Positions 1 through 64,000 of a stretch of 64,000 nucleotides of DNA are shown here, piece after piece. The translations under genes and the position numbers were made by a program. The stretch covers positions 24,324 to 88,323 of the forward strand of contig CAIOZA010000015.1 of NCBI GenBank assembly GCA_903862655.1, given 5' to 3'. Position 1 is the stretch's first letter, and each line of letters starts with the position of its first letter. This DNA comes from an uncultured Ignavibacteria bacterium (GTDB lineage: Bacteria > Bacteroidota > Ignavibacteria > Kapaibacteriales > UBA2268). The notes under the pieces were generated by a model. It made no database searches and was not told the origin of the DNA. It saw only the letters and a list, made by a program, of their open reading frames with translations.

Positions 1-2856
1 GTTGCCGAGTAAATTCAGCTTAACGTTGTTGTAGCCTTTGTACTGTGAAGTACCATCGCCACCGGCCATAATACCGGCAACTGAAGCTGTAGAATTTGTT
101 ATGCTGAATATTCTATTGCCAACAACGTTGATATTTTCTTCGAATCCTAAGTAAATACCTGCTCTGGCTACATTGGAGATTGTGTTATTGCTGATTTCAT
201 TATTAATGTTATAAAATCTTGCATAATCGCCTGTGTTTTCACGAAGAAGCTGACCAATACCAAGTGAAACGATACCATATCCGAAACCTGAAATTTCGTT
301 ATTTGATATCTTGTTGTTTGCATTTGGAATTGTATCTATTCTCATCAGCTGAGCTTGTTCAGTTCCTGCTAATGTTGAACGGTTTACGATACCTGCTGAA
401 TAACCATAATTGGTTGCTCCTACAAGCAATGTGTCAGCCTGGAATGTAAATCCACTTATCTGGTTGTAAGCTGTCATTGGCATCCATATCTTACTTGCAA
501 GATTTGTTGATGCGTTTTCAATAATGACATTTTGTATTGTTATGTTTTTCGAGCCGCGTCCAAGATAAAATGCATTTGCTGTTGCGGTTGAATAACTGTT
601 AACTCTGAATTTTAATGCTTTCTGTGATCCACCATCAAATGTGATATAACCCGGTGAATTTACGTATTTTCTTGCAATGCTACCCATTGACTGATACTGA
701 TAATAAATTGAATAAGGATTTGCATTAGTCATTGATTGACCAAAAACAATACCTTTTCCATTTGGAGTATACAAATCAATTAAAACGGATCCTTTGCTGA
801 TTGCCTTAGCCTGTGAAGGTTTCCAAGTAATTGTATTTGCTGTCTGAGTTGTTGCATCCCAACCTAAGTTGATAATATATGTTGAGAAATCCCATGCTGG
901 GAAATCTGATCTTGATCCCTGAACTTTATAATAACTGTCTGTTAGTAGGAATGTTACAGAGTGTGCCAAACCACGATCATATAATGTGTTCATTACAGAA
1001 TCTATTGTTGGGAAGTTTCCGCCTGCGCCTACTGTATAAGTTCCTTCTAATCCGCCGTCAACTGTGAATGTTGATCTAACTGTATCGTCTGCTCTGAGTG
1101 GATCATCAGGATGTACAATTATCAATTCTGCCTGATAAGCACCTGATTCACGAATAGTCATAACTTCGAACTCTGCATCCTTTACATTATATCTGCCGGA
1201 TGGGATATCCTGAACAAGTATTGTACTCTGATATACCAAAACTCCGGTTGAAGTCTTCTTGATGTTAAGCTTAGCTGGAACGTCAGAAGCATCATAAACA
1301 CCCATATTTCTGAACTCACCAAGCGGAATAATCGGTCTGTTGCCAACTACTAAAGCTCCTGGTGCTGGACGAAGCATCGCAACTGCTTGCAACTGTGTTT
1401 CGTATGCAACTTCAAATGTGTAATTTGTTTCGTCAGAACGAGGAATGGTGTTGTTAAACGCATCCTGATCCTGCTCGTAATATACATTAAAGTAAGCCTT
1501 GTAAACGCCAACATTTAGCAAATGGATATTTCCAAATTCAATATCAACTTTAGCTGTTGAACCTATAGGATAATCAGATGGATTATTGTTTGCATCCCAA
1601 TGTCTTGTCAATCTGGATATAGTATCACCTGCAGCATCAACAATAAATGCATTTGCCACGAAGTCATAAACAGCATTTAATCCAACATTCTGGAATTTAC
1701 CGGAAACAGTAATAAGATTGTTTCTCAAATATTTATGGTATCTTGGTGCTATGTTATTTTTTGGAGAAATAATTTCACTGGATGCCATATCATAATCATG
1801 GGCAAGAGTGAATGTGCTGTAGGAAGCACCCGGGCAACCTGCGCCTGACACCTCGATTGCAAGTTTGTATTCACCGCCTAGATTACCGATAAAGGAACCA
1901 TCACTACGTCCAAAAGCAAATCTTGCATTTTCGGCAGTGTGTGTCTTGGAAGCTGTGCCAAAAGGAACATTTGGTGAACCTGTTGGGTCTAGCATTTCAT
2001 ATACAAGATTTGTAGATGGCTTAGGACCGGTTATTCTGTAATTTAATATTGCTCCTGGAGGCTGGATAGCTCCCATTGTAGCACTTGGCTTTGGTTTTCC
2101 TGTTGAGCCATCATAAAGTGTGTTTACTAACAATATACCATTAACTGCAGGGAATGATCCTTCCATATCTGGGATAAAGTTAAGTACGTAATCTTCGGTT
2201 TCACCATAGTTATAATAATAACCATAACTGCCATAGTCATAGTATGGACCATTAATACAAGCATTACTTCCGTTGTCAGCTTGTGAGGTTTCCGACAATC
2301 TCATTAATGTTTTTCCAACTGGTGTTGTACATGGTACAGAAAAAGTCCATGCTGCAGTAAAGGTATAAGAACCGCCTGTCGGGCTAGTGTTACTATACGC
2401 AGTTGTATAAACTGTTGCATTGTTAAGAAATTCACCGGCATTGGCAAAGCTGCCATTCATGTTCCAGTCGACGAATGCTCTGCAATAGTAGGCCCAATTA
2501 TATGAGCCGTAAGGATATAATGGGTAACCCGTCATGGTTACTGTATATTGTTTACCGATTTTCAAATTAACTTCTGCACCGGTGTTGTAGTAACATGCAT
2601 CAATGCCAGAAGAACGAGTAAAAATTACCAGACCGCTTGCTGTTTCTTTAAATTCAACCTTGCTAATGTAACCCAAATAACCCCAATCGATGTTGCCGCA
2701 ATATGATGTCATATAGGACGCAGGAGCCGGGTAAGTTGTACAGTAGCCACTTGGCTGTGCAACTGCTTCTTGAATCACCAAGAATCCGAGTAAAAGTGCA
2801 ACTGCGAGAATCAATCTCTTAATCCCAGCCCTTGCAATTGGTTTTGAATTGTTCAT
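1..2856 (-). CDS. Large secreted/surface protein (partial, 3' end outside window): signal peptide, GEVED domain, Ig-like segments and parallel beta-helix repeats
   Basis: Absent from the ORF track because it runs off the window. ATG at 2856 with GGGAG RBS. Hand translation starts MNNSKPIARAGIKRLILAVALLLGFLVIQEAVAQPSGYC, contains RAFVDWNMNGSF...GETEDY (GEVED signature), YTVGAGGNFPTID and NNEISNNTISNVARAGIYL. The frame was spot-checked at ~2205, ~1053 and ~36. Confidence 0.85.
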   Translation of the reverse strand, partial: MNNSKPIARAGIKRLILAVALLLGFLVIQEAVAQPSGYCTTYPAPASYMTSYCGNIDWGYLGYISKVEFKETASGLVIFTRSSGIDACYYNTGAEVNLKIGKQYTVTMTGYPLYPYGSYNWAYYCRAFVDWNMNGSFANAGEFLNNATVYTTAYSNTSPTGGSYTFTAAWTFSVPCTTPVGKTLMRLSETSQADNGSNACINGPYYDYGSYGYYYNYGETEDYVLNFIPDMEGSFPAVNGILLVNTLYDGSTGKPKPSATMGAIQPPGAILNYRITGPKPSTNLVYEMLDPTGSPNVPFGTASKTHTAENARFAFGRSDGSFIGNLGGEYKLAIEVSGAGCPGASYSTFTLAHDYDMASSEIISPKNNIAPRYHKYLRNNLITVSGKFQNVGLNAVYDFVANAFIVDAAGDTISRLTRHWDANNNPSDYPIGSTAKVDIEFGNIHLLNVGVYKAYFNVYYEQDQDAFNNTIPRSDETNYTFEVAYETQLQAVAMLRPAPGALVVGNRPIIPLGEFRNMGVYDASDVPAKLNIKKTSTGVLVYQSTILVQDIPSGRYNVKDAEFEVMTIRESGAYQAELIIVHPDDPLRADDTVRSTFTVDGGLEGTYTVGAGGNFPTIDSVMNTLYDRGLAHSVTFLLTDSYYKVQGSRSDFPAWDFSTYIINLGWDATTQTANTITWKPSQAKAISKGSVLIDLYTPNGKGIVFGQSMTNANPYSIYYQYQSMGSIARKYVNSPGYITFDGGSQKALKFRVNSYSTATANAFYLGRGSKNITIQNVIIENASTNLASKIWMPMTAYNQISGFTFQADTLLVGATNYGYSAGIVNRSTLAGTEQAQLMRIDTIPNANNKISNNEISGFGYGIVSLGIGQLLRENTGDYARFYNINNEISNNTISNVARAGIYLGFEENINVVGNRIFSITNSTASVAGIMAGGDGTSQYKGYNNVKLNLLGN

Positions 2857-3180
2857 AGTGAACTCCCTAAAAAAATTTAACAAAATGTTAACTATAAAAA
2901 TAAATTTGCTTTCTAAATGTAAGAACGGGTTTCAGGTACTTTAGTTACACTTTGACTTTTGATGCACTAAAAACTATCTAATTTAAATGTAACTGTTTTA
3001 TTCTATGCGCTTTTTCCGCAAATTCAATTTAAAATAATATACTTTATTATAATCACAAAAAGTGTAATTATTTTTGCATAGTGTAAGATTTATTGAACTT
3101 TTTTTTAAAAAAGTGTGTAAGATTTAGCAGAGTGTGTAAAAAATTACACACTCTGCCCTTTTTGGGGGTTAGTTTATACT

Positions 3181-3212
3181 AAAAAATCCCTTGTCGACTG
3201 AAAAGGGATTTT
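3181..3212 (-). terminator. Probable intrinsic terminator downstream of tnaA
   Basis: AAAATCCCTT...AAGGGATTTT stem with a T-run on the minus strand, about 25 nt after the tnaA stop. Confidence 0.6.
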
Positions 3213-3235
3213 AATAATTAGGGACTAAAAATGGA

Positions 3236-4606
3236 TCAAATATAATCGAATTTAGCTGTAAAGTGCCTCAGGAAGGGTGCTTCGTAAGTTATTTTCATTT
3301 TTCTAAGTTTGTCTTTTTCCTTGAATACTTCTATAATGGCTTCGGCAGTGTATTCTATGTGGCTTTTTGTGTAAACTCTTCTGGGTATTGCTAATCTTAC
3401 TAATTCCATATTAGGAGCAATATGATTCCCATTCTCATCAGTCTTGCCAAACATTACTGAGCCAATTTCAACTGATCTTATACCACCCTTGATATAAATT
3501 GCACACGAAATAGCCTGTCCCGGGAAATACTTTGGTTCAATATGAGGAGCAAATCGCTTTGCATCAAGATAAACAGCATGTCCGCCGGTTGGCACAAGGA
3601 TAGGAACACCTTCACCTGTGATTAAATCTCCCAGCATTTTCACCTGACCAACTCGGTATCTCAGATAATTCTCATCGAGTACTTCTTCGAAACCAACCGC
3701 CAGAGCCTCAAGATCACGACGCGCCAAGCCACCATAAGTAACAAACCCTTCTGTTACGATCAAGATAACTTTAGCTTTTTCTGCCCAATCATCATTATTC
3801 AATCCTATGAATCCGCCTGTATTTGACAATCCATCTTTCTTGGCACTCATCGTACATCCGTCAGCATAGCTGAACATTTCCTGAGCGATTTCCTTTATTG
3901 TTTTATCCTGATATCCGGCTTCTCTTTGCTTGATAAAATAGCAATTCTCGGCAAAACGACAGCAATCAAGGAACAAAGGAATACCATATTGTGAAACCAA
4001 TTTTTTGGTCTCACGAATATTTTCCATAGAAACAGGCTGTCCGCCACCACTGTTATTTGTTACTGTAATCATAACAATCGGGATTCTGTCGGCTCCAACT
4101 TTTTCGATAAGATTTTTCAGTGCATCAATATCGATATTTCCTTTGAAATCGGCCTCAATTTCAGGATTGATCCCGATTGCTGTTGGCAGATCGACAGCTT
4201 CAACACCCAAAAACTCTAAATTGCCGCGTGTTGTGTCGAAGTGAGTGTTATTCGGGACTACTTTTGTTTTATCCCCAATCACTCCAAAGAGGATTCTTTC
4301 TGCGGCTCTTCCCTGATGAGTTGGAATTATATATTTAAATCCTGTAATTTCCTGAAGAATTTTCTCGAATTTATAATAACTTTTTGAACCGGCATAGGAT
4401 TCATCGCCATCCATCACCTGAGCCCACTGACGTGAACTCATTGCCGTTGTGCCGGAATCCGTCAGATAATCTAACGTTACATAGTCAGACCTCAGAGAGA
4501 ATGTATTATAATCAGCATCTTTAAGATATTTTTCCCTATCGGATTCGGTTGTCATTGGAATGTGTTCAACCGATTTAATTTTGAAAGGTTCAATCAATGT
4601 TTTCAT
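3236..4606 (-). CDS. tnaA: Tryptophanase (PLP-dependent beta-eliminating lyase)
   Basis: EPFKIKSVE N-terminus, LTDSGT, THQGRAAE, PLP-lysine motif SAKKD and C-terminal LRHFTA. The His here is typical of tryptophanase rather than tyrosine phenol-lyase. Confidence 0.88.
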   Translation of the reverse strand: MKTLIEPFKIKSVEHIPMTTESDREKYLKDADYNTFSLRSDYVTLDYLTDSGTTAMSSRQWAQVMDGDESYAGSKSYYKFEKILQEITGFKYIIPTHQGRAAERILFGVIGDKTKVVPNNTHFDTTRGNLEFLGVEAVDLPTAIGINPEIEADFKGNIDIDALKNLIEKVGADRIPIVMITVTNNSGGGQPVSMENIRETKKLVSQYGIPLFLDCCRFAENCYFIKQREAGYQDKTIKEIAQEMFSYADGCTMSAKKDGLSNTGGFIGLNNDDWAEKAKVILIVTEGFVTYGGLARRDLEALAVGFEEVLDENYLRYRVGQVKMLGDLITGEGVPILVPTGGHAVYLDAKRFAPHIEPKYFPGQAISCAIYIKGGIRSVEIGSVMFGKTDENGNHIAPNMELVRLAIPRRVYTKSHIEYTAEAIIEVFKEKDKLRKMKITYEAPFLRHFTAKFDYI

Positions 4607-4702
4607 ATTCAGCCTAAGTACAGTAAATCAAAAAATTGAAAAAATTTAAGTCGCAAATTACCAAAATTTTACGACTAATATTATCTTAATAAACTATTCC
4701 CG

Positions 4703-5761
4703 TTATTTATTTTTGATGGAGATTAATTCGCCAACATATTGAACAAGTGAAGTAAGCCTGGAGTAATTCATACGCTTAGGACCGATCAACCCGATTGATC
4801 CTTCTGCATTTCCCATTCTGTATGTTGTAACGATCAGACTGTAATCATCCAGGATTTGATTGTGCATTTCGCTTCCGATTAAGATTCTCGGTTCACCGGC
4901 TTCTGTTTCGATTTTATCCAGTATATGAATAATAACATCTTCGTTTTCTACCAACTCGATTACAGATTTAACGCGTTGAACGTCTTCAAATTCAGGATAG
5001 TCAAGCATGTGCTGAGTACCGGTTATGTGGATTCTGTCGGTTGATGCGTAACTTTCGAACAATTTATCAATAGAATCAACAAATAATCTGATTAAAGGTG
5101 CTTTGCCATAACTTCCTTCGGAAACCATTGCCTGAAAATTATCCTCAACGAACTTTAGACTTTTACCGCTGACTTTTTCATTCATAAATGTTGCCATCTT
5201 CTCCAGTTCAGAAGGCTGGATTTCAAATTCAGCTTCCAGTGTAACAGTACGGACTATCTTTGAATCCAAAGCGATAACAACCAGAACCCTGTTGCTTGCG
5301 AGTGAAATTAATTCAATTTTTTGTATAGCTAAATCTGTAAAATGAGGTATTGCGACTACACCTAAGCAACGCGACAACATTCCAAGGAGCTTCGAGGCAT
5401 CCTTGAGCACATTATCAGGTGTGATTGTTGCGACATTTCCTATTAATTTCTGGATTTCATGTTCAGAAAGCAACTCAGTCTGCATGAGAGTGTCAACGTA
5501 ATATCTGTAGCCTTTGTCTGTTGGTATCCTGCCTGCGGATGTGTGTGGATGGCTGATGTACTCCATTTCCTCGAGATCGGACATGATATTTCTTAGGGTT
5601 GCCGGGCTAAGCTTTAGTTCATGTTCAAGATATTTACTGAGGGTTCTCGAACCGACAGGCAGTGCATTCAGAATGTACATGTGAATAATCGTACGGAGAA
5701 TGTCCTTTTCTCTGTCCGAAAGATTCTTATGCGAGGTTATTATACTACTTGCAGCTGCCAT
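4703..5761 (-). CDS. hrcA: Heat-inducible transcription repressor HrcA
   Basis: PVGSRTL, SPATLRNIMSDLEEMEYISHPHTSAGRIPTDKGYRYYVD and GLIGPKRMNY motifs. Confidence 0.96.
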   Translation of the reverse strand: MAAASSIITSHKNLSDREKDILRTIIHMYILNALPVGSRTLSKYLEHELKLSPATLRNIMSDLEEMEYISHPHTSAGRIPTDKGYRYYVDTLMQTELLSEHEIQKLIGNVATITPDNVLKDASKLLGMLSRCLGVVAIPHFTDLAIQKIELISLASNRVLVVIALDSKIVRTVTLEAEFEIQPSELEKMATFMNEKVSGKSLKFVEDNFQAMVSEGSYGKAPLIRLFVDSIDKLFESYASTDRIHITGTQHMLDYPEFEDVQRVKSVIELVENEDVIIHILDKIETEAGEPRILIGSEMHNQILDDYSLIVTTYRMGNAEGSIGLIGPKRMNYSRLTSLVQYVGELISIKNK

Positions 5762-5931
5762 AATGCGTATAAACTTTCACAAAAATGAATTGTACTAACT
5801 GTGTAATGTCAAATTATAACTTTTTTCAAATATACAGAAAAAAACTTTTTTTTTCCTATCCTACATCAGCGATAGCTTTAAATTTTTAAATTTGTAATAA
5901 ATTAAAATTGAAAATTGAAGGATAAATAAAA

Positions 5932-6687
5932 ATGAAACCAAATAAAATTCAAATATTTATATTATTGACACTCTTATCCGGTATGCTCTTATCTTGCAGT
6001 TCGAATAAATCCGATGATTTATCACAAACAGTTGACAAAATATGCTTAGAATTAAAACAGAGTTTAACGCCGCAAGCTCTAAATAATTCAGGTGTTATCT
6101 TTAAAACTGAATATCTTAATAAGCAAAAACTTCAGTCCGGAGATTTAGCTGAAAAATATGCTGCTTTCCGTCCATGTTTTGGATCATTAAACTATAAAAT
6201 TTCCGTTCTACCCGAGAATCCAAATTCAATAATTACCGGAGATATGAATCAATATTTCACAATCGGAACTCCACCGACAGAGCTTATTTTGGAAGGTGAT
6301 GCCATACCGGCTTTCAATATTCATTTCACATTCTCTGTAACAAAAAAACTGCTCGATACAATCAAACTGGAGATAAACGGTAATCTTCATCTATTAGATG
6401 AGAATTCGAATATTGTCAAATCTTACAATCTTTACCCTACCCCGGACTTCTATCGATTTTTGAAAATCGGTAACGGTGATTTTAAGTACACAGCATTTCT
6501 TTCCCCAATGTGGAATCCATTTGATGACAATCCTTTCCCAAAAGCAGCAGAAACATTAACTCAGATGCTAAAGGTTAAGAAATACAGACTTGAAATCACT
6601 AGTACTAAATCTATCAAAACTAAATCAGCTCGAGAGAAAATCGACCAGCAGGATGGAGAAATTCTGGATAAACTTTTGATTAAATAA
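5932..6687 (+). CDS. Hypothetical lipoprotein
   Basis: Hydrophobic signal with lipobox LLSC; no recognised domain. Confidence 0.7.
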   Translation: MKPNKIQIFILLTLLSGMLLSCSSNKSDDLSQTVDKICLELKQSLTPQALNNSGVIFKTEYLNKQKLQSGDLAEKYAAFRPCFGSLNYKISVLPENPNSIITGDMNQYFTIGTPPTELILEGDAIPAFNIHFTFSVTKKLLDTIKLEINGNLHLLDENSNIVKSYNLYPTPDFYRFLKIGNGDFKYTAFLSPMWNPFDDNPFPKAAETLTQMLKVKKYRLEITSTKSIKTKSAREKIDQQDGEILDKLLIK

Positions 6688-6732
6688 CCCTAAATGCCCA
6701 CTGGATAATCTGAATCTGCGATTCCTGCTGGT

Positions 6733-6917
6733 GAGACGTCGCGAAAAGCCAGATTTAGATGTCATTCCGAACGCAGTGAGATGCCGTAGGCCTAGCGTAG
6801 CGAATCCATGTATTTGTATTGTCCTGTAAAAACAGCCTGGATGCGCTTCGCAGTCCTTCGAAACTCACGGTCGCTACGCTCCCTCAGATGACATAATCAT
6901 AGTTTTCACACAGTCTC
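6733..6917 (+). mobile_element. MITE-like non-autonomous element, copy 1
   Basis: Imperfect terminal inverted repeats GAGACGTCGCGAAAA ... TTTTCACACAGTCTC. The 3' ~80 nt are nearly identical to 23376-23457. Internal GTCATTCCG...GATGAC palindromic module. Confidence 0.6.
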
Positions 6918-6942
6918 ATACTCAGGATTAACAAAACGAAAA

Positions 6943-9177
6943 TTATTTAAATCTATTCTTCAAATCATCAAGTGAATTTTTCTTTTCTGCTTTAAATTCT
7001 TCCACTAATTTTTTGGCTCCCAGATTCTTAGGATTTCTCATTGACAGACTAATTCTCTTAAGTCCCTCATTAACGTCAACCACAGTAACCTTAACGATCT
7101 GACCAACTTTCACAATCTCCGCCGGATTTTTAACAAACTTATCAGCCATTTCCGATACATGCACTAGTCCATCCTGATGAACTCCAATATCCACAAATGC
7201 GCCGAAGTTTGTTATGTTTGTGATTACCCCCTCGAGTTCCATCCCATTCTTCAAATCAGAAATTTTTGTTACCCCGTCGGAAAATGTTGCATAGCTGAAC
7301 ACTTCTCGCGGATCACGTCCGGGCTTTCTCAGTTCAGTAACAATATCCGCCAGGGTTGGCAATCCAACTTTATCGTTCACATATTTATTCAGATCAATAT
7401 TTTCGAAAAGTTCCGGAAATATTGTCAAATCTTTTATCGGTTTATTTAAATCTTTAGCAATATTTTCAACGATATAATAGCTTTCGGGATGAACAGCTGT
7501 ATTATCCAGTGGATTTTTTCCATTCCGGATTCTAAGAAATCCTGCGGAAAGCTCAAATGCTTTTGGGCCGAACTTCCCAACCTTCAGCAGTTCCTTTCTG
7601 CTAGAAAACGCGCCGTTCTGATTCCGCCATTCGATTATGTTCTTGGCTATTCCTGAATTTAAACCGGAAACATAAGATAGTAGCTCCTTTGATGCCGTAT
7701 TCAGGTCAACTCCAACGTAGTTCACACAGCTGACAACAGTTTCATCCAGTTTCTTCTTCAGTAAATTCTGATCAACATCGTGTTGATATTGACCTACTCC
7801 GATTGACTTAGGATCAATCTTAACGAGTTCTGCCAGTGGATCCTGCAAGCGTCTTCCGATGCTTATTGCACCCCTCACTGTCAGATCGAGGTCGGGGAAT
7901 TCTTCATTGGCAACCTTGCTGGCAGAATAAATAGATGCTCCCGATTCGTTTACTAAAACTTTAACAGGTTTCGGTGTGAGATCAGCAAGCAGCTTAGTCA
8001 CAAACTCATCAGCTTCTCGTCCTCCGGTACCATTGCCGATGGCTATTAACTCAATATTATATTTAGAGATAAGATGTTTAATTATTTTCTCTGCATCTGA
8101 TTTTCTATTATTTTCAAATGGGAAGATAGTGTGATATTCCAGAAACTTGCCTGTGCTATCCATCACAGAAACCTTACATCCGGTTCTGAAACCAGGATCA
8201 ATTCCGATTGTGGGCTTCATTCCGGCAGGTGACGAAAGCAATAACTGACGCATATTTGATTCGAAAACGCGAACAGATTCTTCGTCTGCTTTCTCCTTTT
8301 TCAAAAATCGGACTTCAGCGGTGATGGATGTCTTCATCAGTCTGTTGAATCCATCTTTTACCACATGTGAGTAAAAATCAATAAGATTTTGCTTAGTCGA
8401 GAAAATCAATTTATAGTTGAAATATTTGAGTATATACGCTTCGTCAAAATTCAAATCAAGATCAATAATGCCTTCAGTTTCACCACGCCTTAGAGCAAGC
8501 ATAGTGTGAGCCTGAACAGAAGTAACTGTAGCCTCAAATTTACGGTACATTTCGTACTTAGTTGTTCCTTCGGCATGTTCCGGTTTAATCTTCGAAACAA
8601 ATAATCCTTCCCTCAATAAATACTCTCTCACCCATGAGCGGAGGTCTGCAGTTTCGGCGATTTCTTCCGCCAAAATATCAGAGGCTCCCCTTAGAGCTTC
8701 ATCGGCAGAGTTAACACCTTTTTCGGCATCGATGAATTTTTCACCTTCGGACTCAAGATTGAGATCAGGAGCATCAGCTCGGTTATACTCTTTAATCAGG
8801 ATTGCCAGAGGTTCAAGACCTTTCTCTCGTGCAATTGTAGCGCGTGTCAGCTTTTTGGGTTTATATGGCAGATAGAGATCTTCGAGTTCCGTTTTTTGTA
8901 AACAGTCTGTAATCCTGTCTCTAAGCTCATCAGTCAGTTTACCCTGCTCTTCAATTGATTTTAGAATCGTTTGTTTCCTGGCTTCAATTTCAGTAAGATA
9001 GTCGAACCTGTCGAACAAATCCCTGAGAACGTTTTCGTCAAGTTCACCGGTGCGTTCTTTTCTGTATCGCGCTATGAAAGGGATTGTACCGCCTTCTTTC
9101 TTCAAGTCGAGAGAATTATCCACCTGCCATGGCTTTAATTTAAGTTCACCTGATATTTGCTTGTTTATATCAATCAT
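6943..9177 (-). CDS. tex: Tex RNA-binding transcriptional accessory protein
   Basis: GTIPFIARYRKERTG, LEDLYLPYKPK, GIDPGFRTGCK, IGVGQYQHDV and C-terminal S1 domain (FGAFVDIGVHQDGLVHVSE). Confidence 0.95.
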   Translation of the reverse strand: MIDINKQISGELKLKPWQVDNSLDLKKEGGTIPFIARYRKERTGELDENVLRDLFDRFDYLTEIEARKQTILKSIEEQGKLTDELRDRITDCLQKTELEDLYLPYKPKKLTRATIAREKGLEPLAILIKEYNRADAPDLNLESEGEKFIDAEKGVNSADEALRGASDILAEEIAETADLRSWVREYLLREGLFVSKIKPEHAEGTTKYEMYRKFEATVTSVQAHTMLALRRGETEGIIDLDLNFDEAYILKYFNYKLIFSTKQNLIDFYSHVVKDGFNRLMKTSITAEVRFLKKEKADEESVRVFESNMRQLLLSSPAGMKPTIGIDPGFRTGCKVSVMDSTGKFLEYHTIFPFENNRKSDAEKIIKHLISKYNIELIAIGNGTGGREADEFVTKLLADLTPKPVKVLVNESGASIYSASKVANEEFPDLDLTVRGAISIGRRLQDPLAELVKIDPKSIGVGQYQHDVDQNLLKKKLDETVVSCVNYVGVDLNTASKELLSYVSGLNSGIAKNIIEWRNQNGAFSSRKELLKVGKFGPKAFELSAGFLRIRNGKNPLDNTAVHPESYYIVENIAKDLNKPIKDLTIFPELFENIDLNKYVNDKVGLPTLADIVTELRKPGRDPREVFSYATFSDGVTKISDLKNGMELEGVITNITNFGAFVDIGVHQDGLVHVSEMADKFVKNPAEIVKVGQIVKVTVVDVNEGLKRISLSMRNPKNLGAKKLVEEFKAEKKNSLDDLKNRFK

Positions 9178-9431
9178 GTAACATTATAATTTTTTGGTAA
9201 AACACTCAATGAAAATTACAAAGAATGTTGAATATTACAAAGACATGCGGGTAATTTGTTTAGGTGGAGAATTTGTCAATAAATTAGGAATACTTTTGTC
9301 TGAACAGGGATTCTTGTGATTTTTGGGATTAAAGACATGATTAAATGCAGTTCAAATTATTCATTAATTCGGGAAACCCACCAACCCCATTTGAAAAAGG
9401 GGGTTGGTTAACTCTCTTTAAAACATTATGG

Positions 9432-9577
9432 AATCAATAGCCACGAGCTTTAGCTCATGGAAATATTTCTAATTATTTTCATTGACTTTAGACGAAATTA
9501 CACTTTTTGTTGGGATAAATCCCCAAATAAAATCATTTTTTCTTTTCACCACGAGCTAAAGCTCTTGGCTATTGATT
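9432..9577. repeat. REPIN-like inverted repeat pair with 29-bp arms
   Basis: AATCAATAGCCACGAGCTTTAGCTCATGG (9432-9460) matches the reverse complement of 9549-9577 with 2 mismatches. Each arm is itself a hairpin. Confidence 0.8.
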
Positions 9578-9672
9578 GATTTACAAAGAATGAACCAACT
9601 CTGCGTACGGGACGGCAGATAGTTTTGTTAGGTTTTACATATTGCTATCAATCTGTTGTCCCAATGGAATAG

Positions 9673-9762
9673 AATACATGGATTTCTCACTTTGTTCGAA
9701 ATGACAGGCTCAATAGATTCGCTTCGCCTGGACTACGGCACCTCACTGCGTTCGTAACGACA
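9673..9762 (-). repeat. Palindromic repeat related to the internal module of the 6733/23308 elements
   Basis: Minus strand GTCGTTACGAACGCAGTGAGGTGCCGTAGTCCAGGCGAAGCGAATC resembles 6761-6808 GTCATTCCGAACGCAGTGAGATGCCGTAGGCCTAGCGTAGCGAATC. Confidence 0.75.
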
Positions 9763-9782
9763 GAGAAAAGCTCATAAGATTT

Positions 9783-12700
9783 TTATTTTATCACACTTAA
9801 AGTGCTTATGAACATCTCACCGTTGCCGCTTATTATCATTTTGTAAATTCCTGATCTTAAGTTCTCGGTTGGTAAAACGAAGTCTATATAATGTCTTACT
9901 ACCTTCGAGTTGTCGATAGTATATTGTGCGATTTCAGAACCATCAATAGAATAGATCACAAGAGTATATTTTCCTTCGCTCGTGTTAATAATGCTGATTT
10001 CAGTCGACTCCCCTGCCGGATTAGGAGCAATGCTCATCATCATTTTGTCGGAAATCATGATTCTGTTTATGTCCTGAAAGCACACACTCAAAGCTTCTAA
10101 TCTGCCTGTCTTCAATTCGGATCTGACAAGTGGATTCCCCCAATTAAAATAGTCAATTATCAGTGGGGTAAATGCGTGTTCTCCAAGAAGAATTGTTCCC
10201 GTCACTTCAGAAAGAACGGTTTCTCTACCTGAAATGATAGCATTATTGTCTTCAATTTTCAGTATTCTTTCGCCATTGATTATCGTATCATGACGAATAA
10301 TTCCGTTTGTAAGGATTTCCGGAAGAAAGACATCGGCATAAAATCTCAGCTGTGCAGTGTATGAACTGACAACTGGAACAGAACCATAATATAAAATATT
10401 TGCCCTGATGGGTATTCTGAACTTTTTTGTTCCTATTATTCCGAAAGTATCAGGCATACTCACTCTGACTGTGCCGATTCCGGCACCAGTCAAGGCCACG
10501 AATATCCTGGCCCTGCATGGCTTACTTATTTCGAAAACAATAGTATCCTTATAATACATTATGTCTTGGGGACTGAATTTCACAGTAAGCTTGTGAATTT
10601 TTCCGATAGCTAGCTCTACTTCACTGTTTTCACTTATCACTTCGAAAGCAGAATTTGTACCAATGGCATAAATAGTATCAATAATAATTTTATCCTGAGA
10701 TCCAGCCCAGTATTCGATTGACATATTCCTGTTGGTTAGTCTGTCAGTCCCACCGAAATCTAAATTCTCCAAACCGCTAATATCAGCGACGGCATCATGT
10801 ATGTCAGCCTCGGATGTGCTTTCGCAACCGGTTGAGTCGAAAACTGAAAGTCTGTATGTGCCGGCTTTGCCGATTCGGATAGATCTGCCTGTGTCTCCAG
10901 TGTTCCATTGGTATTTAACATAAGGATTTTCAGCAGTCAGAGTTATCGAATCTCCAGGGCAGATAAAGTAGCCTTTGTCGCTAAGAATTTTCAGCTCAGG
11001 TTGTGGATTGAACATCACAGCTACAGAATCAACTCTTTTGCAACCTGTTTGATTCGTGACAGTCAACCTATAGATACCACTTTTTGTTACCTGAATTGTG
11101 TCTTTTGTTTCTCCATTAGACCAGCTAATTGCATACCCGGTCTTATCTGTTATGGCTATCAATGTAACAGTGTCGCCATTGCATAGCTTAGGTTTACGAA
11201 TGATGTTTATATCAACAACAGGGCTAATCTTAAGAATTAATTCAAATTCTGAACTGTCGCGGCAGCCTGCTGGATTTGCGACTAATAGTTTATACTTCCC
11301 TGATTTCGAAACATACCTGACCGCAGATTTTATCCCATCATTCCAGGAATAATCATCAGCACTACCAATGATATTTGGAGTTAGAAGCAGACTATCTCCA
11401 TCGCAGATTTCATTCAGACTTCCCTGCTTTAATGAAGCGTCTGGTTTATCGAAAATCCTGACATCAATGCTGTCCTTGCCTTTACAGCCACCGTTAGTTG
11501 CTACTTCGAGATAGTATTTTCCATCCTGTGACACCTGAATCGATGCTGTAGTGTCCCCTGTTGACCATTTATATTTGAAACCTGCCGTAGCTGGATAAGC
11601 CGTTAGATTAATAAGATCATTCCGGCAAAATGGAGGTTTGGGATTTGACTTTATCTTGATGCCAAGTTCGGTGCCGGATTTTATAAGAACTGAGTCGATT
11701 GTTGAACATCCGTTACGTGAAAAAGCTTCAGCATAGATTGTACCTGTATTCTTTACAATGATTGATTGTGATGCTTCACCGGTTGACCAGAGATAGGATA
11801 TATCAGCATCAAATGGTTCTACCGTAAGTACCACACTATCGCCTTCACAAAAAACTGTAGGGCCGTTAGCTGTAATTTTAAATTCAGGTTTCTTGATATT
11901 TAGTATTTGTATCGAAGTAGTACGGATGCAGCCATCTTTCTCAATATTTAAGTAAAAGATACCTCCATGAGTAATTTTAGTAATTTGAGCCGAGTCACCG
12001 TTGGACCAGTTATATTTATAAACAGAGCCTTCAGGCTTGGCGGTTAAGATCATCGTATCGCCCTCGCAGAGGACTTTCGGCCCGATAACGATTATCTCGG
12101 GAATAAATCCGGGCACTGTTTTGATGTCTATTGTGTCACTGGCTCTGCAACCATTTGATTCAACCGTAACTGAGTATTTCCCTGCTTTGTTGATAGTTAT
12201 CGTATTTGCAGTCTCAAAAGTGCTCCACAAATAGCTGTAATCACTTCCCTGAGGTTGAGCAAATAGCTTCAAACTGTCACCCTCGCATATTATAGTGCTT
12301 CCGTCAGGAATAATTCTTGCTTTAGGTTTCGAAACAACTTTTATGAAAAGACTATCACTGAATTTGATTGATCCAGCGTTAACTGAGATATAATAATATC
12401 CACCCTGGTTTGAAGACACTTTAGACAAAGTCAGATTTGGTCCTAAAGAACTAAAGCCCATAGGTCCTGTCCATTTGAAAGAAGCAATGGGAATTGAGCA
12501 TGAAAGCTTGCATTCTGTATTGATAGAATCCCCCTCGCATATAGTTAATATGCTCGGAATATAAATCCAGGCGTAAAAACTTTGGATTGTTGCAGGCAAT
12601 CCCATGTTTGATCTGTGACTCCCAAGATTTATTGATGGCCCTGTCTGAACACTGATATCAATGCCCTTATTCGGTTCATTTATTTTCTTCAAAATCGTAT

Positions 12701-13676
12701 TATTGTTGTATGCAACATAGATTCTTCCGTCAGGAGCTAACTGCAGTCCAAAATAAGAACCATTGATGTCCATAACAGTTTTAATCGAATTTATGATCCG
12801 GGATGAATCCTTACTGCTAACATCATATGAATTGATAAAAAATCTTGAACTGATAAACATTTGGGAACAATCAGGTGAGAATTCTGCTGAATACGGCATA
12901 GCCCTTGTCTTTATATCGGAATAAACAGGAAGAAGGATTGTGTTACTGATGATCCCGTTGCTGCGATTAAATAATGAGAGTTCAACAAGTGTATCTGATG
13001 GCAAGGTGCAGGCAACCATCGACCCGTCAGGAGAAATTTTAATATTACCCTTTTCGTTGTCAGTTGAACCTTTGTGTATCGTTCCTACGTGTGAAATAAT
13101 CGGAGTAATACTTATTCCGCTATTATTAATCAATATTGAAAAGTAACTGTTATTAAGCCACCCATGTGCGACAAGCCATATATCCACACCGTTTGTGTGA
13201 TGAACAGCTGACATCTTTTGTGTTACATTCGGCAGAAACTGATTATTTTTATTTGTTACATCGCCGAGACCAGCATTTAGTCGGATGTCAACAGTGGAGT
13301 AGGCTAAAGTACGTGAAAAGGCATTGATTGTGAAAATATAATAAATAAACTGACTCATTGGTTTAGGAATAATTAATGCTCCCTGCGAAGCTGTGTTAGA
13401 TCCTCCAAGACCTGAACCATTCGGCATTATTTCGTGATTCTTGTTCCAGACAGTTTCGCCGTCAGTATAAAAGAGTAAGTTACCGGTTGAATCCGAGATT
13501 ACAGAACAAGCCTCAGGAGAAGCGAGTTGCCCGTCTGACATCACACTTGGTGCAGTGCCGCTAGGATTGAATGTTATCCCGGCACTATTGCCAAAATACC
13601 AGTTATATGCTTCCTTTTGAGAAAATGCAGTATAAATGGTAATTAGAACAATAAATATATAAGTATATTTTTTCAA
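9783..13676 (-). CDS. Large T9SS-secreted protein: N-terminal beta-propeller, tandem Ig-like repeats, C-terminal type A sorting domain
   Basis: Signal peptide, NWYFG...LLFYTDG propeller start, repeated C(E/D)GDS..L...Y.WS(T/N)G units, C-terminal IAPNPAGES...SGIY. Confidence 0.85.
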   Translation of the reverse strand: MKKYTYIFIVLITIYTAFSQKEAYNWYFGNSAGITFNPSGTAPSVMSDGQLASPEACSVISDSTGNLLFYTDGETVWNKNHEIMPNGSGLGGSNTASQGALIIPKPMSQFIYYIFTINAFSRTLAYSTVDIRLNAGLGDVTNKNNQFLPNVTQKMSAVHHTNGVDIWLVAHGWLNNSYFSILINNSGISITPIISHVGTIHKGSTDNEKGNIKISPDGSMVACTLPSDTLVELSLFNRSNGIISNTILLPVYSDIKTRAMPYSAEFSPDCSQMFISSRFFINSYDVSSKDSSRIINSIKTVMDINGSYFGLQLAPDGRIYVAYNNNTILKKINEPNKGIDISVQTGPSINLGSHRSNMGLPATIQSFYAWIYIPSILTICEGDSINTECKLSCSIPIASFKWTGPMGFSSLGPNLTLSKVSSNQGGYYYISVNAGSIKFSDSLFIKVVSKPKARIIPDGSTIICEGDSLKLFAQPQGSDYSYLWSTFETANTITINKAGKYSVTVESNGCRASDTIDIKTVPGFIPEIIVIGPKVLCEGDTMILTAKPEGSVYKYNWSNGDSAQITKITHGGIFYLNIEKDGCIRTTSIQILNIKKPEFKITANGPTVFCEGDSVVLTVEPFDADISYLWSTGEASQSIIVKNTGTIYAEAFSRNGCSTIDSVLIKSGTELGIKIKSNPKPPFCRNDLINLTAYPATAGFKYKWSTGDTTASIQVSQDGKYYLEVATNGGCKGKDSIDVRIFDKPDASLKQGSLNEICDGDSLLLTPNIIGSADDYSWNDGIKSAVRYVSKSGKYKLLVANPAGCRDSSEFELILKISPVVDINIIRKPKLCNGDTVTLIAITDKTGYAISWSNGETKDTIQVTKSGIYRLTVTNQTGCKRVDSVAVMFNPQPELKILSDKGYFICPGDSITLTAENPYVKYQWNTGDTGRSIRIGKAGTYRLSVFDSTGCESTSEADIHDAVADISGLENLDFGGTDRLTNRNMSIEYWAGSQDKIIIDTIYAIGTNSAFEVISENSEVELAIGKIHKLTVKFSPQDIMYYKDTIVFEISKPCRARIFVALTGAGIGTVRVSMPDTFGIIGTKKFRIPIRANILYYGSVPVVSSYTAQLRFYADVFLPEILTNGIIRHDTIINGERILKIEDNNAIISGRETVLSEVTGTILLGEHAFTPLIIDYFNWGNPLVRSELKTGRLEALSVCFQDINRIMISDKMMMSIAPNPAGESTEISIINTSEGKYTLVIYSIDGSEIAQYTIDNSKVVRHYIDFVLPTENLRSGIYKMIISGNGEMFISTLSVIK

Positions 13677-13688
13677 AATTTTAGTTAA

Positions 13689-14315
13689 TCATTTAATTGT
13701 AAAATCAATCAGTTCCAAAGAATAAGATAGATACTTAACGTCTGCGGTCTCGTCGACATAGGTTTCCCGTTTGATTAAACCTACCTTAGCAGAGTAATAG
13801 ATATTGGAATATTCCCAGCCTTTTGGTGTATTGGTTATATCCCCATAGTAATAACACATAAAAGAGCCTGCTGTTACACTTATCAAAGTATCGATTATAT
13901 TGATATTTCTCTGTGATGACTCAACCTGCCATGTAAATCCAGGCAAGCCCGGATATTTTGCTTCGAGCCACTCGATAACCGGAACTGAGCCGATTTTGCT
14001 CATGCGAAGCCCATCGGGGAAATTGCTCTGCCAGACTGTATCTCTCATGCTTGTGATAAACCATCTGGATTTGTCGATAATTGTGTCTTTCCGAACAGAA
14101 TCCACAACAATCCCAGATGTCAGGAGTGTCCCTTTGCTGTCATACTTTTTGTAAAGATATTTCCAGACATTACCAAACTTCAATGGCTTGATTCCATTCA
14201 TATTCAGAGTGTCATTTTTTGCTGGGATTTTGATTATATTGTCATCAATTACAATAGGATCTTTGCAGGAATAAAGCAACAGAAAAGCCAGCGATAATGT
14301 AAACAAAATCGCCAT
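13689..14315 (-). CDS. Hypothetical lipoprotein
   Basis: Lipobox LLYSC. The track start is 14384, but ATG 14315 (MAILFTLSLAFLLLYSC) is preferred because a terminator-like hairpin lies at 14322-14350. Contains PLKFGNVWKY and VTAGSF...YYSAKVGLIK motifs. Confidence 0.7.
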   Translation of the reverse strand: MAILFTLSLAFLLLYSCKDPIVIDDNIIKIPAKNDTLNMNGIKPLKFGNVWKYLYKKYDSKGTLLTSGIVVDSVRKDTIIDKSRWFITSMRDTVWQSNFPDGLRMSKIGSVPVIEWLEAKYPGLPGFTWQVESSQRNINIIDTLISVTAGSFMCYYYGDITNTPKGWEYSNIYYSAKVGLIKRETYVDETADVKYLSYSLELIDFTIK

Positions 14316-14321
14316 AGAATG

Positions 14322-14350
14322 AAAACGGTCGGGAGTATATGCCCGACCGT
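14322..14350 (-). terminator. Intrinsic-terminator-like hairpin after the anti-sigma gene
   Basis: ACGGTCGGG-N8-CCCGACCGT perfect 9-bp stem followed by a T-run on the minus strand. Confidence 0.6.
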
Positions 14351-14389
14351 CCTGAGTTATAATATTTTCTTTTGGATCAATCAATTTCT

Positions 14390-15574
14390 TTAGAACATAT
14401 ACATCAATCCGTAATTTAAGCCAAATTTTGAATTATTAAAATAATTATTTTGATGTTTATATAAGATTGAGTTGTATTCGATTCCCATCATGACCGAAAA
14501 GCTGGGAATAATTTCATATTGAACGCCTGTCATAGCTCTTCCGAGAAAACCAGCCTGATTGAGTCCAGCACTGATTTGAGCAAAGGGACTTATTCCAAAA
14601 CCTAAATCACCTGTCTTGTATCTGAAAATGGCACTTGCTGTGGTGAAGTTAGGTTGTTGCTGATAGTTGAAATCCTGACCGTTTTCCTGTCCTGAATAGG
14701 TAAGGAAGAAAGTTTCCTGTCTAATATCCAACCCTGCATAAAAGTTAGAATTTAATTTATAGAATGCCGATAATCCAGTGTTATTAAAGTTTGAAAGAAC
14801 TTTAGGCCCAATAGTCGGACTCTGAGCATTCCAGTAATTTGTACCTCTAAATTCAAAGGCAAAATTTCCATCTGAATTAATGTTTAGTCCTTCGAGAGAA
14901 GGGTTATACTTGGGCGCAGAAATGGTACTAAATTCATTTATACCGGTTCTATTTAATTCATGATTTAAATTAGTAATCACAGAAGATTCTGCTAATAAAG
15001 GAGCATTTAGCTTGGCTTCAGCTGGTACAATCATTGCAGGCATTTCCGACATATTTACAACAGCAGCTCTTGATTTACGGATTACATTATTTGCATTAGA
15101 TTTATGTGAATTTGGAACTTCATTTGCTGAAATATTCGGAACATTGAGAACCGGAGTAGCAGGTTTCATAGCTAAGAAATTAGGATTTTGATTAACTGCT
15201 AAATCTGCTTTGGGCATCATAAACATGAAGAAACTTGCAGTCAGTGCAATGGAAACGAGTGCCGTTGCAAGATATCGTCTGTTCTGAATCATTAAACGGC
15301 TCATCGAGCCAAACCAGCCGATATTACCAGGAATGGTATTAGTTGCAGGAACCACTAGTCCAAGCTTACCGAACACATCACTCTTGGAGGCAGAAGGAAG
15401 AGTTACCAGCCCATTAGAAGATTGAACAGCAGTTTTGATAGCCATGTGGCTTTTGAACTGCTCTTTCATAACTTCATCAGAGGATAGCCTTAGAAACAGC
15501 TTATCTTCCTGAGCTGGATTGAGTGAACCATCCGCAAAGTCAACAATTAACTGAAAATTATCTGTGCTATTCAT
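14390..15574 (-). CDS. Putative anti-sigma factor with TM helix, low-complexity linker and C-terminal outer-membrane beta-barrel
   Basis: Directly downstream of the ECF sigma gene. N-terminal DFADGSL anti-sigma-like helices, TM LATALVSIALTASFFMFMM, P/A/N/S-rich linker, alternating beta-strands ending GLNYGLMYMF. Confidence 0.7.
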   Translation of the reverse strand: MNSTDNFQLIVDFADGSLNPAQEDKLFLRLSSDEVMKEQFKSHMAIKTAVQSSNGLVTLPSASKSDVFGKLGLVVPATNTIPGNIGWFGSMSRLMIQNRRYLATALVSIALTASFFMFMMPKADLAVNQNPNFLAMKPATPVLNVPNISANEVPNSHKSNANNVIRKSRAAVVNMSEMPAMIVPAEAKLNAPLLAESSVITNLNHELNRTGINEFSTISAPKYNPSLEGLNINSDGNFAFEFRGTNYWNAQSPTIGPKVLSNFNNTGLSAFYKLNSNFYAGLDIRQETFFLTYSGQENGQDFNYQQQPNFTTASAIFRYKTGDLGFGISPFAQISAGLNQAGFLGRAMTGVQYEIIPSFSVMMGIEYNSILYKHQNNYFNNSKFGLNYGLMYMF

Positions 15575-15621
15575 TTATCACCAAATCTAAAATTATTTTT
15601 AACTTTATCATATCTTAATTC

Positions 15622-16191
15622 TCAATACTTTTTTGATAAATCCTTAAGATACGGATCCAATACTTTGATTAGTTGCTTGTGTGCACGAAAAACTCGAGAC
15701 TTTGCATTAGTCACAGTTGTGTTCGTTACTTTAGCTATTTCATCATAGTGCAGTCCCTCGAACTCACGAAGAACAAAAGCCTCGCGATAAATATCCTCCA
15801 GTAAATCAAGCGATCTGACAACGATGTCGAGCATTTCGTTCTGCTCATATTCATTTCTTTCATCGATGAAATATGCTTCACCATCGTACGGAACGTTCGA
15901 TTTTTTATCTCTGTAATACTTAAGACACAGGTTCCTTGCTATGGAGAGAAGATACCCAAGTGTATTTGTCACATCCTTGCCGGCTGTAATGTTCCGGAAA
16001 AAAAAGATAAATGTCTCCTGGAAAGTATCCTCAACCTGATCCTTGCTACTAATCATATAATTGCAGAAACTGCGCACTTTGACGGCATAACGGTCATAAA
16101 GCTCCGAAAAAGCTATATTTGACTGTTCATTGCTATCCCGCATTATCTGCAGAAGATTAGCATCATCATATTTCGCAAGGTTACGTTTCAT
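15622..16191 (-). CDS. ECF RNA polymerase sigma factor
   Basis: AFSELYDRY, VEDTFQETF, YLLSIARNLC, REAFVLREFEGLHYDEIA and KSRVFRA. Confidence 0.93.
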   Translation of the reverse strand: MKRNLAKYDDANLLQIMRDSNEQSNIAFSELYDRYAVKVRSFCNYMISSKDQVEDTFQETFIFFFRNITAGKDVTNTLGYLLSIARNLCLKYYRDKKSNVPYDGEAYFIDERNEYEQNEMLDIVVRSLDLLEDIYREAFVLREFEGLHYDEIAKVTNTTVTNAKSRVFRAHKQLIKVLDPYLKDLSKKY

Positions 16192-16350
16192 TAAGTATTT
16201 ATAAAAATAAAGATTATCTAAAGCTAATATTCCATTAAAATAAAAAAGGTTGCAAGCAAAATAAAAATAATTCTAAATAGCTAATTAATTATTTAAACGT
16301 AAAAGAGAATTATTAATTATAACTGTCATAATTTATTATACTTTAAATCT

Positions 16351-17022
16351 TCACAAAACTACATCTATCTTATTGTCTTTAATATCATCATAAAACTTCC
16401 ATAGAGATACATACCAATAAGGTATAGTCCAGAAAAAACCAATTCCGAATGTTAATATTGAAAAGATAAACCAGAGTGAAAATCTCAACCAAAGCTCAAA
16501 AAGTTTTACTTTATAGCCATCCATCATTTTTTTACTTTTTCTGATTGCCTCCATAGGTGAGATCGTATTGTCCTCGATAATTATAAGGGGAGCCATAGCA
16601 TAGGATAGCTCTGCAATGATACCGGGTATAATTAACAATAATGACCACAAAAAAATCAAGAAATTAATCAGGAATTTTAATGTTACTGATTTACTAAAAA
16701 TCTTAAACCCAAAGAATAACTGGGATAACCTTGTCTCCTCTTGTCGTGAAATTGTAAGGCTGAAATAACTAAATCCAATCATCATCGGTCCGCTAATCAT
16801 CAGTAGAGTTAAAAAATTACCGATAGAGAATGTCCTATTTACAAAATTTCCCCATATAGATGTGTTTTTTGTAATCGGTATAATTAAATCAATATTCCAA
16901 GTAATAAAAATTGAGCAAAACTCTATGAGGAGATAAATCGAAGTAGCTTTTATCAACAAATTCCATCTGCCTTTAAGGCATTCGCGGGCACTTGTCATTA
17001 AATCTACATTATGAGTTGCCAT
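16351..17022 (-). CDS. DUF975 family membrane protein
   Basis: ARECLKGRW, FLWSLLLIIPGII..LSYAM, EAIRKSKKMMDGYK and FYDDIK. ATG 17022 with GGAG RBS is preferred over 17085. Confidence 0.85.
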   Translation of the reverse strand: MATHNVDLMTSARECLKGRWNLLIKATSIYLLIEFCSIFITWNIDLIIPITKNTSIWGNFVNRTFSIGNFLTLLMISGPMMIGFSYFSLTISRQEETRLSQLFFGFKIFSKSVTLKFLINFLIFLWSLLLIIPGIIAELSYAMAPLIIIEDNTISPMEAIRKSKKMMDGYKVKLFELWLRFSLWFIFSILTFGIGFFWTIPYWYVSLWKFYDDIKDNKIDVVL

Positions 17023-17321
17023 CTTGACTCCGATTATGGTTAAACCTATAATTTTATATGAAAAAATTCGACAAAAGTTCAACAAATCTATGACTTTTTT
17101 TGCGAAAAATTGTATCAGGATTATCCCCGAAGTGCATGTAATTTAATAACCCTGAGTGAAAAACTATCTGACTGGAAATCCTCACCGTATGAAGTCCGCA
17201 ATACCCTTTTAGTTCGATTTTTATGAATTAGTTAGCTGATTCTAATAAAAGCAAATATATTTTTCCACAATAGGAAAATTTATTTGCATTGAATACAAGT
17301 ATTTAGTTAAATTTGTATTAA

Positions 17322-17350
17322 GTGGTGGTGAAAAGTGGGGAAAAGTGGTA
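17322..17350 (+). promoter_or_regulatory. MraZ operator boxes
   Basis: GTGG repeated with 10-bp periodicity at 17325, 17335 and 17345 (GTGGTGAAAAGTGGGGAAAAGTGGTA) upstream of mraZ, matching the known MraZ binding-site architecture. Confidence 0.75.
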
Positions 17351-17495
17351 GATTTTTCCAGCTATTTCCCAAATCTCTCTAACCATTGAATACAAGCGGG
17401 TTTTGACGTATTATTTTTGAAAACGCAATCTTACATCTGGAATTTTCTTCCAATTTACCCGCTGATGTAAGACTCAAAAAGAACAATTTACGAAA

Positions 17496-17960
17496 ATGTC
17501 AGTTTATTTCAAAGGATCGGACACACACTCAATCGACAGCAAGGGCAGAGTCGCTGTGCCGGCTAAGATGCGCAAGCAGGTTACGCCGGAAGCGAAGGAA
17601 ACTTTTGTTGTTACAAGAGGAGTGGACAAGTGCATCGTTGCTTATCCTTTGGATGAATGGGAGAGCTATTCCGAGAACATGCGCAAATTGAATTTGTTCA
17701 ATCCTAAGGAACGCTACGTAATCAACGTAATGAACATGTGGATGGACGAAATCGAAATGGACGCACAATCGAGGATCAATCTACCGAAGAGACTGCAGGA
17801 GTTCGCCGGAATAAAGGACAAAGTGCTTGTGGTTGGTATGATCAACCACATTGCTATCTGGAATCCCGAAGAACACGAAGCGTACATTTCCAAACTCGAA
17901 GAGGAACAGCCCTACGAACAAGCCGTTCAGCAAGTGTTTGAAATGACAAGGCATGAGTAA
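17496..17960 (+). CDS. mraZ: Division/cell-wall cluster transcriptional repressor MraZ
   Basis: FKG...IDSKGRVAVPAKMR, MDAQSRINLP and VVGMINHIAIWN; adjacent to rsmH. Confidence 0.95.
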   Translation: MSVYFKGSDTHSIDSKGRVAVPAKMRKQVTPEAKETFVVTRGVDKCIVAYPLDEWESYSENMRKLNLFNPKERYVINVMNMWMDEIEMDAQSRINLPKRLQEFAGIKDKVLVVGMINHIAIWNPEEHEAYISKLEEEQPYEQAVQQVFEMTRHE

Positions 17961-18933
17961 GAAAAAAAAAGGCATCAAAAACAAGAAGTTCTTATCAGTT
18001 GAAGATGCGGCAGAATATGATTATCATCTGCCGGTTATGCTCCGCCGGACAATTGACTACCTGGTGACTGACGTCAACGGGATTTATGTGGACGGAACTT
18101 TAGGAGGCGGAGGGCATGCAGCTGAAATACTATCGAGACTGAGCTTTGGGGGAAAACTGCTCGCTTTCGATAAAGACGAGGAAGCAATAGAACACTGTCG
18201 TGCGAAATTCTGGGGGGAGTTGAGCACGGATACACCAAGAATCGTTTTCGTAAACGATTCATTTGATAAGGCATGCGATTTAGCAGAACGAGGAAGGATT
18301 AGCGGTATTTTGCTTGACCTGGGATTATCTTCGCATCAGCTCGATGACGGGGAACGAGGTTTTAGTTTCAGGCAGAATGCGCCAATTGACATGAGGTTCG
18401 GCGGAAAGGGGGAATCTGCCGAAACCTTGCTAAACGCATCGGGCGCAGAAGAGTTAGAAAGAATTTTTAGCCGTTACGGCGAGGAACCTTTCTCACGAAG
18501 TATAGCGCGGAGGATCGCTGAGGTCAGCCGCGCAACGCCCATAAAAAACACTTTCGATCTTGCCAACATCATCGATCAAATTGTGCCGAAAAGATTTTTA
18601 AACAAAACTCTGGCACGTGTTTTCCAAGCGATACGCATCGCTGTCAACCATGAACTGGACGTACTTGAAACCACACTTAAAAATATTCCCGATTCACTCG
18701 CAAGCGGTGGACGCATAGTAGTTCTCTCCTATCATTCACTCGAAGACAGAATCGTTAAGAATGTTTTCCGCGATAAATCCAAGATTATTCAATCAGACAG
18801 CCCATTTGCAGAGCCAGCTGCATTGCCCACACTTAAGATTATCACAAACAAGCCAATAATTGCCGACGAAACAGAACTAACCGAAAATCCCCGCGCAAGA
18901 AGTGCCAAACTGAGAGTAGCGGAGAAGATTTAA
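17953..18933 (+). CDS. rsmH: 16S rRNA m4C1402 methyltransferase RsmH
   Basis: HLPVM, DGTLGGGGHA, LLDLGLSSHQLD..ERGFSF, FQAIRIAVNHEL, SYHSLEDRIVK and NPRARSAKLR. Confidence 0.97.
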   Translation: MSKKKKGIKNKKFLSVEDAAEYDYHLPVMLRRTIDYLVTDVNGIYVDGTLGGGGHAAEILSRLSFGGKLLAFDKDEEAIEHCRAKFWGELSTDTPRIVFVNDSFDKACDLAERGRISGILLDLGLSSHQLDDGERGFSFRQNAPIDMRFGGKGESAETLLNASGAEELERIFSRYGEEPFSRSIARRIAEVSRATPIKNTFDLANIIDQIVPKRFLNKTLARVFQAIRIAVNHELDVLETTLKNIPDSLASGGRIVVLSYHSLEDRIVKNVFRDKSKIIQSDSPFAEPAALPTLKIITNKPIIADETELTENPRARSAKLRVAEKI

Positions 18934-19021
18934 TAAATAATTGATAATTAATAATTAAGAATTAAGAATTGCATCATTTGCATGGTGGTTTTCTATTTTT
19001 TAGATGTTTCAGAGACAATAC

Positions 19022-19127
19022 AATTACACAGAGAGCCACGGAGAATGTTGTAGTTCTCTGTGTTACTCTTGTATTCCTCTGTGAAACTCTGTGTAATTTC
19101 TAGAAACCGATGGGAGAACCACAGAGA
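19022..19127. repeat. CACAGAG/CTCTGTG-type palindromic repeat cluster
   Basis: AATTACACAGAG (19022-19033) and CTCTGTGTAATT (19087-19098) form an inverted pair, with further CTCTGTG/CACAGAG units. Confidence 0.6.
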
Positions 19128-19234
19128 AATTCAAATTGAAACCTTACAAAAATGATTTGCATCTTTTGCACCGAAGATGCTGAATTTGAATAAGCTTGAG
19201 TGAAACCCGTGGAGACGATAAATTTCTCCGGAAA

Positions 19235-19394
19235 CACCGTAGGTGTGAAATCTTAATAGAAAAAATGGAGGAGAGAGTATCATAGCCCCGTAGGGGCGGT
19301 ATCTCCTTTCGTTATAAAATTCAATTTCGCTTCTACGGAGCTTTGGTAACAGGTTGGGGTGATTTTCTATTAAGATGCCATCCCTAACGGGATT
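19235..19394. repeat. REPIN-like long imperfect hairpin
   Basis: ATCTTAATAGAAAA (19250-19263) and TTTTCTATTAAGAT (19363-19376) are perfect arms. The inner arms are AGCCCCGTAGGGGCG and CGCTTCTACGGAGCT. Confidence 0.7.
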
Positions 19395-19575
19395 AACTTC
19401 ACCAAATGCAATTTGTAAAAAAGGAAATGATTTTTCAAGAAAACGACTTTTAAAGGAAAGAAAATATGGAATAAAAAATGTTTTAATCAATTAGGGAACG
19501 AAGGGACGATAAGCCACGATGAATTAGCTCAGAATATTTATAAAGCAAGAGAGAATGAGTAAACTGTAATAATTT

Positions 19576-20187
19576 TTAACTCATCCCAATTAAAGTTCTC
19601 CATTCCATTTCCCAAACTTCTTTTACCTTTTTCAATTGTACTAAATAAATTTCTGAACATAAATTCCCACAACAATAAGAATATATTAAAATAGAAGTGT
19701 CCCTTTTTTGATTATATCCAATTTGAGAAAAAGTGAAGTATCCAAAACAACCAGGAAATCTTTGTGGAATAATTTTCCAGAATATTTCATCATCATTATT
19801 GGCTAATCTCATAGAATCAGATAGTTTATTAAAATCTATGAATTTCATATCATGATTGTTAGGTGAGAATAAACTCGAGTCTAATTTTAAATTTGATTCC
19901 CTTGAACTCCTGTTACGAATAGCCTCCTGATTTACTCTGAATTTTTCGTATTTCTGAGAACTATCCCATTTAATACCCTCGCCATCGTATGAAAAATTAA
20001 ATGTAATTTCATCGATTAATATTGTTCTTTTTGAATCCTGATTAAAATTTGGTTTTGATTTTCTAATATTTTCCAGCACTGCCGAATACACCTTATAATC
20101 CTCTGAGCTGAGTGTATCAGCCGAGTATGATGGACATGTTATCAGGAAAATGAGGAGGATTAATATGTATTTTCTTGATTTCTTCAT
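19576..20187 (-). CDS. Hypothetical secreted protein
   Basis: Signal peptide, C-terminal FSQIGYN...YCCGNLC...W motif, 4-nt ATGA overlap with the upstream AAA gene. Confidence 0.7.
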   Translation of the reverse strand: MKKSRKYILILLIFLITCPSYSADTLSSEDYKVYSAVLENIRKSKPNFNQDSKRTILIDEITFNFSYDGEGIKWDSSQKYEKFRVNQEAIRNRSSRESNLKLDSSLFSPNNHDMKFIDFNKLSDSMRLANNDDEIFWKIIPQRFPGCFGYFTFSQIGYNQKRDTSILIYSYCCGNLCSEIYLVQLKKVKEVWEMEWRTLIGMS

Positions 20188-21842
20188 GACTGGTTTCTCA
20201 GATTTGTTATCTTTTCTTTCAGACTATAATATATTTCCGGAGAGATTGCCGGACGCAGATTCTCGAGGAATTTCTTTAGCTTGATGTATTCATCCTCATC
20301 GAGAACTCCGTCCTTCATGAATTCATCGAATGTTGTGTTGAACTCACGTGTAACACTGCTCATCTTGTTCATTTCAGATATTTTTTCTATCTGCTCATCA
20401 ATGAACATAAATAGAAATGTTATTTCTTCATATTTGATCTTCTTCTTCAGTATAAGTTCTTCCAGCAGACGCTTCTTTGCTACTGCCTGCATCATTGCAT
20501 CGTCGTAAGTGATTTTCTTCTGTTTGAAGTTCTCTGCTATAGCGAAAACCTCAAACTGGAACTGATCGAGCAATTTCTTCTTCTTCTGAAAGAATACCCA
20601 GCCCAGAATACCTGAAATCAAAGCCGCCATCAGAGCTACTATAATCTCGCTGAAAAGTCCGGTCTTTAGCAGATAAATATACGCATCATCGAAAAAGCTG
20701 GAATCGTCAAGTAAACCGTTATTCTTAACTGTATAGTCTATCGGTGCCAGAGTGCTGAGTGTAAGCTCTTCCTTGGGTTTGAATGCATTTACATGTTCGA
20801 TGAATGTCTTAATAAATTTATTGAAATCTTCGGGCTTCAAATAGCTTTTGACTGTTGACCATTGCCCAAGCGTATAGTCATTGCCATACTTTTCTTCAAT
20901 AAGTTTATTGATCTTATAGAATGAATACAGAATTTTCTTTGTATGACTGTAATCAAGATTTAGTTTCTTCTTCTGTGAACGCTCGATGATGTAGAGCAGA
21001 AGCTCGTTCATGTCGGCATTCAATGGATAGGATTCGCCCAGTCTGCGGAAATGCTCATTATTAAGTTCGATAACGTTACTTACTCCTGTGTGAGTAACGC
21101 TTATCAGGTAAAAGTTATCGGGAATGCTTACTTCACCGTATCCATCGATCACGTTCTTATCCGATGGACTGTCCATCTCGTTCCATATCTCCGATCCAAA
21201 GAATGTCGAAGGATATATCTTATCAAAATCGTCGAGAACGAGAACAAAATTATTATTTGTCTCATTACGGCATTGTTCATATATTTCCAGTAGTTTACCC
21301 TTAATAAATTTATCGCCCTCGCGAGTTCCAACCCACTGCTTATGATATTCAACCTCCATTTTCTCGGTGCAGTTCAGCTTGAATATTCTGCTCTCATTAC
21401 CTGTTATAAACTTCGAAAGCTTATCGATGAGTGTGGATTTACCTGCACCCGTCACACCAGAAATGATTATCTTTTTCGATTTGAGAAGAGGAGTGAGATA
21501 ATAAGTGAATTTCTTGTATTCCCATGTCGGAGGAAATGGCTTCAGAAACAGATCTTCAGCTGACTGAACGTCAGTTGTATTCTTATGAAACGTCGAGAAA
21601 TCTGAATCAATTGAAGATAGTTTAGATGTAAACGTTACAAGTTTAAATCTCTGTTTAATATCCTCAGATATGTTAACTGTTGGATTTGATATATTATTCG
21701 AAACAAGGAGTGTATCCAGAAAGAACCAGAACGGATCCGATTTATGTCGCGAACCTTCCTTGATACCAATGAACAAAGCTCCCACTACTGCGATGATTGC
21801 TATGCTCAAGAAAGTCCATTTTAAAGATTTGTTAATTGCCAT
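20184..21842 (-). CDS. Membrane-anchored McrB-like AAA+ NTPase
   Basis: Walker A IIISGVTGAGKS, Walker B FVLVLDDFDK, IPDNFYLI and FRRL. Hydrophobic helices at aa ~9-27 and ~396-418. Confidence 0.75.
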   Translation of the reverse strand: MAINKSLKWTFLSIAIIAVVGALFIGIKEGSRHKSDPFWFFLDTLLVSNNISNPTVNISEDIKQRFKLVTFTSKLSSIDSDFSTFHKNTTDVQSAEDLFLKPFPPTWEYKKFTYYLTPLLKSKKIIISGVTGAGKSTLIDKLSKFITGNESRIFKLNCTEKMEVEYHKQWVGTREGDKFIKGKLLEIYEQCRNETNNNFVLVLDDFDKIYPSTFFGSEIWNEMDSPSDKNVIDGYGEVSIPDNFYLISVTHTGVSNVIELNNEHFRRLGESYPLNADMNELLLYIIERSQKKKLNLDYSHTKKILYSFYKINKLIEEKYGNDYTLGQWSTVKSYLKPEDFNKFIKTFIEHVNAFKPKEELTLSTLAPIDYTVKNNGLLDDSSFFDDAYIYLLKTGLFSEIIVALMAALISGILGWVFFQKKKKLLDQFQFEVFAIAENFKQKKITYDDAMMQAVAKKRLLEELILKKKIKYEEITFLFMFIDEQIEKISEMNKMSSVTREFNTTFDEFMKDGVLDEDEYIKLKKFLENLRPAISPEIYYSLKEKITNLRNQS

Positions 21843-22111
21843 ATTAAATTTAATAATAATTTTTGTTACAAATTAATCAAAAAAATGTTCTTCCCCTACT
21901 AATTAACTCTTCAAACTTCTTACTTTTTTCATTCAATTATTTGATCCTATTTTTTACATAACAATATTTTCTTTATAGTTATGTCGCTACCTTATTAACC
22001 GTATCTATTAAGTTTAACATTTAAAGTCCAAAATATAATATCCTTTAATTTATATATTTTCAACCTAATATGTGAGAACATTAATTATTCTAAACAACTC
22101 ATGGTGTTTAA

Positions 22112-23197
22112 ATGATTAAATTTAATAATTTATTCTTTCTTATCTTAATTTGTCTTGTTGGTTGCGATAAAGATGAGATAATCATAGAAGAAAAGCCTAT
22201 ACAACCGTTAGATAGTGTTTGTAGATTACCTATAGAAGTTCGCATTCCTCATCTGTTATTAAGTGATATGAAATTATCTCCAAACGGCGATAAGCTGTTA
22301 TTTATAGATAATTTTGTGTCAATATATAATATAAATAATAATAATTTTGAAACCATTCCTGCTGATTTTGTTATCGGGAATGGTTTGTTTAACCTTTATC
22401 AAATATTTTGGAGCTGTTCCGATAATGATGTTATCTATTTTATCGGTAAAACTTCGGATAGTAGTTATTCAGGTCCAATTATTTTAAAATATAATCATAA
22501 AACTAATAAGGTTGAAAAGTATATACCAGCTTTATTCCAGGAAATGTATAATAAATACAAGATATATCAAAGTTCTCTTGTTATTAAATCAGTTATTAAA
22601 GGTCAGGAGGACGAAGATGAATTTTATTGTTCCTCTTTTTTAAAGGGACCAATGATTAATGATATAAAATTATCAGGATATTATATATACCGGATTTACG
22701 GGGATGAGTTTGGCACATTTAATTTTTTTGAAGAAACATTACGCATTAGCAATGACTACTCATTAACTGTCTCAAGGGATAAATTAGATCATGGCAATAC
22801 TACCCCAATGTATATTGCTGTTAATAGAGTAGCTTTAAGAATTAAAGAAAAAATGCCATCTAGAATATTTAATGTGAGTATTTCGCCTGATAATAATAAA
22901 ATAGCAATTTGTCTTGAACCCAATGAATCAAATTGCGATGAAGATCCTAGAAGAGTATTTCCTGAAATTTGGATATTAGATTATGGGAATTATATTAAAA
23001 ACAATCTAGATATAATTCCAATAATAAAAATTGATATTAGAAAAAAATATTGCATGTATAATTATTTGCAACCTAATGTTGAATTTATAACTTCGAATCA
23101 ACTTGTAGTAAATATGCACAAGAATGGAGATTACGCAGTAAATCTATATCAAATTAATATTAATGATTTTTCTTATAAACAGTTAACTTTTAGATGA
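22112..23197 (+). CDS. Lipoprotein with TolB/beta-propeller-like repeats
   Basis: Lipobox LVGC, LSPNGDKLLF, ISPDNNKIA and C-terminal KQLTF; very AT-rich. Confidence 0.7.
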   Translation: MIKFNNLFFLILICLVGCDKDEIIIEEKPIQPLDSVCRLPIEVRIPHLLLSDMKLSPNGDKLLFIDNFVSIYNINNNNFETIPADFVIGNGLFNLYQIFWSCSDNDVIYFIGKTSDSSYSGPIILKYNHKTNKVEKYIPALFQEMYNKYKIYQSSLVIKSVIKGQEDEDEFYCSSFLKGPMINDIKLSGYYIYRIYGDEFGTFNFFEETLRISNDYSLTVSRDKLDHGNTTPMYIAVNRVALRIKEKMPSRIFNVSISPDNNKIAICLEPNESNCDEDPRRVFPEIWILDYGNYIKNNLDIIPIIKIDIRKKYCMYNYLQPNVEFITSNQLVVNMHKNGDYAVNLYQININDFSYKQLTFR

Positions 23198-23307
23198 TAA
23201 TGATCTTGGAAACAAAATAAGACAAAAGTTGGTTTATATAATTTCTTTTTTTATTCCAGCATTGGCTTTAAAATTACTCTTATTGTGAAATTAAAATTCC
23301 TGTATGC

Positions 23308-23457
23308 GAGATAGTTTGAAAAGTCAGATTAAGAGGTCTTTAGGAACGTAGTGAGGAATCCAGGACGCATGAACACTGGATGCGCTTCGCAGTCCTTCGG
23401 AACTTACGGTCGCTTCGCTCCCTCAGAATGACGTAATCATAGTTTTCACACAGTCTC
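23308..23457 (+). mobile_element. MITE-like non-autonomous element, copy 2
   Basis: Ends GAGATAGTTTGAAAA ... TTTTCACACAGTCTC; shares a near-identical 3' core with 6837-6917. Confidence 0.6.
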
Positions 23458-23499
23458 ATTCACAGCAATGACAATTCATAGACCTTCTCTTAACAACTA

Positions 23500-24156
23500 T
23501 CAATCTTGAATACATCGCACAGAAAACCCCAGTGCCTTATTGAAGTAGCGTCTGTAGATACCGGTATAATTGTAGTAGATATATCTACCCCATGCATCCG
23601 CTGTGTAGTCCACAGTTGAAGACCACCAGTCGCCACCAGTCCCAAGAGTTGTAAACGCTCCCTGACCATCACGGAATCCGCCGGGAAGAGCCGAAAAACC
23701 GCTTTCGTTGGTTGCTCCAATGTTCGGAGTTACCCACAGTGCCTGATCGATATCTTTCAATTCGCCACCGGCTATGTCCTTTCCTCCGAGGTAAGTTGCG
23801 AGCAGATTCCACTCAGATTCACTCGGCACATGCCAGCCTTCGGGAGACAAGCCTCTAGGATCGGTAACGGCATACCAATTATATAATTTCCCATAAATTG
23901 TTCCGTTTGTTGGATCGTTGTTGTAGTAGCACCAGGCACCTTTTGTAGTGTTAGCCCAAGCTGTATCCTCTCTTACTTCAGGAATTGTGTCTCCATTTCG
24001 ATAGTGGTCAACATCTAGATTCTTTAGCATCCAGACCTGATTTCCTATTTGAGCGAATTCATATTGAACCGACGGAGGATTCTTTGACTCTCCCATAGCA
24101 TAGTTCAGAAGAAGAGTAATCATTGCGATCAATAAAGCTAAAAATCTGGAATTCAT
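23500..24156 (-). CDS. Fibrobacter succinogenes major paralogous domain (FISUMP) secreted protein
   Basis: IGNQVWMLKNLDV, YGKLYNWYAV.DPRGL.PEGWHVPS..EW, SGFSALPGG.R and GFSVRCIQD. Confidence 0.92.
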   Translation of the reverse strand: MNSRFLALLIAMITLLLNYAMGESKNPPSVQYEFAQIGNQVWMLKNLDVDHYRNGDTIPEVREDTAWANTTKGAWCYYNNDPTNGTIYGKLYNWYAVTDPRGLSPEGWHVPSESEWNLLATYLGGKDIAGGELKDIDQALWVTPNIGATNESGFSALPGGFRDGQGAFTTLGTGGDWWSSTVDYTADAWGRYIYYNYTGIYRRYFNKALGFSVRCIQD

Positions 24157-24435
24157 ATTAAACTCCCCGGAATTTTTACCATGTATTTACTTTTACAAAT
24201 TTAACAACTTTTAGCGAATATTACTTATGAATCTGCATGCTGCTTTTAAATTTGATTAATAATTTGTATCTATTAAGGTAGTTTGCAAAATTTTTCTGTT
24301 GTGTCGAGATGTACCTTATGATTAAACACTCAGTTGCTGGGTAGTGCAAATATGAGTTAAATTTTGATTAATATTTCTTCGATAGCTATAAAACAAGTAT
24401 CCAATAAAATAAGGCAATTATAGCAAAGTCTGATT

Positions 24436-26019
24436 CTACTGAGCTGGTGGTGAATTTGGCAATTTGATTATAAATGTGGTTCCCATATTCTCTTGGCTTT
24501 CCACCTGTATGGTTCCCTTGTGCAATTCAATGCATTTCTTTACAATACCCAATCCTAGTCCATAGCCGGCAGTAGTTGTGATATTCGAAGCACGGTAGAA
24601 AGTCTCGAATAGATTCTGGATGTCTTCCTTGGGTATCCCAATTCCAAAGTCCTTTACTATGAAAATTGCTTCGTCTGAATTAACTTCAACATTTAGTACT
24701 ATGTCTTTTTCCGGAGTTGAGTATTTGACTGCATTCGAGAGCAGGTTAGTTAAAATATGGGCAACCAGAGTCTCATCCAGATAAATCTCCTCATTGGTAG
24801 TAACAAAATTATATTGGATTGGTCTTTCTAATTTATTAGTGATCTCAATGTTTCTGATTACCGATTTACAGAATGGATTAAGCTCTAGCAATTCTATACT
24901 GAATTCATATTTATCTGATTCGAGTTTGTCCACTGTCAGTACATTTTCGAGTAGATGTGTCATGCTCAGAACTGTACTCTGAATCCGATCAAAATGCTTT
25001 GCCTTTTCTTCAACTGTCCAGTTATCGCTGTAACGTCTCAACAAATCAGACGACAACATTATTGACGTTAGCGGTGTTCTGAATTCATGCGATATCATGT
25101 GAATGAATCTATGTTTCAATACATTCAGATCCTTTTGCTTCTCAAGGGCGATTCTCATTCTTTCGTCAGATTCTTTCCTCTCGGTTATATCTATTGCAGT
25201 CAGGATAACCCAAGATGGTGCATCATCTGAAACTATGTATTCAAACGATACAAGCGCAGTCCTCTCCGAGCCATCCTTCTTTGTCAGGTTCAATTCCTGA
25301 TTGTCTATGTTCATATTGACTTTTGATATTTCTATCAGTTCTCTAAGTACAGATAAATCAGACCAAAGTGATACATTCTCGATCTTCTTATGCAGTAGCT
25401 CATCGGCACTATAGCCAGTGAATTCCTCGAATGATGCATTTACATCGATATATGTGTTTTCTTCAACGCCTATCATAGCAATAGCGATAGGACTTGAATA
25501 AAACAATTTACTGAATACAAATTCACCCGTATCGGCTTCATCAGATTCAATTTTGTCAAACGTTACATCCTCACAATTTTCGAGTATATACCTTCGGATG
25601 TTGTTCCCATCACATATCAGCGATTTAGTTGTTTTAAAAATCTTAAGTGTGTTATTCTTGGTTTTTCTTAGTTCAGTTTCAATTTCAATAGGTCCACCAG
25701 TGACTATTAGCTCTGAATCGGTCTGATTGTAATATTCTGCCAGTTCCTTTGTGTAGATCTGAAATGCTGTTTTACCGGATAAGTCTTCGAGTGAATACCC
25801 AGTTGCCTTCTCAGCAGCGGCATTTAGATATATAAATTTGAATGATTCAGCGTCTTTGACGAACACAGGATTGGGAAGATTATCAAGAATTGACCTGAAA
25901 AATTGGTTTGCCATCAATATGTCAGAAGTCTCTCCCTCGGCCTGATTAGCCTTAGAATCACTCGAGTCAGCTACATTTTCCTGACTGTTGCCAAGTAATA
26001 GATGAAGAGGTATGGACAT
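24436..26019 (-). CDS. Cytoplasmic PAS-PAS sensor histidine kinase
   Basis: Two PAS domains (PNPVFVKD; SSPIAI...DITERK), H-box SHEFRTPL, NLLSNAVKYS, DFGIGIP and GYGLGL. Confidence 0.92.
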   Translation of the reverse strand: MSIPLHLLLGNSQENVADSSDSKANQAEGETSDILMANQFFRSILDNLPNPVFVKDAESFKFIYLNAAAEKATGYSLEDLSGKTAFQIYTKELAEYYNQTDSELIVTGGPIEIETELRKTKNNTLKIFKTTKSLICDGNNIRRYILENCEDVTFDKIESDEADTGEFVFSKLFYSSPIAIAMIGVEENTYIDVNASFEEFTGYSADELLHKKIENVSLWSDLSVLRELIEISKVNMNIDNQELNLTKKDGSERTALVSFEYIVSDDAPSWVILTAIDITERKESDERMRIALEKQKDLNVLKHRFIHMISHEFRTPLTSIMLSSDLLRRYSDNWTVEEKAKHFDRIQSTVLSMTHLLENVLTVDKLESDKYEFSIELLELNPFCKSVIRNIEITNKLERPIQYNFVTTNEEIYLDETLVAHILTNLLSNAVKYSTPEKDIVLNVEVNSDEAIFIVKDFGIGIPKEDIQNLFETFYRASNITTTAGYGLGLGIVKKCIELHKGTIQVESQENMGTTFIIKLPNSPPAQ

Positions 26020-26116
26020 AGGAAATGACTTTATTTATTGTTTTGCATTAATCACCAAGAGTAATATCGACAATTCCCATGAAAAAATGAAGTATTAAAT
26101 TCCTATTGCAGTAATA

Positions 26117-27715
26117 TTATTCAGGAATCTTCGGTTCTGCCATTATAACTTCCTCCCGACTAAGAGTTACACTGCCCGGGTTAGCACCTTTTGGCTTATG
26201 TACGTACTTTTTGTAAGTATAACAAACAGGCGTATATTTTGCCTTTTTGGCACCTGAATAATAAGCAGTTATTGACGCAGCTTTCTGCATTATATGCTTA
26301 GGAACCTTCTCTTCTTTGTTCAATCTCAGCACTGCATGCGAACCAGAGGAACCTCTTGCGTGAAACCAAAGATCATTAGGTTTGGCAAACCTGAGTGTCA
26401 GCTCATCATTGTTAGCAGCATTCTTGCCAACATAAAGAATGTAACCATCGCCAAGATCAAACATCCTGAAGCGTGATTCCTGCTCCTGTTCTACGTTTTC
26501 CTGTTTGAGGATATCTTTGTATTCACCCATGATTTTTTCAAATTCCTTCTTTGTTTGTGCATCAGTTAGTTTCTGTAAGGCTGTGGACGATCTGCTCAAT
26601 TTTTCTTTCAATTGCGGCAGAAGTCTTTGCCTTGCCTCATAAGCCTGAACAAGATCTTTTGATTTATCGAAATACCTTTTAGCATTCTCGGCAAGATTCA
26701 GCTCTGTCTTAAGCTTGATTTCCCTCGAATCCCCATTCCAGTCATTTAAGACGATTTTATCTCCGTATTTTGTCTTAATATCCGGCTGCGACAGAAGTAA
26801 TTCAGCAAACAATCTGTACTTTTTCTGCCGTTCGTCATTCAACTCAACATGAGTTGTTTGCTCTATTCTCGATTGAAGTTTATCGCGGATTCTCGTCAAT
26901 CTCGGAATGATATTCTTTTTAAGCTGAGTAACCTCTGACTCAATCAGATCCTTCCTGATTCTATGTTCAATAGCCTTACTTATTGATGAATATGTTCCGA
27001 TTATCTCAGGATAATCATCAATTGGAATCAATGATAGCAATAACTCACCGAATTTGTTTCTAAGCAGGTAAAACTCATTCGATGCTAGAATCTCGGTTTT
27101 GAATTTAACTGCCGACTCAATCAGCTCAATAAGCTTATCTTGACCGATTTCGCTTACTTTTGTTTCCGTGTTAAAATTTATGTTCTTTAGAAATTGTTTT
27201 GCATAATATTTTCCAAGATAAGGATAAACAGCAGAAAGATGCTTCAATATGCTTTTATCTTCAGGTTCTGAGTATTCCTTATCAACGAACAGATTCTTCG
27301 TTGTCTTGCCCTTCAGGTCGGTTCCAGCTTTGAAAGAATCGACAATGTTTATCCCCTCAGCCAGAATAATATTATTCCTGCTTCCTCCAAAAAGAAGGAC
27401 TATGAGAGTAGCTCTCCCAAGCTGTAGCTTGATTACCCTGTCATCCGACTTTAATGTTACTTCGGTCAGCTTTGATCCTATTAATCGAGGTAATAGATCT
27501 GTTGAGTTGGATCCGGCACGGTTGAATGATTGTCTTAGATAAAGCGCACCGTATCTGGCTTCACCTCTAAACTGCATATAATAAATATTTTCGCCATCAT
27601 AAAAACCAAGCATCAGGCTGTCCTTTTCCTGTGTGAAGCACTCGACAAGAACAGAACCGCATAATGTCCTTAGTTCATCTGTAAGCTTTTCTAATGTGTA
27701 ATGGTGTCTTAACAT
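26117..27715 (-). CDS. rqcH: NFACT/RqcH (FbpA-like) ribosome quality-control protein
   Basis: DRVI motif, ENAKRYFDKSK, VGKNAANNDELT, DLWFHARGSSGSH and KPKGANPGSV. Confidence 0.88.
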   Translation of the reverse strand: MLRHHYTLEKLTDELRTLCGSVLVECFTQEKDSLMLGFYDGENIYYMQFRGEARYGALYLRQSFNRAGSNSTDLLPRLIGSKLTEVTLKSDDRVIKLQLGRATLIVLLFGGSRNNIILAEGINIVDSFKAGTDLKGKTTKNLFVDKEYSEPEDKSILKHLSAVYPYLGKYYAKQFLKNINFNTETKVSEIGQDKLIELIESAVKFKTEILASNEFYLLRNKFGELLLSLIPIDDYPEIIGTYSSISKAIEHRIRKDLIESEVTQLKKNIIPRLTRIRDKLQSRIEQTTHVELNDERQKKYRLFAELLLSQPDIKTKYGDKIVLNDWNGDSREIKLKTELNLAENAKRYFDKSKDLVQAYEARQRLLPQLKEKLSRSSTALQKLTDAQTKKEFEKIMGEYKDILKQENVEQEQESRFRMFDLGDGYILYVGKNAANNDELTLRFAKPNDLWFHARGSSGSHAVLRLNKEEKVPKHIMQKAASITAYYSGAKKAKYTPVCYTYKKYVHKPKGANPGSVTLSREEVIMAEPKIPE

Positions 27716-27720
27716 GTGTA

Positions 27721-27759
27721 AAAAAGAAAACTCATTCCGGTGTGTCCCAAAATGAGTTT
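27721..27759 (-). terminator. Possible terminator after yicC
   Basis: AAACTCATT...AATGAGTTT stem followed by a T-rich run on the minus strand. Confidence 0.5.
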
Positions 27760-27779
27760 AAATTTGATTTCTATAATTA

Positions 27780-28655
27780 TTATTCAATATTTTGGATTTG
27801 TTCTCTGATTCTCTCAATTTCTTCCTTCAGATTCACAACAATCTGAGAGATTTCAGCACTGTCTGATTTCGATCCGATAGTATTTGTTTCACGATTCATC
27901 TCCTGAACCAAGAAGTTAAGCTTCTGGCCAACAGGTTCTTTGTCTTTCAAAATCTCATTGAAGAACTTAATGTGTGATTTAAGTCTTACGCATTCTTCAG
28001 AAACGTCCAGCCTGTTGGCTATCATCACGATTTCCATCTGGATTCTTGTCTCATCAATTTCATCGCTTTCGAAGAGCTGTGCGATTTTATGACGAAGTTT
28101 TTCTCTTTCATCAGGAACGCGCTGAACGCTCAGCACTTCGACTTTTTCAACTGCATGTCCAATTTTCTTAACTCTTGCCTGAACATCCTTAATGATGTTC
28201 TGTCCTTCTTTTTGACGCATTCTGTCTAGATTTCTCAATGCTTCAATCATTGCCTTACGAACTATTTTCCAGTCATATTCACTGTCAACATCATCCTGCT
28301 TGTTATTGAATAACTGCGAGAATGAGAGCAGATGGTCCAGTGATACCGGTTCTTTTATCTTCAATTTTTTATTTAGAGATTTAAGGGAATCGTATGTTGC
28401 TTGAGCTGCCTCCTCGTTGATAGAGAACAATTTCTCTTGCGACTCATACTCAAGGTTGACACTCAGAGCAACAGAGCCTCTTGCAAGATTGGCCTTCACC
28501 AGATCTCGGATATCAAGTTCCTTGTAATAAAGTGATTTTGGGAGCTTACAGTTAATATCAAGATATCTTCCATTCAAACTCTTAACTTCGACAGTTGCTT
28601 TTGTCCCTTTATCTGAAGCTTCAGCTTTACTGAAGCCTGTCATGCTTTTCACCAT
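27780..28655 (-). CDS. yicC: YicC/YloC family endoribonuclease
   Basis: KSMTGFS, EVKSLNGRYLD, LDVSEECVRLKSH, GQKLNFLVQEMNRETNTIGSKS and EQIQNIE. Confidence 0.94.
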   Translation of the reverse strand: MVKSMTGFSKAEASDKGTKATVEVKSLNGRYLDINCKLPKSLYYKELDIRDLVKANLARGSVALSVNLEYESQEKLFSINEEAAQATYDSLKSLNKKLKIKEPVSLDHLLSFSQLFNNKQDDVDSEYDWKIVRKAMIEALRNLDRMRQKEGQNIIKDVQARVKKIGHAVEKVEVLSVQRVPDEREKLRHKIAQLFESDEIDETRIQMEIVMIANRLDVSEECVRLKSHIKFFNEILKDKEPVGQKLNFLVQEMNRETNTIGSKSDSAEISQIVVNLKEEIERIREQIQNIE

Positions 28656-29011
28656 AAATCTTTTAATCCGTTGTATTTAAATAAACTTCAAAATTAACAC
28701 ATTTTCGCCGTTATCCCAAATAAGAGATGAATTCAGACAGGATATTGTATCTTGTAGCATAAAAAAGTTTAACGTAAAATCGTCTGAACTGTGGTTCTTG
28801 CCAATAAGGTTTCAATTTTCATTTTTTCTAAATCGAGTTGTTAGAGCTTCTGTTTAATTTTTTTTCTTTATTTTCAAAAATTGTTGTGAACAAATTTATC
28901 AATTTATATAGCAACAATATATAAAAAAGTTCGTTTGAATAACAGCATCTGTGATTTTTTTGAAATATCATCAGGTAAATACTAAAACATGAATTATTAA
29001 TTAGTGAATGT

Positions 29012-30706
29012 ATGCCCGAAAAAAAAGATTTTAAATATTATATTCTGATTATTATTGTTGCGTCGCTCCTGTTTATCCCAAACATAGGTAATGTGCATCT
29101 GTTCGATTGGGATGAGATCAACTTTGCTGAAGCAGCGCGGGAGATGATTGTCACGGGCGACTATCTTACTGTAAGAATCGATTATCAGCCGTTCAGCGAG
29201 AAACCTCCTCTCTTCATCTGGTTTCAGGCGATATCAATGAATATATTCGGAGTGAATGAATTTGCGGCTCGACTTCCAAATGCATTGATCGGAATTGTGT
29301 CGCTTATTTTCATTTTCAATATCTCACGAAAAATCTTTGATGAGAAATTCGGACTACTTTGGGTAGTAACATATCTTGGTTCAATTCTGCCTCATTTCTA
29401 TTTTAAATCAGGTATAATCGATCCGCTATTCAATCTCTTTATATTCACAGGCGTGTATTTCATTTACAGGCATTTCTCTGATAACCCTGAGTTCTCAAAT
29501 GCAAGGAAGATTGATAAAACACTTGTTATATCAGGATTGATGATATCTCTGGCAGTTCTGACCAAAGGACCTGTCGGATTACTACTACCGGCATTATGCG
29601 TGTTAGCATTTTGGTTTCTAGGCAGAAAAAAGCTGAAGTTTCCTTTTTTGAAACTGGTAGTGTTAAGCATTATTTCGATGACTCCGTTTCTTGTTTGGAA
29701 AATAGTAGTTATTCTGTACACTGCCGACCATCAGTCATTAATTGAATTTATCCTTTATCAGATCAGGCTTTTGACAACAGCTGATGCAGGACATGGCGGA
29801 CCTTTTTATTATCATTTTGTTATACTTATGATCGGATGTTTCCCTGCCTCAATCTTTGCGTTGCGATCATTCAAGCTTCAGCTGGAAGATAATTTCAAGC
29901 AAAGCAGTTTTAAATTGTGGAATATCATTCTCTTGTCAGTAGTTTTAATAGTTTTCTCTATAGTCGAAACAAAAATTGTTCACTATTCATCACTTGCGTA
30001 TTTCCCGATAACTTTTCTGGGAGCCTATTTTGCTTATTCGCTGATTTATAGGAATAATTCATGGAAAACATCAACTAATTGGCTGATAGGAATCTTTGGG
30101 CTTATTATCGCATCATTATTTATAATTATTCCGTTCGTGTTCAAGAACGTTAGCTCAGTTCTTCCTTACATTAAAGATAAGTTAACATTGGAACTGTTAA
30201 AGACAAATGTTTACTGGTCGGGATATGAAGCTTTGGTAGGAGTTGCTTTTCTTCTTATACTGATCGATTCTATGATTCATTTCTACAAAAAACAACATTT
30301 GCAGGGTTATCTGGTTTTATTCTTCGGAACAGCAATAACGCTGTTTCTGTTCATGACTATCTTTGTGCCCAAGATCGAACCATACACTCAGGGTGCTACA
30401 GTTGAGTTTTACGAAAAGCTTAGCACGCAGAATGTTTACTTTGAAGCCGTCGGCTATAAAAGCTATGCACCTTACTTCTATGGGAAAATGAAGTTAGAGA
30501 ATTCAGATCTTACAATTGAGAGGAGATTTCATCAAAAGAGAAGTGATTGGATATTGACAGGAGTAATAGATAAACCTGCATACTTTTCAGCTAAAATTAC
30601 AAGTGTTGACGGAATCAAAAAGGATTATCCCGATTTGATTGAACTTTACCGCAAGAATGGATTTGTCTTTTTTATAAGAATGCCAATAACGGCTATTGCT
30701 AATTAA
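29012..30706 (+). CDS. ArnT/PMT-family (GT-C) membrane glycosyltransferase
   Basis: LFDWDEINFAEAAREM, EKPPLFIW, EFAARLP and LTKGPVG; many TM helices. Confidence 0.88.
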   Translation: MPEKKDFKYYILIIIVASLLFIPNIGNVHLFDWDEINFAEAAREMIVTGDYLTVRIDYQPFSEKPPLFIWFQAISMNIFGVNEFAARLPNALIGIVSLIFIFNISRKIFDEKFGLLWVVTYLGSILPHFYFKSGIIDPLFNLFIFTGVYFIYRHFSDNPEFSNARKIDKTLVISGLMISLAVLTKGPVGLLLPALCVLAFWFLGRKKLKFPFLKLVVLSIISMTPFLVWKIVVILYTADHQSLIEFILYQIRLLTTADAGHGGPFYYHFVILMIGCFPASIFALRSFKLQLEDNFKQSSFKLWNIILLSVVLIVFSIVETKIVHYSSLAYFPITFLGAYFAYSLIYRNNSWKTSTNWLIGIFGLIIASLFIIIPFVFKNVSSVLPYIKDKLTLELLKTNVYWSGYEALVGVAFLLILIDSMIHFYKKQHLQGYLVLFFGTAITLFLFMTIFVPKIEPYTQGATVEFYEKLSTQNVYFEAVGYKSYAPYFYGKMKLENSDLTIERRFHQKRSDWILTGVIDKPAYFSAKITSVDGIKKDYPDLIELYRKNGFVFFIRMPITAIAN

Positions 30707-31321
30707 TCAGAATTTGATAAAACCAGCTAAATGCTCAGCTTCAGTCAGGTGCAATATAAGATTCTCATCTATTAGCTCTTGTACGGCTAATTTTACCTTT
30801 TCCAATGCAACATTGTTATTATAAGCAAAATGCCAGATATCTGTTGGCATAGCCGAAATATTTAGCAGAAGAGACTGACCGAGAGTAAGACTATCTCTTC
30901 TCATAAATCTTTCCATTATCGAATCGACAAACATCTTTGCTTCGGCTCCATCAATATGTTCCGGTGTAAAGAAGTAATTGTCATTATCCAATAAATCGCA
31001 TATAGGAAATCCAATCGATTTATCAATCAGAACAGGAAGAAACGAGATACTTGCAAAGTATAAATCTTCCTCAGAATTTGCCCAAAGATCGTTCCAAACG
31101 GAAATATCTTCTTTCTTCAACCATTCGAAAAATTTTATTTCTCTTTCAGGAAACTTAATCAAGAATTTTCCATTGAAAAGCTCCGCAATTTGATGTGCTG
31201 TTTGATTATCTATTGATAGATAAATATCTTCGGGTATTGTTAAATACTTATTGTTCGAATCCTGATTGGTAAACCAGTTAATAGCTTCTTCAGGAGTAAT
31301 TTTTGTGCCGATTGCTGCCAT
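30707..31321 (-). CDS. Hypothetical protein
   Basis: 204-aa ORF with natural composition, co-oriented downstream of rpmG. Confidence 0.7.
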   Translation of the reverse strand: MAAIGTKITPEEAINWFTNQDSNNKYLTIPEDIYLSIDNQTAHQIAELFNGKFLIKFPEREIKFFEWLKKEDISVWNDLWANSEEDLYFASISFLPVLIDKSIGFPICDLLDNDNYFFTPEHIDGAEAKMFVDSIMERFMRRDSLTLGQSLLLNISAMPTDIWHFAYNNNVALEKVKLAVQELIDENLILHLTEAEHLAGFIKF

Positions 31322-31375
31322 ATTATTTTAATTATTGACTAATTTAGGGGTATTTTATTTAACTATTAAAATATG

Positions 31376-31407
31376 AAAAACCCTCAGCTGGTTCACAGCC
31401 GAGGGTT
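31376..31407 (-). terminator. Intrinsic terminator of rpmG
   Basis: AACCCTC(A/G)GCTG...CAGCCGAGGGTT stem followed by TTTTT on the minus strand. Confidence 0.75.
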
Positions 31408-31430
31408 AGTAACAACTTAAACAAAGAAAA

Positions 31431-31610
31431 TTATCTAACTTCTTTGTGAACAGTATGGCGACGCAGGAAAGGATTGTATTTTTTAATCTCAATTCTTTCT
31501 GTTGTATTGTTCTTGTTCTTCTGTGTCGTATAGCGTGATGCAGGCTTGCCTTCTTTTCTGGCTTCTGTACACTCTATTGTGATATTAATTCTGGTTTCTT
31601 TCTTTGCCAT
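31431..31610 (-). CDS. rpmG: 50S ribosomal protein L33 (form without a zinc ribbon)
   Basis: Below the ORF-track cutoff. Hand translation: [59 protein letters not shown]. Confidence 0.96.
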
Positions 31611-31890
31611 TGTTCAATTCCTTGATTGATATTTTTTAAGGACTTCAAAAATAAGACTTTTAATCAAAATAAAAAAATAAAAGATTGCTTTTTGTTCAAA
31701 TTTTGCAATATTTTTTTTGAATGACTGTAAAATGTTACTAGCAACACAATAATTACAGAAAATTAATATTTATTAAGATTAATGTAACAAATTAACATGT
31801 TCTGTGTATATAGCGTATTAACTATTTGTTAATATAAAATTTAATGTGTAAAATAACATTTTTCAAACACTTATTTACTAAAGGAAAAAG

Positions 31891-32361
31891 ATGAGTACTC
31901 CAACAAATCTCCCAGTCGAAACAGAACAATCAAGCCTTCTAGCTAATCTCACACTCCAACTGGAAAAATTTTGCCAGGTTAAAGAGTATTTCTTTGCTCA
32001 CAAATTCAACCTTACACCTGCTGAATTCCGTTGCCTTCGTTTGATTAGAGAAAATGATTTAATTAACACAAAAGAACTAGCCAGATTGATGAAGCTGACT
32101 CCAGGCAGAATTACACATCTGCTTAATGCTCTCGAAAGAAAAAATCTTATCGATAGAGCTATCGATAAAAGAGACAGACGTTCAATTCAGGTTTCTTTGA
32201 CCGAACATAGCGGTGAGTTTATTGCTAAAATTATTTCGGAATACCAGAAACTTCACGAAGGAATTTTAAATAATTTACCGGCTGACAAACGTGATGAAAT
32301 CATGAGTAACTTGAATATTTTCTTCATTGCACTCAGAGATTGGGCAGGCGAAAAAATATAG
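31891..32361 (+). CDS. MarR family transcriptional regulator
   Basis: LTPAEFRCL, KELARLMKLTPGRITHLLNALERKNLI and DKRDRRSIQVSLT. Confidence 0.92.
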   Translation: MSTPTNLPVETEQSSLLANLTLQLEKFCQVKEYFFAHKFNLTPAEFRCLRLIRENDLINTKELARLMKLTPGRITHLLNALERKNLIDRAIDKRDRRSIQVSLTEHSGEFIAKIISEYQKLHEGILNNLPADKRDEIMSNLNIFFIALRDWAGEKI

Positions 32362-32396
32362 TATTTCTCTCACAAGCACATTTAAAGGTTTTCATT

Positions 32397-33431
32397 ATGT
32401 CAGTAAAAATATTTTCTACAGGTTTTAAACTTCGATTAATGCTTGCTCTAATAGCGTTTGTCATAGTATCATGTTCAGATAAAACAACAAATCCTCCGGC
32501 ACAAACAGAATCTGACATTCTGGCACCTTATCTGGAGTCCTTTGTTGTAGTAGCACCTTATCTTAACACACTGCCTAACTATGTAGCTCCTACTGATATA
32601 AGAACAAAAGTTCAGGGTGGAGATGCAACCTGGTCAGTTATTGATATCCGTTCATCAGCACTCTTTGCAGAAGGGCACATTAAATCGGCTATCAATGTTA
32701 ACTTTAGCGACTTGTTGAATTTTTACGGCGGAAATGGACTGAAAAGCAAAGTAAAAGTTATTTTGGTCTGCGAAACCGGTCAAACTTCAGGCTATGCAGT
32801 TTCCTTGCTAAGGATAGCAGGAGCAACCAATGTCTATTCTCTTAAGTTTGGTATGTCCTCATGGAATTCAAGCTGTGATGTGTGGTCAGCTAATGTTGGT
32901 AACGACTACGAAAGTAGTTTTGTGAAAACTGACGATCTCAAGCCTTCTTCTACTTTTAATTTGCCGACGATTACAACCGGCAAGACAACAGCTTCAGAAA
33001 TTGCTAAAGCCAGAGTAGAAGATTTATTAGCTAGAGGATTTGGGGAAGCCACAATAAGTGCTAAAACAGTATTTGATAACTTAAGTAATTACTTTATTGT
33101 CAGTTACTGGTCAAGTGCAAATTACATCGATCCGGGTCACATTCCAGGCTCTTATAACTTTCAACCTCTGGCGGCGAATAACCCTGCCAGCGATCTAATG
33201 CTGTCTACATATCTAAAGCTTCTGCCTCCGGCCAAAACTATAGTGATTTACGACTATACCGGACAGATATCTGCCTATGTCGTGGCTTATTTGAGAGTTC
33301 TTGGTTATGATGCCCGCTCGATTAATTTCGGCGGTAATGGCATGATCTATAATAAGATGATAGCTCAAAGCGGAACAGTTTCCTCTTCTTGGTCGTTAAA
33401 AGAATGTAAAGCTTATGATTTAGAAAAATAG
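32397..33431 (+). CDS. Tandem rhodanese-domain lipoprotein
   Basis: Lipobox IVSC. Domain 1 has IDIRS...GHIKSAIN and VCETGQTS; domain 2 has GHIPGS and YDYTGQIS. ATG 32397 is preferred over 32340. Confidence 0.85.
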   Translation: MSVKIFSTGFKLRLMLALIAFVIVSCSDKTTNPPAQTESDILAPYLESFVVVAPYLNTLPNYVAPTDIRTKVQGGDATWSVIDIRSSALFAEGHIKSAINVNFSDLLNFYGGNGLKSKVKVILVCETGQTSGYAVSLLRIAGATNVYSLKFGMSSWNSSCDVWSANVGNDYESSFVKTDDLKPSSTFNLPTITTGKTTASEIAKARVEDLLARGFGEATISAKTVFDNLSNYFIVSYWSSANYIDPGHIPGSYNFQPLAANNPASDLMLSTYLKLLPPAKTIVIYDYTGQISAYVVAYLRVLGYDARSINFGGNGMIYNKMIAQSGTVSSSWSLKECKAYDLEK

Positions 33432-33460
33432 AATTCTTGTATAATACTTAATGCTAAATA

Positions 33461-33494
33461 AAAGACTCCACTTCGAATTTGGAGTCTTTTTTTA
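33461..33494 (+). terminator. Intrinsic terminator of the marR-rhodanese unit
   Basis: AAAGACTCCA-loop-TGGAGTCTTT followed by a T-run. Confidence 0.8.
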
Positions 33495-33647
33495 TTATTC
33501 GGATGTCTTGAACTTCGCCGGCAAAGTTTTTCTTCCAATGATTCTATTATTCCCTTGTACATAATCTAGTAATTGAAAATTTTTCGTATCTGTTTACGTG
33601 ATTAATATCTAAATTAATCAAAAATTTAAATTATTTATTAGAAATAT

Positions 33648-34802
33648 ATGAAGTCTTACCAACTTGCAACGTTCCTGACAATTGTTCTGACAATTTACTC
33701 CGCTGTTAATTATTATATTTTTATTCGCGGATGGCAGGCTCTACCGGGCAATAATCTTATTAAATCTATATATTCTATAGTTTTTGCCGGCTTATTTTTG
33801 TCATATATTCTCAGCAGAGTGATAGAAAGATTCGGTTTAACAGAATTGTCCATAGCACTGAATTGGATTGGCTCTTTCTGGCTTGCGGCTATGCTCTACT
33901 TTATTCTTTTCCTCGTTTTAGCCGATCTGTTGAGGGTAATCAATCATTTCTTCCATTATTTCCCGTCGTTCATAACTTCCGATTGGCAAAAAACGAAGCT
34001 TATTTATCTTTGCGTTGCATTTTTCTCGACATTGATAATCATTGTGGCTGGATTCATTAATGATATGAACCCGCGTCTTAAAACGCTCGATATATCGATC
34101 GACAAGCCCTCTAAAGTAAAGAAGCTGAAAATAGTAATGGCTTCGGATATTCACATAGGAGCGATAATAAGTAATGGAAGAGTAAAAAGACTTGTTGACG
34201 AAATAAATGCACAGAATCCCGATCTTGTTCTCTTCCCGGGTGATATTCTGGATGAAGATGTGTCCCTGGTTCGCAAACGTATGTCTGGAGAGCCGATGAA
34301 AAAGATTATCTCACAACTCGGAGTTTATGCTGTCCCTGGAAATCATGAATATATTGGCGGTTTCGATAGCGCATCGAATTACATTGAATCGCTAGGAATA
34401 AAAATTTTAAGAGATAAATATCTACTGATTGGCGAATCATTCTACCTCGTGGGACGTGACGATAGAAGCAGGAATCAGTTTTCAGGTGGCAAGAGGTCAG
34501 AGCTGAGCGCTCTACTCTCAGGGGTGGATAAGAAAATGCCGATAATCATGATGGATCATCAGCCTTTCGCACTGCAGGAAGCCGTAAATGCGGGAATTGA
34601 TCTCCAACTTTCTGGTCACACGCATAACGGACAGATGTGGCCATTTAACTACATCGCAGAGAAAATCTATGAAGTCAGCTGGGGATACAAGAAAAAAGGA
34701 AATACACAATTCTATGTTTCATCGGGTTATGGCTCGTGGGGACCGCCAGTGAGGACAGGGAATTATCCGGAACTGGTAGTATTGAATGTGAATTTCAGAT
34801 GA
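33648..34802 (+). CDS. Membrane-anchored calcineurin-like metallophosphoesterase (YkuE-like)
   Basis: N-terminal TMs; SDIH, GDILD, GNHE, DHQP and SGHTHNGQ. Confidence 0.92.
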   Translation: MKSYQLATFLTIVLTIYSAVNYYIFIRGWQALPGNNLIKSIYSIVFAGLFLSYILSRVIERFGLTELSIALNWIGSFWLAAMLYFILFLVLADLLRVINHFFHYFPSFITSDWQKTKLIYLCVAFFSTLIIIVAGFINDMNPRLKTLDISIDKPSKVKKLKIVMASDIHIGAIISNGRVKRLVDEINAQNPDLVLFPGDILDEDVSLVRKRMSGEPMKKIISQLGVYAVPGNHEYIGGFDSASNYIESLGIKILRDKYLLIGESFYLVGRDDRSRNQFSGGKRSELSALLSGVDKKMPIIMMDHQPFALQEAVNAGIDLQLSGHTHNGQMWPFNYIAEKIYEVSWGYKKKGNTQFYVSSGYGSWGPPVRTGNYPELVVLNVNFR

Positions 34803-35105
34803 GGATTATTATAAGCTCAGACTAGTTATATATATAATGGCAATTTAATACTTAATAAAGTAGAATTCTTGTATTCGAAGGTAGCATCCTAAAAATGAAT
34901 CTTTTTTTGATGCAAATTTTAGAAAGTAATACAGTATACTTCATTTAGGACAGAAAATATTCTTAAAGAAAATTCTAAATTCTCCGATTACTACTATTTT
35001 ATAAATAAAGATCAGTATAATATTAATTTAATACACAGATATCGATTAAAATACAGAAATCTCCCATTCCGAAGGAAACTATTTCTTTCTTTCGGTACTA
35101 TTTTA

Positions 35106-36560
35106 TTGCTTTGCTCACTTCTAATAGCCTTATCAATTATTAATCGTTTTGAATCATATTCGATAAAGAAACTTTACGAAAAAGCCAATTCTATCGGGAT
35201 GATTACTGCCTACCATCTCGGGATTGCAATACATAGCAATAACAGAGAAAGAATAGATGAAGAGATCAGAATTTCGAAAATGAACCCTGATGTGGAGTAT
35301 CTTATTGTAACCGACACCCAAAATATGATGATAGCAGAAGCTAATCCCGATAAAGCCATCATTTTAAATTTTAAAATGAATCCCACTCAACACTTGCCTC
35401 TATCTGTTGAGGGGTCTGCTGTCCGTTTGTATATGCCTATCAAATACGACAATCTAACAGTTGGGCATCTTTATTTAGCTTTATCTGCTTCAGAATTCAT
35501 GGATAGTCTCCATACTCTAAAAATTTCTACTTATCTGATAGGGATTATATTTGTTGCTTTCTTCTTATTGGTTATTAAGTTGTTAAGTAATTATATAACA
35601 AGACCAATCAAGGAGTTCATCAAAGTTATTGATCACATATCAATTGGAAATCTCAACGAAAGAATTGAATTCTCTGCGACAGACGAATTTGGAAAGCTAA
35701 GTCAGGCATTCAATGATATGCTCGAACGACTTGAATTGGTACAGGAAGATCTCCATAATGAAATCGACGTAAGACGCATTACTGAAGATCAGCTGCGTGA
35801 CGCTCAAGAGGAGATGGCTCAGGCACTTCTCTATGAAAAAGATCTGAACCTGATGAAATCTAATTTCGTTACAACTGTTTCACATGAGTACAGGACTCCA
35901 TTGACTGTTATTATGTCCTCTACATACCTCCTTCAAAAATTTCATGAGAGGGGCATGGCTGAGGGTTTCGACAAGCAACTTCAACAGATTCAAACAGCTG
36001 TCAACAGCATGATTAAACTTTTGGATGACGTACTCGTAATCAATAGGAATGATCTTACGAGACATGCTGTGAGATTTTCAACTCTTGAAGTTATTGATTT
36101 CTGTAAAAATATTTCTCAAAGAGTCAAGGATTCAGATAAACATCATCATACTTTCGAATTTTTAGCAGAGCAGCCAAGCCTTTATTTCAAGACCGATCCA
36201 AACTTATTGTCCGGTATAGTTAACGGGCTTCTCTCGAATGCTGTCAAATACTCACCCCCTGATACTAATATAACAATTGCTGTTATTGAAATCGGAAATT
36301 TCCTTGTGATTGAAATTAAAGATAAAGGTTTAGGAATTCCAGAGAAGGATCTGCCACACATTTATGAATCATTTTATCGGGGTTCGAACATAATATCAGC
36401 CGAAGGTAATGGGCTAGGACTAACAATCATCAAAAGATATGTCGATTTACTTCAAGGTAAAATAGTTGTTGATTCAAAGGTCGGTGAAGGCACAACAATT
36501 TCAATTCACATCCCACGCGACAATAACTTTGCCGGTAGCGAACAGATACTGCCGTTTTAA
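35106..36560 (+). CDS. Membrane HAMP sensor histidine kinase
   Basis: TM-periplasmic-TM, HAMP (DEFGKLSQAFNDM), SHEYRTPL, SNAVKYS and GNGLGL. The frame stays open upstream (YRNLPFRRKLFLSFGTILL), so the true start is probably further 5'. Confidence 0.9.
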   Translation: MLCSLLIALSIINRFESYSIKKLYEKANSIGMITAYHLGIAIHSNNRERIDEEIRISKMNPDVEYLIVTDTQNMMIAEANPDKAIILNFKMNPTQHLPLSVEGSAVRLYMPIKYDNLTVGHLYLALSASEFMDSLHTLKISTYLIGIIFVAFFLLVIKLLSNYITRPIKEFIKVIDHISIGNLNERIEFSATDEFGKLSQAFNDMLERLELVQEDLHNEIDVRRITEDQLRDAQEEMAQALLYEKDLNLMKSNFVTTVSHEYRTPLTVIMSSTYLLQKFHERGMAEGFDKQLQQIQTAVNSMIKLLDDVLVINRNDLTRHAVRFSTLEVIDFCKNISQRVKDSDKHHHTFEFLAEQPSLYFKTDPNLLSGIVNGLLSNAVKYSPPDTNITIAVIEIGNFLVIEIKDKGLGIPEKDLPHIYESFYRGSNIISAEGNGLGLTIIKRYVDLLQGKIVVDSKVGEGTTISIHIPRDNNFAGSEQILPF

Positions 36561-36590
36561 ATAAAATACAAAGAGTTAAAAATATTCTGT

Positions 36591-36804
36591 AGACAAGTAA
36601 GGATGCTTGTCCTATTTGTGTTGGGTAGGCTAAACATCCTTGATTGACCATTGTTTTCAATTAATCCCAATAGAATAAACGCAATTCCAAAACCGTATTC
36701 TAAATTCGATGGAATTAAGAATACTGAATATAATATTTTGCGGACAATCAGGGATGCATGTCCTACGGTGTATCGGGTAGGTCAATCATCCTTGATTGAG
36801 CATT
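36591..36804. repeat. Two tandem degenerate GTAG-type REP doublets
   Basis: 36591-36652 and 36742-36804 share GACAA...GGATGC.TGTCCTA...GGGTAGG...CATCCTTGATTGA.CATT. Each unit is an inverted pair with CTAC/GTAG-like inner ends. Confidence 0.7.
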
Positions 36805-36807
36805 CTA

Positions 36808-37659
36808 TTAAATATCTTCTAAGCTTGTAATCCATGAATTACCTTTAACAACAGAATCATCGGGAATCTTTATTCTGCCAAGAATCGTTGCATTAGCATA
36901 GATTACAACATTGTTGCCAATCTCGGGATGGCGTGGCAGTCCTTTGATTGGTTGTCCGTTCTCATCGAGCGGAAATTTTTTTGCACCCAGAGTAACTCCC
37001 TGGTAAAGCCTGACATTTTTGCCTATTATACAAGTTTCGCCTATAACTACACCTGTTCCATGGTCGATGAAGAATGACTCTCCTATCGATGCTCCGGGGT
37101 GGATATCAATACCTGTGAGCGAATGTGCTATTTCGTTTATCATTCTCGGAATTATCGGAACATCAAGAAGCGATAGTTCGTGAGCAATCCTGTGATAAGT
37201 CAAAGCAATTATGCCGGGATAGCAGTAAAGAACCTCTTCGTAATTCTTAGCAGCCGGATCGCCGTTGAAAGCTGCTGCAATGTCGCTAATTATGAGCTTC
37301 TTTAGTTTAGGAATCTCATTCAAGAATCCATTACATATATCCTTCGATGTAGTTTCACATTCCCTGCACTTAGGCTCTCTTTCTAAGCAGCTGAAGCAGA
37401 ATCCGCGCTTAATCTGCTCGGAAAGCAAGCGTTGGATTATATCAAGATTTGCACCGATGTAATATTGAATTGAATGAGGGTTTATCTCAGTATAACCCCA
37501 AAAACCCGGAAACAGAACTTTCTTGATACTTGTAATTATTTCATTAAGGATATTAATATCCGGCATTGGCTTGTCGCTTGCTGATCTCCTGTTCAGAAAA
37601 GGATGTTCCTCAGTTTGGCTTAGTTCTTCAACTAATCTGTCGAATTCATTTTTTAACAT
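36808..37659 (-). CDS. cysE: Serine O-acetyltransferase
   Basis: GDPAA, YPG...HRIAHEL, TGIDIHPGASIG.SFFIDHGTGVVIGET, YQGVTLGA and RHP. Confidence 0.93.
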   Translation of the reverse strand: MLKNEFDRLVEELSQTEEHPFLNRRSASDKPMPDINILNEIITSIKKVLFPGFWGYTEINPHSIQYYIGANLDIIQRLLSEQIKRGFCFSCLEREPKCRECETTSKDICNGFLNEIPKLKKLIISDIAAAFNGDPAAKNYEEVLYCYPGIIALTYHRIAHELSLLDVPIIPRMINEIAHSLTGIDIHPGASIGESFFIDHGTGVVIGETCIIGKNVRLYQGVTLGAKKFPLDENGQPIKGLPRHPEIGNNVVIYANATILGRIKIPDDSVVKGNSWITSLEDI

Positions 37660-37667
37660 TGTTAATC

Positions 37668-38600
37668 CTATACTTCAATATCGGCAAATAAATCAGTGCT
37701 CAGGTATCTCTCTGCCGTATCGGGCAAAACACAAACGATTAGCTTGCCTGCGTTTTCGCTTCTGTTTGCTACTTGAATTGCAGCATGAAGCACAGCACCG
37801 CATGATATTCCAATAAGCAGTCCTTCCTCGCAGATTGCTCTCTTTGCTGTCTGAATGGCTTCGACAGATGATACGGGGATAATCTCATCTATGATTCCTG
37901 TATTAAGAATATCAGGAACAAAACCTGCACCGATCCCCTGAATTTTATGCGGTGAATGTGTACCGCCAGCAAGTATCTGTGATTCAAATGGCTCGACTGC
38001 GATAGATTTAATGGATGGTTTCCTTGCTTTGAGAACTTCGGATACGCCGGTGATTGTGCCTCCTGTGCCAACACCGGCAATGAATATATCTATTTTCCCA
38101 TCAGTATCATTCCAGATTTCTTCTGCCGTAGTTTTACGATGAATCTCAGGATTGGAAAGATTCTTGAACTGCTGAGGTATAAACGAACTATCGAACGTGG
38201 CTGCCAGCTCAATAGCCTTATTAATGGCTCCTGTCATACCTAGAGATGCCGGAGTCAGAACTATTTCTGCACCGAAGCGTCTGATAACTTTGCGACGTTC
38301 GATGCTCATACTCTCAGGCATGGTGCAGATAAGTCTGTAACCTTTTACTGCACAGGTGAAAGCCAAGCCAATGCCTGTGTTGCCGCTTGTTGGCTCGATA
38401 ATGACGGTTCCCGGTTTGACCAGTCCCTGCGTTTCTGCATCGGAGACCATTGCCCATGCGATCCTGTCCTTGATTGAACTGCATGGATTGAACATTTCCA
38501 GCTTTGCTACAAGTTCAGCCGGAGCTCCCTTTGTAAGTTTGTTGATTTTGACCAAAGGCGTGTTGCCGATAAGGTCTCCTATATTTTGATGAATGCGCAT
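37668..38600 (-). CDS. cysK: Cysteine synthase A
   Basis: [53 protein letters not shown] and ERYLST. ATG 38600 with GGAG RBS is preferred over 38669. Confidence 0.96.
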
Positions 38601-38991
38601 AGCATCTCCTATTTTTAAATTAAATAACCGCTTTGAATAAAAGTAACAAAAAAAACGCACCTCTGACAAGTCAAAGGAGCGTAAAATGTATAAAGTCTAA
38701 TTAAATGAAAGTTACAATTGTTCTTTATCTCAACCGGTTAATTTCTAAAACGATGCAAGTATATTCTTTATTGTTTTTATAAATAAATTGGTGTAAATTG
38801 TATTTTTTCGGCAAAACGGACAAATTAGTGAATAGCCGGAATAGAGCACCAAAAGGAACGCTACAGACTATTTTCAAAATCCGTGAGACGTTTTGCGTTT
38901 TTCTGTGTCATTATATAATAAGATGTGACAATTTTAGAAAAAGTTTTATGAATCCGAAAAAATATTTAAACAAAATATATTGGATAGAATT

Positions 38992-41169
38992 ATGAATAAT
39001 CTTAAACTTGTATTGTTTGCATTAATGTTTATGCTATTTACCGTCGACTGTTTTTGCCAAATAGGATCTAAACCAATTCCAAATGATCAACTTGGTGAAA
39101 TTTATTCGTTTGCTTTTCGCAATGATGGTTATCTCTATGCCGGAGGAAGCACTATGCCAGGCTTTCTCGTTTCAAGTAACAAAGGAGATACCTGGAGCTT
39201 AGTTGATGAGGGAATTTACAACTCTATTATATATTATTATTTTACCCAAAAATTCTTATATGTAATTGATATTAATGGTAGTTTGCATCAGTTATCAAAA
39301 AATGGAGGATTAAAGCGAATAACACCCGAAAGTGATAATGACTACGTTACAGTTTTCTTAGCTGATTCAAATGCTGATATATATTATGGCACCGATAATG
39401 GTTATTTGTATAAATCGATTGATAACGGTGCTACCTTTACTGAACTCTTTTATCAGGATAATACTAGTGGCATAGGATGCTTTTTCATTTATAATAACGA
39501 TATGTATTTAGGTGTCGGGGGTAAAGGAATTTTTAAATCAATAGATCAGGGTTCAACCTGGCAGGAATTCACTGACGGAGTAGATTCAAAGAATGCTGTT
39601 AAATTTGTAATCAATCCTAATGACACTAATCTGTATTTTATTGACAGATATTCGGGTTTATACAAGTTATCTGAAGATGGAAGCCAATGGACAGTAGTTG
39701 ATAATATTCATTGTCAATATCTGTTAACGGATTTAATCGTTTCAAAAGGCTCAATGTATTTATCTACGGAAAACAAAGGGATATTTAAATCATTGGATAA
39801 TGGTATTTCATGGCAACAGTTAGCAGTTGGTCTGATTAATTCATCAATTACAATTGCAGCAGATTCATCAGGAGTATTATTCACTTCTGATATGGTTAAT
39901 TGTTATAAATCCACAAATAACGGAGATGAATGGATTTGTTTTACAAATTCGAATCAAAAGACTACTGTTAATACTATTCTAACAGATGCTAAAGGTTCAA
40001 TTTACTGCACAATAAATAATGACATATATTACAGTACTGATTCCGGTAATAATTGGAAAATAATTTCTCGTCCTGACAATAATACTAATTTTACTAACTT
40101 GAAAATTATAAATGATACAATCTTGTGTATCATTTATCAAGAAAATGATGAGTTGTATTATTCTAGTAACAAAGGAGAAGAATGGAATCAAGTAAACTTT
40201 GAAGATAACAACTTCAAATATTTAGTTGATATTTGTTCTGGAAAAAATAAGGATATATTTATTTTAAGTGCTTTTTCAGTATTTGCTTCAACGGATTTGT
40301 CAATCAACCAGAAAAAGTTATCAAATGTTGGAAAGTATTATATTTTAAATGATAGTATTGAAATAGCAACATTGGGTTTGAATATAAATTCAAAAAATGA
40401 AATTTATATTTTTCATGAATTATCAATTGTTACAAAATCAACAGATCTAGGTCAAACTTGGAATTTATTGAAAAGTATTAATAGTTTTGATGATTATGTT
40501 CCAAGTGTTATTAAATTAGAGTTCAATAGTAAGAATGAGATTTATTATTTAGATACTGATGGCTTCTTATTTAAATCAGTTGATGATTTTAAAACATCAA
40601 TAAATTTAAATAAAGCATTTCTTGATGCTTCCGATGGGATTTCTTCATTTGTTATAAATTCCAAAGATTATATCTTTATCGGTACTAATTTTGGTAAGAT
40701 ATACTATACAGTTGATGGTGGGATTAATTGGGAATTATTTAATTCACCACTTAGTGTTAAAAAAACATATGACACACCGCTTTCAATTGAGAAACGAATC
40801 TACTCATTAGGATTGGATAAAAATGAAAATCTAATTGTTGGTACTGATAAAGGGATTTTAAAAACAAATCTATCTACCACTGACCCAGAAACTGAACTAA
40901 ATATTGAAACTGATACAGATTTATCAAATATAACAATCTCTCCCAATCCCGCTTCTGATTTCATAGAAATATCAGACATCAACCCCATGCTTAAGCATGG
41001 GGTTGAATACTCAAATATCAGGATATTTAATGTATTTGGGCAGAATGTGTCATCAACTTGGGCGGGTTTAGAACCCGCCCCTACAATACGAATTGATGTA
41101 TCTGGCTTGGCTCCGGGCATGTATTTTGTGAGGATTGGGGATAGAGATCAAAAGTTTATTAAAATTTAA
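38992..41169 (+). CDS. T9SS-secreted BNR/Asp-box beta-propeller protein
   Basis: Signal peptide, many S.D.G.TW repeats, C-terminal ISPNPASD...GMYFVRIG...KFIKI; ATG 38992 preferred. Confidence 0.88.
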   Translation: MNNLKLVLFALMFMLFTVDCFCQIGSKPIPNDQLGEIYSFAFRNDGYLYAGGSTMPGFLVSSNKGDTWSLVDEGIYNSIIYYYFTQKFLYVIDINGSLHQLSKNGGLKRITPESDNDYVTVFLADSNADIYYGTDNGYLYKSIDNGATFTELFYQDNTSGIGCFFIYNNDMYLGVGGKGIFKSIDQGSTWQEFTDGVDSKNAVKFVINPNDTNLYFIDRYSGLYKLSEDGSQWTVVDNIHCQYLLTDLIVSKGSMYLSTENKGIFKSLDNGISWQQLAVGLINSSITIAADSSGVLFTSDMVNCYKSTNNGDEWICFTNSNQKTTVNTILTDAKGSIYCTINNDIYYSTDSGNNWKIISRPDNNTNFTNLKIINDTILCIIYQENDELYYSSNKGEEWNQVNFEDNNFKYLVDICSGKNKDIFILSAFSVFASTDLSINQKKLSNVGKYYILNDSIEIATLGLNINSKNEIYIFHELSIVTKSTDLGQTWNLLKSINSFDDYVPSVIKLEFNSKNEIYYLDTDGFLFKSVDDFKTSINLNKAFLDASDGISSFVINSKDYIFIGTNFGKIYYTVDGGINWELFNSPLSVKKTYDTPLSIEKRIYSLGLDKNENLIVGTDKGILKTNLSTTDPETELNIETDTDLSNITISPNPASDFIEISDINPMLKHGVEYSNIRIFNVFGQNVSSTWAGLEPAPTIRIDVSGLAPGMYFVRIGDRDQKFIKI
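40979..41084. repeat. Two in-frame REP-like palindromes inside the CTD coding sequence
   Basis: Perfect 28-bp palindrome TCAACCCCATGCTTAAGCATGGGGTTGA (40979-41006) and GGGCGGGTT-TAG-AACCCGCCC-CTAC (41060-41084). Confidence 0.85.
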
Positions 41170-41180
41170 GGATTATCATA

Positions 41181-42653
41181 ATGAAAAAGTTGCTGGTTAT
41201 TCTATGGTTAATCTCAGCCGAGATAGTATTTGGGCAGACATCAGGCTGGGAATATCGTTACATTTATAAAGAACAGATGCTAAAAATTAATAAATTGAAT
41301 GCTGTTCATTTCAATGAAGATGGCAGTAAATTCTATACTTTACATGCTAATAAAATAGTGTATTATTGGGATTCAAAGTCAGGCACTCTACTTGATTCTT
41401 TGATAATTCCTGAAGATTATACTACAGCAGTTTTTTCTAAGGATGGCCGAACTTTGTGCTACTATTTACCTATCACTTCTACGATGGGAGTTTATTTTAG
41501 CGTAAATGTATTTATTTATGATTTATTTACAAAAAAGAGAATTGCAAAGTCAATCTTTAATGGTCCTAAGGATATCAATTATATTAAACCATACACAAAT
41601 TTAGGTTATATAGATTATCCTAGGGTGCTTTCTATTCTTGATTTTGATTATAATTCTTATGTTCTAAAAGCAGGTGTTTATTTCACATATTACTGGAGAG
41701 AGGGACCCATACAGGCAGATTATGAACACCGTTATTCATGTGGTGGATTGGCATTCTTTGCAATAAATAAGGATAGCGTCTATAAGATTGGGCAAGCTAC
41801 GACTGCACATACCCTTGATTATCTTAAAACAGGCGATTCTGATTATATGACTCTACAGAGTAGTTCAAGAGACTATGGTGGTTCCAGTTCACTTAGGAAC
41901 GATGTCACAGAATCTAATATGGTATTCTCTAAAATCGATACGTTAACTGGAAAGTACAAACAGCTAAAAGCATTTAATCAAAAAATAGTATATAGTTGGG
42001 TACAAGGAAGTAATCCTGTTAATTATACATCAGGAACAAACAGACCCTTTTCAAAAATATATTACGACAGCACGAATAGTTTAGTATACGTAAAAGCACT
42101 TGATATATATTATGTCTTTGATACCAAAACTGATTCTTTAGTTGATTCTGTGAAGTTGGAAGGTAGTATCGGACTTGAGAGAATAACAAAGGATTTTTCT
42201 CATATCATATATTATTATAATAAGAAAATAATAGTATTAAATTTGAAGACGAAAGTAATGTATGATTGGATGTCCTGCCCTATGGTGCCTGTTTCTTTGG
42301 ATTTAACACCGAATAATAATGACATAATAGTTGCAAATGACTCAGGCAAAATTTTTTATTATTACACAATTTTATCCGATGTTAAAGATAGAATAAATGT
42401 TGAAGAAATGAGTATCTCTCCCAATCCTGCCTCTGATTTCATTGAAATATCCGTAGGGGCGAACGGCAGTTCGCCCTTACAAAGCGATGTGAGGATATAT
42501 GACGTGCTTGGAGAAATCCAGACCACCCCGTCACTTCGTGACACCCCTCCTTGGAAAGGAGGGGCAAAAGCAAGAATCGACGTTTCCTCCTTGGCTCCCG
42601 GCATGTATTTTGTGAGGATTGGGGATAGAGTTCAAAAGTTTGTGAAAATATAA
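41181..42653 (+). CDS. T9SS-secreted WD40-like beta-propeller protein
   Basis: Signal peptide, FNEDGSK, FSKDGRTL and LTPNNND repeats, C-terminal ISPNPASD...GMYFVRIG...KFVKI. Confidence 0.85.
   Translation: MKKLLVILWLISAEIVFGQTSGWEYRYIYKEQMLKINKLNAVHFNEDGSKFYTLHANKIVYYWDSKSGTLLDSLIIPEDYTTAVFSKDGRTLCYYLPITSTMGVYFSVNVFIYDLFTKKRIAKSIFNGPKDINYIKPYTNLGYIDYPRVLSILDFDYNSYVLKAGVYFTYYWREGPIQADYEHRYSCGGLAFFAINKDSVYKIGQATTAHTLDYLKTGDSDYMTLQSSSRDYGGSSSLRNDVTESNMVFSKIDTLTGKYKQLKAFNQKIVYSWVQGSNPVNYTSGTNRPFSKIYYDSTNSLVYVKALDIYYVFDTKTDSLVDSVKLEGSIGLERITKDFSHIIYYYNKKIIVLNLKTKVMYDWMSCPMVPVSLDLTPNNNDIIVANDSGKIFYYYTILSDVKDRINVEEMSISPNPASDFIEISVGANGSSPLQSDVRIYDVLGEIQTTPSLRDTPPWKGGAKARIDVSSLAPGMYFVRIGDRVQKFVKI
42453..42564. 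repeat. Two in-frame REP-like palindromes inside the CTD coding sequence
   Basis: GTAGGGGCGAAC-GGCA-GTTCGCCCTTAC (42453-42480) and the double hairpin GTCAC-TTC-GTGAC-A-CCCCTCCTT-GGA-AAGGAGGGG (42530-42564). Confidence 0.85.
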
Positions 42654-42661
42654 GAACAAAA

Positions 42662-44038
42662 GTGATGAAAAAACAGATGATAGCTTTGATATGTTTCTTA
42701 TTGTTTCTAAAAAGTGTAAATGCAGAATGGATTCCAGTTAGAGTTGAACCATCACCACTTTTTCCGAATGATTCAATTAATATGAATATTATTTTCTCTG
42801 GAATGGATTGTGCCGATTCTATAAATTGTTTTGCGGCTGGTAATGATGCTTATCGTTATAGAATAGTCTATCAAACAACAGATGCAGGTAGAAATTGGAA
42901 TATTTTATATAAACCTGATTTCAATTCAGGAATTAAAGACCAATTCCCTTTATTACGGTCTATAGCCTATCCTACAATTTATAAATCCGTTATTGGTTGT
43001 GATTCAGGAGTTGTTATTAAAACTGGTGATGGAGGTAAGAATTGGTCAAGAATAAATACTCCAATTTTCTATGAAGATAATTATCCTGAATATAAGCAAA
43101 TTAATACTGTAAAAATGTTAAATGAAAAGGTTGGGATTGCTTGTTCTGGACAATATTTGATTTATACAAGCGATGGGGGTAATTATTGGTCATACTTGTC
43201 AAAACCGGATTCTAATATGAGTAGTATTACAGGCGTTGAAATCTTTACACCGGAAACCATTTATATCAGAGTTAGTTGCTGGACAATTGATAAAGAATGT
43301 CCATTTAAGTTTTCATTATTCAGAACTAATGATCTTGGGAAGCATTGGCAGTCTTACGATTTTTCAAATATAGGTAGTATGGGAAAAATGTTTTTTGCCG
43401 ATTCCCTGAATGGTTGGATGGTCGGCGGTGACCCAAATGGAATAGGTGACCAGCAAATTGCTAAAATTGGAGCAACAAAAGACGGTGGTCGAACATGGTC
43501 AATACAATTTAGAGATTCATTAGAACCAATGGTTATGCCATTATTCGATGTTTCATTTTATGATAGAAATAATGGTATAGCTGTAGGTAGAATTGGTTCA
43601 ACATTGAGAACTACCAACGGAGGACTAAACTGGATTCCTGATAACATTCCCGTTGATTTAACAAAACCTTACATAATTAATCCGGTTACTTGTTTCAGAA
43701 ATGTTAAAGTACCTCTTTTTTATGGTTTACCCGGAAGGATTTATTATTATGCATCTACTTCAGATGTTTATGATAATTATATGCAATCAACTGGTTGGTT
43801 TATTTCCCCCAATCCAACAACCGATTTCATTAATGTATTTGTAAGGGCGGGTTCAGAACCCGCCCCTACAGGCGAGATAAGGATATATAATGTCTTTGGG
43901 CAGATCGTATCCACCCCTAACCCCACCCCAACCCTCCCCGCAAGCAGGGAGGGAGTAAGAATGGATGTCTCCGGCTTGGCTCCGGGGATGTATTTTGTCA
44001 GGATTGGGGATAGAGTTCAAAAGTTTATAAAGTTGTAG
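42662..44038 (+). CDS. T9SS-secreted YCF48/BNR-repeat beta-propeller protein
   Basis: Signal peptide, T.DGG.NW repeats, FFADSLNGWMVG, C-terminal ISPNPTTD...GMYFVRIG...KFIKL. Confidence 0.88.
   Translation: MMKKQMIALICFLLFLKSVNAEWIPVRVEPSPLFPNDSINMNIIFSGMDCADSINCFAAGNDAYRYRIVYQTTDAGRNWNILYKPDFNSGIKDQFPLLRSIAYPTIYKSVIGCDSGVVIKTGDGGKNWSRINTPIFYEDNYPEYKQINTVKMLNEKVGIACSGQYLIYTSDGGNYWSYLSKPDSNMSSITGVEIFTPETIYIRVSCWTIDKECPFKFSLFRTNDLGKHWQSYDFSNIGSMGKMFFADSLNGWMVGGDPNGIGDQQIAKIGATKDGGRTWSIQFRDSLEPMVMPLFDVSFYDRNNGIAVGRIGSTLRTTNGGLNWIPDNIPVDLTKPYIINPVTCFRNVKVPLFYGLPGRIYYYASTSDVYDNYMQSTGWFISPNPTTDFINVFVRAGSEPAPTGEIRIYNVFGQIVSTPNPTPTLPASREGVRMDVSGLAPGMYFVRIGDRVQKFIKL
43840..43955. repeat. Two in-frame REP-like palindromes inside the CTD coding sequence
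   Basis: TGTAAGGGCGGGTT-CAG-AACCCGCCCCTACA (43840-43870) and CCCCACCCCAACCCTCCCCGCAAGCAGGGAGGGAG (43921-43955). Confidence 0.85.
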
Positions 44039-44087
44039 GATGCTTTTGGGTCATATTATCCCTAAATGCTGTCTATTATAAGCTAAA

Positions 44088-44783
44088 TTATAAGTTCATT
44101 GCAGAATCTGATCTGTTGATGTAATCACCGGGCATGTAGTCGGTAGTAGCTTTCAAATAGGATTGCAGCGCTTTGGTAGCAACCTGGCTTTGTGCATTTG
44201 GCATTTCAACCTTCTTAGGTGGAGTAGTTCCGCTTTCTGTAGCTGAAATCTCAGCTTGTTTTTGCCGTAACGATGAAATCCTAGCGTCGGCTGCAGCGGC
44301 TACTGCTCGATCCTGTGGAGAGGGATCAGCCGGAGCAAGAGCGGCTCTTCTGACTTGTTGCATCTTTGCGATGGAAGCATCAGGATTCTTGGAATCAACG
44401 GTGGAATCGATGCTGACTTCCCCTTCGATTGCGTATTGCTTGCCGTCGGGGCCGGTTATAGTTTTAAATGAGGCTCCACCGTGGACTAAACCTCCCCCGG
44501 CAGATAAATGCGCCTGCTCGTGGGTTCTGACGTTTTGGTCAGCTGCTTTTAACTGCTGTACTTGTTTTTCCTGTTCGGGAGTAAGAGTTTTCTGTCCTGT
44601 TGGCGGTTTTTTTGACGCGACTTTTTGTTCCGCGGCTTTTTGTCTGGGGTTGTCATTTTCGGGCTTTTTTATTTTTCCGGTAACCAGGTCATATTGAATA
44701 CCCGACAAAGACTTATTGTCGATTGAGTTGTAGGAGTTCAATCCATAAGTACTGCGGTTGCCGTTAATTGTTAAATCAGCCAT
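44088..44783 (-). CDS. SprA/SrpA-related protein (HExxH motif)
   Basis: LKAADQNVRTHEQAHLSAGG, GPDGKQYAIEGEVSID and RAALAPADPSPQDRAVAA. Confidence 0.85.
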   Translation of the reverse strand: MADLTINGNRSTYGLNSYNSIDNKSLSGIQYDLVTGKIKKPENDNPRQKAAEQKVASKKPPTGQKTLTPEQEKQVQQLKAADQNVRTHEQAHLSAGGGLVHGGASFKTITGPDGKQYAIEGEVSIDSTVDSKNPDASIAKMQQVRRAALAPADPSPQDRAVAAAADARISSLRQKQAEISATESGTTPPKKVEMPNAQSQVATKALQSYLKATTDYMPGDYINRSDSAMNL

Positions 44784-44933
44784 TAGCTTTAGCTCTTTAT
44801 ACTTTTTATATTAATATCGGTTAGAGACTTAAAAAACTTTACTTATTGACATCATTTCACTCAAAGTGATAAGAATCTTTCACCTATTATAGAAGTAAAA
44901 CCAGGCATTTTATTATAACATTTTTTCCAATAT

Positions 44934-46151
44934 TTATTTAATATTAATATAGAGGAAGCTACGTTTACCATATTTGATAAGTCTCTTTTCGGTAAAATCT
45001 GCCTTTGCAAAAGGATCGGCAACTTTTTCACCGTCAATTGATACGGCTCCCTGATCCAGCATTCTGCGTGCTTCTTTCTTGGATGTTGATAGTGCTGAAG
45101 CTACAAGAACATCTATCACCAATTGTTCTGAGTTTCCAATTTCGAGAGTAACTTCTTCTATTTCATCGGGAATATCTTTTTTGACGAAAATGCGTTCGAA
45201 TTCCTCGAATGCTCCCTGAGCAGAAGCTTCATCGTGATATAGGGCTACGACGGACATGGCTGCTTTGACCTTGGCATTGCGTGGATGAACAGTTCCATCT
45301 GCCAATCCTGCTTTCATGGCTAGAACTTCTTCTAGATGGGCAAAAGCACCATATTGTAAATAACGTGTGATCAGTTCGTCAGGAATGGACATTACTTTAC
45401 CGAACATCTCTCGCGGGGATTCGGTTATACCGATATAATTATTGAGGGATTTGCTCATCTTTTCAATTCCGTCGGTTCCTTCGAGTATCGGCATAGTGAG
45501 TATACATTGAGGTTCCTTGTCGTAGGCCTTCTGGATTTCACGTCCGACTAAAAGATTGAACTTTTGGTCGGTTCCGCCAAGCTCGACATCGGAATCAATA
45601 AAGACTGAATCAATAGCCTGAGCAAGGGGATAAAGAAGTTCATGCATGCTAATCGGCACACCGGCAGTAAATCTCTTAGTGAAATCGTCACGCTCAAGGA
45701 GCTGAGCCACAGTATATTTTGAGGCTAACTTTATAACATCCATAAATGTCATAGTTCCAAGCCATTCTGAGTTATAACGAACATCAAGACTATTTGCAGA
45801 TAAAATATGGGTTGCCTGCTCGAGATAAGTCTGACCATTGATTCTTGTCTCATCTATTGTCAAAGGAGGTCTGGTCTTGTTTTTACCGGATGGATCGCCA
45901 ATCATAGCTGTGAAGTCACCAATGATCAGGACAGCCTTATGACCAAGATCCTGGAACTGGCGCATCTTACGAAGCACCACCGCATGGCCGATATGAAGGT
46001 CGGGTTTGCTGGGATCGCATCCAAGCTTAATGACAAGCTGTTTATTGGCTTTAATCGATCTCTCGAGCTTTTGTACGAGTTCATCCTCGGGAAGCAATTC
46101 AATAACACCCGAGCGGATAAAATCCATCTGTTCGTTGACTGAGGGGAACAT
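44934..46151 (-). CDS. tyrS: Tyrosine--tRNA ligase
   Basis: GCDPSKPDLHIGH (HIGH), GGTDQKFN, KMSKS and C-terminal S4 domain. Confidence 0.97.
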   Translation of the reverse strand: MFPSVNEQMDFIRSGVIELLPEDELVQKLERSIKANKQLVIKLGCDPSKPDLHIGHAVVLRKMRQFQDLGHKAVLIIGDFTAMIGDPSGKNKTRPPLTIDETRINGQTYLEQATHILSANSLDVRYNSEWLGTMTFMDVIKLASKYTVAQLLERDDFTKRFTAGVPISMHELLYPLAQAIDSVFIDSDVELGGTDQKFNLLVGREIQKAYDKEPQCILTMPILEGTDGIEKMSKSLNNYIGITESPREMFGKVMSIPDELITRYLQYGAFAHLEEVLAMKAGLADGTVHPRNAKVKAAMSVVALYHDEASAQGAFEEFERIFVKKDIPDEIEEVTLEIGNSEQLVIDVLVASALSTSKKEARRMLDQGAVSIDGEKVADPFAKADFTEKRLIKYGKRSFLYINIK

Positions 46152-46193
46152 AGTATATATTATTATTTAATTACAGAAAAAATGATGTAAGAG

Positions 46194-46898
46194 TTAAGCA
46201 TCGGCTTCAAGATTATCGTCCTGAGGAACATCGCGCAATCTATACCCAACACCGCGAATGCTCTGAATCAATGGTTTTGTACCATCCTCACGTTCAATTT
46301 TTGCTCTGAGGCGTTTGATATAAACATCGATAATATTTGATTCAGGATCAAAATTGTGCTTCCATACATGCTGAGTAATTGTACTTCTGCTGAGAATACG
46401 ATTCTTATTCTTTAATAAATATTCAAGCAAACCATACTCTTTTGTGGTGAGTTCAATTTCCTTGTTAAAACGGAACCCCAAGTGAGATACTGTATCGAGA
46501 ACCAGATCGGCACATTTCATCTTTGTTGTTTTTTCCGGGCTGGAACGTCTTAGAATTGACCTAAGTCGAGCCGCAAGCTCTTCGAAGCTGAATGGTTTGG
46601 GCAGATAGTCATCAGCACCAAGATCTAAACCTTGTACCCTGTCCTCAGTTGTTCCGCGTGCAGTCAGCATAAGAATTGGAGTTACAAAACCAGCTTCTCT
46701 CAGCTCACGTAGAACTGTGAAGCCATCCTTGCCCGGAAGCATCACATCCAGAAGGATTGCATCGAATTCGTTATTCATAGCCATTTCGAGGCCTGTAACA
46801 CCATCGGCGGCGGTTTCTACAATATATCTTTCTTCTTCCAAGCCATGTTTAATGAAGCTGGCTACTTTTCTTTCGTCCTCAATTACTAGTATTTTCAC
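46194..46898 (-). CDS. OmpR-family response regulator
   Basis: ILVIEDE, LLDVMLPGKDG, GLDLGADDYLPKPF, NIIDVYIKRLR and RGVGY. Confidence 0.95.
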   Translation of the reverse strand: MKILVIEDERKVASFIKHGLEEERYIVETAADGVTGLEMAMNNEFDAILLDVMLPGKDGFTVLRELREAGFVTPILMLTARGTTEDRVQGLDLGADDYLPKPFSFEELAARLRSILRRSSPEKTTKMKCADLVLDTVSHLGFRFNKEIELTTKEYGLLEYLLKNKNRILSRSTITQHVWKHNFDPESNIIDVYIKRLRAKIEREDGTKPLIQSIRGVGYRLRDVPQDDNLEADA

Positions 46899-47080
46899 AA
46901 TCGCCCTCGAAAATAATTACAAATGTAATATGATAGAGACTACAAATAAATGAATTTATTATTAATAAACAATGAAAAAATGATAAGTTTTGAAATCTGT
47001 TAAATTATTATCCATTAATGGATATCAATCCGGAGCAGATTTTCTCAGTCAAAAACGTAAAGAAAGTCAGAAACAAAAAA

Positions 47081-47854
47081 CTATAATTCACTTAATAATC
47101 TGACAATATCCAATTTCAAAACAATTGAATTATCAATATTTATAACTTCTTTTACATTTCCGCCAAATCTGTCATTTTCGAGCTTTGCATAACTTTCTTG
47201 GGAGATATTCGCGATTTTGTCAATTTTATCAGCGTTAAACGATTGGAGTACACCATTAGTATTGATTATAACGGCGAATTCCTGATAACTGGTTTGAACG
47301 ATATTATAAAGCTCTGAAAAAAGTTTTCTTATTGCAACAAGTTCCTTGTCCCTTCCATCAATACAAAGATCCAACGCCTCAGTAAATTTATTCTGATGCT
47401 CAAGCTCTTTAACATGAATACCCATGGCGTGAATACTGTTATGTGGTTTCTCAAAGTTAGAGAGAAAGTTGGAAAGAACAATGTTATTTGTTTTAAATGC
47501 ATAGAACCATTTGCCGAATTTGCACATTCTGGGATCGGTTGTAAGTTTAAATTCGGTGCGGTCGTTAACAGACGCGATGAGTGAATCAACCCAATTGACA
47601 TGATCCTGTTCACGTTCTTTGAGCATATCTATCATTTCCTTCGCTTCATCCTCGAGTGATTTGAATCCAAGCATCCGTCTAAGATCAATAAGAGGAATAA
47701 TTCTGTCTCTGAGGTTCATAACTCCGCGTACATTTTTTGATGCATTCGGGATTTTCATGTACTTAGGCATTCTAACAATTTCTAAAACATAGTCAAGATC
47801 AATAGCAAACTTGTTGGTTGAGGATTCAAAAATAAGAACTTGTGACTCTAACAT
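47081..47854 (-). CDS. CheW-domain protein with an inserted CZB (chemoreceptor zinc-binding) domain
   Basis: N-half CheW (VLEIV...IPNA...GVMNLRDRIIPLIDLR), central CZB (DHVNW, CKFGKWF, HNSIH), C-half CheW-like (AVII...ADKIDKI...LDI). Confidence 0.8.
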   Translation of the reverse strand: MLESQVLIFESSTNKFAIDLDYVLEIVRMPKYMKIPNASKNVRGVMNLRDRIIPLIDLRRMLGFKSLEDEAKEMIDMLKEREQDHVNWVDSLIASVNDRTEFKLTTDPRMCKFGKWFYAFKTNNIVLSNFLSNFEKPHNSIHAMGIHVKELEHQNKFTEALDLCIDGRDKELVAIRKLFSELYNIVQTSYQEFAVIINTNGVLQSFNADKIDKIANISQESYAKLENDRFGGNVKEVINIDNSIVLKLDIVRLLSEL

Positions 47855-48127
47855 AAAAATTACCTTTTTAAAAAAGAATAAAGTATATAATAACAGAAAT
47901 TTATTGAGATATTTCTATTTAAGTATTCTTAATATTATCAATTTAGGATAATTTAATGAAAATAAAAAGAGGGATTTGGATAAAATTTAGGGAAATTATT
48001 TATGTGATAATCAAAAAAAAAAAGAAAACACAAATAAGGTTCGAAATAGATAAAATCTATTTTCATTTCTCTCTTCCACGAGGAATGGTCGAGGTAGAAG
48101 ACAAATAGTTATCCAAAATATAGATAA

Positions 48128-51091
48128 CTACTTCCTCACAAACACAGGATAAATCTCTCTGTGTGTGTTTGATATCTCCAGACTTATGAAGTACATACCG
48201 TTTGCGGCAAGTGTGCCGTCAGTCAGTGTTCCATCCCATTTGTCGCAGTAAACAGTGTTAGCGTTACGAGATTCTCCGTCTATGAGAAAGCGGACAAGTC
48301 TGTTGCTCTCATCGAGTATCTTTATATTTACTTTCGTCTGATCGGGAATTGAATAGATTATCTCCAGCACATCACGCGTCGGATTGAGCGGATTGGGTGC
48401 TACGATGCTGATATATTGTGCTTTATACCCTGCTACAACGGTATCCATCCTCATACACGATCCGACTGCACAGAATCGGAACAAAACCGAATCCGGCTGA
48501 TTTGTCGGAACTCTCCAGATGAATTCCTGATCTATAGCACGGGCGTAACCTACTGAAGTATAAGTCAAACCACCGTCAAAAGAAGCCAACGCCTCTATTG
48601 TATCGCAGGGGAAGAGGAAATTACCATATCTCCATTTGAACACCTTTGTCGGGCATGCTGTTGTGTTCGTATCCCAAGTTACAGGGAACGTTGCAGGTAG
48701 TATCATTACAGTATGTGATGAAGATGTGTCACTTTTTAAAGCAGTAGAAACAATATATCTTATGTCTATTGTAACATTTGTGTCTGCCATTGAACAGAAG
48801 TATCCATCGATGCAGGGTGCAATTGCCTGAAGCCAGAAGCTGTCCTGAGTAATCTTTTGTTTAGTAAGAAAATCTATCCACGATGTATTGACTCTAAACT
48901 GGAAATGAACACTGTCATAACATGAGCTTTTACATTTGAGGAAGAAACTTTCTCCGGCGCGATAGCTCTGATTCCAGAAAGTATCGACAGCAAAAGATTT
49001 GCCATTGAATGTGAAGTCAGATGATGTATCTGACGCAATTTTGGAGCCTATCCCCCAGATAACGAAAACCCCGGTCTTTCCTATGAAATTACTATCAACA
49101 ATAATGCTGACCTGATCTGTATCTTTAAGTGCAGGGATTATAGTTCTGAGAACCATCGAAGAATCATTTACAAGATTTCCAGCGATTTTTGGGACAAATT
49201 TTACTTCTATTCCTTTGGGGAATTTTTGCTTTGCATACCATTTAATGTCTATTTTCTCACCTTCGCAAAAAGTTGCTGGGGGTGATTTGGGTGTAAGTAT
49301 TTTCAATAACCCCGGTTGCTGCGATCCTATAAGGTAAGTTCCCTTGTTGGTTGTGGCAACCAGATCGTTCTTTCCATCTCCGTCAACATCAGCAACTTCT
49401 GCTGAAAATATGGTTTCATTTGGGAAAGTTACTGCAAAAACTGTATCGAATACCTTACCCGAACGGAAAGTATTATCGCTGTAGTTCTTCATTCGTAAAA
49501 CAGTTAAGTTTGCACCGTCAACCAGAACTACTTCATCTTTGCCGTCTATTGCCCCATCGAGATCATTCACTGCTGCTATCCAACCGTTTATCTGCTGAGT
49601 AGCTATTGTATCGAACTGCATGAGAAATGAATTTGGTGGCGATACCTTTGGTATTTTGGAAAGCGAAGGACGGTAGCGGAGTATCATAAGTCTGCTCTCG
49701 GCTACAGCCAGATTTTTTGTTGTTTGAGTTACGATGATTTCCTGTCCCTTATTGTTGGGATAATAAGGAAGCCATTCATTAGATGTTGATCCATCAAGAT
49801 CACCAACAGCAATCGACCAGCCATGATTCTTCTTGCCGGTAAATGGTTTTAAATCATCACTTCCTAAAGAAGTTATAGGAGCATCACTAGGATCGAATAG
49901 ATGAATTTTGGCTATACCATCGGAACCATCGAAACCTGTATATTCTTCGGAAACTATCTTGCATAAAATGGAATTTCCGGGCAGATCCATATATTCAGCG
50001 AAATACTGCTTGATTACAGGCTTTGTTGATGTTGTATCAATAAGAGAACTGAAGTCAAAATTACCTAATACTGCTATGTTAGGTTGTGTAATGTTATAAC
50101 TGAGCAGATAAGGATTATTTGTCTTGGTCTTCTGTCCTAATTTGTTTGTTATTTCAAAATTAAAAGCATTGCTTGTATCTATATCGCAAAAAGCAGGCAG
50201 AAGCATTGTCATATTGTTGGTTCCAAACTCTCTGTAAAGAGATGGTGGAGATAAACTCACAATCGGACCAAGAAGCACGCGGTTGTTTGTGTCGTCGCCA
50301 ATGTCATTAACCGGAAAAGCCGGCAGTGAATCTGCTGTGTTAAAAAGAGCTATACCGCGGAAAAATTGATTTTTATTGGCTAAAGAAGTATCAATAACTG
50401 GTTTGGTCATGTTAACAAGTGCATAAATCAGCTGGTCTGCTCCGGAGCTTTTACCGAAAATCGGAGTTATTGAAGCAAAAGTATTTTTGGGATAGTTGCG
50501 AATGTCAAGAGCAAGGCGACGCAGAATCTTCACTGTATCGGGAGCCAGATCGTAGCGTCCGATGAAAGCAAAAGTCAGAGAGTCAAACAGACTCTGATGT
50601 TCGATAGATTCGAGACCTATGTCGAGTATATCGTCAGAAACTGTACCCGGAAGAACATCATTTGGACTATAGAGCATTGAAACATTCTTGATAAGCGGCA
50701 TCGGATAATTATTAGTTTTGTGTGTCTTGCCTGTAGCATCGACAATAAGAATCTTACCTCCAACTGCCGCAATAATCTCATTAGGTGAAAAAGTGAAGGC
50801 AGGATCCACCTTTGGATTATTAATGATATTACCAATTAAAGGCTGCACATCACCATAAACAGAACTGTTGAACCATTTAACCTCAAACTTGCTGAGAGTC
50901 TGACTGCCGGATTTCGTCTTTTGAATACGGGTAGCTTCAGAATTACCGTTTGGAAGCATCCAGTTTGAAGGACTCGCTAAGAAAGTCTGGGACTTGATCA
51001 ACAAAGACGACAAAAGGAAACAACTCAGAACAAGTACTGCTTTGTTCAATAATTCAAATGGTTTAACGGCAATAATCATAATATCCAACAC
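48128..51091 (-). CDS. Large secreted FG-GAP-repeat protein with C-terminal FlgD-Ig/T9SS-type domain
   Basis: Signal peptide; VGDLDG, NDLDGAIDGKDEVV and ADVDGDGKNDLV; C-terminal APNPLNP...WDG.....ANGMYF. Confidence 0.82.
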   Translation of the reverse strand: MLDIMIIAVKPFELLNKAVLVLSCFLLSSLLIKSQTFLASPSNWMLPNGNSEATRIQKTKSGSQTLSKFEVKWFNSSVYGDVQPLIGNIINNPKVDPAFTFSPNEIIAAVGGKILIVDATGKTHKTNNYPMPLIKNVSMLYSPNDVLPGTVSDDILDIGLESIEHQSLFDSLTFAFIGRYDLAPDTVKILRRLALDIRNYPKNTFASITPIFGKSSGADQLIYALVNMTKPVIDTSLANKNQFFRGIALFNTADSLPAFPVNDIGDDTNNRVLLGPIVSLSPPSLYREFGTNNMTMLLPAFCDIDTSNAFNFEITNKLGQKTKTNNPYLLSYNITQPNIAVLGNFDFSSLIDTTSTKPVIKQYFAEYMDLPGNSILCKIVSEEYTGFDGSDGIAKIHLFDPSDAPITSLGSDDLKPFTGKKNHGWSIAVGDLDGSTSNEWLPYYPNNKGQEIIVTQTTKNLAVAESRLMILRYRPSLSKIPKVSPPNSFLMQFDTIATQQINGWIAAVNDLDGAIDGKDEVVLVDGANLTVLRMKNYSDNTFRSGKVFDTVFAVTFPNETIFSAEVADVDGDGKNDLVATTNKGTYLIGSQQPGLLKILTPKSPPATFCEGEKIDIKWYAKQKFPKGIEVKFVPKIAGNLVNDSSMVLRTIIPALKDTDQVSIIVDSNFIGKTGVFVIWGIGSKIASDTSSDFTFNGKSFAVDTFWNQSYRAGESFFLKCKSSCYDSVHFQFRVNTSWIDFLTKQKITQDSFWLQAIAPCIDGYFCSMADTNVTIDIRYIVSTALKSDTSSSHTVMILPATFPVTWDTNTTACPTKVFKWRYGNFLFPCDTIEALASFDGGLTYTSVGYARAIDQEFIWRVPTNQPDSVLFRFCAVGSCMRMDTVVAGYKAQYISIVAPNPLNPTRDVLEIIYSIPDQTKVNIKILDESNRLVRFLIDGESRNANTVYCDKWDGTLTDGTLAANGMYFISLEISNTHREIYPVFVRK

Positions 51092-51243
51092 ACATTATTA
51101 TATAGAATACAGACTTATACTAAGCAATGATTATACCAAAAATGCTGAAAGAAACATCTGGTTAATATTCTTCCAATATTTTTAACAAATTGACGTGTAT
51201 AAACCGACTCTAATTTTTCATCAGCAATTGCTTTCTCGTTTCT

Positions 51244-52146
51244 ATGAAAAAATACTTCCTAATATCATTATCTGCAGCATTTCTTGTAGTTCTACTTGTT
51301 GCCTGCAATAATTCCAATCAACAAAAGGATAAAGCATATTTTGTTACTTCGAATCTACCTCTAGCTTATATTATAAGAGAAATAACAGGAGATTCGGCTT
51401 CAGTTGTTTCTATTATGTCACCAGGTGAATCAGAGCATACTTTTTCTCCATCACCAAATGATATAAAAACATTATCCAATGCTAAAGGTGTTTTCTATGT
51501 CTCGGAGCATCTCGATGGCTGGACAGTAAATTTGGATAGAAAAGATAAATATTCATTGCTCGATATTCTCCCAAAAGAAATTCTGCTCAATTATAGCCAT
51601 TTCCATTCGGAAGAATCAAATCATTCAAATAAAGAAGAATCTGTGGATCCTCATTTTTGGCTTGATCCAATCGCCGTTAAAGCTATAGTTCCTCAATTAG
51701 CAACCATTTTATCCAGACTTAACAAGGTAGATTCAGCAAAATATCTGCAAAATGCTGAATTACTCATACAAAAACTTAATTCTTTGAATTCAGAAATCCA
51801 ATCAATGATTCAGCCATATAAAGGCAGGAGTGTTATGCTGTTCCATCCATCATTCCTGTACTTTCTGAAACAATATGAATTGAACTATGCCGGTGCTATC
51901 GAAGAATCACCAGGCAAGGAACCAACTGCACGATTCCTGAAAGAACTCATTGAGCGGATTGGGCAGTTAGGAATACTGACTTTATACATAGAACCTCAAC
52001 TACCTGATAAATCAATCAAACCTGTGCTTGAATCAGCCGGATTGAAATTTCTCACACTTGATCCTCTGGGAGGTTATCCCGGCAGAGACAATTATTTCGA
52101 TTTGATTCGTTTCAATGCACGTAACATTACAAAGGGATTTAACTGA
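51244..52146 (+). CDS. znuA: Zn/Mn ABC transporter substrate-binding lipoprotein
   Basis: Lipobox LVAC, PGESEHTF, His-rich loop, DPHFWLDP and HPSFLYF. Confidence 0.85.
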   Translation: MKKYFLISLSAAFLVVLLVACNNSNQQKDKAYFVTSNLPLAYIIREITGDSASVVSIMSPGESEHTFSPSPNDIKTLSNAKGVFYVSEHLDGWTVNLDRKDKYSLLDILPKEILLNYSHFHSEESNHSNKEESVDPHFWLDPIAVKAIVPQLATILSRLNKVDSAKYLQNAELLIQKLNSLNSEIQSMIQPYKGRSVMLFHPSFLYFLKQYELNYAGAIEESPGKEPTARFLKELIERIGQLGILTLYIEPQLPDKSIKPVLESAGLKFLTLDPLGGYPGRDNYFDLIRFNARNITKGFN

Positions 52147-52147
52147 T

Positions 52148-52900
52148 TTGTCCAATTCTGTAGAAATATCGTCTCTAACTGTTCAGTTCGGTTCTCACAC
52201 GGCACTGATGGACATAAACCTGACCATCAAATCGGGTGAGTTTATTTCTGTGATCGGTCCTAACGGTGGCGGCAAATCAACGCTTGTCCGTTTGATACTT
52301 GGGCTTATACAGCCAAATATAGGAACAATCTACGTTTTTGGAAGCAAACCATCTGATCTTCCCTCTGATGCTTTCGGGTATGTGCCTCAAATCAAGACAG
52401 CAGACAGAAGTTTCCCGGCATTGCCGATAGAACTCGTCGCATCTGGACTATCTGCCACCTGGCCAAGGAAAGTTAAAGGTGAATTGAAAGAAAAAGCACT
52501 CGATGCATTGAAAACTGTTGGTGCAGAGCATCTTGCCGATCGTCCTTTAAGCAGGCTTTCCGGTGGAGAATTACAGAGGATTTATCTTGCACGGAGTATT
52601 GTCCGTAACCCCAAAATTCTGATATTGGATGAACCTGCAACGGGTTTCGATTCTACCGCAGAAATGGATCTCAATAAGACAATCGAAAATATTCACAAAG
52701 TATCCGACACAACTATTATTATGGTTACCCATGATTGGGAATCCGCTTTTCACCATTCGGACAGGGTAGCTGTACTCAACAAGAATTTGATCTGCTGCGA
52801 CACGCCTGACTCTGCATTTAGCGAGGATGCACTCAGAGTGGCTTTCGGTCATATCGGACATACTCATGAGATGCTTTTCGGGGCTAAGCACCACCACTGA
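52148..52900 (+). CDS. znuC: Zn/Mn ABC transporter ATP-binding protein
   Basis: GPNGGGKST, LSGGELQR, LILDEP, MVTHD and a His-rich tail. The start is probably TTG 52148 (track gives 52115). Confidence 0.87.
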   Translation: MSNSVEISSLTVQFGSHTALMDINLTIKSGEFISVIGPNGGGKSTLVRLILGLIQPNIGTIYVFGSKPSDLPSDAFGYVPQIKTADRSFPALPIELVASGLSATWPRKVKGELKEKALDALKTVGAEHLADRPLSRLSGGELQRIYLARSIVRNPKILILDEPATGFDSTAEMDLNKTIENIHKVSDTTIIMVTHDWESAFHHSDRVAVLNKNLICCDTPDSAFSEDALRVAFGHIGHTHEMLFGAKHHH

Positions 52901-53712
52901 TGCAGGAAATAATCAACATATTGCAAATGCCATTTATACAGCGGGCTCTCATAGCAGGGATCGTTGTCGGTTTTCTCGGCAGTTTCTATGCAGCATTCGT
53001 CGTTCAGCGACGCATGAGCTTTCTAGGTGATGGTCTGGCACATTCGGCTTTCGGCGGAATTGCTCTTGGACTTCTGATTGGTACAGAGCCAATGTGGATT
53101 GCGTTACCGGCAACTGTGATTGTGGCCCTTGCAATAACCTGGCTGAAAGAGAAAACCGAGCTGGGAAGCGACACTGCGATAGGTATTTTCTTTGCTGTGT
53201 CAATGGCTTTGGGTATCATTTTTCTGTCATTGAAGAAGAATTACTCAGTCGATGCATTCACATACCTGTTCGGTTCTATTCTGATGGTGCAAGCGGCTGA
53301 TCTCTATGCTTCAATCATTCTTGCTGTTGTAACGATATTAATTTCAGCAAGGTACTGGCACAGATGGGCTTATGCAACATTTGACACAGAACTGGCTAAG
53401 TCCGACAGGCACAATGTCCGATTCGATGACTACCTTCTCTCGGTGATGATAGCTTTAACTATTGTGTTTTCCATAAAGCTGGTGGGTATAGTTTTGATTG
53501 CTGCCTATCTGGTTATACCAGCTGCCGCATCAAGACTGATCAGCCGGACATTTTATTCGATGACGGTACTATCAATCATTTTTGGTATAACTGCTTCAGT
53601 CGCCGGATTATTTCTATCCGTAATTTTCGATCTGCCTAGTGGAGCTGTCATCATTCTGACTCAGGCATTCATATTCTTTCTTGCACTAATTTACAGCAGG
53701 CTAAGGAAATAA
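52900..53712 (+). CDS. znuB: Zn/Mn ABC transporter permease
   Basis: RRMSFLGDGLAHSAFGG, YLFGSIL and DLPSGAVII; TGATG stop-start overlap with znuC. Confidence 0.88.
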   Translation: MQEIINILQMPFIQRALIAGIVVGFLGSFYAAFVVQRRMSFLGDGLAHSAFGGIALGLLIGTEPMWIALPATVIVALAITWLKEKTELGSDTAIGIFFAVSMALGIIFLSLKKNYSVDAFTYLFGSILMVQAADLYASIILAVVTILISARYWHRWAYATFDTELAKSDRHNVRFDDYLLSVMIALTIVFSIKLVGIVLIAAYLVIPAAASRLISRTFYSMTVLSIIFGITASVAGLFLSVIFDLPSGAVIILTQAFIFFLALIYSRLRK

Positions 53713-53867
53713 TTTTAAATATAGGGTTAGACATAAAAATCAATTTGCCATCATCCAGATCTGGGTGATGAGTCACGATACTTTTGTATGATTCAGATGT
53801 CATCCGCTAGCCTAGAAGGGTGAATTTGCGTTAAGGTTATGAAGAGAGAAAGTGAATCGGTTATGAA

Positions 53868-54671
53868 ATGAAAATTAAAACAAAGATAATAATTGCATTA
53901 ATGTTGCTTTTCCCTGTTCTTTCAGGGAATTCACTCAAAGCTCAATCGCCTTACGAGGCAGACTGGCTTAAGGAATTGGTGATCACTAGCGTGGGGTTAG
54001 GCTCTGCTGTGCTGACATCTTCTTTAGATTCTCAATTGAAGCCGCTGACTGTCGAGGAGATCAATTCTCTGGACAGGAACTCTATAAACAGTTTCGATCG
54101 CTGGGCTACGAGCAATTATTCGATGAATATCTCCCATACCAGCGATATTCTTGCTGTAACGCTGGGACTTAGTCCTCTCGCTTTGCTTGCAGGTAAAGAA
54201 ATTCAAAACGACTTCTTTATTGTTGGCGGAATGTACTTCGAAACGCTTCTCTTTTCGGTATTTACCCCAACCTATCCAAAGGATCTGGTCAAAAGGATTC
54301 GTCCATTTGTTTATAATCCATCAGCTCCATTGGATAAAAAATTCGATGTTGACAGCCGCAGATCGTTCTTCTCAGGTCACACATGCGTTACATTCTCATC
54401 GGCTGTGTTTCTTGCAACTGTTTATGGAGACTATTATCCCGATTCTCAATACAAGAACTACGTTTGGGGTGGCGCACTGATTGTTGCAAGTGCAGTTGAC
54501 TTCCTCAGAATTGAAGCAGGTGCACACTTCCCGACAGATGTGATAGCAGGAGCTATCGTTGGTTCAGCAATAGGATGGGCAATACCGGCACTCCACAGAA
54601 CAGGATCAGGTAAATCCTCAACATCGCTGAATGTATATCCCGGTGGCATGAGCTTCGTCTATAAATTCTGA
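53868..54671 (+). CDS. PAP2 family phosphatase
   Basis: KDLVKRIRP, SFFSGH and RIEAGAHFPTDV. Confidence 0.9.
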   Translation: MKIKTKIIIALMLLFPVLSGNSLKAQSPYEADWLKELVITSVGLGSAVLTSSLDSQLKPLTVEEINSLDRNSINSFDRWATSNYSMNISHTSDILAVTLGLSPLALLAGKEIQNDFFIVGGMYFETLLFSVFTPTYPKDLVKRIRPFVYNPSAPLDKKFDVDSRRSFFSGHTCVTFSSAVFLATVYGDYYPDSQYKNYVWGGALIVASAVDFLRIEAGAHFPTDVIAGAIVGSAIGWAIPALHRTGSGKSSTSLNVYPGGMSFVYKF

Positions 54672-54677
54672 AACTGA

Positions 54678-55055
54678 TTACCAGATAGCCTGTTCGATAT
54701 GATTCAGTTTCGGAGGTACTGATCTATCGCGCACGTCAATCGTAATCACATCGAATCTGATTTCCTTATTCGTAATTTTATTGATATAGAGATAACCTTG
54801 TGCCGTTTTCCTCATACTTTGCACTTTACGGGGAGTAATTGCAAAAAGAGGATCACCGAATTTATCGGAAGTTCTGTACTTCACCTCGACGAATATCAGC
54901 TTAGAGTTTTTTTCGGCAATAATATCGACCTCTCCAACTCTGCCGAAAGTGAAATTACGCTTAACGATTGAGTAACCATTTTCTTCGAGATACTTACCGG
55001 CGAGATCCTCACCGATATATCCCTTTTCTCTGGTTGTTTGTTGATTCGTTTCCAT
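54678..55055 (-). CDS. yraN: YraN family endonuclease-like protein
   Basis: GEDLA..YL..NGY.I..RN, GEVDIIA, FVEVKYR and RFDV; ATG 55055 preferred. Confidence 0.9.
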   Translation of the reverse strand: METNQQTTREKGYIGEDLAGKYLEENGYSIVKRNFTFGRVGEVDIIAEKNSKLIFVEVKYRTSDKFGDPLFAITPRKVQSMRKTAQGYLYINKITNKEIRFDVITIDVRDRSVPPKLNHIEQAIW

Positions 55056-55258
55056 AACATTTACCGGAATATATGGAAGAAATATCGATCCTTTACGAAA
55101 AAACAAAAATATATAAAATCAAATAATTATTCAAATTAATTCAAAACGAAAAGTACGTTATAAATAGCGAGAATAAAAGATGGTCTATTCCATTTGCTGG
55201 AATGAAATTCTCTTAAACAGCTTGATCAATAGTTTATTAATCATAAACTTTTTTTTTG

Positions 55259-56935
55259 TTACTTTGATAATAACTTAATAATTGATTTTTTCTCTGAAAT
55301 ACTTGGTAATTCCTTAGTCAATGACATATTATAATATTTCTTTGCTGATTCCAAGTTTCCCACCTCTTTGTAGTAATCGCCTGCAATTTTGTAAGTCAGA
55401 TAAAATTCAGGATTTTTAGCGATGAAATTTTTTATTGTCTCATCGGAAATAGATTTGGAGTCCGATTTAATACAATTTTCAATCAATGTTTTCTGTGTTT
55501 TATAGAGATTATAATCCTGAAATTTCTTTGAATATAATAGGGTATCTGCAGGAATCAACATTGCTCGTTCATCTATTTCATCGTTGATTGATAAACCGGG
55601 ATACTCATTGAAAACCTTGTCCAAATCATAGCAAACGAATGCCCCTAGCTGATAGGAGACTGTTGATACCCACACTAATCTTTGTTCAGGCTTGAAAATA
55701 ACTGCATGATGAGCAATCAGTTGATTAACTGCTTTCTCATTGCCTAAGCCAATATCCGAGTTATTCATACCATACGGATTTCTCAGAACAGAAGCCATCG
55801 CCAGATAATCTGCTGATTTAACAGTGTTAAGCAACTCCTTTGTTCTGGCATATCTGTATGTCGAGGTTTCTTCGAGAATATTCTCAACATTCAGCCTCTC
55901 TGCGATTAGTTCATCACTCTGGAAGTGGTTAGTGCATATAATCTCATCAGTTGTTCCGGAATAGATTGCTGTAATCTTATCGGTTTTTTCAATCACAACT
56001 GCCTTCTTATTCGCCGCAGAGCCGATAAGGAATGATTCCGACACAAACATTTTTGCATTTTTTACAATCTCGAAAGCTTCTTTGATATTCTTCGCATACT
56101 GTAGAATAGTTCTTGCAACAAGTGATACTGGTGTTTTGCCTGACATTGTCAGATCAGATTTATCGGAATTAATCGTAACAGTCAGTCCCATGTCATTCAT
56201 TCCGGAAACGGCACCCATCATTCCTCCCCAGGTTACCATCATGAATTTATGTCCTTTAGATGGGTTGATGAAGCATACAATTTTGTCTTTCGCAAAATCA
56301 TCGCCAAAGTAGAAATCGAAATTCCTTCCTAGCAAAAGAGAGCTGTCTGAAGTTCTGCTACCCCATAATCCGAAGGATGTACAGCCAACCAAGTGCATGT
56401 TCTGCAGAGAATGACCAATATCGTGCGCACCGTGATAGTTCAGGATTCGTTCATAGGGAGTGCCGATAAAATTATACTTAGGATTACCCGATAAGGAAAC
56501 GCCATAAATCTCTTCAAGATATTCCTTAGGAATATAACTCTCAAGATTTCGGTTGAAGAAAATGACAAAATATTTGAGAATTGAAAGATAAGTTTCAGAA
56601 GGAATCCATTTTTTGATTTCTGTAATAAAAACCTCCTCCTGATTCTGCACCAGTTCTTTCGATAGCTTGCCTATTGCAAGTCCTCGTTCGAACGGATCTC
56701 CTTCAGCATACATTTCCCAGAGACCGAATTCGTTTTTCCGAATCCAGTTATTACTAATTTTATAGAAATTATCTCCAAGTTTCATTCTTTGATTGCTGAT
56801 ATTTGTAGTATCAACAGTGGGTGCGTTAATGCTCAGTACATTTACAAAAATGAATAGTCCAACAACTACAATCGCAATAAAAGACACGAAAGAGATTAGC
56901 AGCCATTTAAATATCTTTTTCAATGATTTAGGCAT
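55259..56935 (-). CDS. Peptidase C45 / Ntn-hydrolase acyltransferase of a flexirubin-like cluster
   Basis: HDIGH...GCTSF (Ntn Cys), GRNFDF, SGMN, TNHFQ and INQLIAHH-like motif. Confidence 0.85.
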   Translation of the reverse strand: MPKSLKKIFKWLLISFVSFIAIVVVGLFIFVNVLSINAPTVDTTNISNQRMKLGDNFYKISNNWIRKNEFGLWEMYAEGDPFERGLAIGKLSKELVQNQEEVFITEIKKWIPSETYLSILKYFVIFFNRNLESYIPKEYLEEIYGVSLSGNPKYNFIGTPYERILNYHGAHDIGHSLQNMHLVGCTSFGLWGSRTSDSSLLLGRNFDFYFGDDFAKDKIVCFINPSKGHKFMMVTWGGMMGAVSGMNDMGLTVTINSDKSDLTMSGKTPVSLVARTILQYAKNIKEAFEIVKNAKMFVSESFLIGSAANKKAVVIEKTDKITAIYSGTTDEIICTNHFQSDELIAERLNVENILEETSTYRYARTKELLNTVKSADYLAMASVLRNPYGMNNSDIGLGNEKAVNQLIAHHAVIFKPEQRLVWVSTVSYQLGAFVCYDLDKVFNEYPGLSINDEIDERAMLIPADTLLYSKKFQDYNLYKTQKTLIENCIKSDSKSISDETIKNFIAKNPEFYLTYKIAGDYYKEVGNLESAKKYYNMSLTKELPSISEKKSIIKLLSK

Positions 56936-58418
56936 CTTTTACCTTATTGACAATATAGTTCATACCAAGCAGACAAGAACTGGTAACAATTGAACCAATT
57001 GTAACACCCAAAACCCCATGAAACTTAATGTTCTGCCCGGTAAGGAATAGATTAGGTATCTTTGTTCTCGATGAAACCATAGTTTCGAGAGGCTTTGTAG
57101 CGTCATGCAGAATACCGTACATTGAGCCCTCGACTGTTCCGGTATAATCTCTATATGTCAGCGGAGTGGATGAACTTACAGATTGAATGCAGTCTTTTAA
57201 CTCAGGATACTTCTGATAAATTAGATTCAACAATCTTTCAGTCTGATCTTGCTTGAATTGAAGATAATCATCACCTCTGTCACCGACGTAAGTATGCTCC
57301 CATTTCTTAACTTCATCAAATCTCATGTAAGTCATTACAATCATACTCCGGGCAAATTTCGTTGTATGCTTTGATGGAGGCGTCATCATTAGGTATAACT
57401 GAGGCCAATCTTTTGTGTCATATTTCCCACCAGACCAAACATCATCCATCCCGTAGTAATAATAGTTATGATTCAGCAAAGGGAAAGTATCCTCTTTCAG
57501 AGATATGTAGATGGTAAAATTAGATACAGTATTTTCTAAGGATTCTATTCTTTTGCGGTATGCTTTCTTTAGTTTATGCGATTCAATTAGCTCCAGTGTC
57601 CGTGCCGGATGAACATTCGAGATAAAATTCTTTGCATAAATCTTCTCTCCATTTATTAGCTCAACAGCTTTTAGCTCATCATTTTCAAAAACAAAACTGT
57701 TGACTTCAGAATTATTTCTAACAGTTCCACCAAAACCCTTGATCGATTTAGTGAGCTGGCGAGCTATTTCTCCGCTTCCATTCTCAATTCTCCATGCACT
57801 TTCGATAAATGAATAATTAATCAAAGCATGGAGACTAAAGGGAGATTTACCCTTTACTCCCGCATAGAGAGGATTGGTGCCTGCGAGAACATTCTGCAGA
57901 TCTTTGTTTGATGTAATCGATTCGATATAGTTGCTGGCAATTATATTATTGATTTCAAGATCGAATGAATTCTCATCGATTTCAGTAAGGGTCATCAAAT
58001 TCAATGCAATTGAAACTTCCTGAATTTTATTTACATATTTACTTATTGCTTCCTTTTCTGATGGAAAGTAGCTAAGCATTGTATCAGTAAACCGTTCAAA
58101 GCCCTGGGCATAGCAATAATCTTTGCCACCGAAATGTATCTTATCAAAACAATCCTCATCCAACTTTTTCAATTTGAGTTTATCCATCAACTCAAAGTAG
58201 CGGAAATATTGATTCAGGATCTGACCTTCACCCAGACTACCGATATAATGAACCCCGGTTTCAAACACATGACCATCACGTCCAAAGTTCTGAAGACAGC
58301 CTCCGAGTTGAGAATTCTTCTCCAGAACACAAACATTATAGCCTTCTTTGCTGAGAGTATAGCCACAAAGCAAACCTCCTAGACCGCTACCGACAATAAC
58401 TATGTCAAAATTATTCAA
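56928..58418 (-). CDS. Phytoene-desaturase-like FAD oxidoreductase
   Basis: GSGLGG dinucleotide fold, FETGVHYIG, STPLTYRDY...GSMYG and NLFLTGQ...HGVLGV. Confidence 0.88.
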   Translation of the reverse strand: MNNFDIVIVGSGLGGLLCGYTLSKEGYNVCVLEKNSQLGGCLQNFGRDGHVFETGVHYIGSLGEGQILNQYFRYFELMDKLKLKKLDEDCFDKIHFGGKDYCYAQGFERFTDTMLSYFPSEKEAISKYVNKIQEVSIALNLMTLTEIDENSFDLEINNIIASNYIESITSNKDLQNVLAGTNPLYAGVKGKSPFSLHALINYSFIESAWRIENGSGEIARQLTKSIKGFGGTVRNNSEVNSFVFENDELKAVELINGEKIYAKNFISNVHPARTLELIESHKLKKAYRKRIESLENTVSNFTIYISLKEDTFPLLNHNYYYYGMDDVWSGGKYDTKDWPQLYLMMTPPSKHTTKFARSMIVMTYMRFDEVKKWEHTYVGDRGDDYLQFKQDQTERLLNLIYQKYPELKDCIQSVSSSTPLTYRDYTGTVEGSMYGILHDATKPLETMVSSRTKIPNLFLTGQNIKFHGVLGVTIGSIVTSSCLLGMNYIVNKVKDA

Positions 58419-58419
58419 A

Positions 58420-61400
58420 TTATATTGCTTTCTTTCTAATCACAAAAGTCAGATTCGATGTATATTTTGCATTATCAATAACATCAATACTGCAATTGAA
58501 GTTCACGAACATATCGATAATATCTTGCTTAGAATTATAATATAAATTTCCACTTGCAAGCTGATTGAATCCAAAAGTAGTCGAGAAGAATTCCGATAAA
58601 TGAGAAACTTTTTGCCTGCCTTCAAGATCACTCACAGAATCTCGCAATACGAGAACACCATCAACACTTAGCGAATTCATACATTTATCCACTAACTCTC
58701 TTTGTTCTTCCTTTGAAATATAATGAAGAATATCACTGAGTACAATGCCATCATATTTTTCAAAATTGAAATTCATTGCATCTGTACAATGGAACTTCAC
58801 AGTATCCGGTTTGAAATGACAGTTGTGAGCTGTTTCAATTTTCTTTTGATCGATGTCTATACCAGTCAATTCACGTTTATCCGAGAGAAATGCCAACATA
58901 TAAGTCATAAAACCGTATCCGCACCCAATATCCAGAATTTTACCGGTCTTGGGCAATTGTTCGTTAAATGGATCATAATTGTTCTCCATCATAAGCTTTG
59001 AACGCAAGTACCACTCCAGCACCGGACCTTTGTATATATAATTCTTAATCAGAACATCTGTGAAATATTCAGGTCCTTCAGTTTCAGCGGAGAATTTAGC
59101 AAATTCATCCTTGTAATATTTTGATATATCCTTTGTAACTTCGCGATAATCCTTATCTAAGGAATAATCTTCATATTTAATCGGGTCTAGAAACTTAATA
59201 TCAATTATGCCTCTTCTCACAAGTATCTCTCCCTTTGTAACGCATCTGCCTGTGCCGTGGAGCATTATCGGAAGAATATCCAGCTTCATCATTTCTGCTA
59301 TTAAGAATGCACCTTTGTGGAAGCGTTGCAGTTTATAATCCTGCGAACGAGTTCCCTCCGGGAAAACTAATATCGAATATCCCTGACTTACGAGAGTATG
59401 CAGTTTTTCGAAACTGTTCTCAACTCCCATCGTGGTCGGGTAGAATTCCAGAAATTTAACAACCCTGCCGAACACAGGACTATTCCACACCCAATCGTTG
59501 GTTAGCATTGCTATTTTAGGACTAATGGATAATAGAAAAAGCAGATCAACATGGGACTGATGATTGCAAATAATCAGTCGCGGTTTATCAAATATTTCGG
59601 GATAATATCCATGCAATCTCTTCGGAATATGAACGCTGTTGTAATACGCAACTTTCATAAGATTATATATAGCTTTATGAAAAAGCTTCTTCCTAAAGTT
59701 AAAACTCGATTTGGTGCGGATTATACCAAAAATAAAAAAGCCTAATATTATACCAAGCATACTGCCGGTAAAGAAAATAATATAGGTTATGAAAGTCCAG
59801 ATGAAGTTAAACAGTGTCATGGGAAGAAATCGTTTCTTTCCACGATGGTGTGTTAGCTGATTAAAGAGCAGTGGCTCTATTGCATAAGAGATTATTACAA
59901 CTGCAACCATGCCAATGATTGATATCAGATAGATTGAATTTAATGAAGGATGCTTCGCAAATCCCAAGACTGCCACACCAACAATTGTTGTTGATGAGGA
60001 GGTAAGAATAGCTTTTCTGTAGGAAGGCATATCATCAATTCCTGTTTTGAACTTCTGCGTCAGTCCTCGCATCATCAGAACACTGTAATCAACGCCTAAT
60101 CCAAAAATAAATGTAGAAATTATTATATTAAAAATATTGAAGCTTGTTTTGGTTGCACCCATATATCCAAGAGTTATCAACCAGCTCAGAAACATGGGAA
60201 TCGCTGCAATCAGCCCAGTTTCAATTCTTCCGAATGATAAAATCAGAATTATAGTTACGACGATAAGAGATAAATTAACCAATGTCTCAAAATCAGTCTT
60301 AATCTCACTGACAAGACTTCTTGTGATTTGCTGTTTATCGAATATAAATGAATCCGGATTGCTGTCAAATTTGCTCAGAATGGATGCTTTGTTTACAGAA
60401 TCTGCTTTTATGATAGTAGATATGATTACCTTAGAATCAATGAAAGATATTTTATCCTGCAGATTAGTTGAATTCAGAATGTTAATTGATCTTGTGTCAA
60501 TAGGTAGATAGGTCTTATCAAGCATCGCAAAGAATTCATTAAAAGCATCAGATTTAAATTTATATTCAATTTTCTTTTTTTCGATCGCTTGCTTTAGTTT
60601 TGCCTTCTTCGATTCAGTCCAGAATTCATTCCATCGGTCAATCTTGATTTTCTGCAACGAATCAGACAGAATCAGCCCGTTAAGGCCTGAGTAACTTCTG
60701 ACAATCTTACGACTCTTTAGATCTTCGAGTTGATTGCTAACAGCTTCATTCTTAGTTAGAGCATCCTGAAGATTGTTTCCTATTGAAATAAGAAAAATAG
60801 TCTTCGTTCTGGCTCCTGATACATTTGTTATCTTATTCTCGGCAACGGCAAGTGTTTGAGTAACGAAGTTCATTTTCGACAGATCGGGTTCGAAAGCTAC
60901 ACTTCCGGCGTAAAATAGGCTGATTATCGTTAACAAAATCAAAACTAATATTACAATTTTATTCTTTTCATACCGATAGTTAGTAATTCTCTGAATAAAT
61001 TTGAAATCAGGCTTTGATGTTGAAATGTTCTTAATCAAATGTGGCAGAATTACAATTGCGAAAAATGCCGCCCCAATAAGACTGAATCCTGCGAAAAGAC
61101 CTAAGTCGCTAAGAACTTTAGATTTAACAAACAACAAACAGAAAAATGCCGCAACTGTTGTAAGAGCGCAAACTATGATTGTGAACGACATATCCTTGAT
61201 TACAGTTTCGATAGACTTCTTCTGCTGATAGTAGCTAATCACATAAAGTGAATAGTCAACTATGATTCCAAGAATTATTGAACCAACTCCCAGGGAAATT
61301 GCCGAAACCTGACCTTTCAGGAGATAGATCATTCCCAAGGCTATGGCACCACCGTACACGGCAGGAAGGAATGCCAGAAATGCTGCTTTGATACTCCTGA

Positions 61401-62268
61401 AAGCCACGAAATTTATGATTATTATACCAAAAAAGGAGAGGAAAACCGTTAATATAATATCCTGCTTCAATTGTCTTGCATTTCCTACCGAAACCGGGAT
61501 CAATCCATAGTAATCAATATTTACATTAGATTTGAAGTCTTTTCCAATTTGGAATTTTATCTTATCTATACCGGTAATTAGTTCTGAATTTTTGGATGTT
61601 TCATTGGAGGGATTAGCTGAACTGATGAACAGTAGCAAATTCTTTTTATCTTTAGAAAAAATGCGGCTGTTATAAATCGTGTAATCATCTAATTCCTGAA
61701 GAGAATTCAGCTTCTGTACCGCTAGAAATGTTAATCCAAGGGGATCCAGCATCATATATCTTGATAAAGATGCGCCAACCGGGGATGTGATTGTCCTATA
61801 AACCTCATCCATCTTTAGTGAAGCATTCTCTCCCATCAGAAGTGAATCAATCTTAGTATAATCCGTAGAATCAAGATAGATGGGCAGATGGGCATTGAAT
61901 GCAGTGAAAATATCATTCAAAAAGTTAGGATTTACTTCGTAGATTATCTTTTTTATATGTTGCTTTAGATCAGCTTCTAAACTCCTAGTCAGTGAATCAC
62001 CAACAGTAATCAGCTCATCAGGAGCTAATCTTGAACTATCGGTGAATGAAATATTAACAATTATTTTATCGGAATAATTGTTGTTCCGATATACCAGACT
62101 TAACTTATCCATGTTCTTATAGTCGGGCAGAAGTTTGGCTATATTTTCTTCGTATTGTATCTTAGAAGCAAGGAATAATGAAGCTAAGAATGAAATCAGC
62201 ACAAATCCGACAAAAACTGCTTTGTGAGAAAAGAAAAACTGATATATTTTGAAAAATATTTCGCCCAT
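58420..62268 (-). CDS. Trifunctional MMPL exporter / LPLAT acyltransferase / SAM methyltransferase
   Basis: Two MMPL halves (GIIVDY, GLGVDY), NHQSHVD and FPEGTRS acyltransferase motifs, LDIGCGYG methyltransferase motif. Confidence 0.9.
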   Translation of the reverse strand: MGEIFFKIYQFFFSHKAVFVGFVLISFLASLFLASKIQYEENIAKLLPDYKNMDKLSLVYRNNNYSDKIIVNISFTDSSRLAPDELITVGDSLTRSLEADLKQHIKKIIYEVNPNFLNDIFTAFNAHLPIYLDSTDYTKIDSLLMGENASLKMDEVYRTITSPVGASLSRYMMLDPLGLTFLAVQKLNSLQELDDYTIYNSRIFSKDKKNLLLFISSANPSNETSKNSELITGIDKIKFQIGKDFKSNVNIDYYGLIPVSVGNARQLKQDIILTVFLSFFGIIIINFVAFRSIKAAFLAFLPAVYGGAIALGMIYLLKGQVSAISLGVGSIILGIIVDYSLYVISYYQQKKSIETVIKDMSFTIIVCALTTVAAFFCLLFVKSKVLSDLGLFAGFSLIGAAFFAIVILPHLIKNISTSKPDFKFIQRITNYRYEKNKIVILVLILLTIISLFYAGSVAFEPDLSKMNFVTQTLAVAENKITNVSGARTKTIFLISIGNNLQDALTKNEAVSNQLEDLKSRKIVRSYSGLNGLILSDSLQKIKIDRWNEFWTESKKAKLKQAIEKKKIEYKFKSDAFNEFFAMLDKTYLPIDTRSINILNSTNLQDKISFIDSKVIISTIIKADSVNKASILSKFDSNPDSFIFDKQQITRSLVSEIKTDFETLVNLSLIVVTIILILSFGRIETGLIAAIPMFLSWLITLGYMGATKTSFNIFNIIISTFIFGLGVDYSVLMMRGLTQKFKTGIDDMPSYRKAILTSSSTTIVGVAVLGFAKHPSLNSIYLISIIGMVAVVIISYAIEPLLFNQLTHHRGKKRFLPMTLFNFIWTFITYIIFFTGSMLGIILGFFIFGIIRTKSSFNFRKKLFHKAIYNLMKVAYYNSVHIPKRLHGYYPEIFDKPRLIICNHQSHVDLLFLLSISPKIAMLTNDWVWNSPVFGRVVKFLEFYPTTMGVENSFEKLHTLVSQGYSILVFPEGTRSQDYKLQRFHKGAFLIAEMMKLDILPIMLHGTGRCVTKGEILVRRGIIDIKFLDPIKYEDYSLDKDYREVTKDISKYYKDEFAKFSAETEGPEYFTDVLIKNYIYKGPVLEWYLRSKLMMENNYDPFNEQLPKTGKILDIGCGYGFMTYMLAFLSDKRELTGIDIDQKKIETAHNCHFKPDTVKFHCTDAMNFNFEKYDGIVLSDILHYISKEEQRELVDKCMNSLSVDGVLVLRDSVSDLEGRQKVSHLSEFFSTTFGFNQLASGNLYYNSKQDIIDMFVNFNCSIDVIDNAKYTSNLTFVIRKKAI

Positions 62269-62272
62269 TTTA

Positions 62273-63457
62273 TTATCTGTAATTCTTTCGGAATATCATG
62301 AAAATCAAATAGCTAATTATGAAAATGCCACTTGCAGCGATTAATGCAAACGCAAAACTACCAATAACATACTGAACTAATTCGTGCTTTATAAAATTGA
62401 ATGAGATTAAACTTTGAAGATTTTGAATTCCGTTAGGATTGTTAAGGATATATCCACCAGTGATATAGCTTAAGTACATTATAAAAGGCATCATTGGAGG
62501 AATACTGATATTCGAAGCTGTAAGGACTATGATCTTGTTTAATTTGAAGAAATGAGCAAGAGAAACAGCTATTATCATTTGCCAGCCCCAAATAGGGACA
62601 ATACCGCAAAAAATCCCAAGAGCTATTGCAAATGATAATCGAATATTAGATTCTGTATTCTTGCGAAACTGTTCTGTTACGAACTTCTTTATATTTTCTT
62701 TGTTTAGACTCTTTAAAACAAATAAGGGTTTTATCCAAAGCAAAGCTATAATTACAAGAATTGTATTAAGAATGCTGATTCTGGCAAAATCTGTAAGCGG
62801 TCTGAAGTGAGAAACTCGTTCTTCTTTCGGGAAATACTTTACCGAAACAGGAACTGACATAACCGGGATATCATGCCAATTAGCTCTTACCAGAACTTCG
62901 ATTTCAAATTCAAATTTCTTGGTATAGAAGTTTATCTTGTTGATGGCTTTCAGTGGATAAAGTCTGTATCCAGATTGAGTATCCGGTAACTTAATGCCTG
63001 TTTCGACAGAATACCAGAAATTAGAGAACTTATGTCCGAATGAGCTTTTTCCCGGGATTCCTGCCTGCTCCATGTTTCTGTTCCCCACTATCAGCGAGCC
63101 TGGACATTCAATTATCATTTCAATAAAATTTGGAATGTCTTCAGGAAAGTGCTGACCATCGGAATCGATTGTTATAGCATATTCATAACCAAGTTCAGAT
63201 GCCCTCTTAAATCCGGCAAGCAAAGCAGATCCTTTACCTTGATTTGAATCAAAATGCAATATCTCTAAATCTCTGAACCGGCTGAGAATGTCACGGGTAT
63301 TATCAGTTGAACCATCATTTACTATAATAATATTAGTTGTGTAGATTTTGATTTTATTCAGAACTGATTCCAAAGTTCTGTCATTGTTATAGCTGGGAAC
63401 AATAACACAGCACTTTAATTCATCGATTATATCATTGTATTTTTTCAGTTCTGTCAT
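62273..63457 (-). CDS. GT2 glycosyltransferase fused to DUF2062
   Basis: VPSYNN, VNDGSTD, DSDGQH, DTQSGYRLYP and RVSHFRP; C-terminal GIFCGIVPIWGWQ...SNISIPP. Confidence 0.9.
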   Translation of the reverse strand: MTELKKYNDIIDELKCCVIVPSYNNDRTLESVLNKIKIYTTNIIIVNDGSTDNTRDILSRFRDLEILHFDSNQGKGSALLAGFKRASELGYEYAITIDSDGQHFPEDIPNFIEMIIECPGSLIVGNRNMEQAGIPGKSSFGHKFSNFWYSVETGIKLPDTQSGYRLYPLKAINKINFYTKKFEFEIEVLVRANWHDIPVMSVPVSVKYFPKEERVSHFRPLTDFARISILNTILVIIALLWIKPLFVLKSLNKENIKKFVTEQFRKNTESNIRLSFAIALGIFCGIVPIWGWQMIIAVSLAHFFKLNKIIVLTASNISIPPMMPFIMYLSYITGGYILNNPNGIQNLQSLISFNFIKHELVQYVIGSFAFALIAASGIFIISYLIFMIFRKNYR

Positions 63458-63464
63458 TTGAAAT

Positions 63465-63851
63465 TTATGCGGACAATCGTGAGAATATTCCCTTAAACTT
63501 TAAATATTTTGTAGAATAAATATTGATAATAGCTTCAACACTCACTTCATCTACACTTAATTTATGTAAAGCGATATTAAGTGTATAAGTATCTGTTGTA
63601 TTGGGAATAATTGGTTTTAAAAACTTGATATAATCTGATTCTACAAGCATACAAGGCATTCTCGACAATCCTGAAAGGCAATCCGTTATAATTTCTATGA
63701 GACAAACTCCAGGCACAACAGGCTGATCGGGGAAATGCCCCCTGAATACATTATGCTCGGGGTTAAACTTAATCAATAAATTAACATTGTTCGGATCATC
63801 AATGATATCCATTCCGGTTATTTTATAGAAATTGTCCTTACCACTAGTCAT
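63465..63851 (-). CDS. 3-hydroxyacyl-ACP dehydratase (hotdog fold)
   Basis: FRGHFPDQPVVPGV and IKFLKPIIP. Confidence 0.88.
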   Translation of the reverse strand: MTSGKDNFYKITGMDIIDDPNNVNLLIKFNPEHNVFRGHFPDQPVVPGVCLIEIITDCLSGLSRMPCMLVESDYIKFLKPIIPNTTDTYTLNIALHKLSVDEVSVEAIINIYSTKYLKFKGIFSRLSA

Positions 63852-64000
63852 CAGTCAAAACCTCCAAACCTAATTCAATATCAAAATCTCTATGTTTTAA
63901 ATATAGTTTTTCCGGTATTGAGTCCTTTGAATACTCAATTGTGAGCTCTATTTGCGGATTTCCGGATGATGCCGACTCGATTTTCTTAATGAAAGGCTTA
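63844..64000 (-). CDS. 3' end of a hypothetical protein of the same cluster (partial)
   Basis: Open frame from the window edge: KPFIKKIESASSGNPQIELTIEYSKDSIPEKLYLKHRDFDIELGLEVLTDD-TAG, overlapping the dehydratase start. Confidence 0.6.
   Translation of the reverse strand, partial: KPFIKKIESASSGNPQIELTIEYSKDSIPEKLYLKHRDFDIELGLEVLTDD

What the first reader, a model, noticed from the sequence alone, without database searches (positions are those of the whole stretch)
40936..44038. REP-like palindromes inserted in-frame at two fixed loop slots of T9SS C-terminal secretion domains
Seen: each of three tandem T9SS-substrate genes has a CTD of the form ISPNP..DFI[slot A]..RI(F/Y)(N/D)V.G(Q/E)[slot B]R(I/M)DVS.LAPGMYFVRIG. 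All six slots hold a GC-rich DNA hairpin inside otherwise AT-rich genes. Gene 1 has A = perfect 28-bp TCAACCCCATGCTTAAGCATGGGGTTGA (INPMLKHGV) and B = GGGCGGGTTTAGAACCCGCCCCTAC (WAGLEPAPT). Gene 2 has A = GTAGGGGCGAACGGCAGTTCGCCCTTAC (VGANGSSPL) and B = a double hairpin ending CCCCTCCTTGGAAAGGAGGGG (TTPSLRDTPPWKGG). Gene 3 has A = GTAAGGGCGGGTTCAGAACCCGCCCCTAC (VRAGSEPAPT) and B = CCCCAACCCTCCCCGCAAGCAGGGAGGG (PTPTLPASREG). The same hairpin family occupies slot B in gene 1 and slot A in gene 3. The CTDs of 9783-13676 and 48128-51091 show no such hairpins. Established: hairpins with GTAG/CTAC ends are the signature of REPs acted on by HUH-type RAYT/TnpA(REP) enzymes, and coding palindromic insertions are known from Rickettsia RPEs. 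Inference: several unrelated REP families are repeatedly targeted to, or selected at, two tolerant CTD loops. This may be a REP-marked recombination or diversification system for secreted proteins. I am not aware of it having been described.
Basis: partly seen in the sequence, partly recalled or inferred. Interest (0 to 1): 0.88.

Follow-up and report, generated by a model that had tools for sequence, protein, structure and literature searches.

The report
Palindromic repeats inside secretion-tag loops
Short DNA hairpins of the kind that normally sit between bacterial genes lie in frame in two loops of a secretion tag carried by dozens of proteins in this bacterium and its relatives, and they differ between sister species.

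Summary
The genome (4.07 Mb, 35.5% GC) has 268 C-terminal T9SS sorting domains (CTDs). Of these, 69 form a subfamily ending ..GMYFVRIGDRVxKFVKL. Of the 61 that I could parse, 47 have a strong hairpin in slot A, 46 in slot B and 43 in both. None of the 199 generic CTDs has a strict GC-rich hairpin.

The hairpins exceed all 100 synonymous-recoding controls. Both slots are low-confidence loops in a CTD-like beta-sandwich model.

The GTAG/CTAC-type cassettes are true REPs. The same families lie between genes. They also flank RAYT-type Y1 transposase genes and sit in frame inside them, here and in related genera.

Synonymous sites are far more alike inside cassettes (0.81-0.91) than in the flanking CTD backbone (0.50-0.70). 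Orthologues in a sister species carry different cassettes. So the cassettes turn over quickly.

Best reading: REPs were captured in two permissive loops of one CTD lineage and then spread and swapped by conversion or REP-for-REP replacement. A diversification role for secreted proteins is not supported.

In-frame REPs are already known. This domain-specific, two-slot, fast-turnover form appears not to have been described.

The parts
38980..41169 (+). Gene 1, a 729-aa T9SS cargo protein with beta-propeller/sialidase-like repeats. Its CTD runs from about 40936 to the stop codon.
   Evidence: ORF. TIGR04183 scores 30.3 bits at residues 653-728.
40979..41006 (+). Gene 1 slot A cassette: a perfect 28-nt palindrome read as INPMLKHGV.
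   Evidence: MFE -21.9. Extragenic relatives lie at C36:13668, C11:20670, C59:4676 and C44:52017.
41060..41084 (+). Gene 1 slot B cassette: a RAYT-linked REP (GGGCGGGTT..AACCCGCCC + CTAC) read as AGLEPAPT.
   Evidence: There are 9 exact copies in the genome. The same family lies inside and beside the RAYT-like genes at C6 and C22.
41181..42653 (+). Gene 2, a 490-aa T9SS cargo protein. Its CTD runs from about 42414 to the stop codon.
   Evidence: ORF. TIGR04183 scores 32.2 bits. The AlphaFold2 model of the last 84 aa is.
42453..42480 (+). Gene 2 slot A cassette: a GTAG...TTAC REP read as VGANGSSPL. This is the commonest slot-A family.
   Evidence: MFE -22.3. With up to 2 mismatches there are 20 copies in G000, 24 in G001 and 15 in G009. 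It lies in frame in a RAYT gene of G018 and of G001.
42530..42564 (+). Gene 2 slot B: two adjacent hairpins at 42530-42542 and 42544-42564, read as SLRDTPPWKGG.
   Evidence: MFE -20.9. Extragenic copies of the second hairpin lie at C86:9015 and C140:19723.
42662..44038 (+). Gene 3, a 458-aa T9SS cargo protein. Its CTD runs from about 43802 to the stop codon.
   Evidence: ORF. TIGR04183 scores 33.3 bits.
43841..43869 (+). Gene 3 slot A cassette: the same REP family as gene 1 slot B, read as VRAGSEPAPT. In the opposite orientation the family reads VGAGSEPALT in other CTDs.
   Evidence: There are 4 exact copies.
43932..43953 (+). Gene 3 slot B cassette: a polypyrimidine/polypurine hairpin read as LPASREG, with no GTAG tag.
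   Evidence: The 28-nt stretch 43926-43953 has 5 exact copies. Extragenic relatives lie at C12:52825, C50:69569 and C67:1830.

Best explanation
The cassettes are REP-type palindromic elements that became fixed, in frame, in two surface loops of one lineage of T9SS type A sorting domains. The loops are beta1-beta2 (slot A) and beta3-beta4 (slot B).

**Shown**
- The GTAG/CTAC families are the same REPs that lie between genes and around and inside RAYT (Y1/HUH) transposase genes, in this genome and in its relatives.
- The cassettes are confined to one CTD subfamily.
- They keep the reading frame in every parsed copy.
- They are far less diverged than the backbone that carries them.
- They differ between orthologues of sister species.

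**Inferred**
- A few rare founding insertions hit loops that tolerate almost any 9-26 residues of a domain that, as I recall, is cut off after export.
- Since then the resident hairpins have been spread and exchanged among the roughly 70 paralogous CTDs in two ways. One is short-tract conversion through the conserved backbone segments. The other is REP-for-REP replacement at the shared GTAGGGG/CCCCTAC feet, either RAYT-catalysed or by template switching at hairpins.
- Selection acts only as a filter for an open frame and a working tag. In this reading the hairpins do nothing useful for the cell.
For: **1. REP identity**
- I searched the genome with 72 distinct CTD hairpin cores. They hit 139 sites, 37 of them outside CTDs. 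Of those 37, 28 have no CTD-like sequence within 300 nt.
- The RAYT-like genes at C6:82364-82867 and C22:44348-44761 hold the AG.E.APT hairpin in frame and have same-family REPs just outside.
- In a related genus three identical 28-mers sit before, inside and after one RAYT gene (L117). Four further RAYT loci show internal plus flanking hairpins.
- The GANGRSPL hairpin is extragenic in G009 and lies inside a RAYT gene in G018.

**2. Loops**
- In the AlphaFold2 model (pLDDT 74.6) both slots fall between strands and have the lowest confidence.
- The best structural matches are solved T9SS CTDs: 8glk_D (TM 0.70/0.78) and 8qb1_A.

**3. Subfamily restriction**
- 39 of 69 subfamily CTDs hold a strict hairpin, against 0 of 199 generic CTDs.

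**4. Youth or mobility of the cassettes**
- Among CTDs that share a cassette, third-codon identity is 0.81-0.91 inside the cassette. It is 0.50-0.70 in the flanking backbone segments.
- There are 7 four-gamete violations between slot-A and slot-B types.

**5. Turnover between sister species**
- In 5 orthologue pairs with 80-97% identical passenger DNA, one or both cassettes differ. A sixth pair differs in CTD type altogether.
- In L049/C121 the change runs from mid-CTD to the stop codon, inside 99% identical flanks.
- In 5 of 5 pairs the CTD tail is closer to a paralogue in the same genome than to the orthologue.

**6. Repertoires specific to each lineage**
- Sets of loci taken from other genomes of the family carry other cassette sets at the same two slots.

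**7. The same kind of in-frame capture in the RAYT gene itself**
- In 17 parsed homologues the loop after the HUH motif holds inserts of 4-101 aa, most of them hairpins or hairpin arrays.
Against: - The commonest slot-A family (GANGRSPL) has no clearly extragenic copy in this genome and no cognate RAYT here. Within G000 it could have multiplied by CTD duplication alone.
- Four cassette types (LPASREG, LSTSGEG, PPWKGG, YPPLERGSGG) have no GTAG tag and no transposase link.
- A 28-nt REP is not a multiple of three. Simple insertion therefore cannot give the fixed 13-codon slot A seen in 49 of 61 CTDs, and I cannot reconstruct the founding event.
- Low synonymous divergence inside cassettes would also follow from selection on the hairpin itself. 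Two compensatory double changes occur in the AIHELPL family.
- AT-rich palindromes of unrelated sequence also occupy slot A. This hints that palindromy at that spot may itself matter.
- No RAYT activity, no translation of the cassettes and no cleavage of these CTDs has been shown.
- All genomes are metagenome assemblies. Repeated CTDs break contigs, so some synteny breaks could be assembly joins.
Confidence: 0.55

Rival explanations
1. The hairpins are kept by selection for a nucleic-acid function at these two places in the genes. Possible functions are mRNA 3'-end protection, a translation pause before the tag is completed, or hot spots that promote exchange of CTD modules between genes.
For: - Palindromes of many unrelated families, AT-rich ones included, sit at the same two positions.
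- Synonymous sites in cassettes are far more conserved than in the backbone.
- Two compensatory double changes occur in the AIHELPL family.
- The trait persists across at least five related genomes with different repertoires.
- CTDs coincide with breaks in synteny between sister species.
Against: - There is no consistent strand rule. In slot A the sense RNA is more stable in 43 of 53 CTDs. In slot B the antisense is more stable in 39 of 54.
- Many copies carry single unpaired changes.
- 11 of 61 subfamily CTDs have no strong hairpin in either slot, and none of 199 generic CTDs has a strict GC-rich hairpin.
- Orthologues swap one family for another.
- Hairpins after the stop codon are not enriched: 6 of 69 against 17 of 194.
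Confidence: 0.2
2. There is no REP-specific mobility. Two ancient insertions, or even palindromes that arose in place, were copied only by duplication of the CTD module and by ordinary homologous gene conversion among paralogues. The extragenic copies are a separate matter or are debris of decayed CTDs.
For: - One orthologue pair shows a conversion-like tract from the conserved middle segment to the conserved KFVKL end (L049/C121).
- In 5 of 5 orthologue pairs the CTD tail resembles a same-genome paralogue more than the orthologue.
- GANGRSPL and AIHELPL have no clear extragenic copies in G000.
- 9 of 37 non-CTD sites lie in or next to CTD-like sequence.
Against: - 28 of 37 non-CTD sites have no CTD-like neighbour.
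- The same families flank and fill RAYT genes.
- At least 14 and 15 cassette classes need many independent origins.
- The backbone around shared cassettes is only 0.67-0.85 identical over stretches of about 30 nt, with third positions at 0.50-0.70. That is poor substrate for cassette-sized homologous conversion (inference).
Confidence: 0.2
3. The pattern is an artefact: chance palindromes, or chimeric assembly of repeated CTDs.
For: The genomes are metagenome assemblies. Several contigs end inside CTDs.
Against: - None of 100 synonymous-recoding controls of any kind reached the observed values.
- Contigs of public runs match without any difference across slots A and B of gene 2 and across slot A and slot B of gene 3. 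These runs may include the source sample.
- The same architecture appears in other genomes' assemblies.
Confidence: 0.02

Closest known systems
Intragenic GTAG-tagged REPs (Di Nocera, De Gregorio and Rocco 2013, PMC3733652; I read passages, and the supplements are closed)
   Same: - Short GTAG-tagged palindromes, linked to RAYT genes, are sometimes found whole inside ORFs.
- The authors already suggested that such inserts may be neutral because they lie in loops or linkers.
   Different: - There the hosts are scattered, unrelated genes, many of them for DNA repair, and most copies are extragenic.
- Here 102 of 139 sites lie in one domain subfamily, at two fixed loops, with many families per loop and turnover between sister species.
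- T9SS CTDs do not appear in the passages I read. Their Additional file 3 could not be checked.
Rickettsia palindromic elements (RPE). Recalled, and cited in PMC3733652 as in-frame inserts in ORFs of R. conorii.
   Same: Palindromic repeats inserted in frame in protein-coding genes that stay functional, apparently in tolerant surface positions.
   Different: - As I recall, RPEs are longer (about 100-150 bp).
- They hit many unrelated genes once each.
- They are not tied to one domain or to a RAYT.
REP/RAYT units (REPtrons, REPINs). Recalled from Nunvar 2010, Bertels and Rainey 2011 and Ton-Hoang 2012, none of which I read here. RAYT genes flanked by REPs are confirmed by PMC3733652.
   Same: A Y1/HUH transposase gene flanked by its own REP family. 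Families have a patchy distribution that is specific to each lineage.
   Different: - Here a copy of the REP also lies in frame inside the RAYT gene, in the loop after the HUH motif.
- Most copies of several families are genic.
- Only 2 of 61 CTDs have the same family inverted in slots A and B, as a REPIN would.
GC clusters and 'byp' elements in AT-rich yeast mitochondrial genes (recalled, not checked here)
   Same: GC-rich hairpin elements spread within coding DNA of an AT-rich genome.
   Different: - As I recall, byp elements are skipped by the ribosome and need not keep the frame.
- Here every parsed cassette keeps the frame and has no stop codon. This argues that they are translated.

Membership tests
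T9SS type A sorting domain (TIGR04183, Por_Secre_tail) | Match to the curated profile above its cut-off of 23 bits | tested here: met
   The three window genes score 30.3, 32.2 and 33.3 bits. A cassette-free subfamily member scores 40.7 bits.
T9SS type A sorting domain (TIGR04183, Por_Secre_tail) | Located at the extreme C-terminus of the protein | tested here: met
   The domains end 1-2 residues before the stop codon.
T9SS type A sorting domain (TIGR04183, Por_Secre_tail) | Seven-stranded beta-sandwich fold like solved CTDs | tested here: met
   The model has 7 strands. The top Foldseek hits are T9SS CTDs: 8glk_D (TM 0.70/0.78), 8qb1_A and 5m11. The E-values are only about 2e-3.
T9SS type A sorting domain (TIGR04183, Por_Secre_tail) | Export by a T9SS and removal of the tag | not testable with these tools
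   I did not search for the T9SS machinery genes. Cleavage is recalled from other species.
REP (GTAG-tagged repetitive extragenic palindrome) | A 20-40 bp imperfect palindrome with a GTAG tag at one end | tested here: met
   Met for the GANGRSPL, AG.EPA.T, GTRRAVSE, G.QLAVSD, GEVTSPL, AIHELPL and VQNLEPL cassettes. Not met for the LPASREG, LSTSGEG, PPWKGG and YPPLERGSGG cassettes, which have no tag.
REP (GTAG-tagged repetitive extragenic palindrome) | Repeated many times in the genome | tested here: met
   139 sites match the CTD hairpin cores. There are 20 copies of one 28-mer at up to 2 mismatches.
REP (GTAG-tagged repetitive extragenic palindrome) | Predominantly extragenic | tested here: not met
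   102 of 139 sites lie inside CTD coding sequence. I therefore describe these as REP-derived cassettes, not as typical REPs.
REP (GTAG-tagged repetitive extragenic palindrome) | Association with a RAYT gene | tested here: met
   See C6 and C22 in G000 and G001, G018 and G074.
RAYT (REP-associated tyrosine transposase, Y1_Tnp PF01797) | Profile match above the cut-off, with an HUH motif | tested here: met
   C6 scores 36.8 bits and C22 33.3 bits against a cut-off of 23. The motif PNHLHLIL / PNHIHCII is seen in the translations. I did not locate the catalytic tyrosine with a tool.
RAYT (REP-associated tyrosine transposase, Y1_Tnp PF01797) | Single-copy gene flanked by its REP family | tested here: met
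   Same-family hairpins lie 20-130 nt outside the ORFs. C22 is frameshifted, with one TGA inside the match.
REPIN (two inverted REPs that move as one unit) | The same family in inverted orientation at both ends, folding into one long hairpin | tested here: not met
   Only 2 of 61 CTDs (C139:88632-88883 and C147:31164-31415) have the same family inverted in slots A and B. Pairing between the flanks is no better than in the control, 39 against 32 of 53.
Rickettsia palindromic elements | Element of about 100-150 bp (recalled) | tested here: not met
   The cassette hairpins are 17-35 nt long.

The most novel reading that the evidence does not exclude
Resident hairpins in coding loops act as landing pads for a RAYT-driven, hairpin-directed cassette exchange that works inside genes. 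REPs are swapped in frame at the shared GTAGGGG/CCCCTAC feet in two places: the T9SS tag loops and the transposase's own post-HUH loop. In this reading the disposable CTD family serves as a coding refuge in which REP families persist and multiply. This would explain three things: why most copies are genic, why each genus has its own repertoire, and why cassettes look much younger than their backbones.
Probability: 0.3. Interest if true: 0.85.

Novelty: new variant of a known kind. Interest (0 to 1): 0.72.

Why it matters
- It shows REP-type elements living mainly inside genes. About 100 in-frame copies sit in one genome, and related genomes carry more CTDs of this subfamily. This strains the word 'extragenic' and the view that intragenic REPs are scattered accidents.
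- It is a natural mutagenesis of the T9SS signal. Two loops accept 9-26 residues of almost any sequence, while five backbone segments stay fixed. This tells T9SS workers which parts of the tag matter.
- It offers a dense set of young markers for following gene conversion and module swapping among secreted-protein genes.
- The parallel slot inside the RAYT gene gives a testable handle on where these enzymes act.
- On the practical side, the cassettes lower CTD profile scores (30-33 bits against 40.7) and break metagenome contigs.

Tried and rejected
**Ideas tested and dropped**
- A third hairpin slot just after the stop codon. There is no enrichment: 6 of 69 subfamily genes against 17 of 194 generic genes.
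- Pairing between the backbone flanks of slot A, as a landing-pad stem. 39 of 53 show it, against 32 of 53 in a reversed-flank control, so I dropped it.
- An mRNA-sense bias of the hairpins. Slot A and slot B point in opposite directions.

**Analyses that gave little**
- Backbone tree. With only 45 columns most forks stay open. Short and AT-rich forms fall into two supported small clades, but the direction of change is unresolved.
- Covariation. There are two compensatory changes in one family and otherwise only one-sided changes, which is not decisive.
- Population-level swapping. Runs X1-X4 are low-depth contigs from one study (lake water metagenomes). The 'joints' are other CTD paralogues laid partly on the window. 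They are not evidence of exchange.
- Expression. No RNA holder is listed.
- Foldseek against the PDB gave no hit with E <= 0.001, although the top hits are T9SS CTDs.

**Not done or not available**
- I did not run complex prediction, the protein atlas, the search for homologous proteins or the search of protein representatives.
- I did not search for T9SS machinery genes.

**Literature**
- Searches found no paper that links REPs or palindromes to T9SS CTDs. In one search, five of the six cassette peptide strings occur in no paper held. The sixth, GEVTSPL, occurs once, in an unrelated serum proteomics paper.
- The search covers only the open-access library.
- The supplements of PMC3733652, which list the ORFs that carry REPs, are closed, so a CTD host listed there cannot be excluded.

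Full report
**What is in the window**

Three tandem genes on the + strand (38980-41169, 41181-42653, 42662-44038) each end in a domain of about 80 aa. The domain passes the curated T9SS type A sorting-domain profile TIGR04183 with 30.3, 32.2 and 33.3 bits against a cut-off of 23.

The window is contig C15:24324-88323 of a 4.07 Mb assembly of 148 contigs with 35.5% GC.

**Scale in the genome**

- An HMM built from the three CTDs hit 101 six-frame ORFs. Iterating it gave 268 C-terminal CTDs.
- 69 CTDs form a subfamily ending ..GMYFVRIGDRVxKFVKL. I could cut 61 of them into five backbone segments and two slots. Eight were fragments or too divergent.
- Slot A has 13 codons in 49 of 61, 15 in 3 and 7 in 7.
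- A hairpin of -10 kcal/mol or better is present in slot A in 47, in slot B in 46, in both in 43 and in neither in 11.
- The slots average 53-57% GC, against 31-41% for the backbone.

**Controls**

- Synonymous recoding used three nulls: genome codon usage, CTD codon usage, and permutation of the slots' own codons. It gave mean MFEs of -7.5 to -10.3 for slot A, against -17.5 observed. For slot B it gave -8.0 to -9.6, against -13.8 observed. No replicate of 100 per null reached the observed value.
- Of 208 perfect GC-rich hairpins in the genome, 48 lie in CTD intervals that are 0.60% of the DNA.
- All 48 are in the subfamily, in 39 of its 69 CTDs. None is in the 199 generic CTDs.
- The two generic CTDs in the window behave the same way.
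- Among the strict hairpins inside other long ORFs that belong to cassette families, the ones I checked turned out to lie upstream of the real start codon or in doubtful ORFs. I therefore found no convincing in-frame copy outside CTDs and RAYT genes.

**Structure**

An AlphaFold2 model of the last 84 aa of gene 2, built with a 23-row alignment, has mean pLDDT 74.6. Its strands are at residues 5-7, 14-18, 30-35, 40-42, 57-61, 68-74 and 77-83. Slot A (residues 19-29) and slot B (43-56) are the two long inter-strand stretches, and they have the lowest confidence.

The best Foldseek matches are solved T9SS CTDs, namely 8glk_D (TM 0.70/0.78), 8qb1_A and the CTD of PorZ. Their E-values are weak, about 2e-3.

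**The cassettes are REPs**

Many cassettes have GTAGGGG...CCC(C/T)TAC feet around a family-specific core. I searched the genome with 72 distinct cores and found 139 sites, 102 in CTDs and 37 outside. Nine of the 37 lie in or next to CTD-like sequence. The other 28 do not. Among these is a recurrent two-hairpin module found at five places.

The genome has 14 matches to the Y1 transposase profile. Two of them are RAYT-like:
- C6:82364-82867 is intact.
- C22:44348-44761 is frameshifted.
- Both carry the GGGCGGGTT..AACCCGCCC hairpin in frame, just after the HUH motif. Both have the same family just outside the ORF.

Homologues occur in 32 of 61 genomes of the bacterial family, G000 included. In 17 parsed loci the loop after HUH holds 4-101 aa, mostly one to several hairpins.

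Specific links between cassette families and RAYT genes:
- In L117 three identical 28-mers sit before, inside and after the RAYT gene.
- In G001 and G018 the internal hairpin is the GANGRSPL 28-mer.
- G001 also has a RAYT with a GTRRAVSE-like hairpin inside it and on both sides. Another G001 RAYT has an AIHELPL-type hairpin beside it.
- In G009 the GANGRSPL hairpin is extragenic, in 235-nt tandem units.

The families are patchy. The GANGRSPL 28-mer occurs in 4 of 61 relatives searched, and the AGLEPAPT 25-mer in 5 of 201 genomes of the class, G000 included in both counts.

**Cassettes are younger, or more constrained, than their hosts**

Among CTDs that share a cassette family, third-codon identity is 0.81-0.91 inside the cassette and 0.50-0.70 in the three backbone segments (profiles). 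The mean pairwise DNA identity of the tails is 0.75.

Slot A and slot B types are reassorted. There are 14 and 15 classes in 30 combinations, with 7 four-gamete violations.

**Turnover between species**

A scan of genome contigs returned 80 loci, and 60 could be parsed. Of these, 56 have a slot-A hairpin, 52 a slot-B hairpin and 48 both. One relative shares most families with this genome. Another has its own set.

A search of five further genomes of the family found 8 to 133 matches each. Loci from three of them carry cassettes of their own kinds.

Orthologues with 80-97% identical passenger DNA differ in cassettes:
- L039 against C58: both slots differ.
- L055 against C24: both slots differ.
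- L051 against C46: both slots differ.
- L099 against C106: slot B only.
- L049 against C121: slot B only.
- L050 against C148: the CTD type itself differs.

In L049/C121 slot A and the middle segment are nearly identical. Slot B and the tail differ (tail 79%), and the 450 nt after the stop codon are 99% identical. This looks like a conversion tract bounded by conserved backbone. In the other pairs the alignment is lost after the CTD. That may reflect real rearrangement at a dispersed repeat, or assembly joins.

**What argues against a function for the hairpin itself**

- Orientation differs between the slots.
- Many copies have unpaired single changes.
- Short-loop subfamily members and all generic CTDs have no such hairpin.
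- Families replace one another.

What argues for a function:
- Palindromes of unrelated families, AT-rich ones included, sit at the same spot.
- There are two compensatory changes.
- Synonymous sites in the cassettes are conserved.

**Assembly check**

Contigs of four public lake-water runs from one study match without any difference across both slots of gene 2, and across slot A and slot B of gene 3. These runs may include the source sample.

**Reading**

REP-type elements entered two permissive loops of one CTD lineage. They have since been copied and exchanged among its paralogues. Selection has kept only the frame and the tag's backbone.

Why only this subfamily carries them is best explained by descent from founders that already held a hairpin, followed by replacement at the resident hairpins. 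This step is inferred, not shown. Because type A CTDs are removed on secretion (recalled, not tested here), the variety is unlikely to serve the mature proteins.

**Compared with what is known**

In-frame REPs and RPEs are in print (PMC3733652, passages read). Four aspects were found in none of the six literature searches:
- the concentration in one domain at two fixed loops;
- the many families per loop;
- the fast turnover;
- the matching slot inside RAYT genes.

The limits of that search are given under Tried and rejected.

I rate this a new variant of a known kind, with interest 0.72.

Noticed in passing
G000:C6:82364-82908, G000:C22:44215-44810, and L117 positions 1435-2154: RAYT-like transposase genes carry a copy of their own REP in frame in the loop after the HUH motif, besides the flanking copies. 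In L117 the three 28-mers are identical. In 17 homologues the loop holds 4-101 aa, often arrays of hairpins. I found no description of this in the papers searched.
   Followed up: partly
G000: C122:10109-10175, C93:6355-6416, C95:53332-53396, C114:1599-1663, C19 near 89796: A recurrent extragenic module of two different REPs (GGACACGGC..-type, then GGGCGGGTT..-type) about 15 nt apart.
   Followed up: no
G000: e.g. C44:37085/37193, C60:8916/9023, C64:11789/11891, C76:2271/2379, C97:9656: Another hairpin family (CCACGAGC..GCTCGTGG) occurs only between genes. It often comes as inverted pairs about 100 nt apart, like REPINs. One copy lies about 50 nt upstream of an IS200-like Y1 transposase ORF at C97:9725-10150. 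It is never seen in CTDs.
   Followed up: no
L050 against G000:C148:6530-7879: Orthologous genes with 73-93% identical passenger DNA end in different CTD types. The relative has a cassette-bearing subfamily CTD, and this genome has a generic CTD.
   Followed up: partly
L109 (G009:C267) positions 1339-1900: Tandem 235-nt units, each with the GANGRSPL hairpin, lie downstream of a 1095-aa tricorn-like peptidase gene.
   Followed up: no
G000: C14:6578-6850, C98:3599-3898, C142:122035-122406, C8:7569-7781, C45:4124-4309: Several short ORFs match the Y1_Tnp profile only in part and share odd, low-complexity-looking translations (..RLAERLLHF..). They may be decayed or frame-shifted IS200/IS605 remnants.
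   Followed up: no
Record titles of loci L029-L108: Most related assemblies are titled 'uncultured Hyphomicrobiales bacterium', while two are titled Ignavibacteria. Hundreds of T9SS CTDs and 35% GC fit the latter better, so the former label looks wrong (inference).
   Followed up: no
L049 positions about 1290-1340 and G000:C121 downstream of 3451: A short remnant that encodes only the ..PGMYF.RIGD.. tail of a CTD follows the next small ORF. It is a likely relic of a decayed or recombined CTD.
   Followed up: no

Follow-up and report, generated by a model that had tools for sequence, protein, structure and literature searches.

Probable exchange of a palindrome-bearing type IX secretion tag between unrelated genes in an uncultured Ignavibacteria bacterium

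In a 64,000-nucleotide stretch of DNA from an uncultured Ignavibacteria bacterium (hereafter, the window), three adjacent genes with mutually dissimilar passenger regions end in closely similar DNA that encodes a C-terminal domain (CTD) of type IX secretion system (T9SS) cargo. The reading that we favor, and to which we give a probability of roughly 0.7, is that this CTD-coding DNA is an exchangeable module, that it is moved by homologous recombination or gene conversion, and that it tolerates palindromes in its reading frame. The window belongs to a 4.07-Mb metagenome assembly of 148 contigs (G000), which we compared with that of a sister species (G001).

A packed array of genes with a shared secretion tag

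All three genes lie on the forward strand. Gene 1 (38980-41169, likely start ATG at 38992; 729 amino acids) encodes a putative signal peptide, a BNR/Sortilin-type beta-propeller passenger and a T9SS CTD, with Pfam matches to Sortilin-Vps10 (1.3e-16), PSII_BNR, BNR and Por_Secre_tail (PF18962; 42.0 bits against a cut-off of 27). Gene 2 (41181-42653; 490 amino acids) joins a putative signal peptide to an orphan passenger and a CTD scoring 40.2 bits; its passenger gives a weak match to WD40-like propellers and has no BLASTP match in either G000 or G001. Gene 3 (42662-44038; 458 amino acids) combines a putative signal peptide with a Ycf48/BNR-type propeller (PSII_BNR, 4e-11) and a CTD scoring 38.4 bits. 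By inspection only, the three N-termini show basic residues, a hydrophobic stretch and a small-residue site. The head-to-tail order noted in the original prediction, with spacers of 11 nt between genes 1 and 2 and 8 nt between genes 2 and 3, agrees with the ORF coordinates. Its description of divergent, AT-rich passengers is likewise borne out: in 200-nt windows GC is 0.22-0.41 in the passengers and reaches 0.38-0.51 in the CTDs, and mutual BLASTP of the three passengers gave zero matches, so that homology among them is undetectable. Judged from sequence, the genes probably form a tightly packed array for beta-propeller proteins secreted by the Sec and type IX pathways, each with a terminal type A T9SS CTD. 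Contigs from other studies span the junctions between genes 1 and 2 (X7) and between genes 2 and 3 (X5), and their support extends to these two gene junctions only.

The ORFs of 35106-46898 encode a histidine kinase, a hexapeptide transferase, a PALP enzyme, the three cargo proteins, a SprA-related protein, TyrRS and a response regulator; as originally predicted, none is a recombinase gene. Upstream of gene 1 lies a non-coding leader (38845..38952, forward strand) that is itself repeated. In blastn searches about 100 nt of it recurs, with 78-92% identity, at 19 further places on 18 further G000 contigs and at one G001 locus, and all six copies examined by coordinates sit directly upstream of CTD cargo genes.

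The suggested role of the shared 3' piece as a secretion tag held up, with PF18962 above threshold in all three genes and its matches ending 2-3 residues before the stop codon. The genome encodes the SprA translocon (TIGR04189, 881.5 bits against a cut-off of 200); the GldK model gave sub-threshold matches only. A profile built in this analysis identified 264 ORFs with a CTD, and PF18962 matched all 150 scored sequences drawn from 309 candidates. Sixty-three of the 264 form the subfamily to which the block described below belongs (53 long and 10 short CTDs), alongside 201 other CTDs. This subfamily is genus-specific, numbering about 63 genes in this genome and dozens in that of the sister species. 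The tag resembles known T9SS type A CTDs in its extreme C-terminal position, its unrelated passengers and putative Sec signal peptides, its above-threshold score, and the presence of SprA and hundreds of cargo genes. It differs from a typical one in that the subfamily of about 63 genes is alike at the DNA level, and in that it appears to be a mosaic of exchangeable halves with two palindrome-coded loops.

DNA-level likeness and mosaicism of the CTD module

A 52-nt block lies near the end of each gene, at 41106-41157, 42590-42641 and 43975-44026 on the forward strand. The predicted pattern has exactly these three matches, which vary only at its four N positions; zero are expected by chance (100 dinucleotide-preserving shuffles). 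The block, which codes LAPGMYFVRIGDRDQKF in gene 1, encodes the last conserved strands of PF18962 (..LAPGMYFVRIGDRVQKF..). A second predicted block, ATCTCTCCCAATCC..GATTTCAT, is also present, marking the CTD start in a three-way alignment. Genome-wide, 45 places match the 52-nt block with at most 10 mismatches (the next-best after the three exact copies having 5-7), so the block is not restricted to the three genes. This wider spread, and the six perfect in-frame palindromes in the three CTDs, had not been recognized in the original prediction.

The CTD-coding modules span 40936..41166 in gene 1 (residues 653-729, with PF18962 covering 653-727), 42414..42650 in gene 2 (residues 412-490) and 43802..44035 in gene 3 (residues 381-458, with a Pfam match), all on the forward strand. 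The gene 1 module is mosaic, with 85% identity to a copy on contig C33 in its first part and, in its second part, 88-92% identity to copies on C24, C53 and C31 and in G001. Over about 235 nt the gene 2 module shares 86-88% identity with one G000 and six G001 copies, and 84.6% with a seventh G001 copy; the homology runs from the CTD start to the stop codon and no further. The gene 3 module is 81% identical over its full length to a copy on C93, and its 3' 155 nt are 90% identical to one on C147. In query coordinates, DNA homology to other genes begins at 458-467, the CTD start, and stops at 693-712, the stop codon.

Codon usage agrees with the earlier claim that likeness at the DNA level goes beyond protein constraint. 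Across 56 tails, conserved CTD residues share genome-rare codons (GTG at 37/53, AGG at 29/51, GGG at 36/55, TCC at 41/56 and CCG at 34/46), each with a genome-wide use of 9-15%, and GC3 is 0.41 in the conserved CTD frames against 0.28 in the passengers. Part of this likeness could reflect slow divergence under constraint and not recent copying, since the best cross-species CTD pairs reach 88% identity and housekeeping genes 80-90%.

Two loop-coding sites, A and B, sit between three conserved frames of the module and are filled by in-frame GC-rich palindromes. Site A has six types and site B ten; these are combined in many ways, and 25 type quartets show all four combinations. Pairwise identities in the two CTD halves are uncorrelated (r=0.08, 1378 pairs), and only 8 of 53 CTDs have the same nearest neighbor in both halves. 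Between the two species, genes with like passengers differ in their CTDs. L006 and C121, with passengers 81.5% identical, have the same 5' CTD half and a different 3' half; L051 and C107 (passengers 77% identical) have wholly different CTDs; and L033 and C95 (48%) pair a long CTD with a short one. The gene 1 crossover maps to query 551-570, in conserved frame S2, and the C121/L006 switch falls after S2; both placeable cases thus lie in or beside a coding frame, as homologous recombination predicts.

Passengers without detectable homology, module-bounded homology, shared genome-rare codons, uncorrelated halves and CTD differences between genes with like passengers in the two species together support the proposal, made in the original prediction, that a CTD module of about 230 bp is copied or converted between otherwise unrelated genes. 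We infer that this module would act as a 3' unit open to exchange: through homologous recombination or gene conversion, whole or half modules would pass from one paralogous CTD to another among otherwise unrelated cargo genes, with crossovers falling in the three conserved coding frames, and synonymous sites would consequently stay alike as each CTD becomes a mosaic. Some mosaics or passenger-tag pairings could be assembly artefacts, since chimeric joins are possible in a metagenome assembly that contains about 60 copies of a roughly 230-bp module; at least four subfamily CTDs lie at contig ends.

The array could also have arisen by plain tandem duplication of one ancestral gene, with fast passenger divergence, strong purifying selection on the tag and no exchange. 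The three genes are indeed adjacent and co-oriented, their tails are 0.82-0.86 identical (the top 4-16% of pairs), and mean identity is 0.79 in adjacent pairs and 0.75 in all others (permutation p about 0.003). Yet homology among the passengers is undetectable, the nearest CTD relative of each gene in either half lies on another contig and is never a neighbor, the three genes hold six different palindrome/site combinations, and their synonymous sites are common to dozens of genes elsewhere. Because the passengers are not detectably homologous, no congruent passenger tree is possible, which excludes congruence between passenger and CTD trees. Tandem duplication without exchange is already contradicted by these data, and we consider it extremely improbable. 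Exchange of whole genes at the 52-nt block, another element of the original prediction, also finds no support. The three neighbors are not mutual nearest CTD relatives in either half.

In-frame palindromes at two loop-coding sites

The palindromes at the two sites of each gene all lie on the forward strand. Site A of gene 1 (40979..41006; stem 13, loop 2), read as INPMLKHGVE, has a close copy in non-coding DNA (C44:52023-52050) and a related palindrome at C11:20670-20689. Site B of gene 1 (41060..41080), GGGCGGGTT-TAG-AACCCGCCC followed by CTAC and read as AGLEPAPT, is a GTAG-tagged palindrome of REP type that recurs between genes and also beside and inside a RAYT-like gene on C6. The REP-type palindrome at site A of gene 2 (42457..42476), read as GANGSSP, has GTAG before it and TTAC after it. 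All 12 of its perfect-stem copies in G000 lie within CTDs; in another genus (G009) the same palindrome is a non-coding repeat with 24 matches, and the six examined are all non-coding (three in a tandem array, three elsewhere). Site B of gene 2 (42544..42564; TPPWKGG) is a hairpin of C-run/G-run type, with an intergenic copy at C86:9015 and a variant at C6:69948. In gene 3, site A (43845..43865; AGSEPAP, CTAC after) belongs to the REP family of gene 1 site B, and site B (43932..43953; TLPASREG) is a C-run/G-run hairpin with related intergenic copies in like flanks at C26:108 and C6:69908. Palindromes of both kinds, GTAG REP-type and C-run/G-run, also occur in intergenic DNA; the latter are without the tag and are therefore not classed as GTAG REPs.

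At least one GC-rich hairpin with a stem of at least 7 is present in 43 of 53 long subfamily CTDs, 1 of 10 short ones, 5 of the 201 other CTDs and 0 of 53 upstream controls. Perfect stems measure 7-14 bp and whole palindromes 16-30 nt (20-28 nt in the three genes), and GTAG, CTAC or TTAC stands at an end of 38/40 perfect copies of four palindrome types. Each type has 2-18 perfect copies in G000, an assembly that may under-represent repeats; 45 of the 68 copies lie in CTDs and 22 outside long ORFs, which is not the classical REP pattern of many, mostly extragenic copies. An AF2 model of the gene 2 CTD has seven strands (mean pLDDT 76, pTM 0.63), with site A in a loop and site B modeled at low confidence. 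We favor a reading in which the palindromes, several of them GTAG-tagged and REP-type and others of C-run/G-run type, would be selfish or neutral residents that may themselves be mobile and that would be reshuffled along with the module. Their tolerance is probably explained by removal of the tag after export and by the sites being loops.

The hairpins might instead be functional mRNA or DNA elements of the cargo, selected at two fixed tag sites. They could affect how stable the mRNA is, make translation pause ahead of the final signal strands, or co-regulate T9SS cargo. This would fit the filling of the same two sites in 43/53 long CTDs, and also the RNA fold of the gene 2 CTD, whose z-score against shuffles is -3.58 as compared with +0.57 for the 240 nt of passenger upstream. 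In L013, a CTD from another genus, the two sites also contain hairpins but of different sequence, and stem pairing is preserved by compensatory double changes that arose, apparently independently, at least five times, so that the hairpins could be selected rather than merely tolerated. In the commonest palindrome, sense-strand mismatches are G-T in 43 cases and A-C in 7, mostly from one shared position. However, both in this genome and in another genus these palindromes also occur as ordinary intergenic repeats, and they bear the REP GTAG tag in a genome that has a RAYT-like gene. Ten subfamily CTDs have no typed palindrome at either site, with a GC-rich hairpin in only one of the ten; genes with like passengers exchange long and short CTD forms; and decayed stems are common, with 66 non-wobble mismatches in five GTAG types. 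Comparison of the hairpins with known RNA families gave zero matches. On balance we judge functional hairpins unlikely and retain tolerated residents as our reading.

The RAYT-like ORF on C6 matches NF047646 best, at 63.4 bits and below the NCBIfam cut-off of 80 bits. It contains the motifs NHLH, WQ and YIEFNP, and has a GTAG-tagged palindrome copy upstream and a one-mismatch copy inside. TnpA-REP subclass 2.4 is described by the signature NH[IFV]H / WQ / YIxNNP, with REP insertion within tnpAREP genes as a unique feature (Quentin et al, 2018; PMC6006769). As far as excerpts of that paper describe the subclass, the C6 ORF resembles it in its near-signature motifs, the REP inside its own coding sequence and the tagged copy upstream, an assignment drawn from motifs and the sub-threshold score; the excerpts do not mention secretion tags for subclass 2.4 REPs. 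Intragenic GTAG-tagged REPs are reported in many unrelated proteins (Di Nocera, De Gregorio and Rocco, 2013; PMC3733652). Those REPs, as presented in excerpts of the report, are likewise short palindromes read in frame that add about 7-11 residues, but they lie in scattered single genes, many for DNA repair, whereas those described here occupy two fixed sites of one paralogous tag module in dozens of genes, where 45/68 perfect copies are found. Intragenic REPs are thus already published; in the literature searched, we found none residing in a shuffled secretion tag. Rickettsia palindromic elements (RPEs), reportedly described by Ogata and colleagues in 2000, are said to be in-frame palindromic repeats in protein-coding genes. 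At about 100-150 bp, and in many unrelated housekeeping genes, RPEs share with the present palindromes a place in frame where extra residues are tolerated, and differ in their greater length, their unrelated hosts and the lack of fixed sites in one shuffled domain.

Tagged hairpins in the long modules invite comparison with a cassette system, in which hairpin-directed site-specific or single-strand recombination, for instance by a Y1/RAYT transposase, would add, remove or exchange genes or tags. The genome contains 14 Y1_Tnp matches (13 above the Pfam cut-off) and at least five orphan CTD-only fragments inside contigs; the sister species lacks the array and has an IS200-type gene adjoining tyrS; and a contig of run X5, from another study, diverges from the window precisely where the block begins, at 42590. 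On the other hand, 35106-46898 contains no recombinase gene, the hairpins are 16-29-nt perfect palindromes within ORFs and not attC-like post-stop sites, and the placeable crossovers lie in or beside conserved coding frames. The locus is not invariant, being unconserved in the sister species, but the difference is a synteny break between two species and not a clean gain or loss; and the X5 contig, which fits the window only from 42590 onward, is a single record of depth 3.5. We therefore regard a cassette system as very unlikely. The integron analogy drawn in the original prediction fares no better, given the same lack of a recombinase, the absence of attC-like sites downstream of the ORFs, and placeable crossovers that follow coding-frame homology. 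An attC site is an imperfect 57-141-bp inverted repeat after each ORF, whereas here the spacers after genes 1 and 2 are 11 and 8 nt and the hairpins are 20-28-nt perfect palindromes inside ORFs. No IntI-type integrase or attI was found beside the array among the ORFs of 35106-46898. The module does contain hairpins, but as REP-type in-frame palindromes and not as attC sites. What the array shares with integron cassettes is loose: unrelated genes, each ending in a similar hairpin-bearing DNA module. It differs in having no integrase beside it and no attI/attC architecture, in its hairpins within ORFs, and in an apparent exchange by coding-frame homology.

Implications for secretion and for repeats

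If the palindromes are tolerated residents, the CTD would offer REP-type palindromes a natural "safe harbour" in coding DNA, namely the loops of a domain shed once it has served its purpose, with a bearing on how selfish repeats persist in compact genomes. The two CTD loops probably tolerate arbitrary insertions, which would make them useful for engineering T9SS reporters. For annotation, palindromes read in frame would account for recurrent odd peptides (GANGRSPLQ, AGLEPAPT, TLPASREG) in proteins of uncultured Ignavibacteria- and Kapabacteria-like bacteria.

In a more speculative view, the palindromes themselves would drive tag exchange. Half-module swaps between cargo genes would follow from fork stalling and template switching induced by the hairpins, or from cleavage of tagged hairpins by the RAYT-like enzyme, and ready-made T9SS tags could also be grafted onto new genes, with orphan CTD-only fragments as donor cassettes. 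We think this quite unlikely; if true, it would give the lineage a dedicated means to recruit and reshuffle a very large secretome. Under the exchange by homology that we favor, T9SS tags, usually viewed as protein-level signals, would here also act at the DNA level, as units that travel among unrelated genes. A lineage with about 260 cargo genes would thereby have a simple means of re-tagging or recruiting proteins for export.

The array and its genomic setting

The three type IX secretion cargo genes of the window lie on the forward strand as ORFs 38980/38992-41169 (gene 1), 41181-42653 (gene 2) and 42662-44038 (gene 3), coordinates that give the head-to-tail order with 11- and 8-nt spacers described in the original prediction. 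An exact pattern search of the window recovered the predicted near-identical 52-nt block exactly three times, at 41106-41157, 42590-42641 and 43975-44026, with 0 matches expected from 100 shuffles, and aligning the DNA of the three genes places the second conserved block where the shared region begins, at the start of the C-terminal domain (CTD). The passengers, the parts before the CTD, are indeed AT-rich, and the shared 3′ region is GC-richer. The proposal that this 3′ piece is a secretion tag agrees with Pfam: PF18962 (Por_Secre_tail), the type IX secretion (T9SS) C-terminal domain, closes all three proteins at 38-42 bits, against a cut-off of 27. The SprA translocon is encoded in the same genome (G000; 881 bits). 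The passengers of genes 1 and 3 are BNR/Sortilin/Ycf48-type propellers, and that of gene 2 is an orphan with a weak WD40-like match.

Genes for a histidine kinase, a hexapeptide transferase, a PALP enzyme, an SprA-related protein, TyrRS and a response regulator neighbor the array. The SprA-related protein is a 231-residue ORF convergent with gene 3 (44088-44783, reverse strand; PF12118, 95 bits), which has no counterpart adjoining tyrS in the sister species G001. G001 does not conserve the three-gene array. There, the PALP-enzyme side, 83-84% identical in DNA, runs into three HSP20 genes, thiolases, a lipocalin and one unrelated CTD gene, and the TyrRS side lies on a different contig, adjoining an IS200-type gene.

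A non-coding leader of ~100 nt before gene 1 (38845-38952) recurs at 78-92% identity at 19 other places on 18 other G000 contigs and at one G001 locus. Six copies were placed by their coordinates, all of them immediately 5′ of CTD cargo genes, and cargo operons therefore appear to be bracketed by a common 5′ leader and a common 3′ tag.

The CTD family and its palindromes

The G000 assembly (4.07 Mb, 148 contigs, 35.5% GC) holds the 52-nt block at 45 places with ≤10 mismatches. PF18962 gave 150 scored matches, of 309 candidates, and our own iterated profile identified 264 ORFs with a CTD. Of these CTDs, 63 form the subfamily of the window genes, ending ..GLAPGMYFVRIGD..KF.K. In a scan of one genome each of 185,579 species, which may omit records of the window’s own genome, an exact 24-mer from the block occurred at 14 loci, all in one other genome. 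A protein search returned 82 proteins with this CTD at 45-100% identity, and their passengers belong to many Pfam families, including BNR, WD40, Kelch, beta-helix, fn3 and peptidase C25.

Subfamily CTDs share three conserved frames, ISPNPASDFIEIS, ..VRIYNVFGQ.. and ..RIDVSGLAPGMYFVRIGD..KF.K.., separated by two variable sites, A and B. Perfect palindromes, translated in frame, occupy both sites in each gene of the array: 40979-41006 (A) and 41060-41080 (B) in gene 1, 42457-42476 (A) and 42544-42564 (B) in gene 2, and 43845-43865 (A) and 43932-43953 (B) in gene 3. The same palindrome family, GGGCGGGTT..AACCCGCCC, fills site B of gene 1 and site A of gene 3. At least one GC-rich hairpin with a stem of ≥7 is present in 43 of the 53 long subfamily CTDs, compared with 1/10 short ones, 5/201 other CTDs and 0/53 controls taken 240 nt upstream in the same genes. 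CTDs, 1.5% of the DNA, hold 38 of the genome’s 150 GC-rich perfect hairpins with stems of ≥9. Ten CTD-associated palindromes have 68 perfect copies in G000: 45 in CTDs, one in another long ORF and 22 outside long ORFs. Typing with mismatches was confined to five GTAG types; C-run/G-run hairpins cross-matched with 7 substitutions allowed in 16-22 nt.

AF2 models site A of the gene 2 CTD as a loop and is least confident at site B (mean pLDDT of the model, 76). RNA folding of this CTD gave z = -3.58, versus +0.57 for the preceding 240 nt. Hairpins at the same sites in a CTD of another genus (L013) and a few compensatory changes in stems would fit selection of the hairpins for a role in RNA or DNA, a reading that we consider unlikely. 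Rfam searches of the array region and ten CTD loci, with E up to 1, identified no known RNA family, and returned chance matches that were all sub-threshold (whalefall-1, 20.7 bits versus 37, and miRNA models). We favor a model in which the palindromes persist because the CTD would be cleaved after export and both sites would be loops.

A sigma-70 promoter scan was uninformative (30 sites versus 30.8 expected). Terminator-like sites numbered 10 versus 3.3 expected, and three of them, weak stems with ATGTATTTTGT after them, overlap the 52-nt block. A short stem, ..CTCCGG-CTTGGCT-CCGGGG.., again followed by ATGTATTTTGT, can form where the block begins (41101-41128 and 43965-44001); the terminator scan flags it in genes 1 and 3, where it is weak and lies within the ORF.

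REP-type palindromes outside the CTD

Among 40 perfect copies of four palindrome types, 38 carry GTAG, CTAC or TTAC at one end. Intergenic copies often occur as doublets, for instance at C95:53332-53392 and also on contigs C114, C122 and C93. The C-run/G-run hairpins are without this tag, yet have intergenic copies with similar flanks. One palindrome type is a non-coding repeat with 24 matches in G009, a genome of another genus. There it forms part of a non-coding 235-bp tandem repeat (L030 1481-2013, on G009:C267; 2.3 copies, 97% matches), each unit of which contains a GGGCGAACGGCCGTTCGCCC-CTAC palindrome; three examined copies beyond the tandem array are also non-coding.

A 166-residue ORF on contig C6 (L066:862-1362, reverse strand, = G000:C6:82361-82861) resembles a RAYT-type Y1 transposase, by its motifs (NHLH, WQ and YIEFNP) and a sub-threshold NCBIfam score: its best match is “REP-associated tyrosine transposase” at 63.4 bits (cut-off 80), and the IS200 score is 26 bits. 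Immediately upstream is a GTAG-tagged GGGCGGGTT palindrome, and within the ORF, right after the HUH motif (..NHLHLILIIENSIRAGLESAPT..), a REP palindrome with one mismatch is read in frame. Quentin et al. (PMC6006769) give a REP upstream of and inside its own gene as typical of TnpA-REP subclass 2.4, the same arrangement as in the C6 ORF. GTAG REPs within coding regions of scattered genes were reported earlier by Di Nocera et al. (PMC3733652).

A second Y1_Tnp gene (G000:C97:9656-10205) has CCACGAGCT..AGCTCGTGG hairpins, tagged AATAG/CTATT, on either side. This REP family, used as a control, has 17 perfect copies in G000, with 0/17 in CTDs. Separately, a composite repeat of ~100 nt occurs at G000:C24:70141, C93:21281, C121:36348 and C122:25293. 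Its ends are inverted (gaaaccccc ... gggggtttc) with two hairpins between them, three of its four copies directly follow the stop codon of CTD genes, and it looks like a MITE or terminator module.

Evidence for exchange of the CTD module between genes

DNA identity beyond protein constraint, as originally predicted, is evident from codon usage. At conserved residues, 56 tails share a preference for codons seldom used in the genome: GTG (37/53 versus 12%), AGG (29/51 versus 13%), GGG (36/55 versus 9%), TCC (41/56 versus 10%) and CCG (34/46 versus 15%). GC3 is raised to 0.41 in the conserved frames of the subfamily, versus 0.28 in passengers of the same genes, 0.31 in long ORFs genome-wide and 0.28 in 201 other CTDs. 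This pattern fits a shared recent ancestry of the module, and GC-biased conversion possibly contributes to its GC3. Over ~235 nt, one G000 copy and six G001 copies match the gene 2 CTD at 86-88% identity. Housekeeping genes of the congeneric genomes G000 and G001 share 80-90% DNA identity, and calibrated against these the variants date from around the species split or later. They are not extremely recent.

BLASTP found no match among the three passengers, that of gene 2 matched nothing else in G000 or G001, and relatives of the gene 1 and gene 3 passengers are only 25-39% identical; the passenger trees proposed with the original prediction were impossible because the passengers do not align. 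In each gene, DNA homology to other genes starts at the CTD start (query 458-467) and stops at the stop codon (693-712).

The module is itself a mosaic. The gene 1 CTD matches a copy on contig C33 at 85% identity over its first 105 nt, and copies on C24, C53 and C31 and in G001 at 88-92% over its last 127-162 nt. Among the 53 long CTDs, identity between two copies in the 5′ half does not correlate with their identity in the 3′ half (r=0.08 over 1378 pairs), and only 8/53 have the same nearest neighbor in both halves. The six site A and ten site B palindrome types occur in free combination: all four pairings are found in 25 quartets, and mutual information is 0.63, versus 1.51 at full linkage. 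None of the three window genes is another’s nearest neighbor in either half. Tails of adjacent genes are slightly more alike (0.79 versus 0.75, 20 versus 1933 pairs; permutation p ~0.003, with pairs that are not independent), as plain tandem duplication of cargo genes might leave them, an origin that we consider extremely improbable.

Like genes also differ in their tags between G000 and G001, in three pairs called orthologues from passenger identity only. L006 of G001 and C121:13-3451 of G000 have passengers 81.5% identical over 514 residues; their CTDs are almost identical in the 5′ half (91-96% DNA, 45-nt windows) and differ at site B and the tail (58-82%). L051 and C107 (77% over 355 residues) carry wholly different CTD variants, and L033 and C95 (48%) have a junction in common, followed by a long CTD in L033 and a short one in C95.

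The assembly is metagenomic; repeated modules can cause chimeric joins, and several CTDs lie at contig ends. Four DNA runs compared with the window gave only short, low-depth contigs, and the depth peaks at the three CTDs come from paralogues and other organisms. CTD-to-CTD joints mostly carry other palindromes between the same frames, and we therefore take them for further CTD copies instead of deletion alleles. Only two junctions are spanned by contigs of other studies, that of genes 1 and 2 (run X7, covering 41053-41254 with no differences from the window) and that of genes 2 and 3 (run X5). The contig of run X5 agrees with the window only from 42590 onward, which may reflect a breakpoint between strains at the block, or a paralogue.

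The anatomy of the module, its mosaicism and the differences between like genes are direct observations, and support the predicted copying or conversion of the CTD. Because homology is limited to the module, we infer that it would spread by homologous recombination or gene conversion among paralogous CTDs. The crossovers that can be placed fall in or beside the conserved frame S2, and no recombinase is encoded among the genes flanking the array; a cassette mechanism directed by the hairpins at sites A and B is, in our estimate, very unlikely. Orphan CTD-only reading frames lie within contigs (G000:C147:6914-7361, C86:33595-33816, C33:9244-9483, C19 and C28), two of them on C147 in tandem behind a complete cargo gene. 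Unequal exchange may have left them behind, or they may act as silent donors.

T9SS CTDs, intragenic REPs and gene conversion are each already known separately. Our literature searches on T9SS CTDs and intragenic REPs did not return their combination, a tag kept as an exchangeable DNA unit whose two loops are the main home of REP-type palindromes. New here are quantified evidence for exchange of the module and of its halves, and an answer to the tests proposed with the original prediction.
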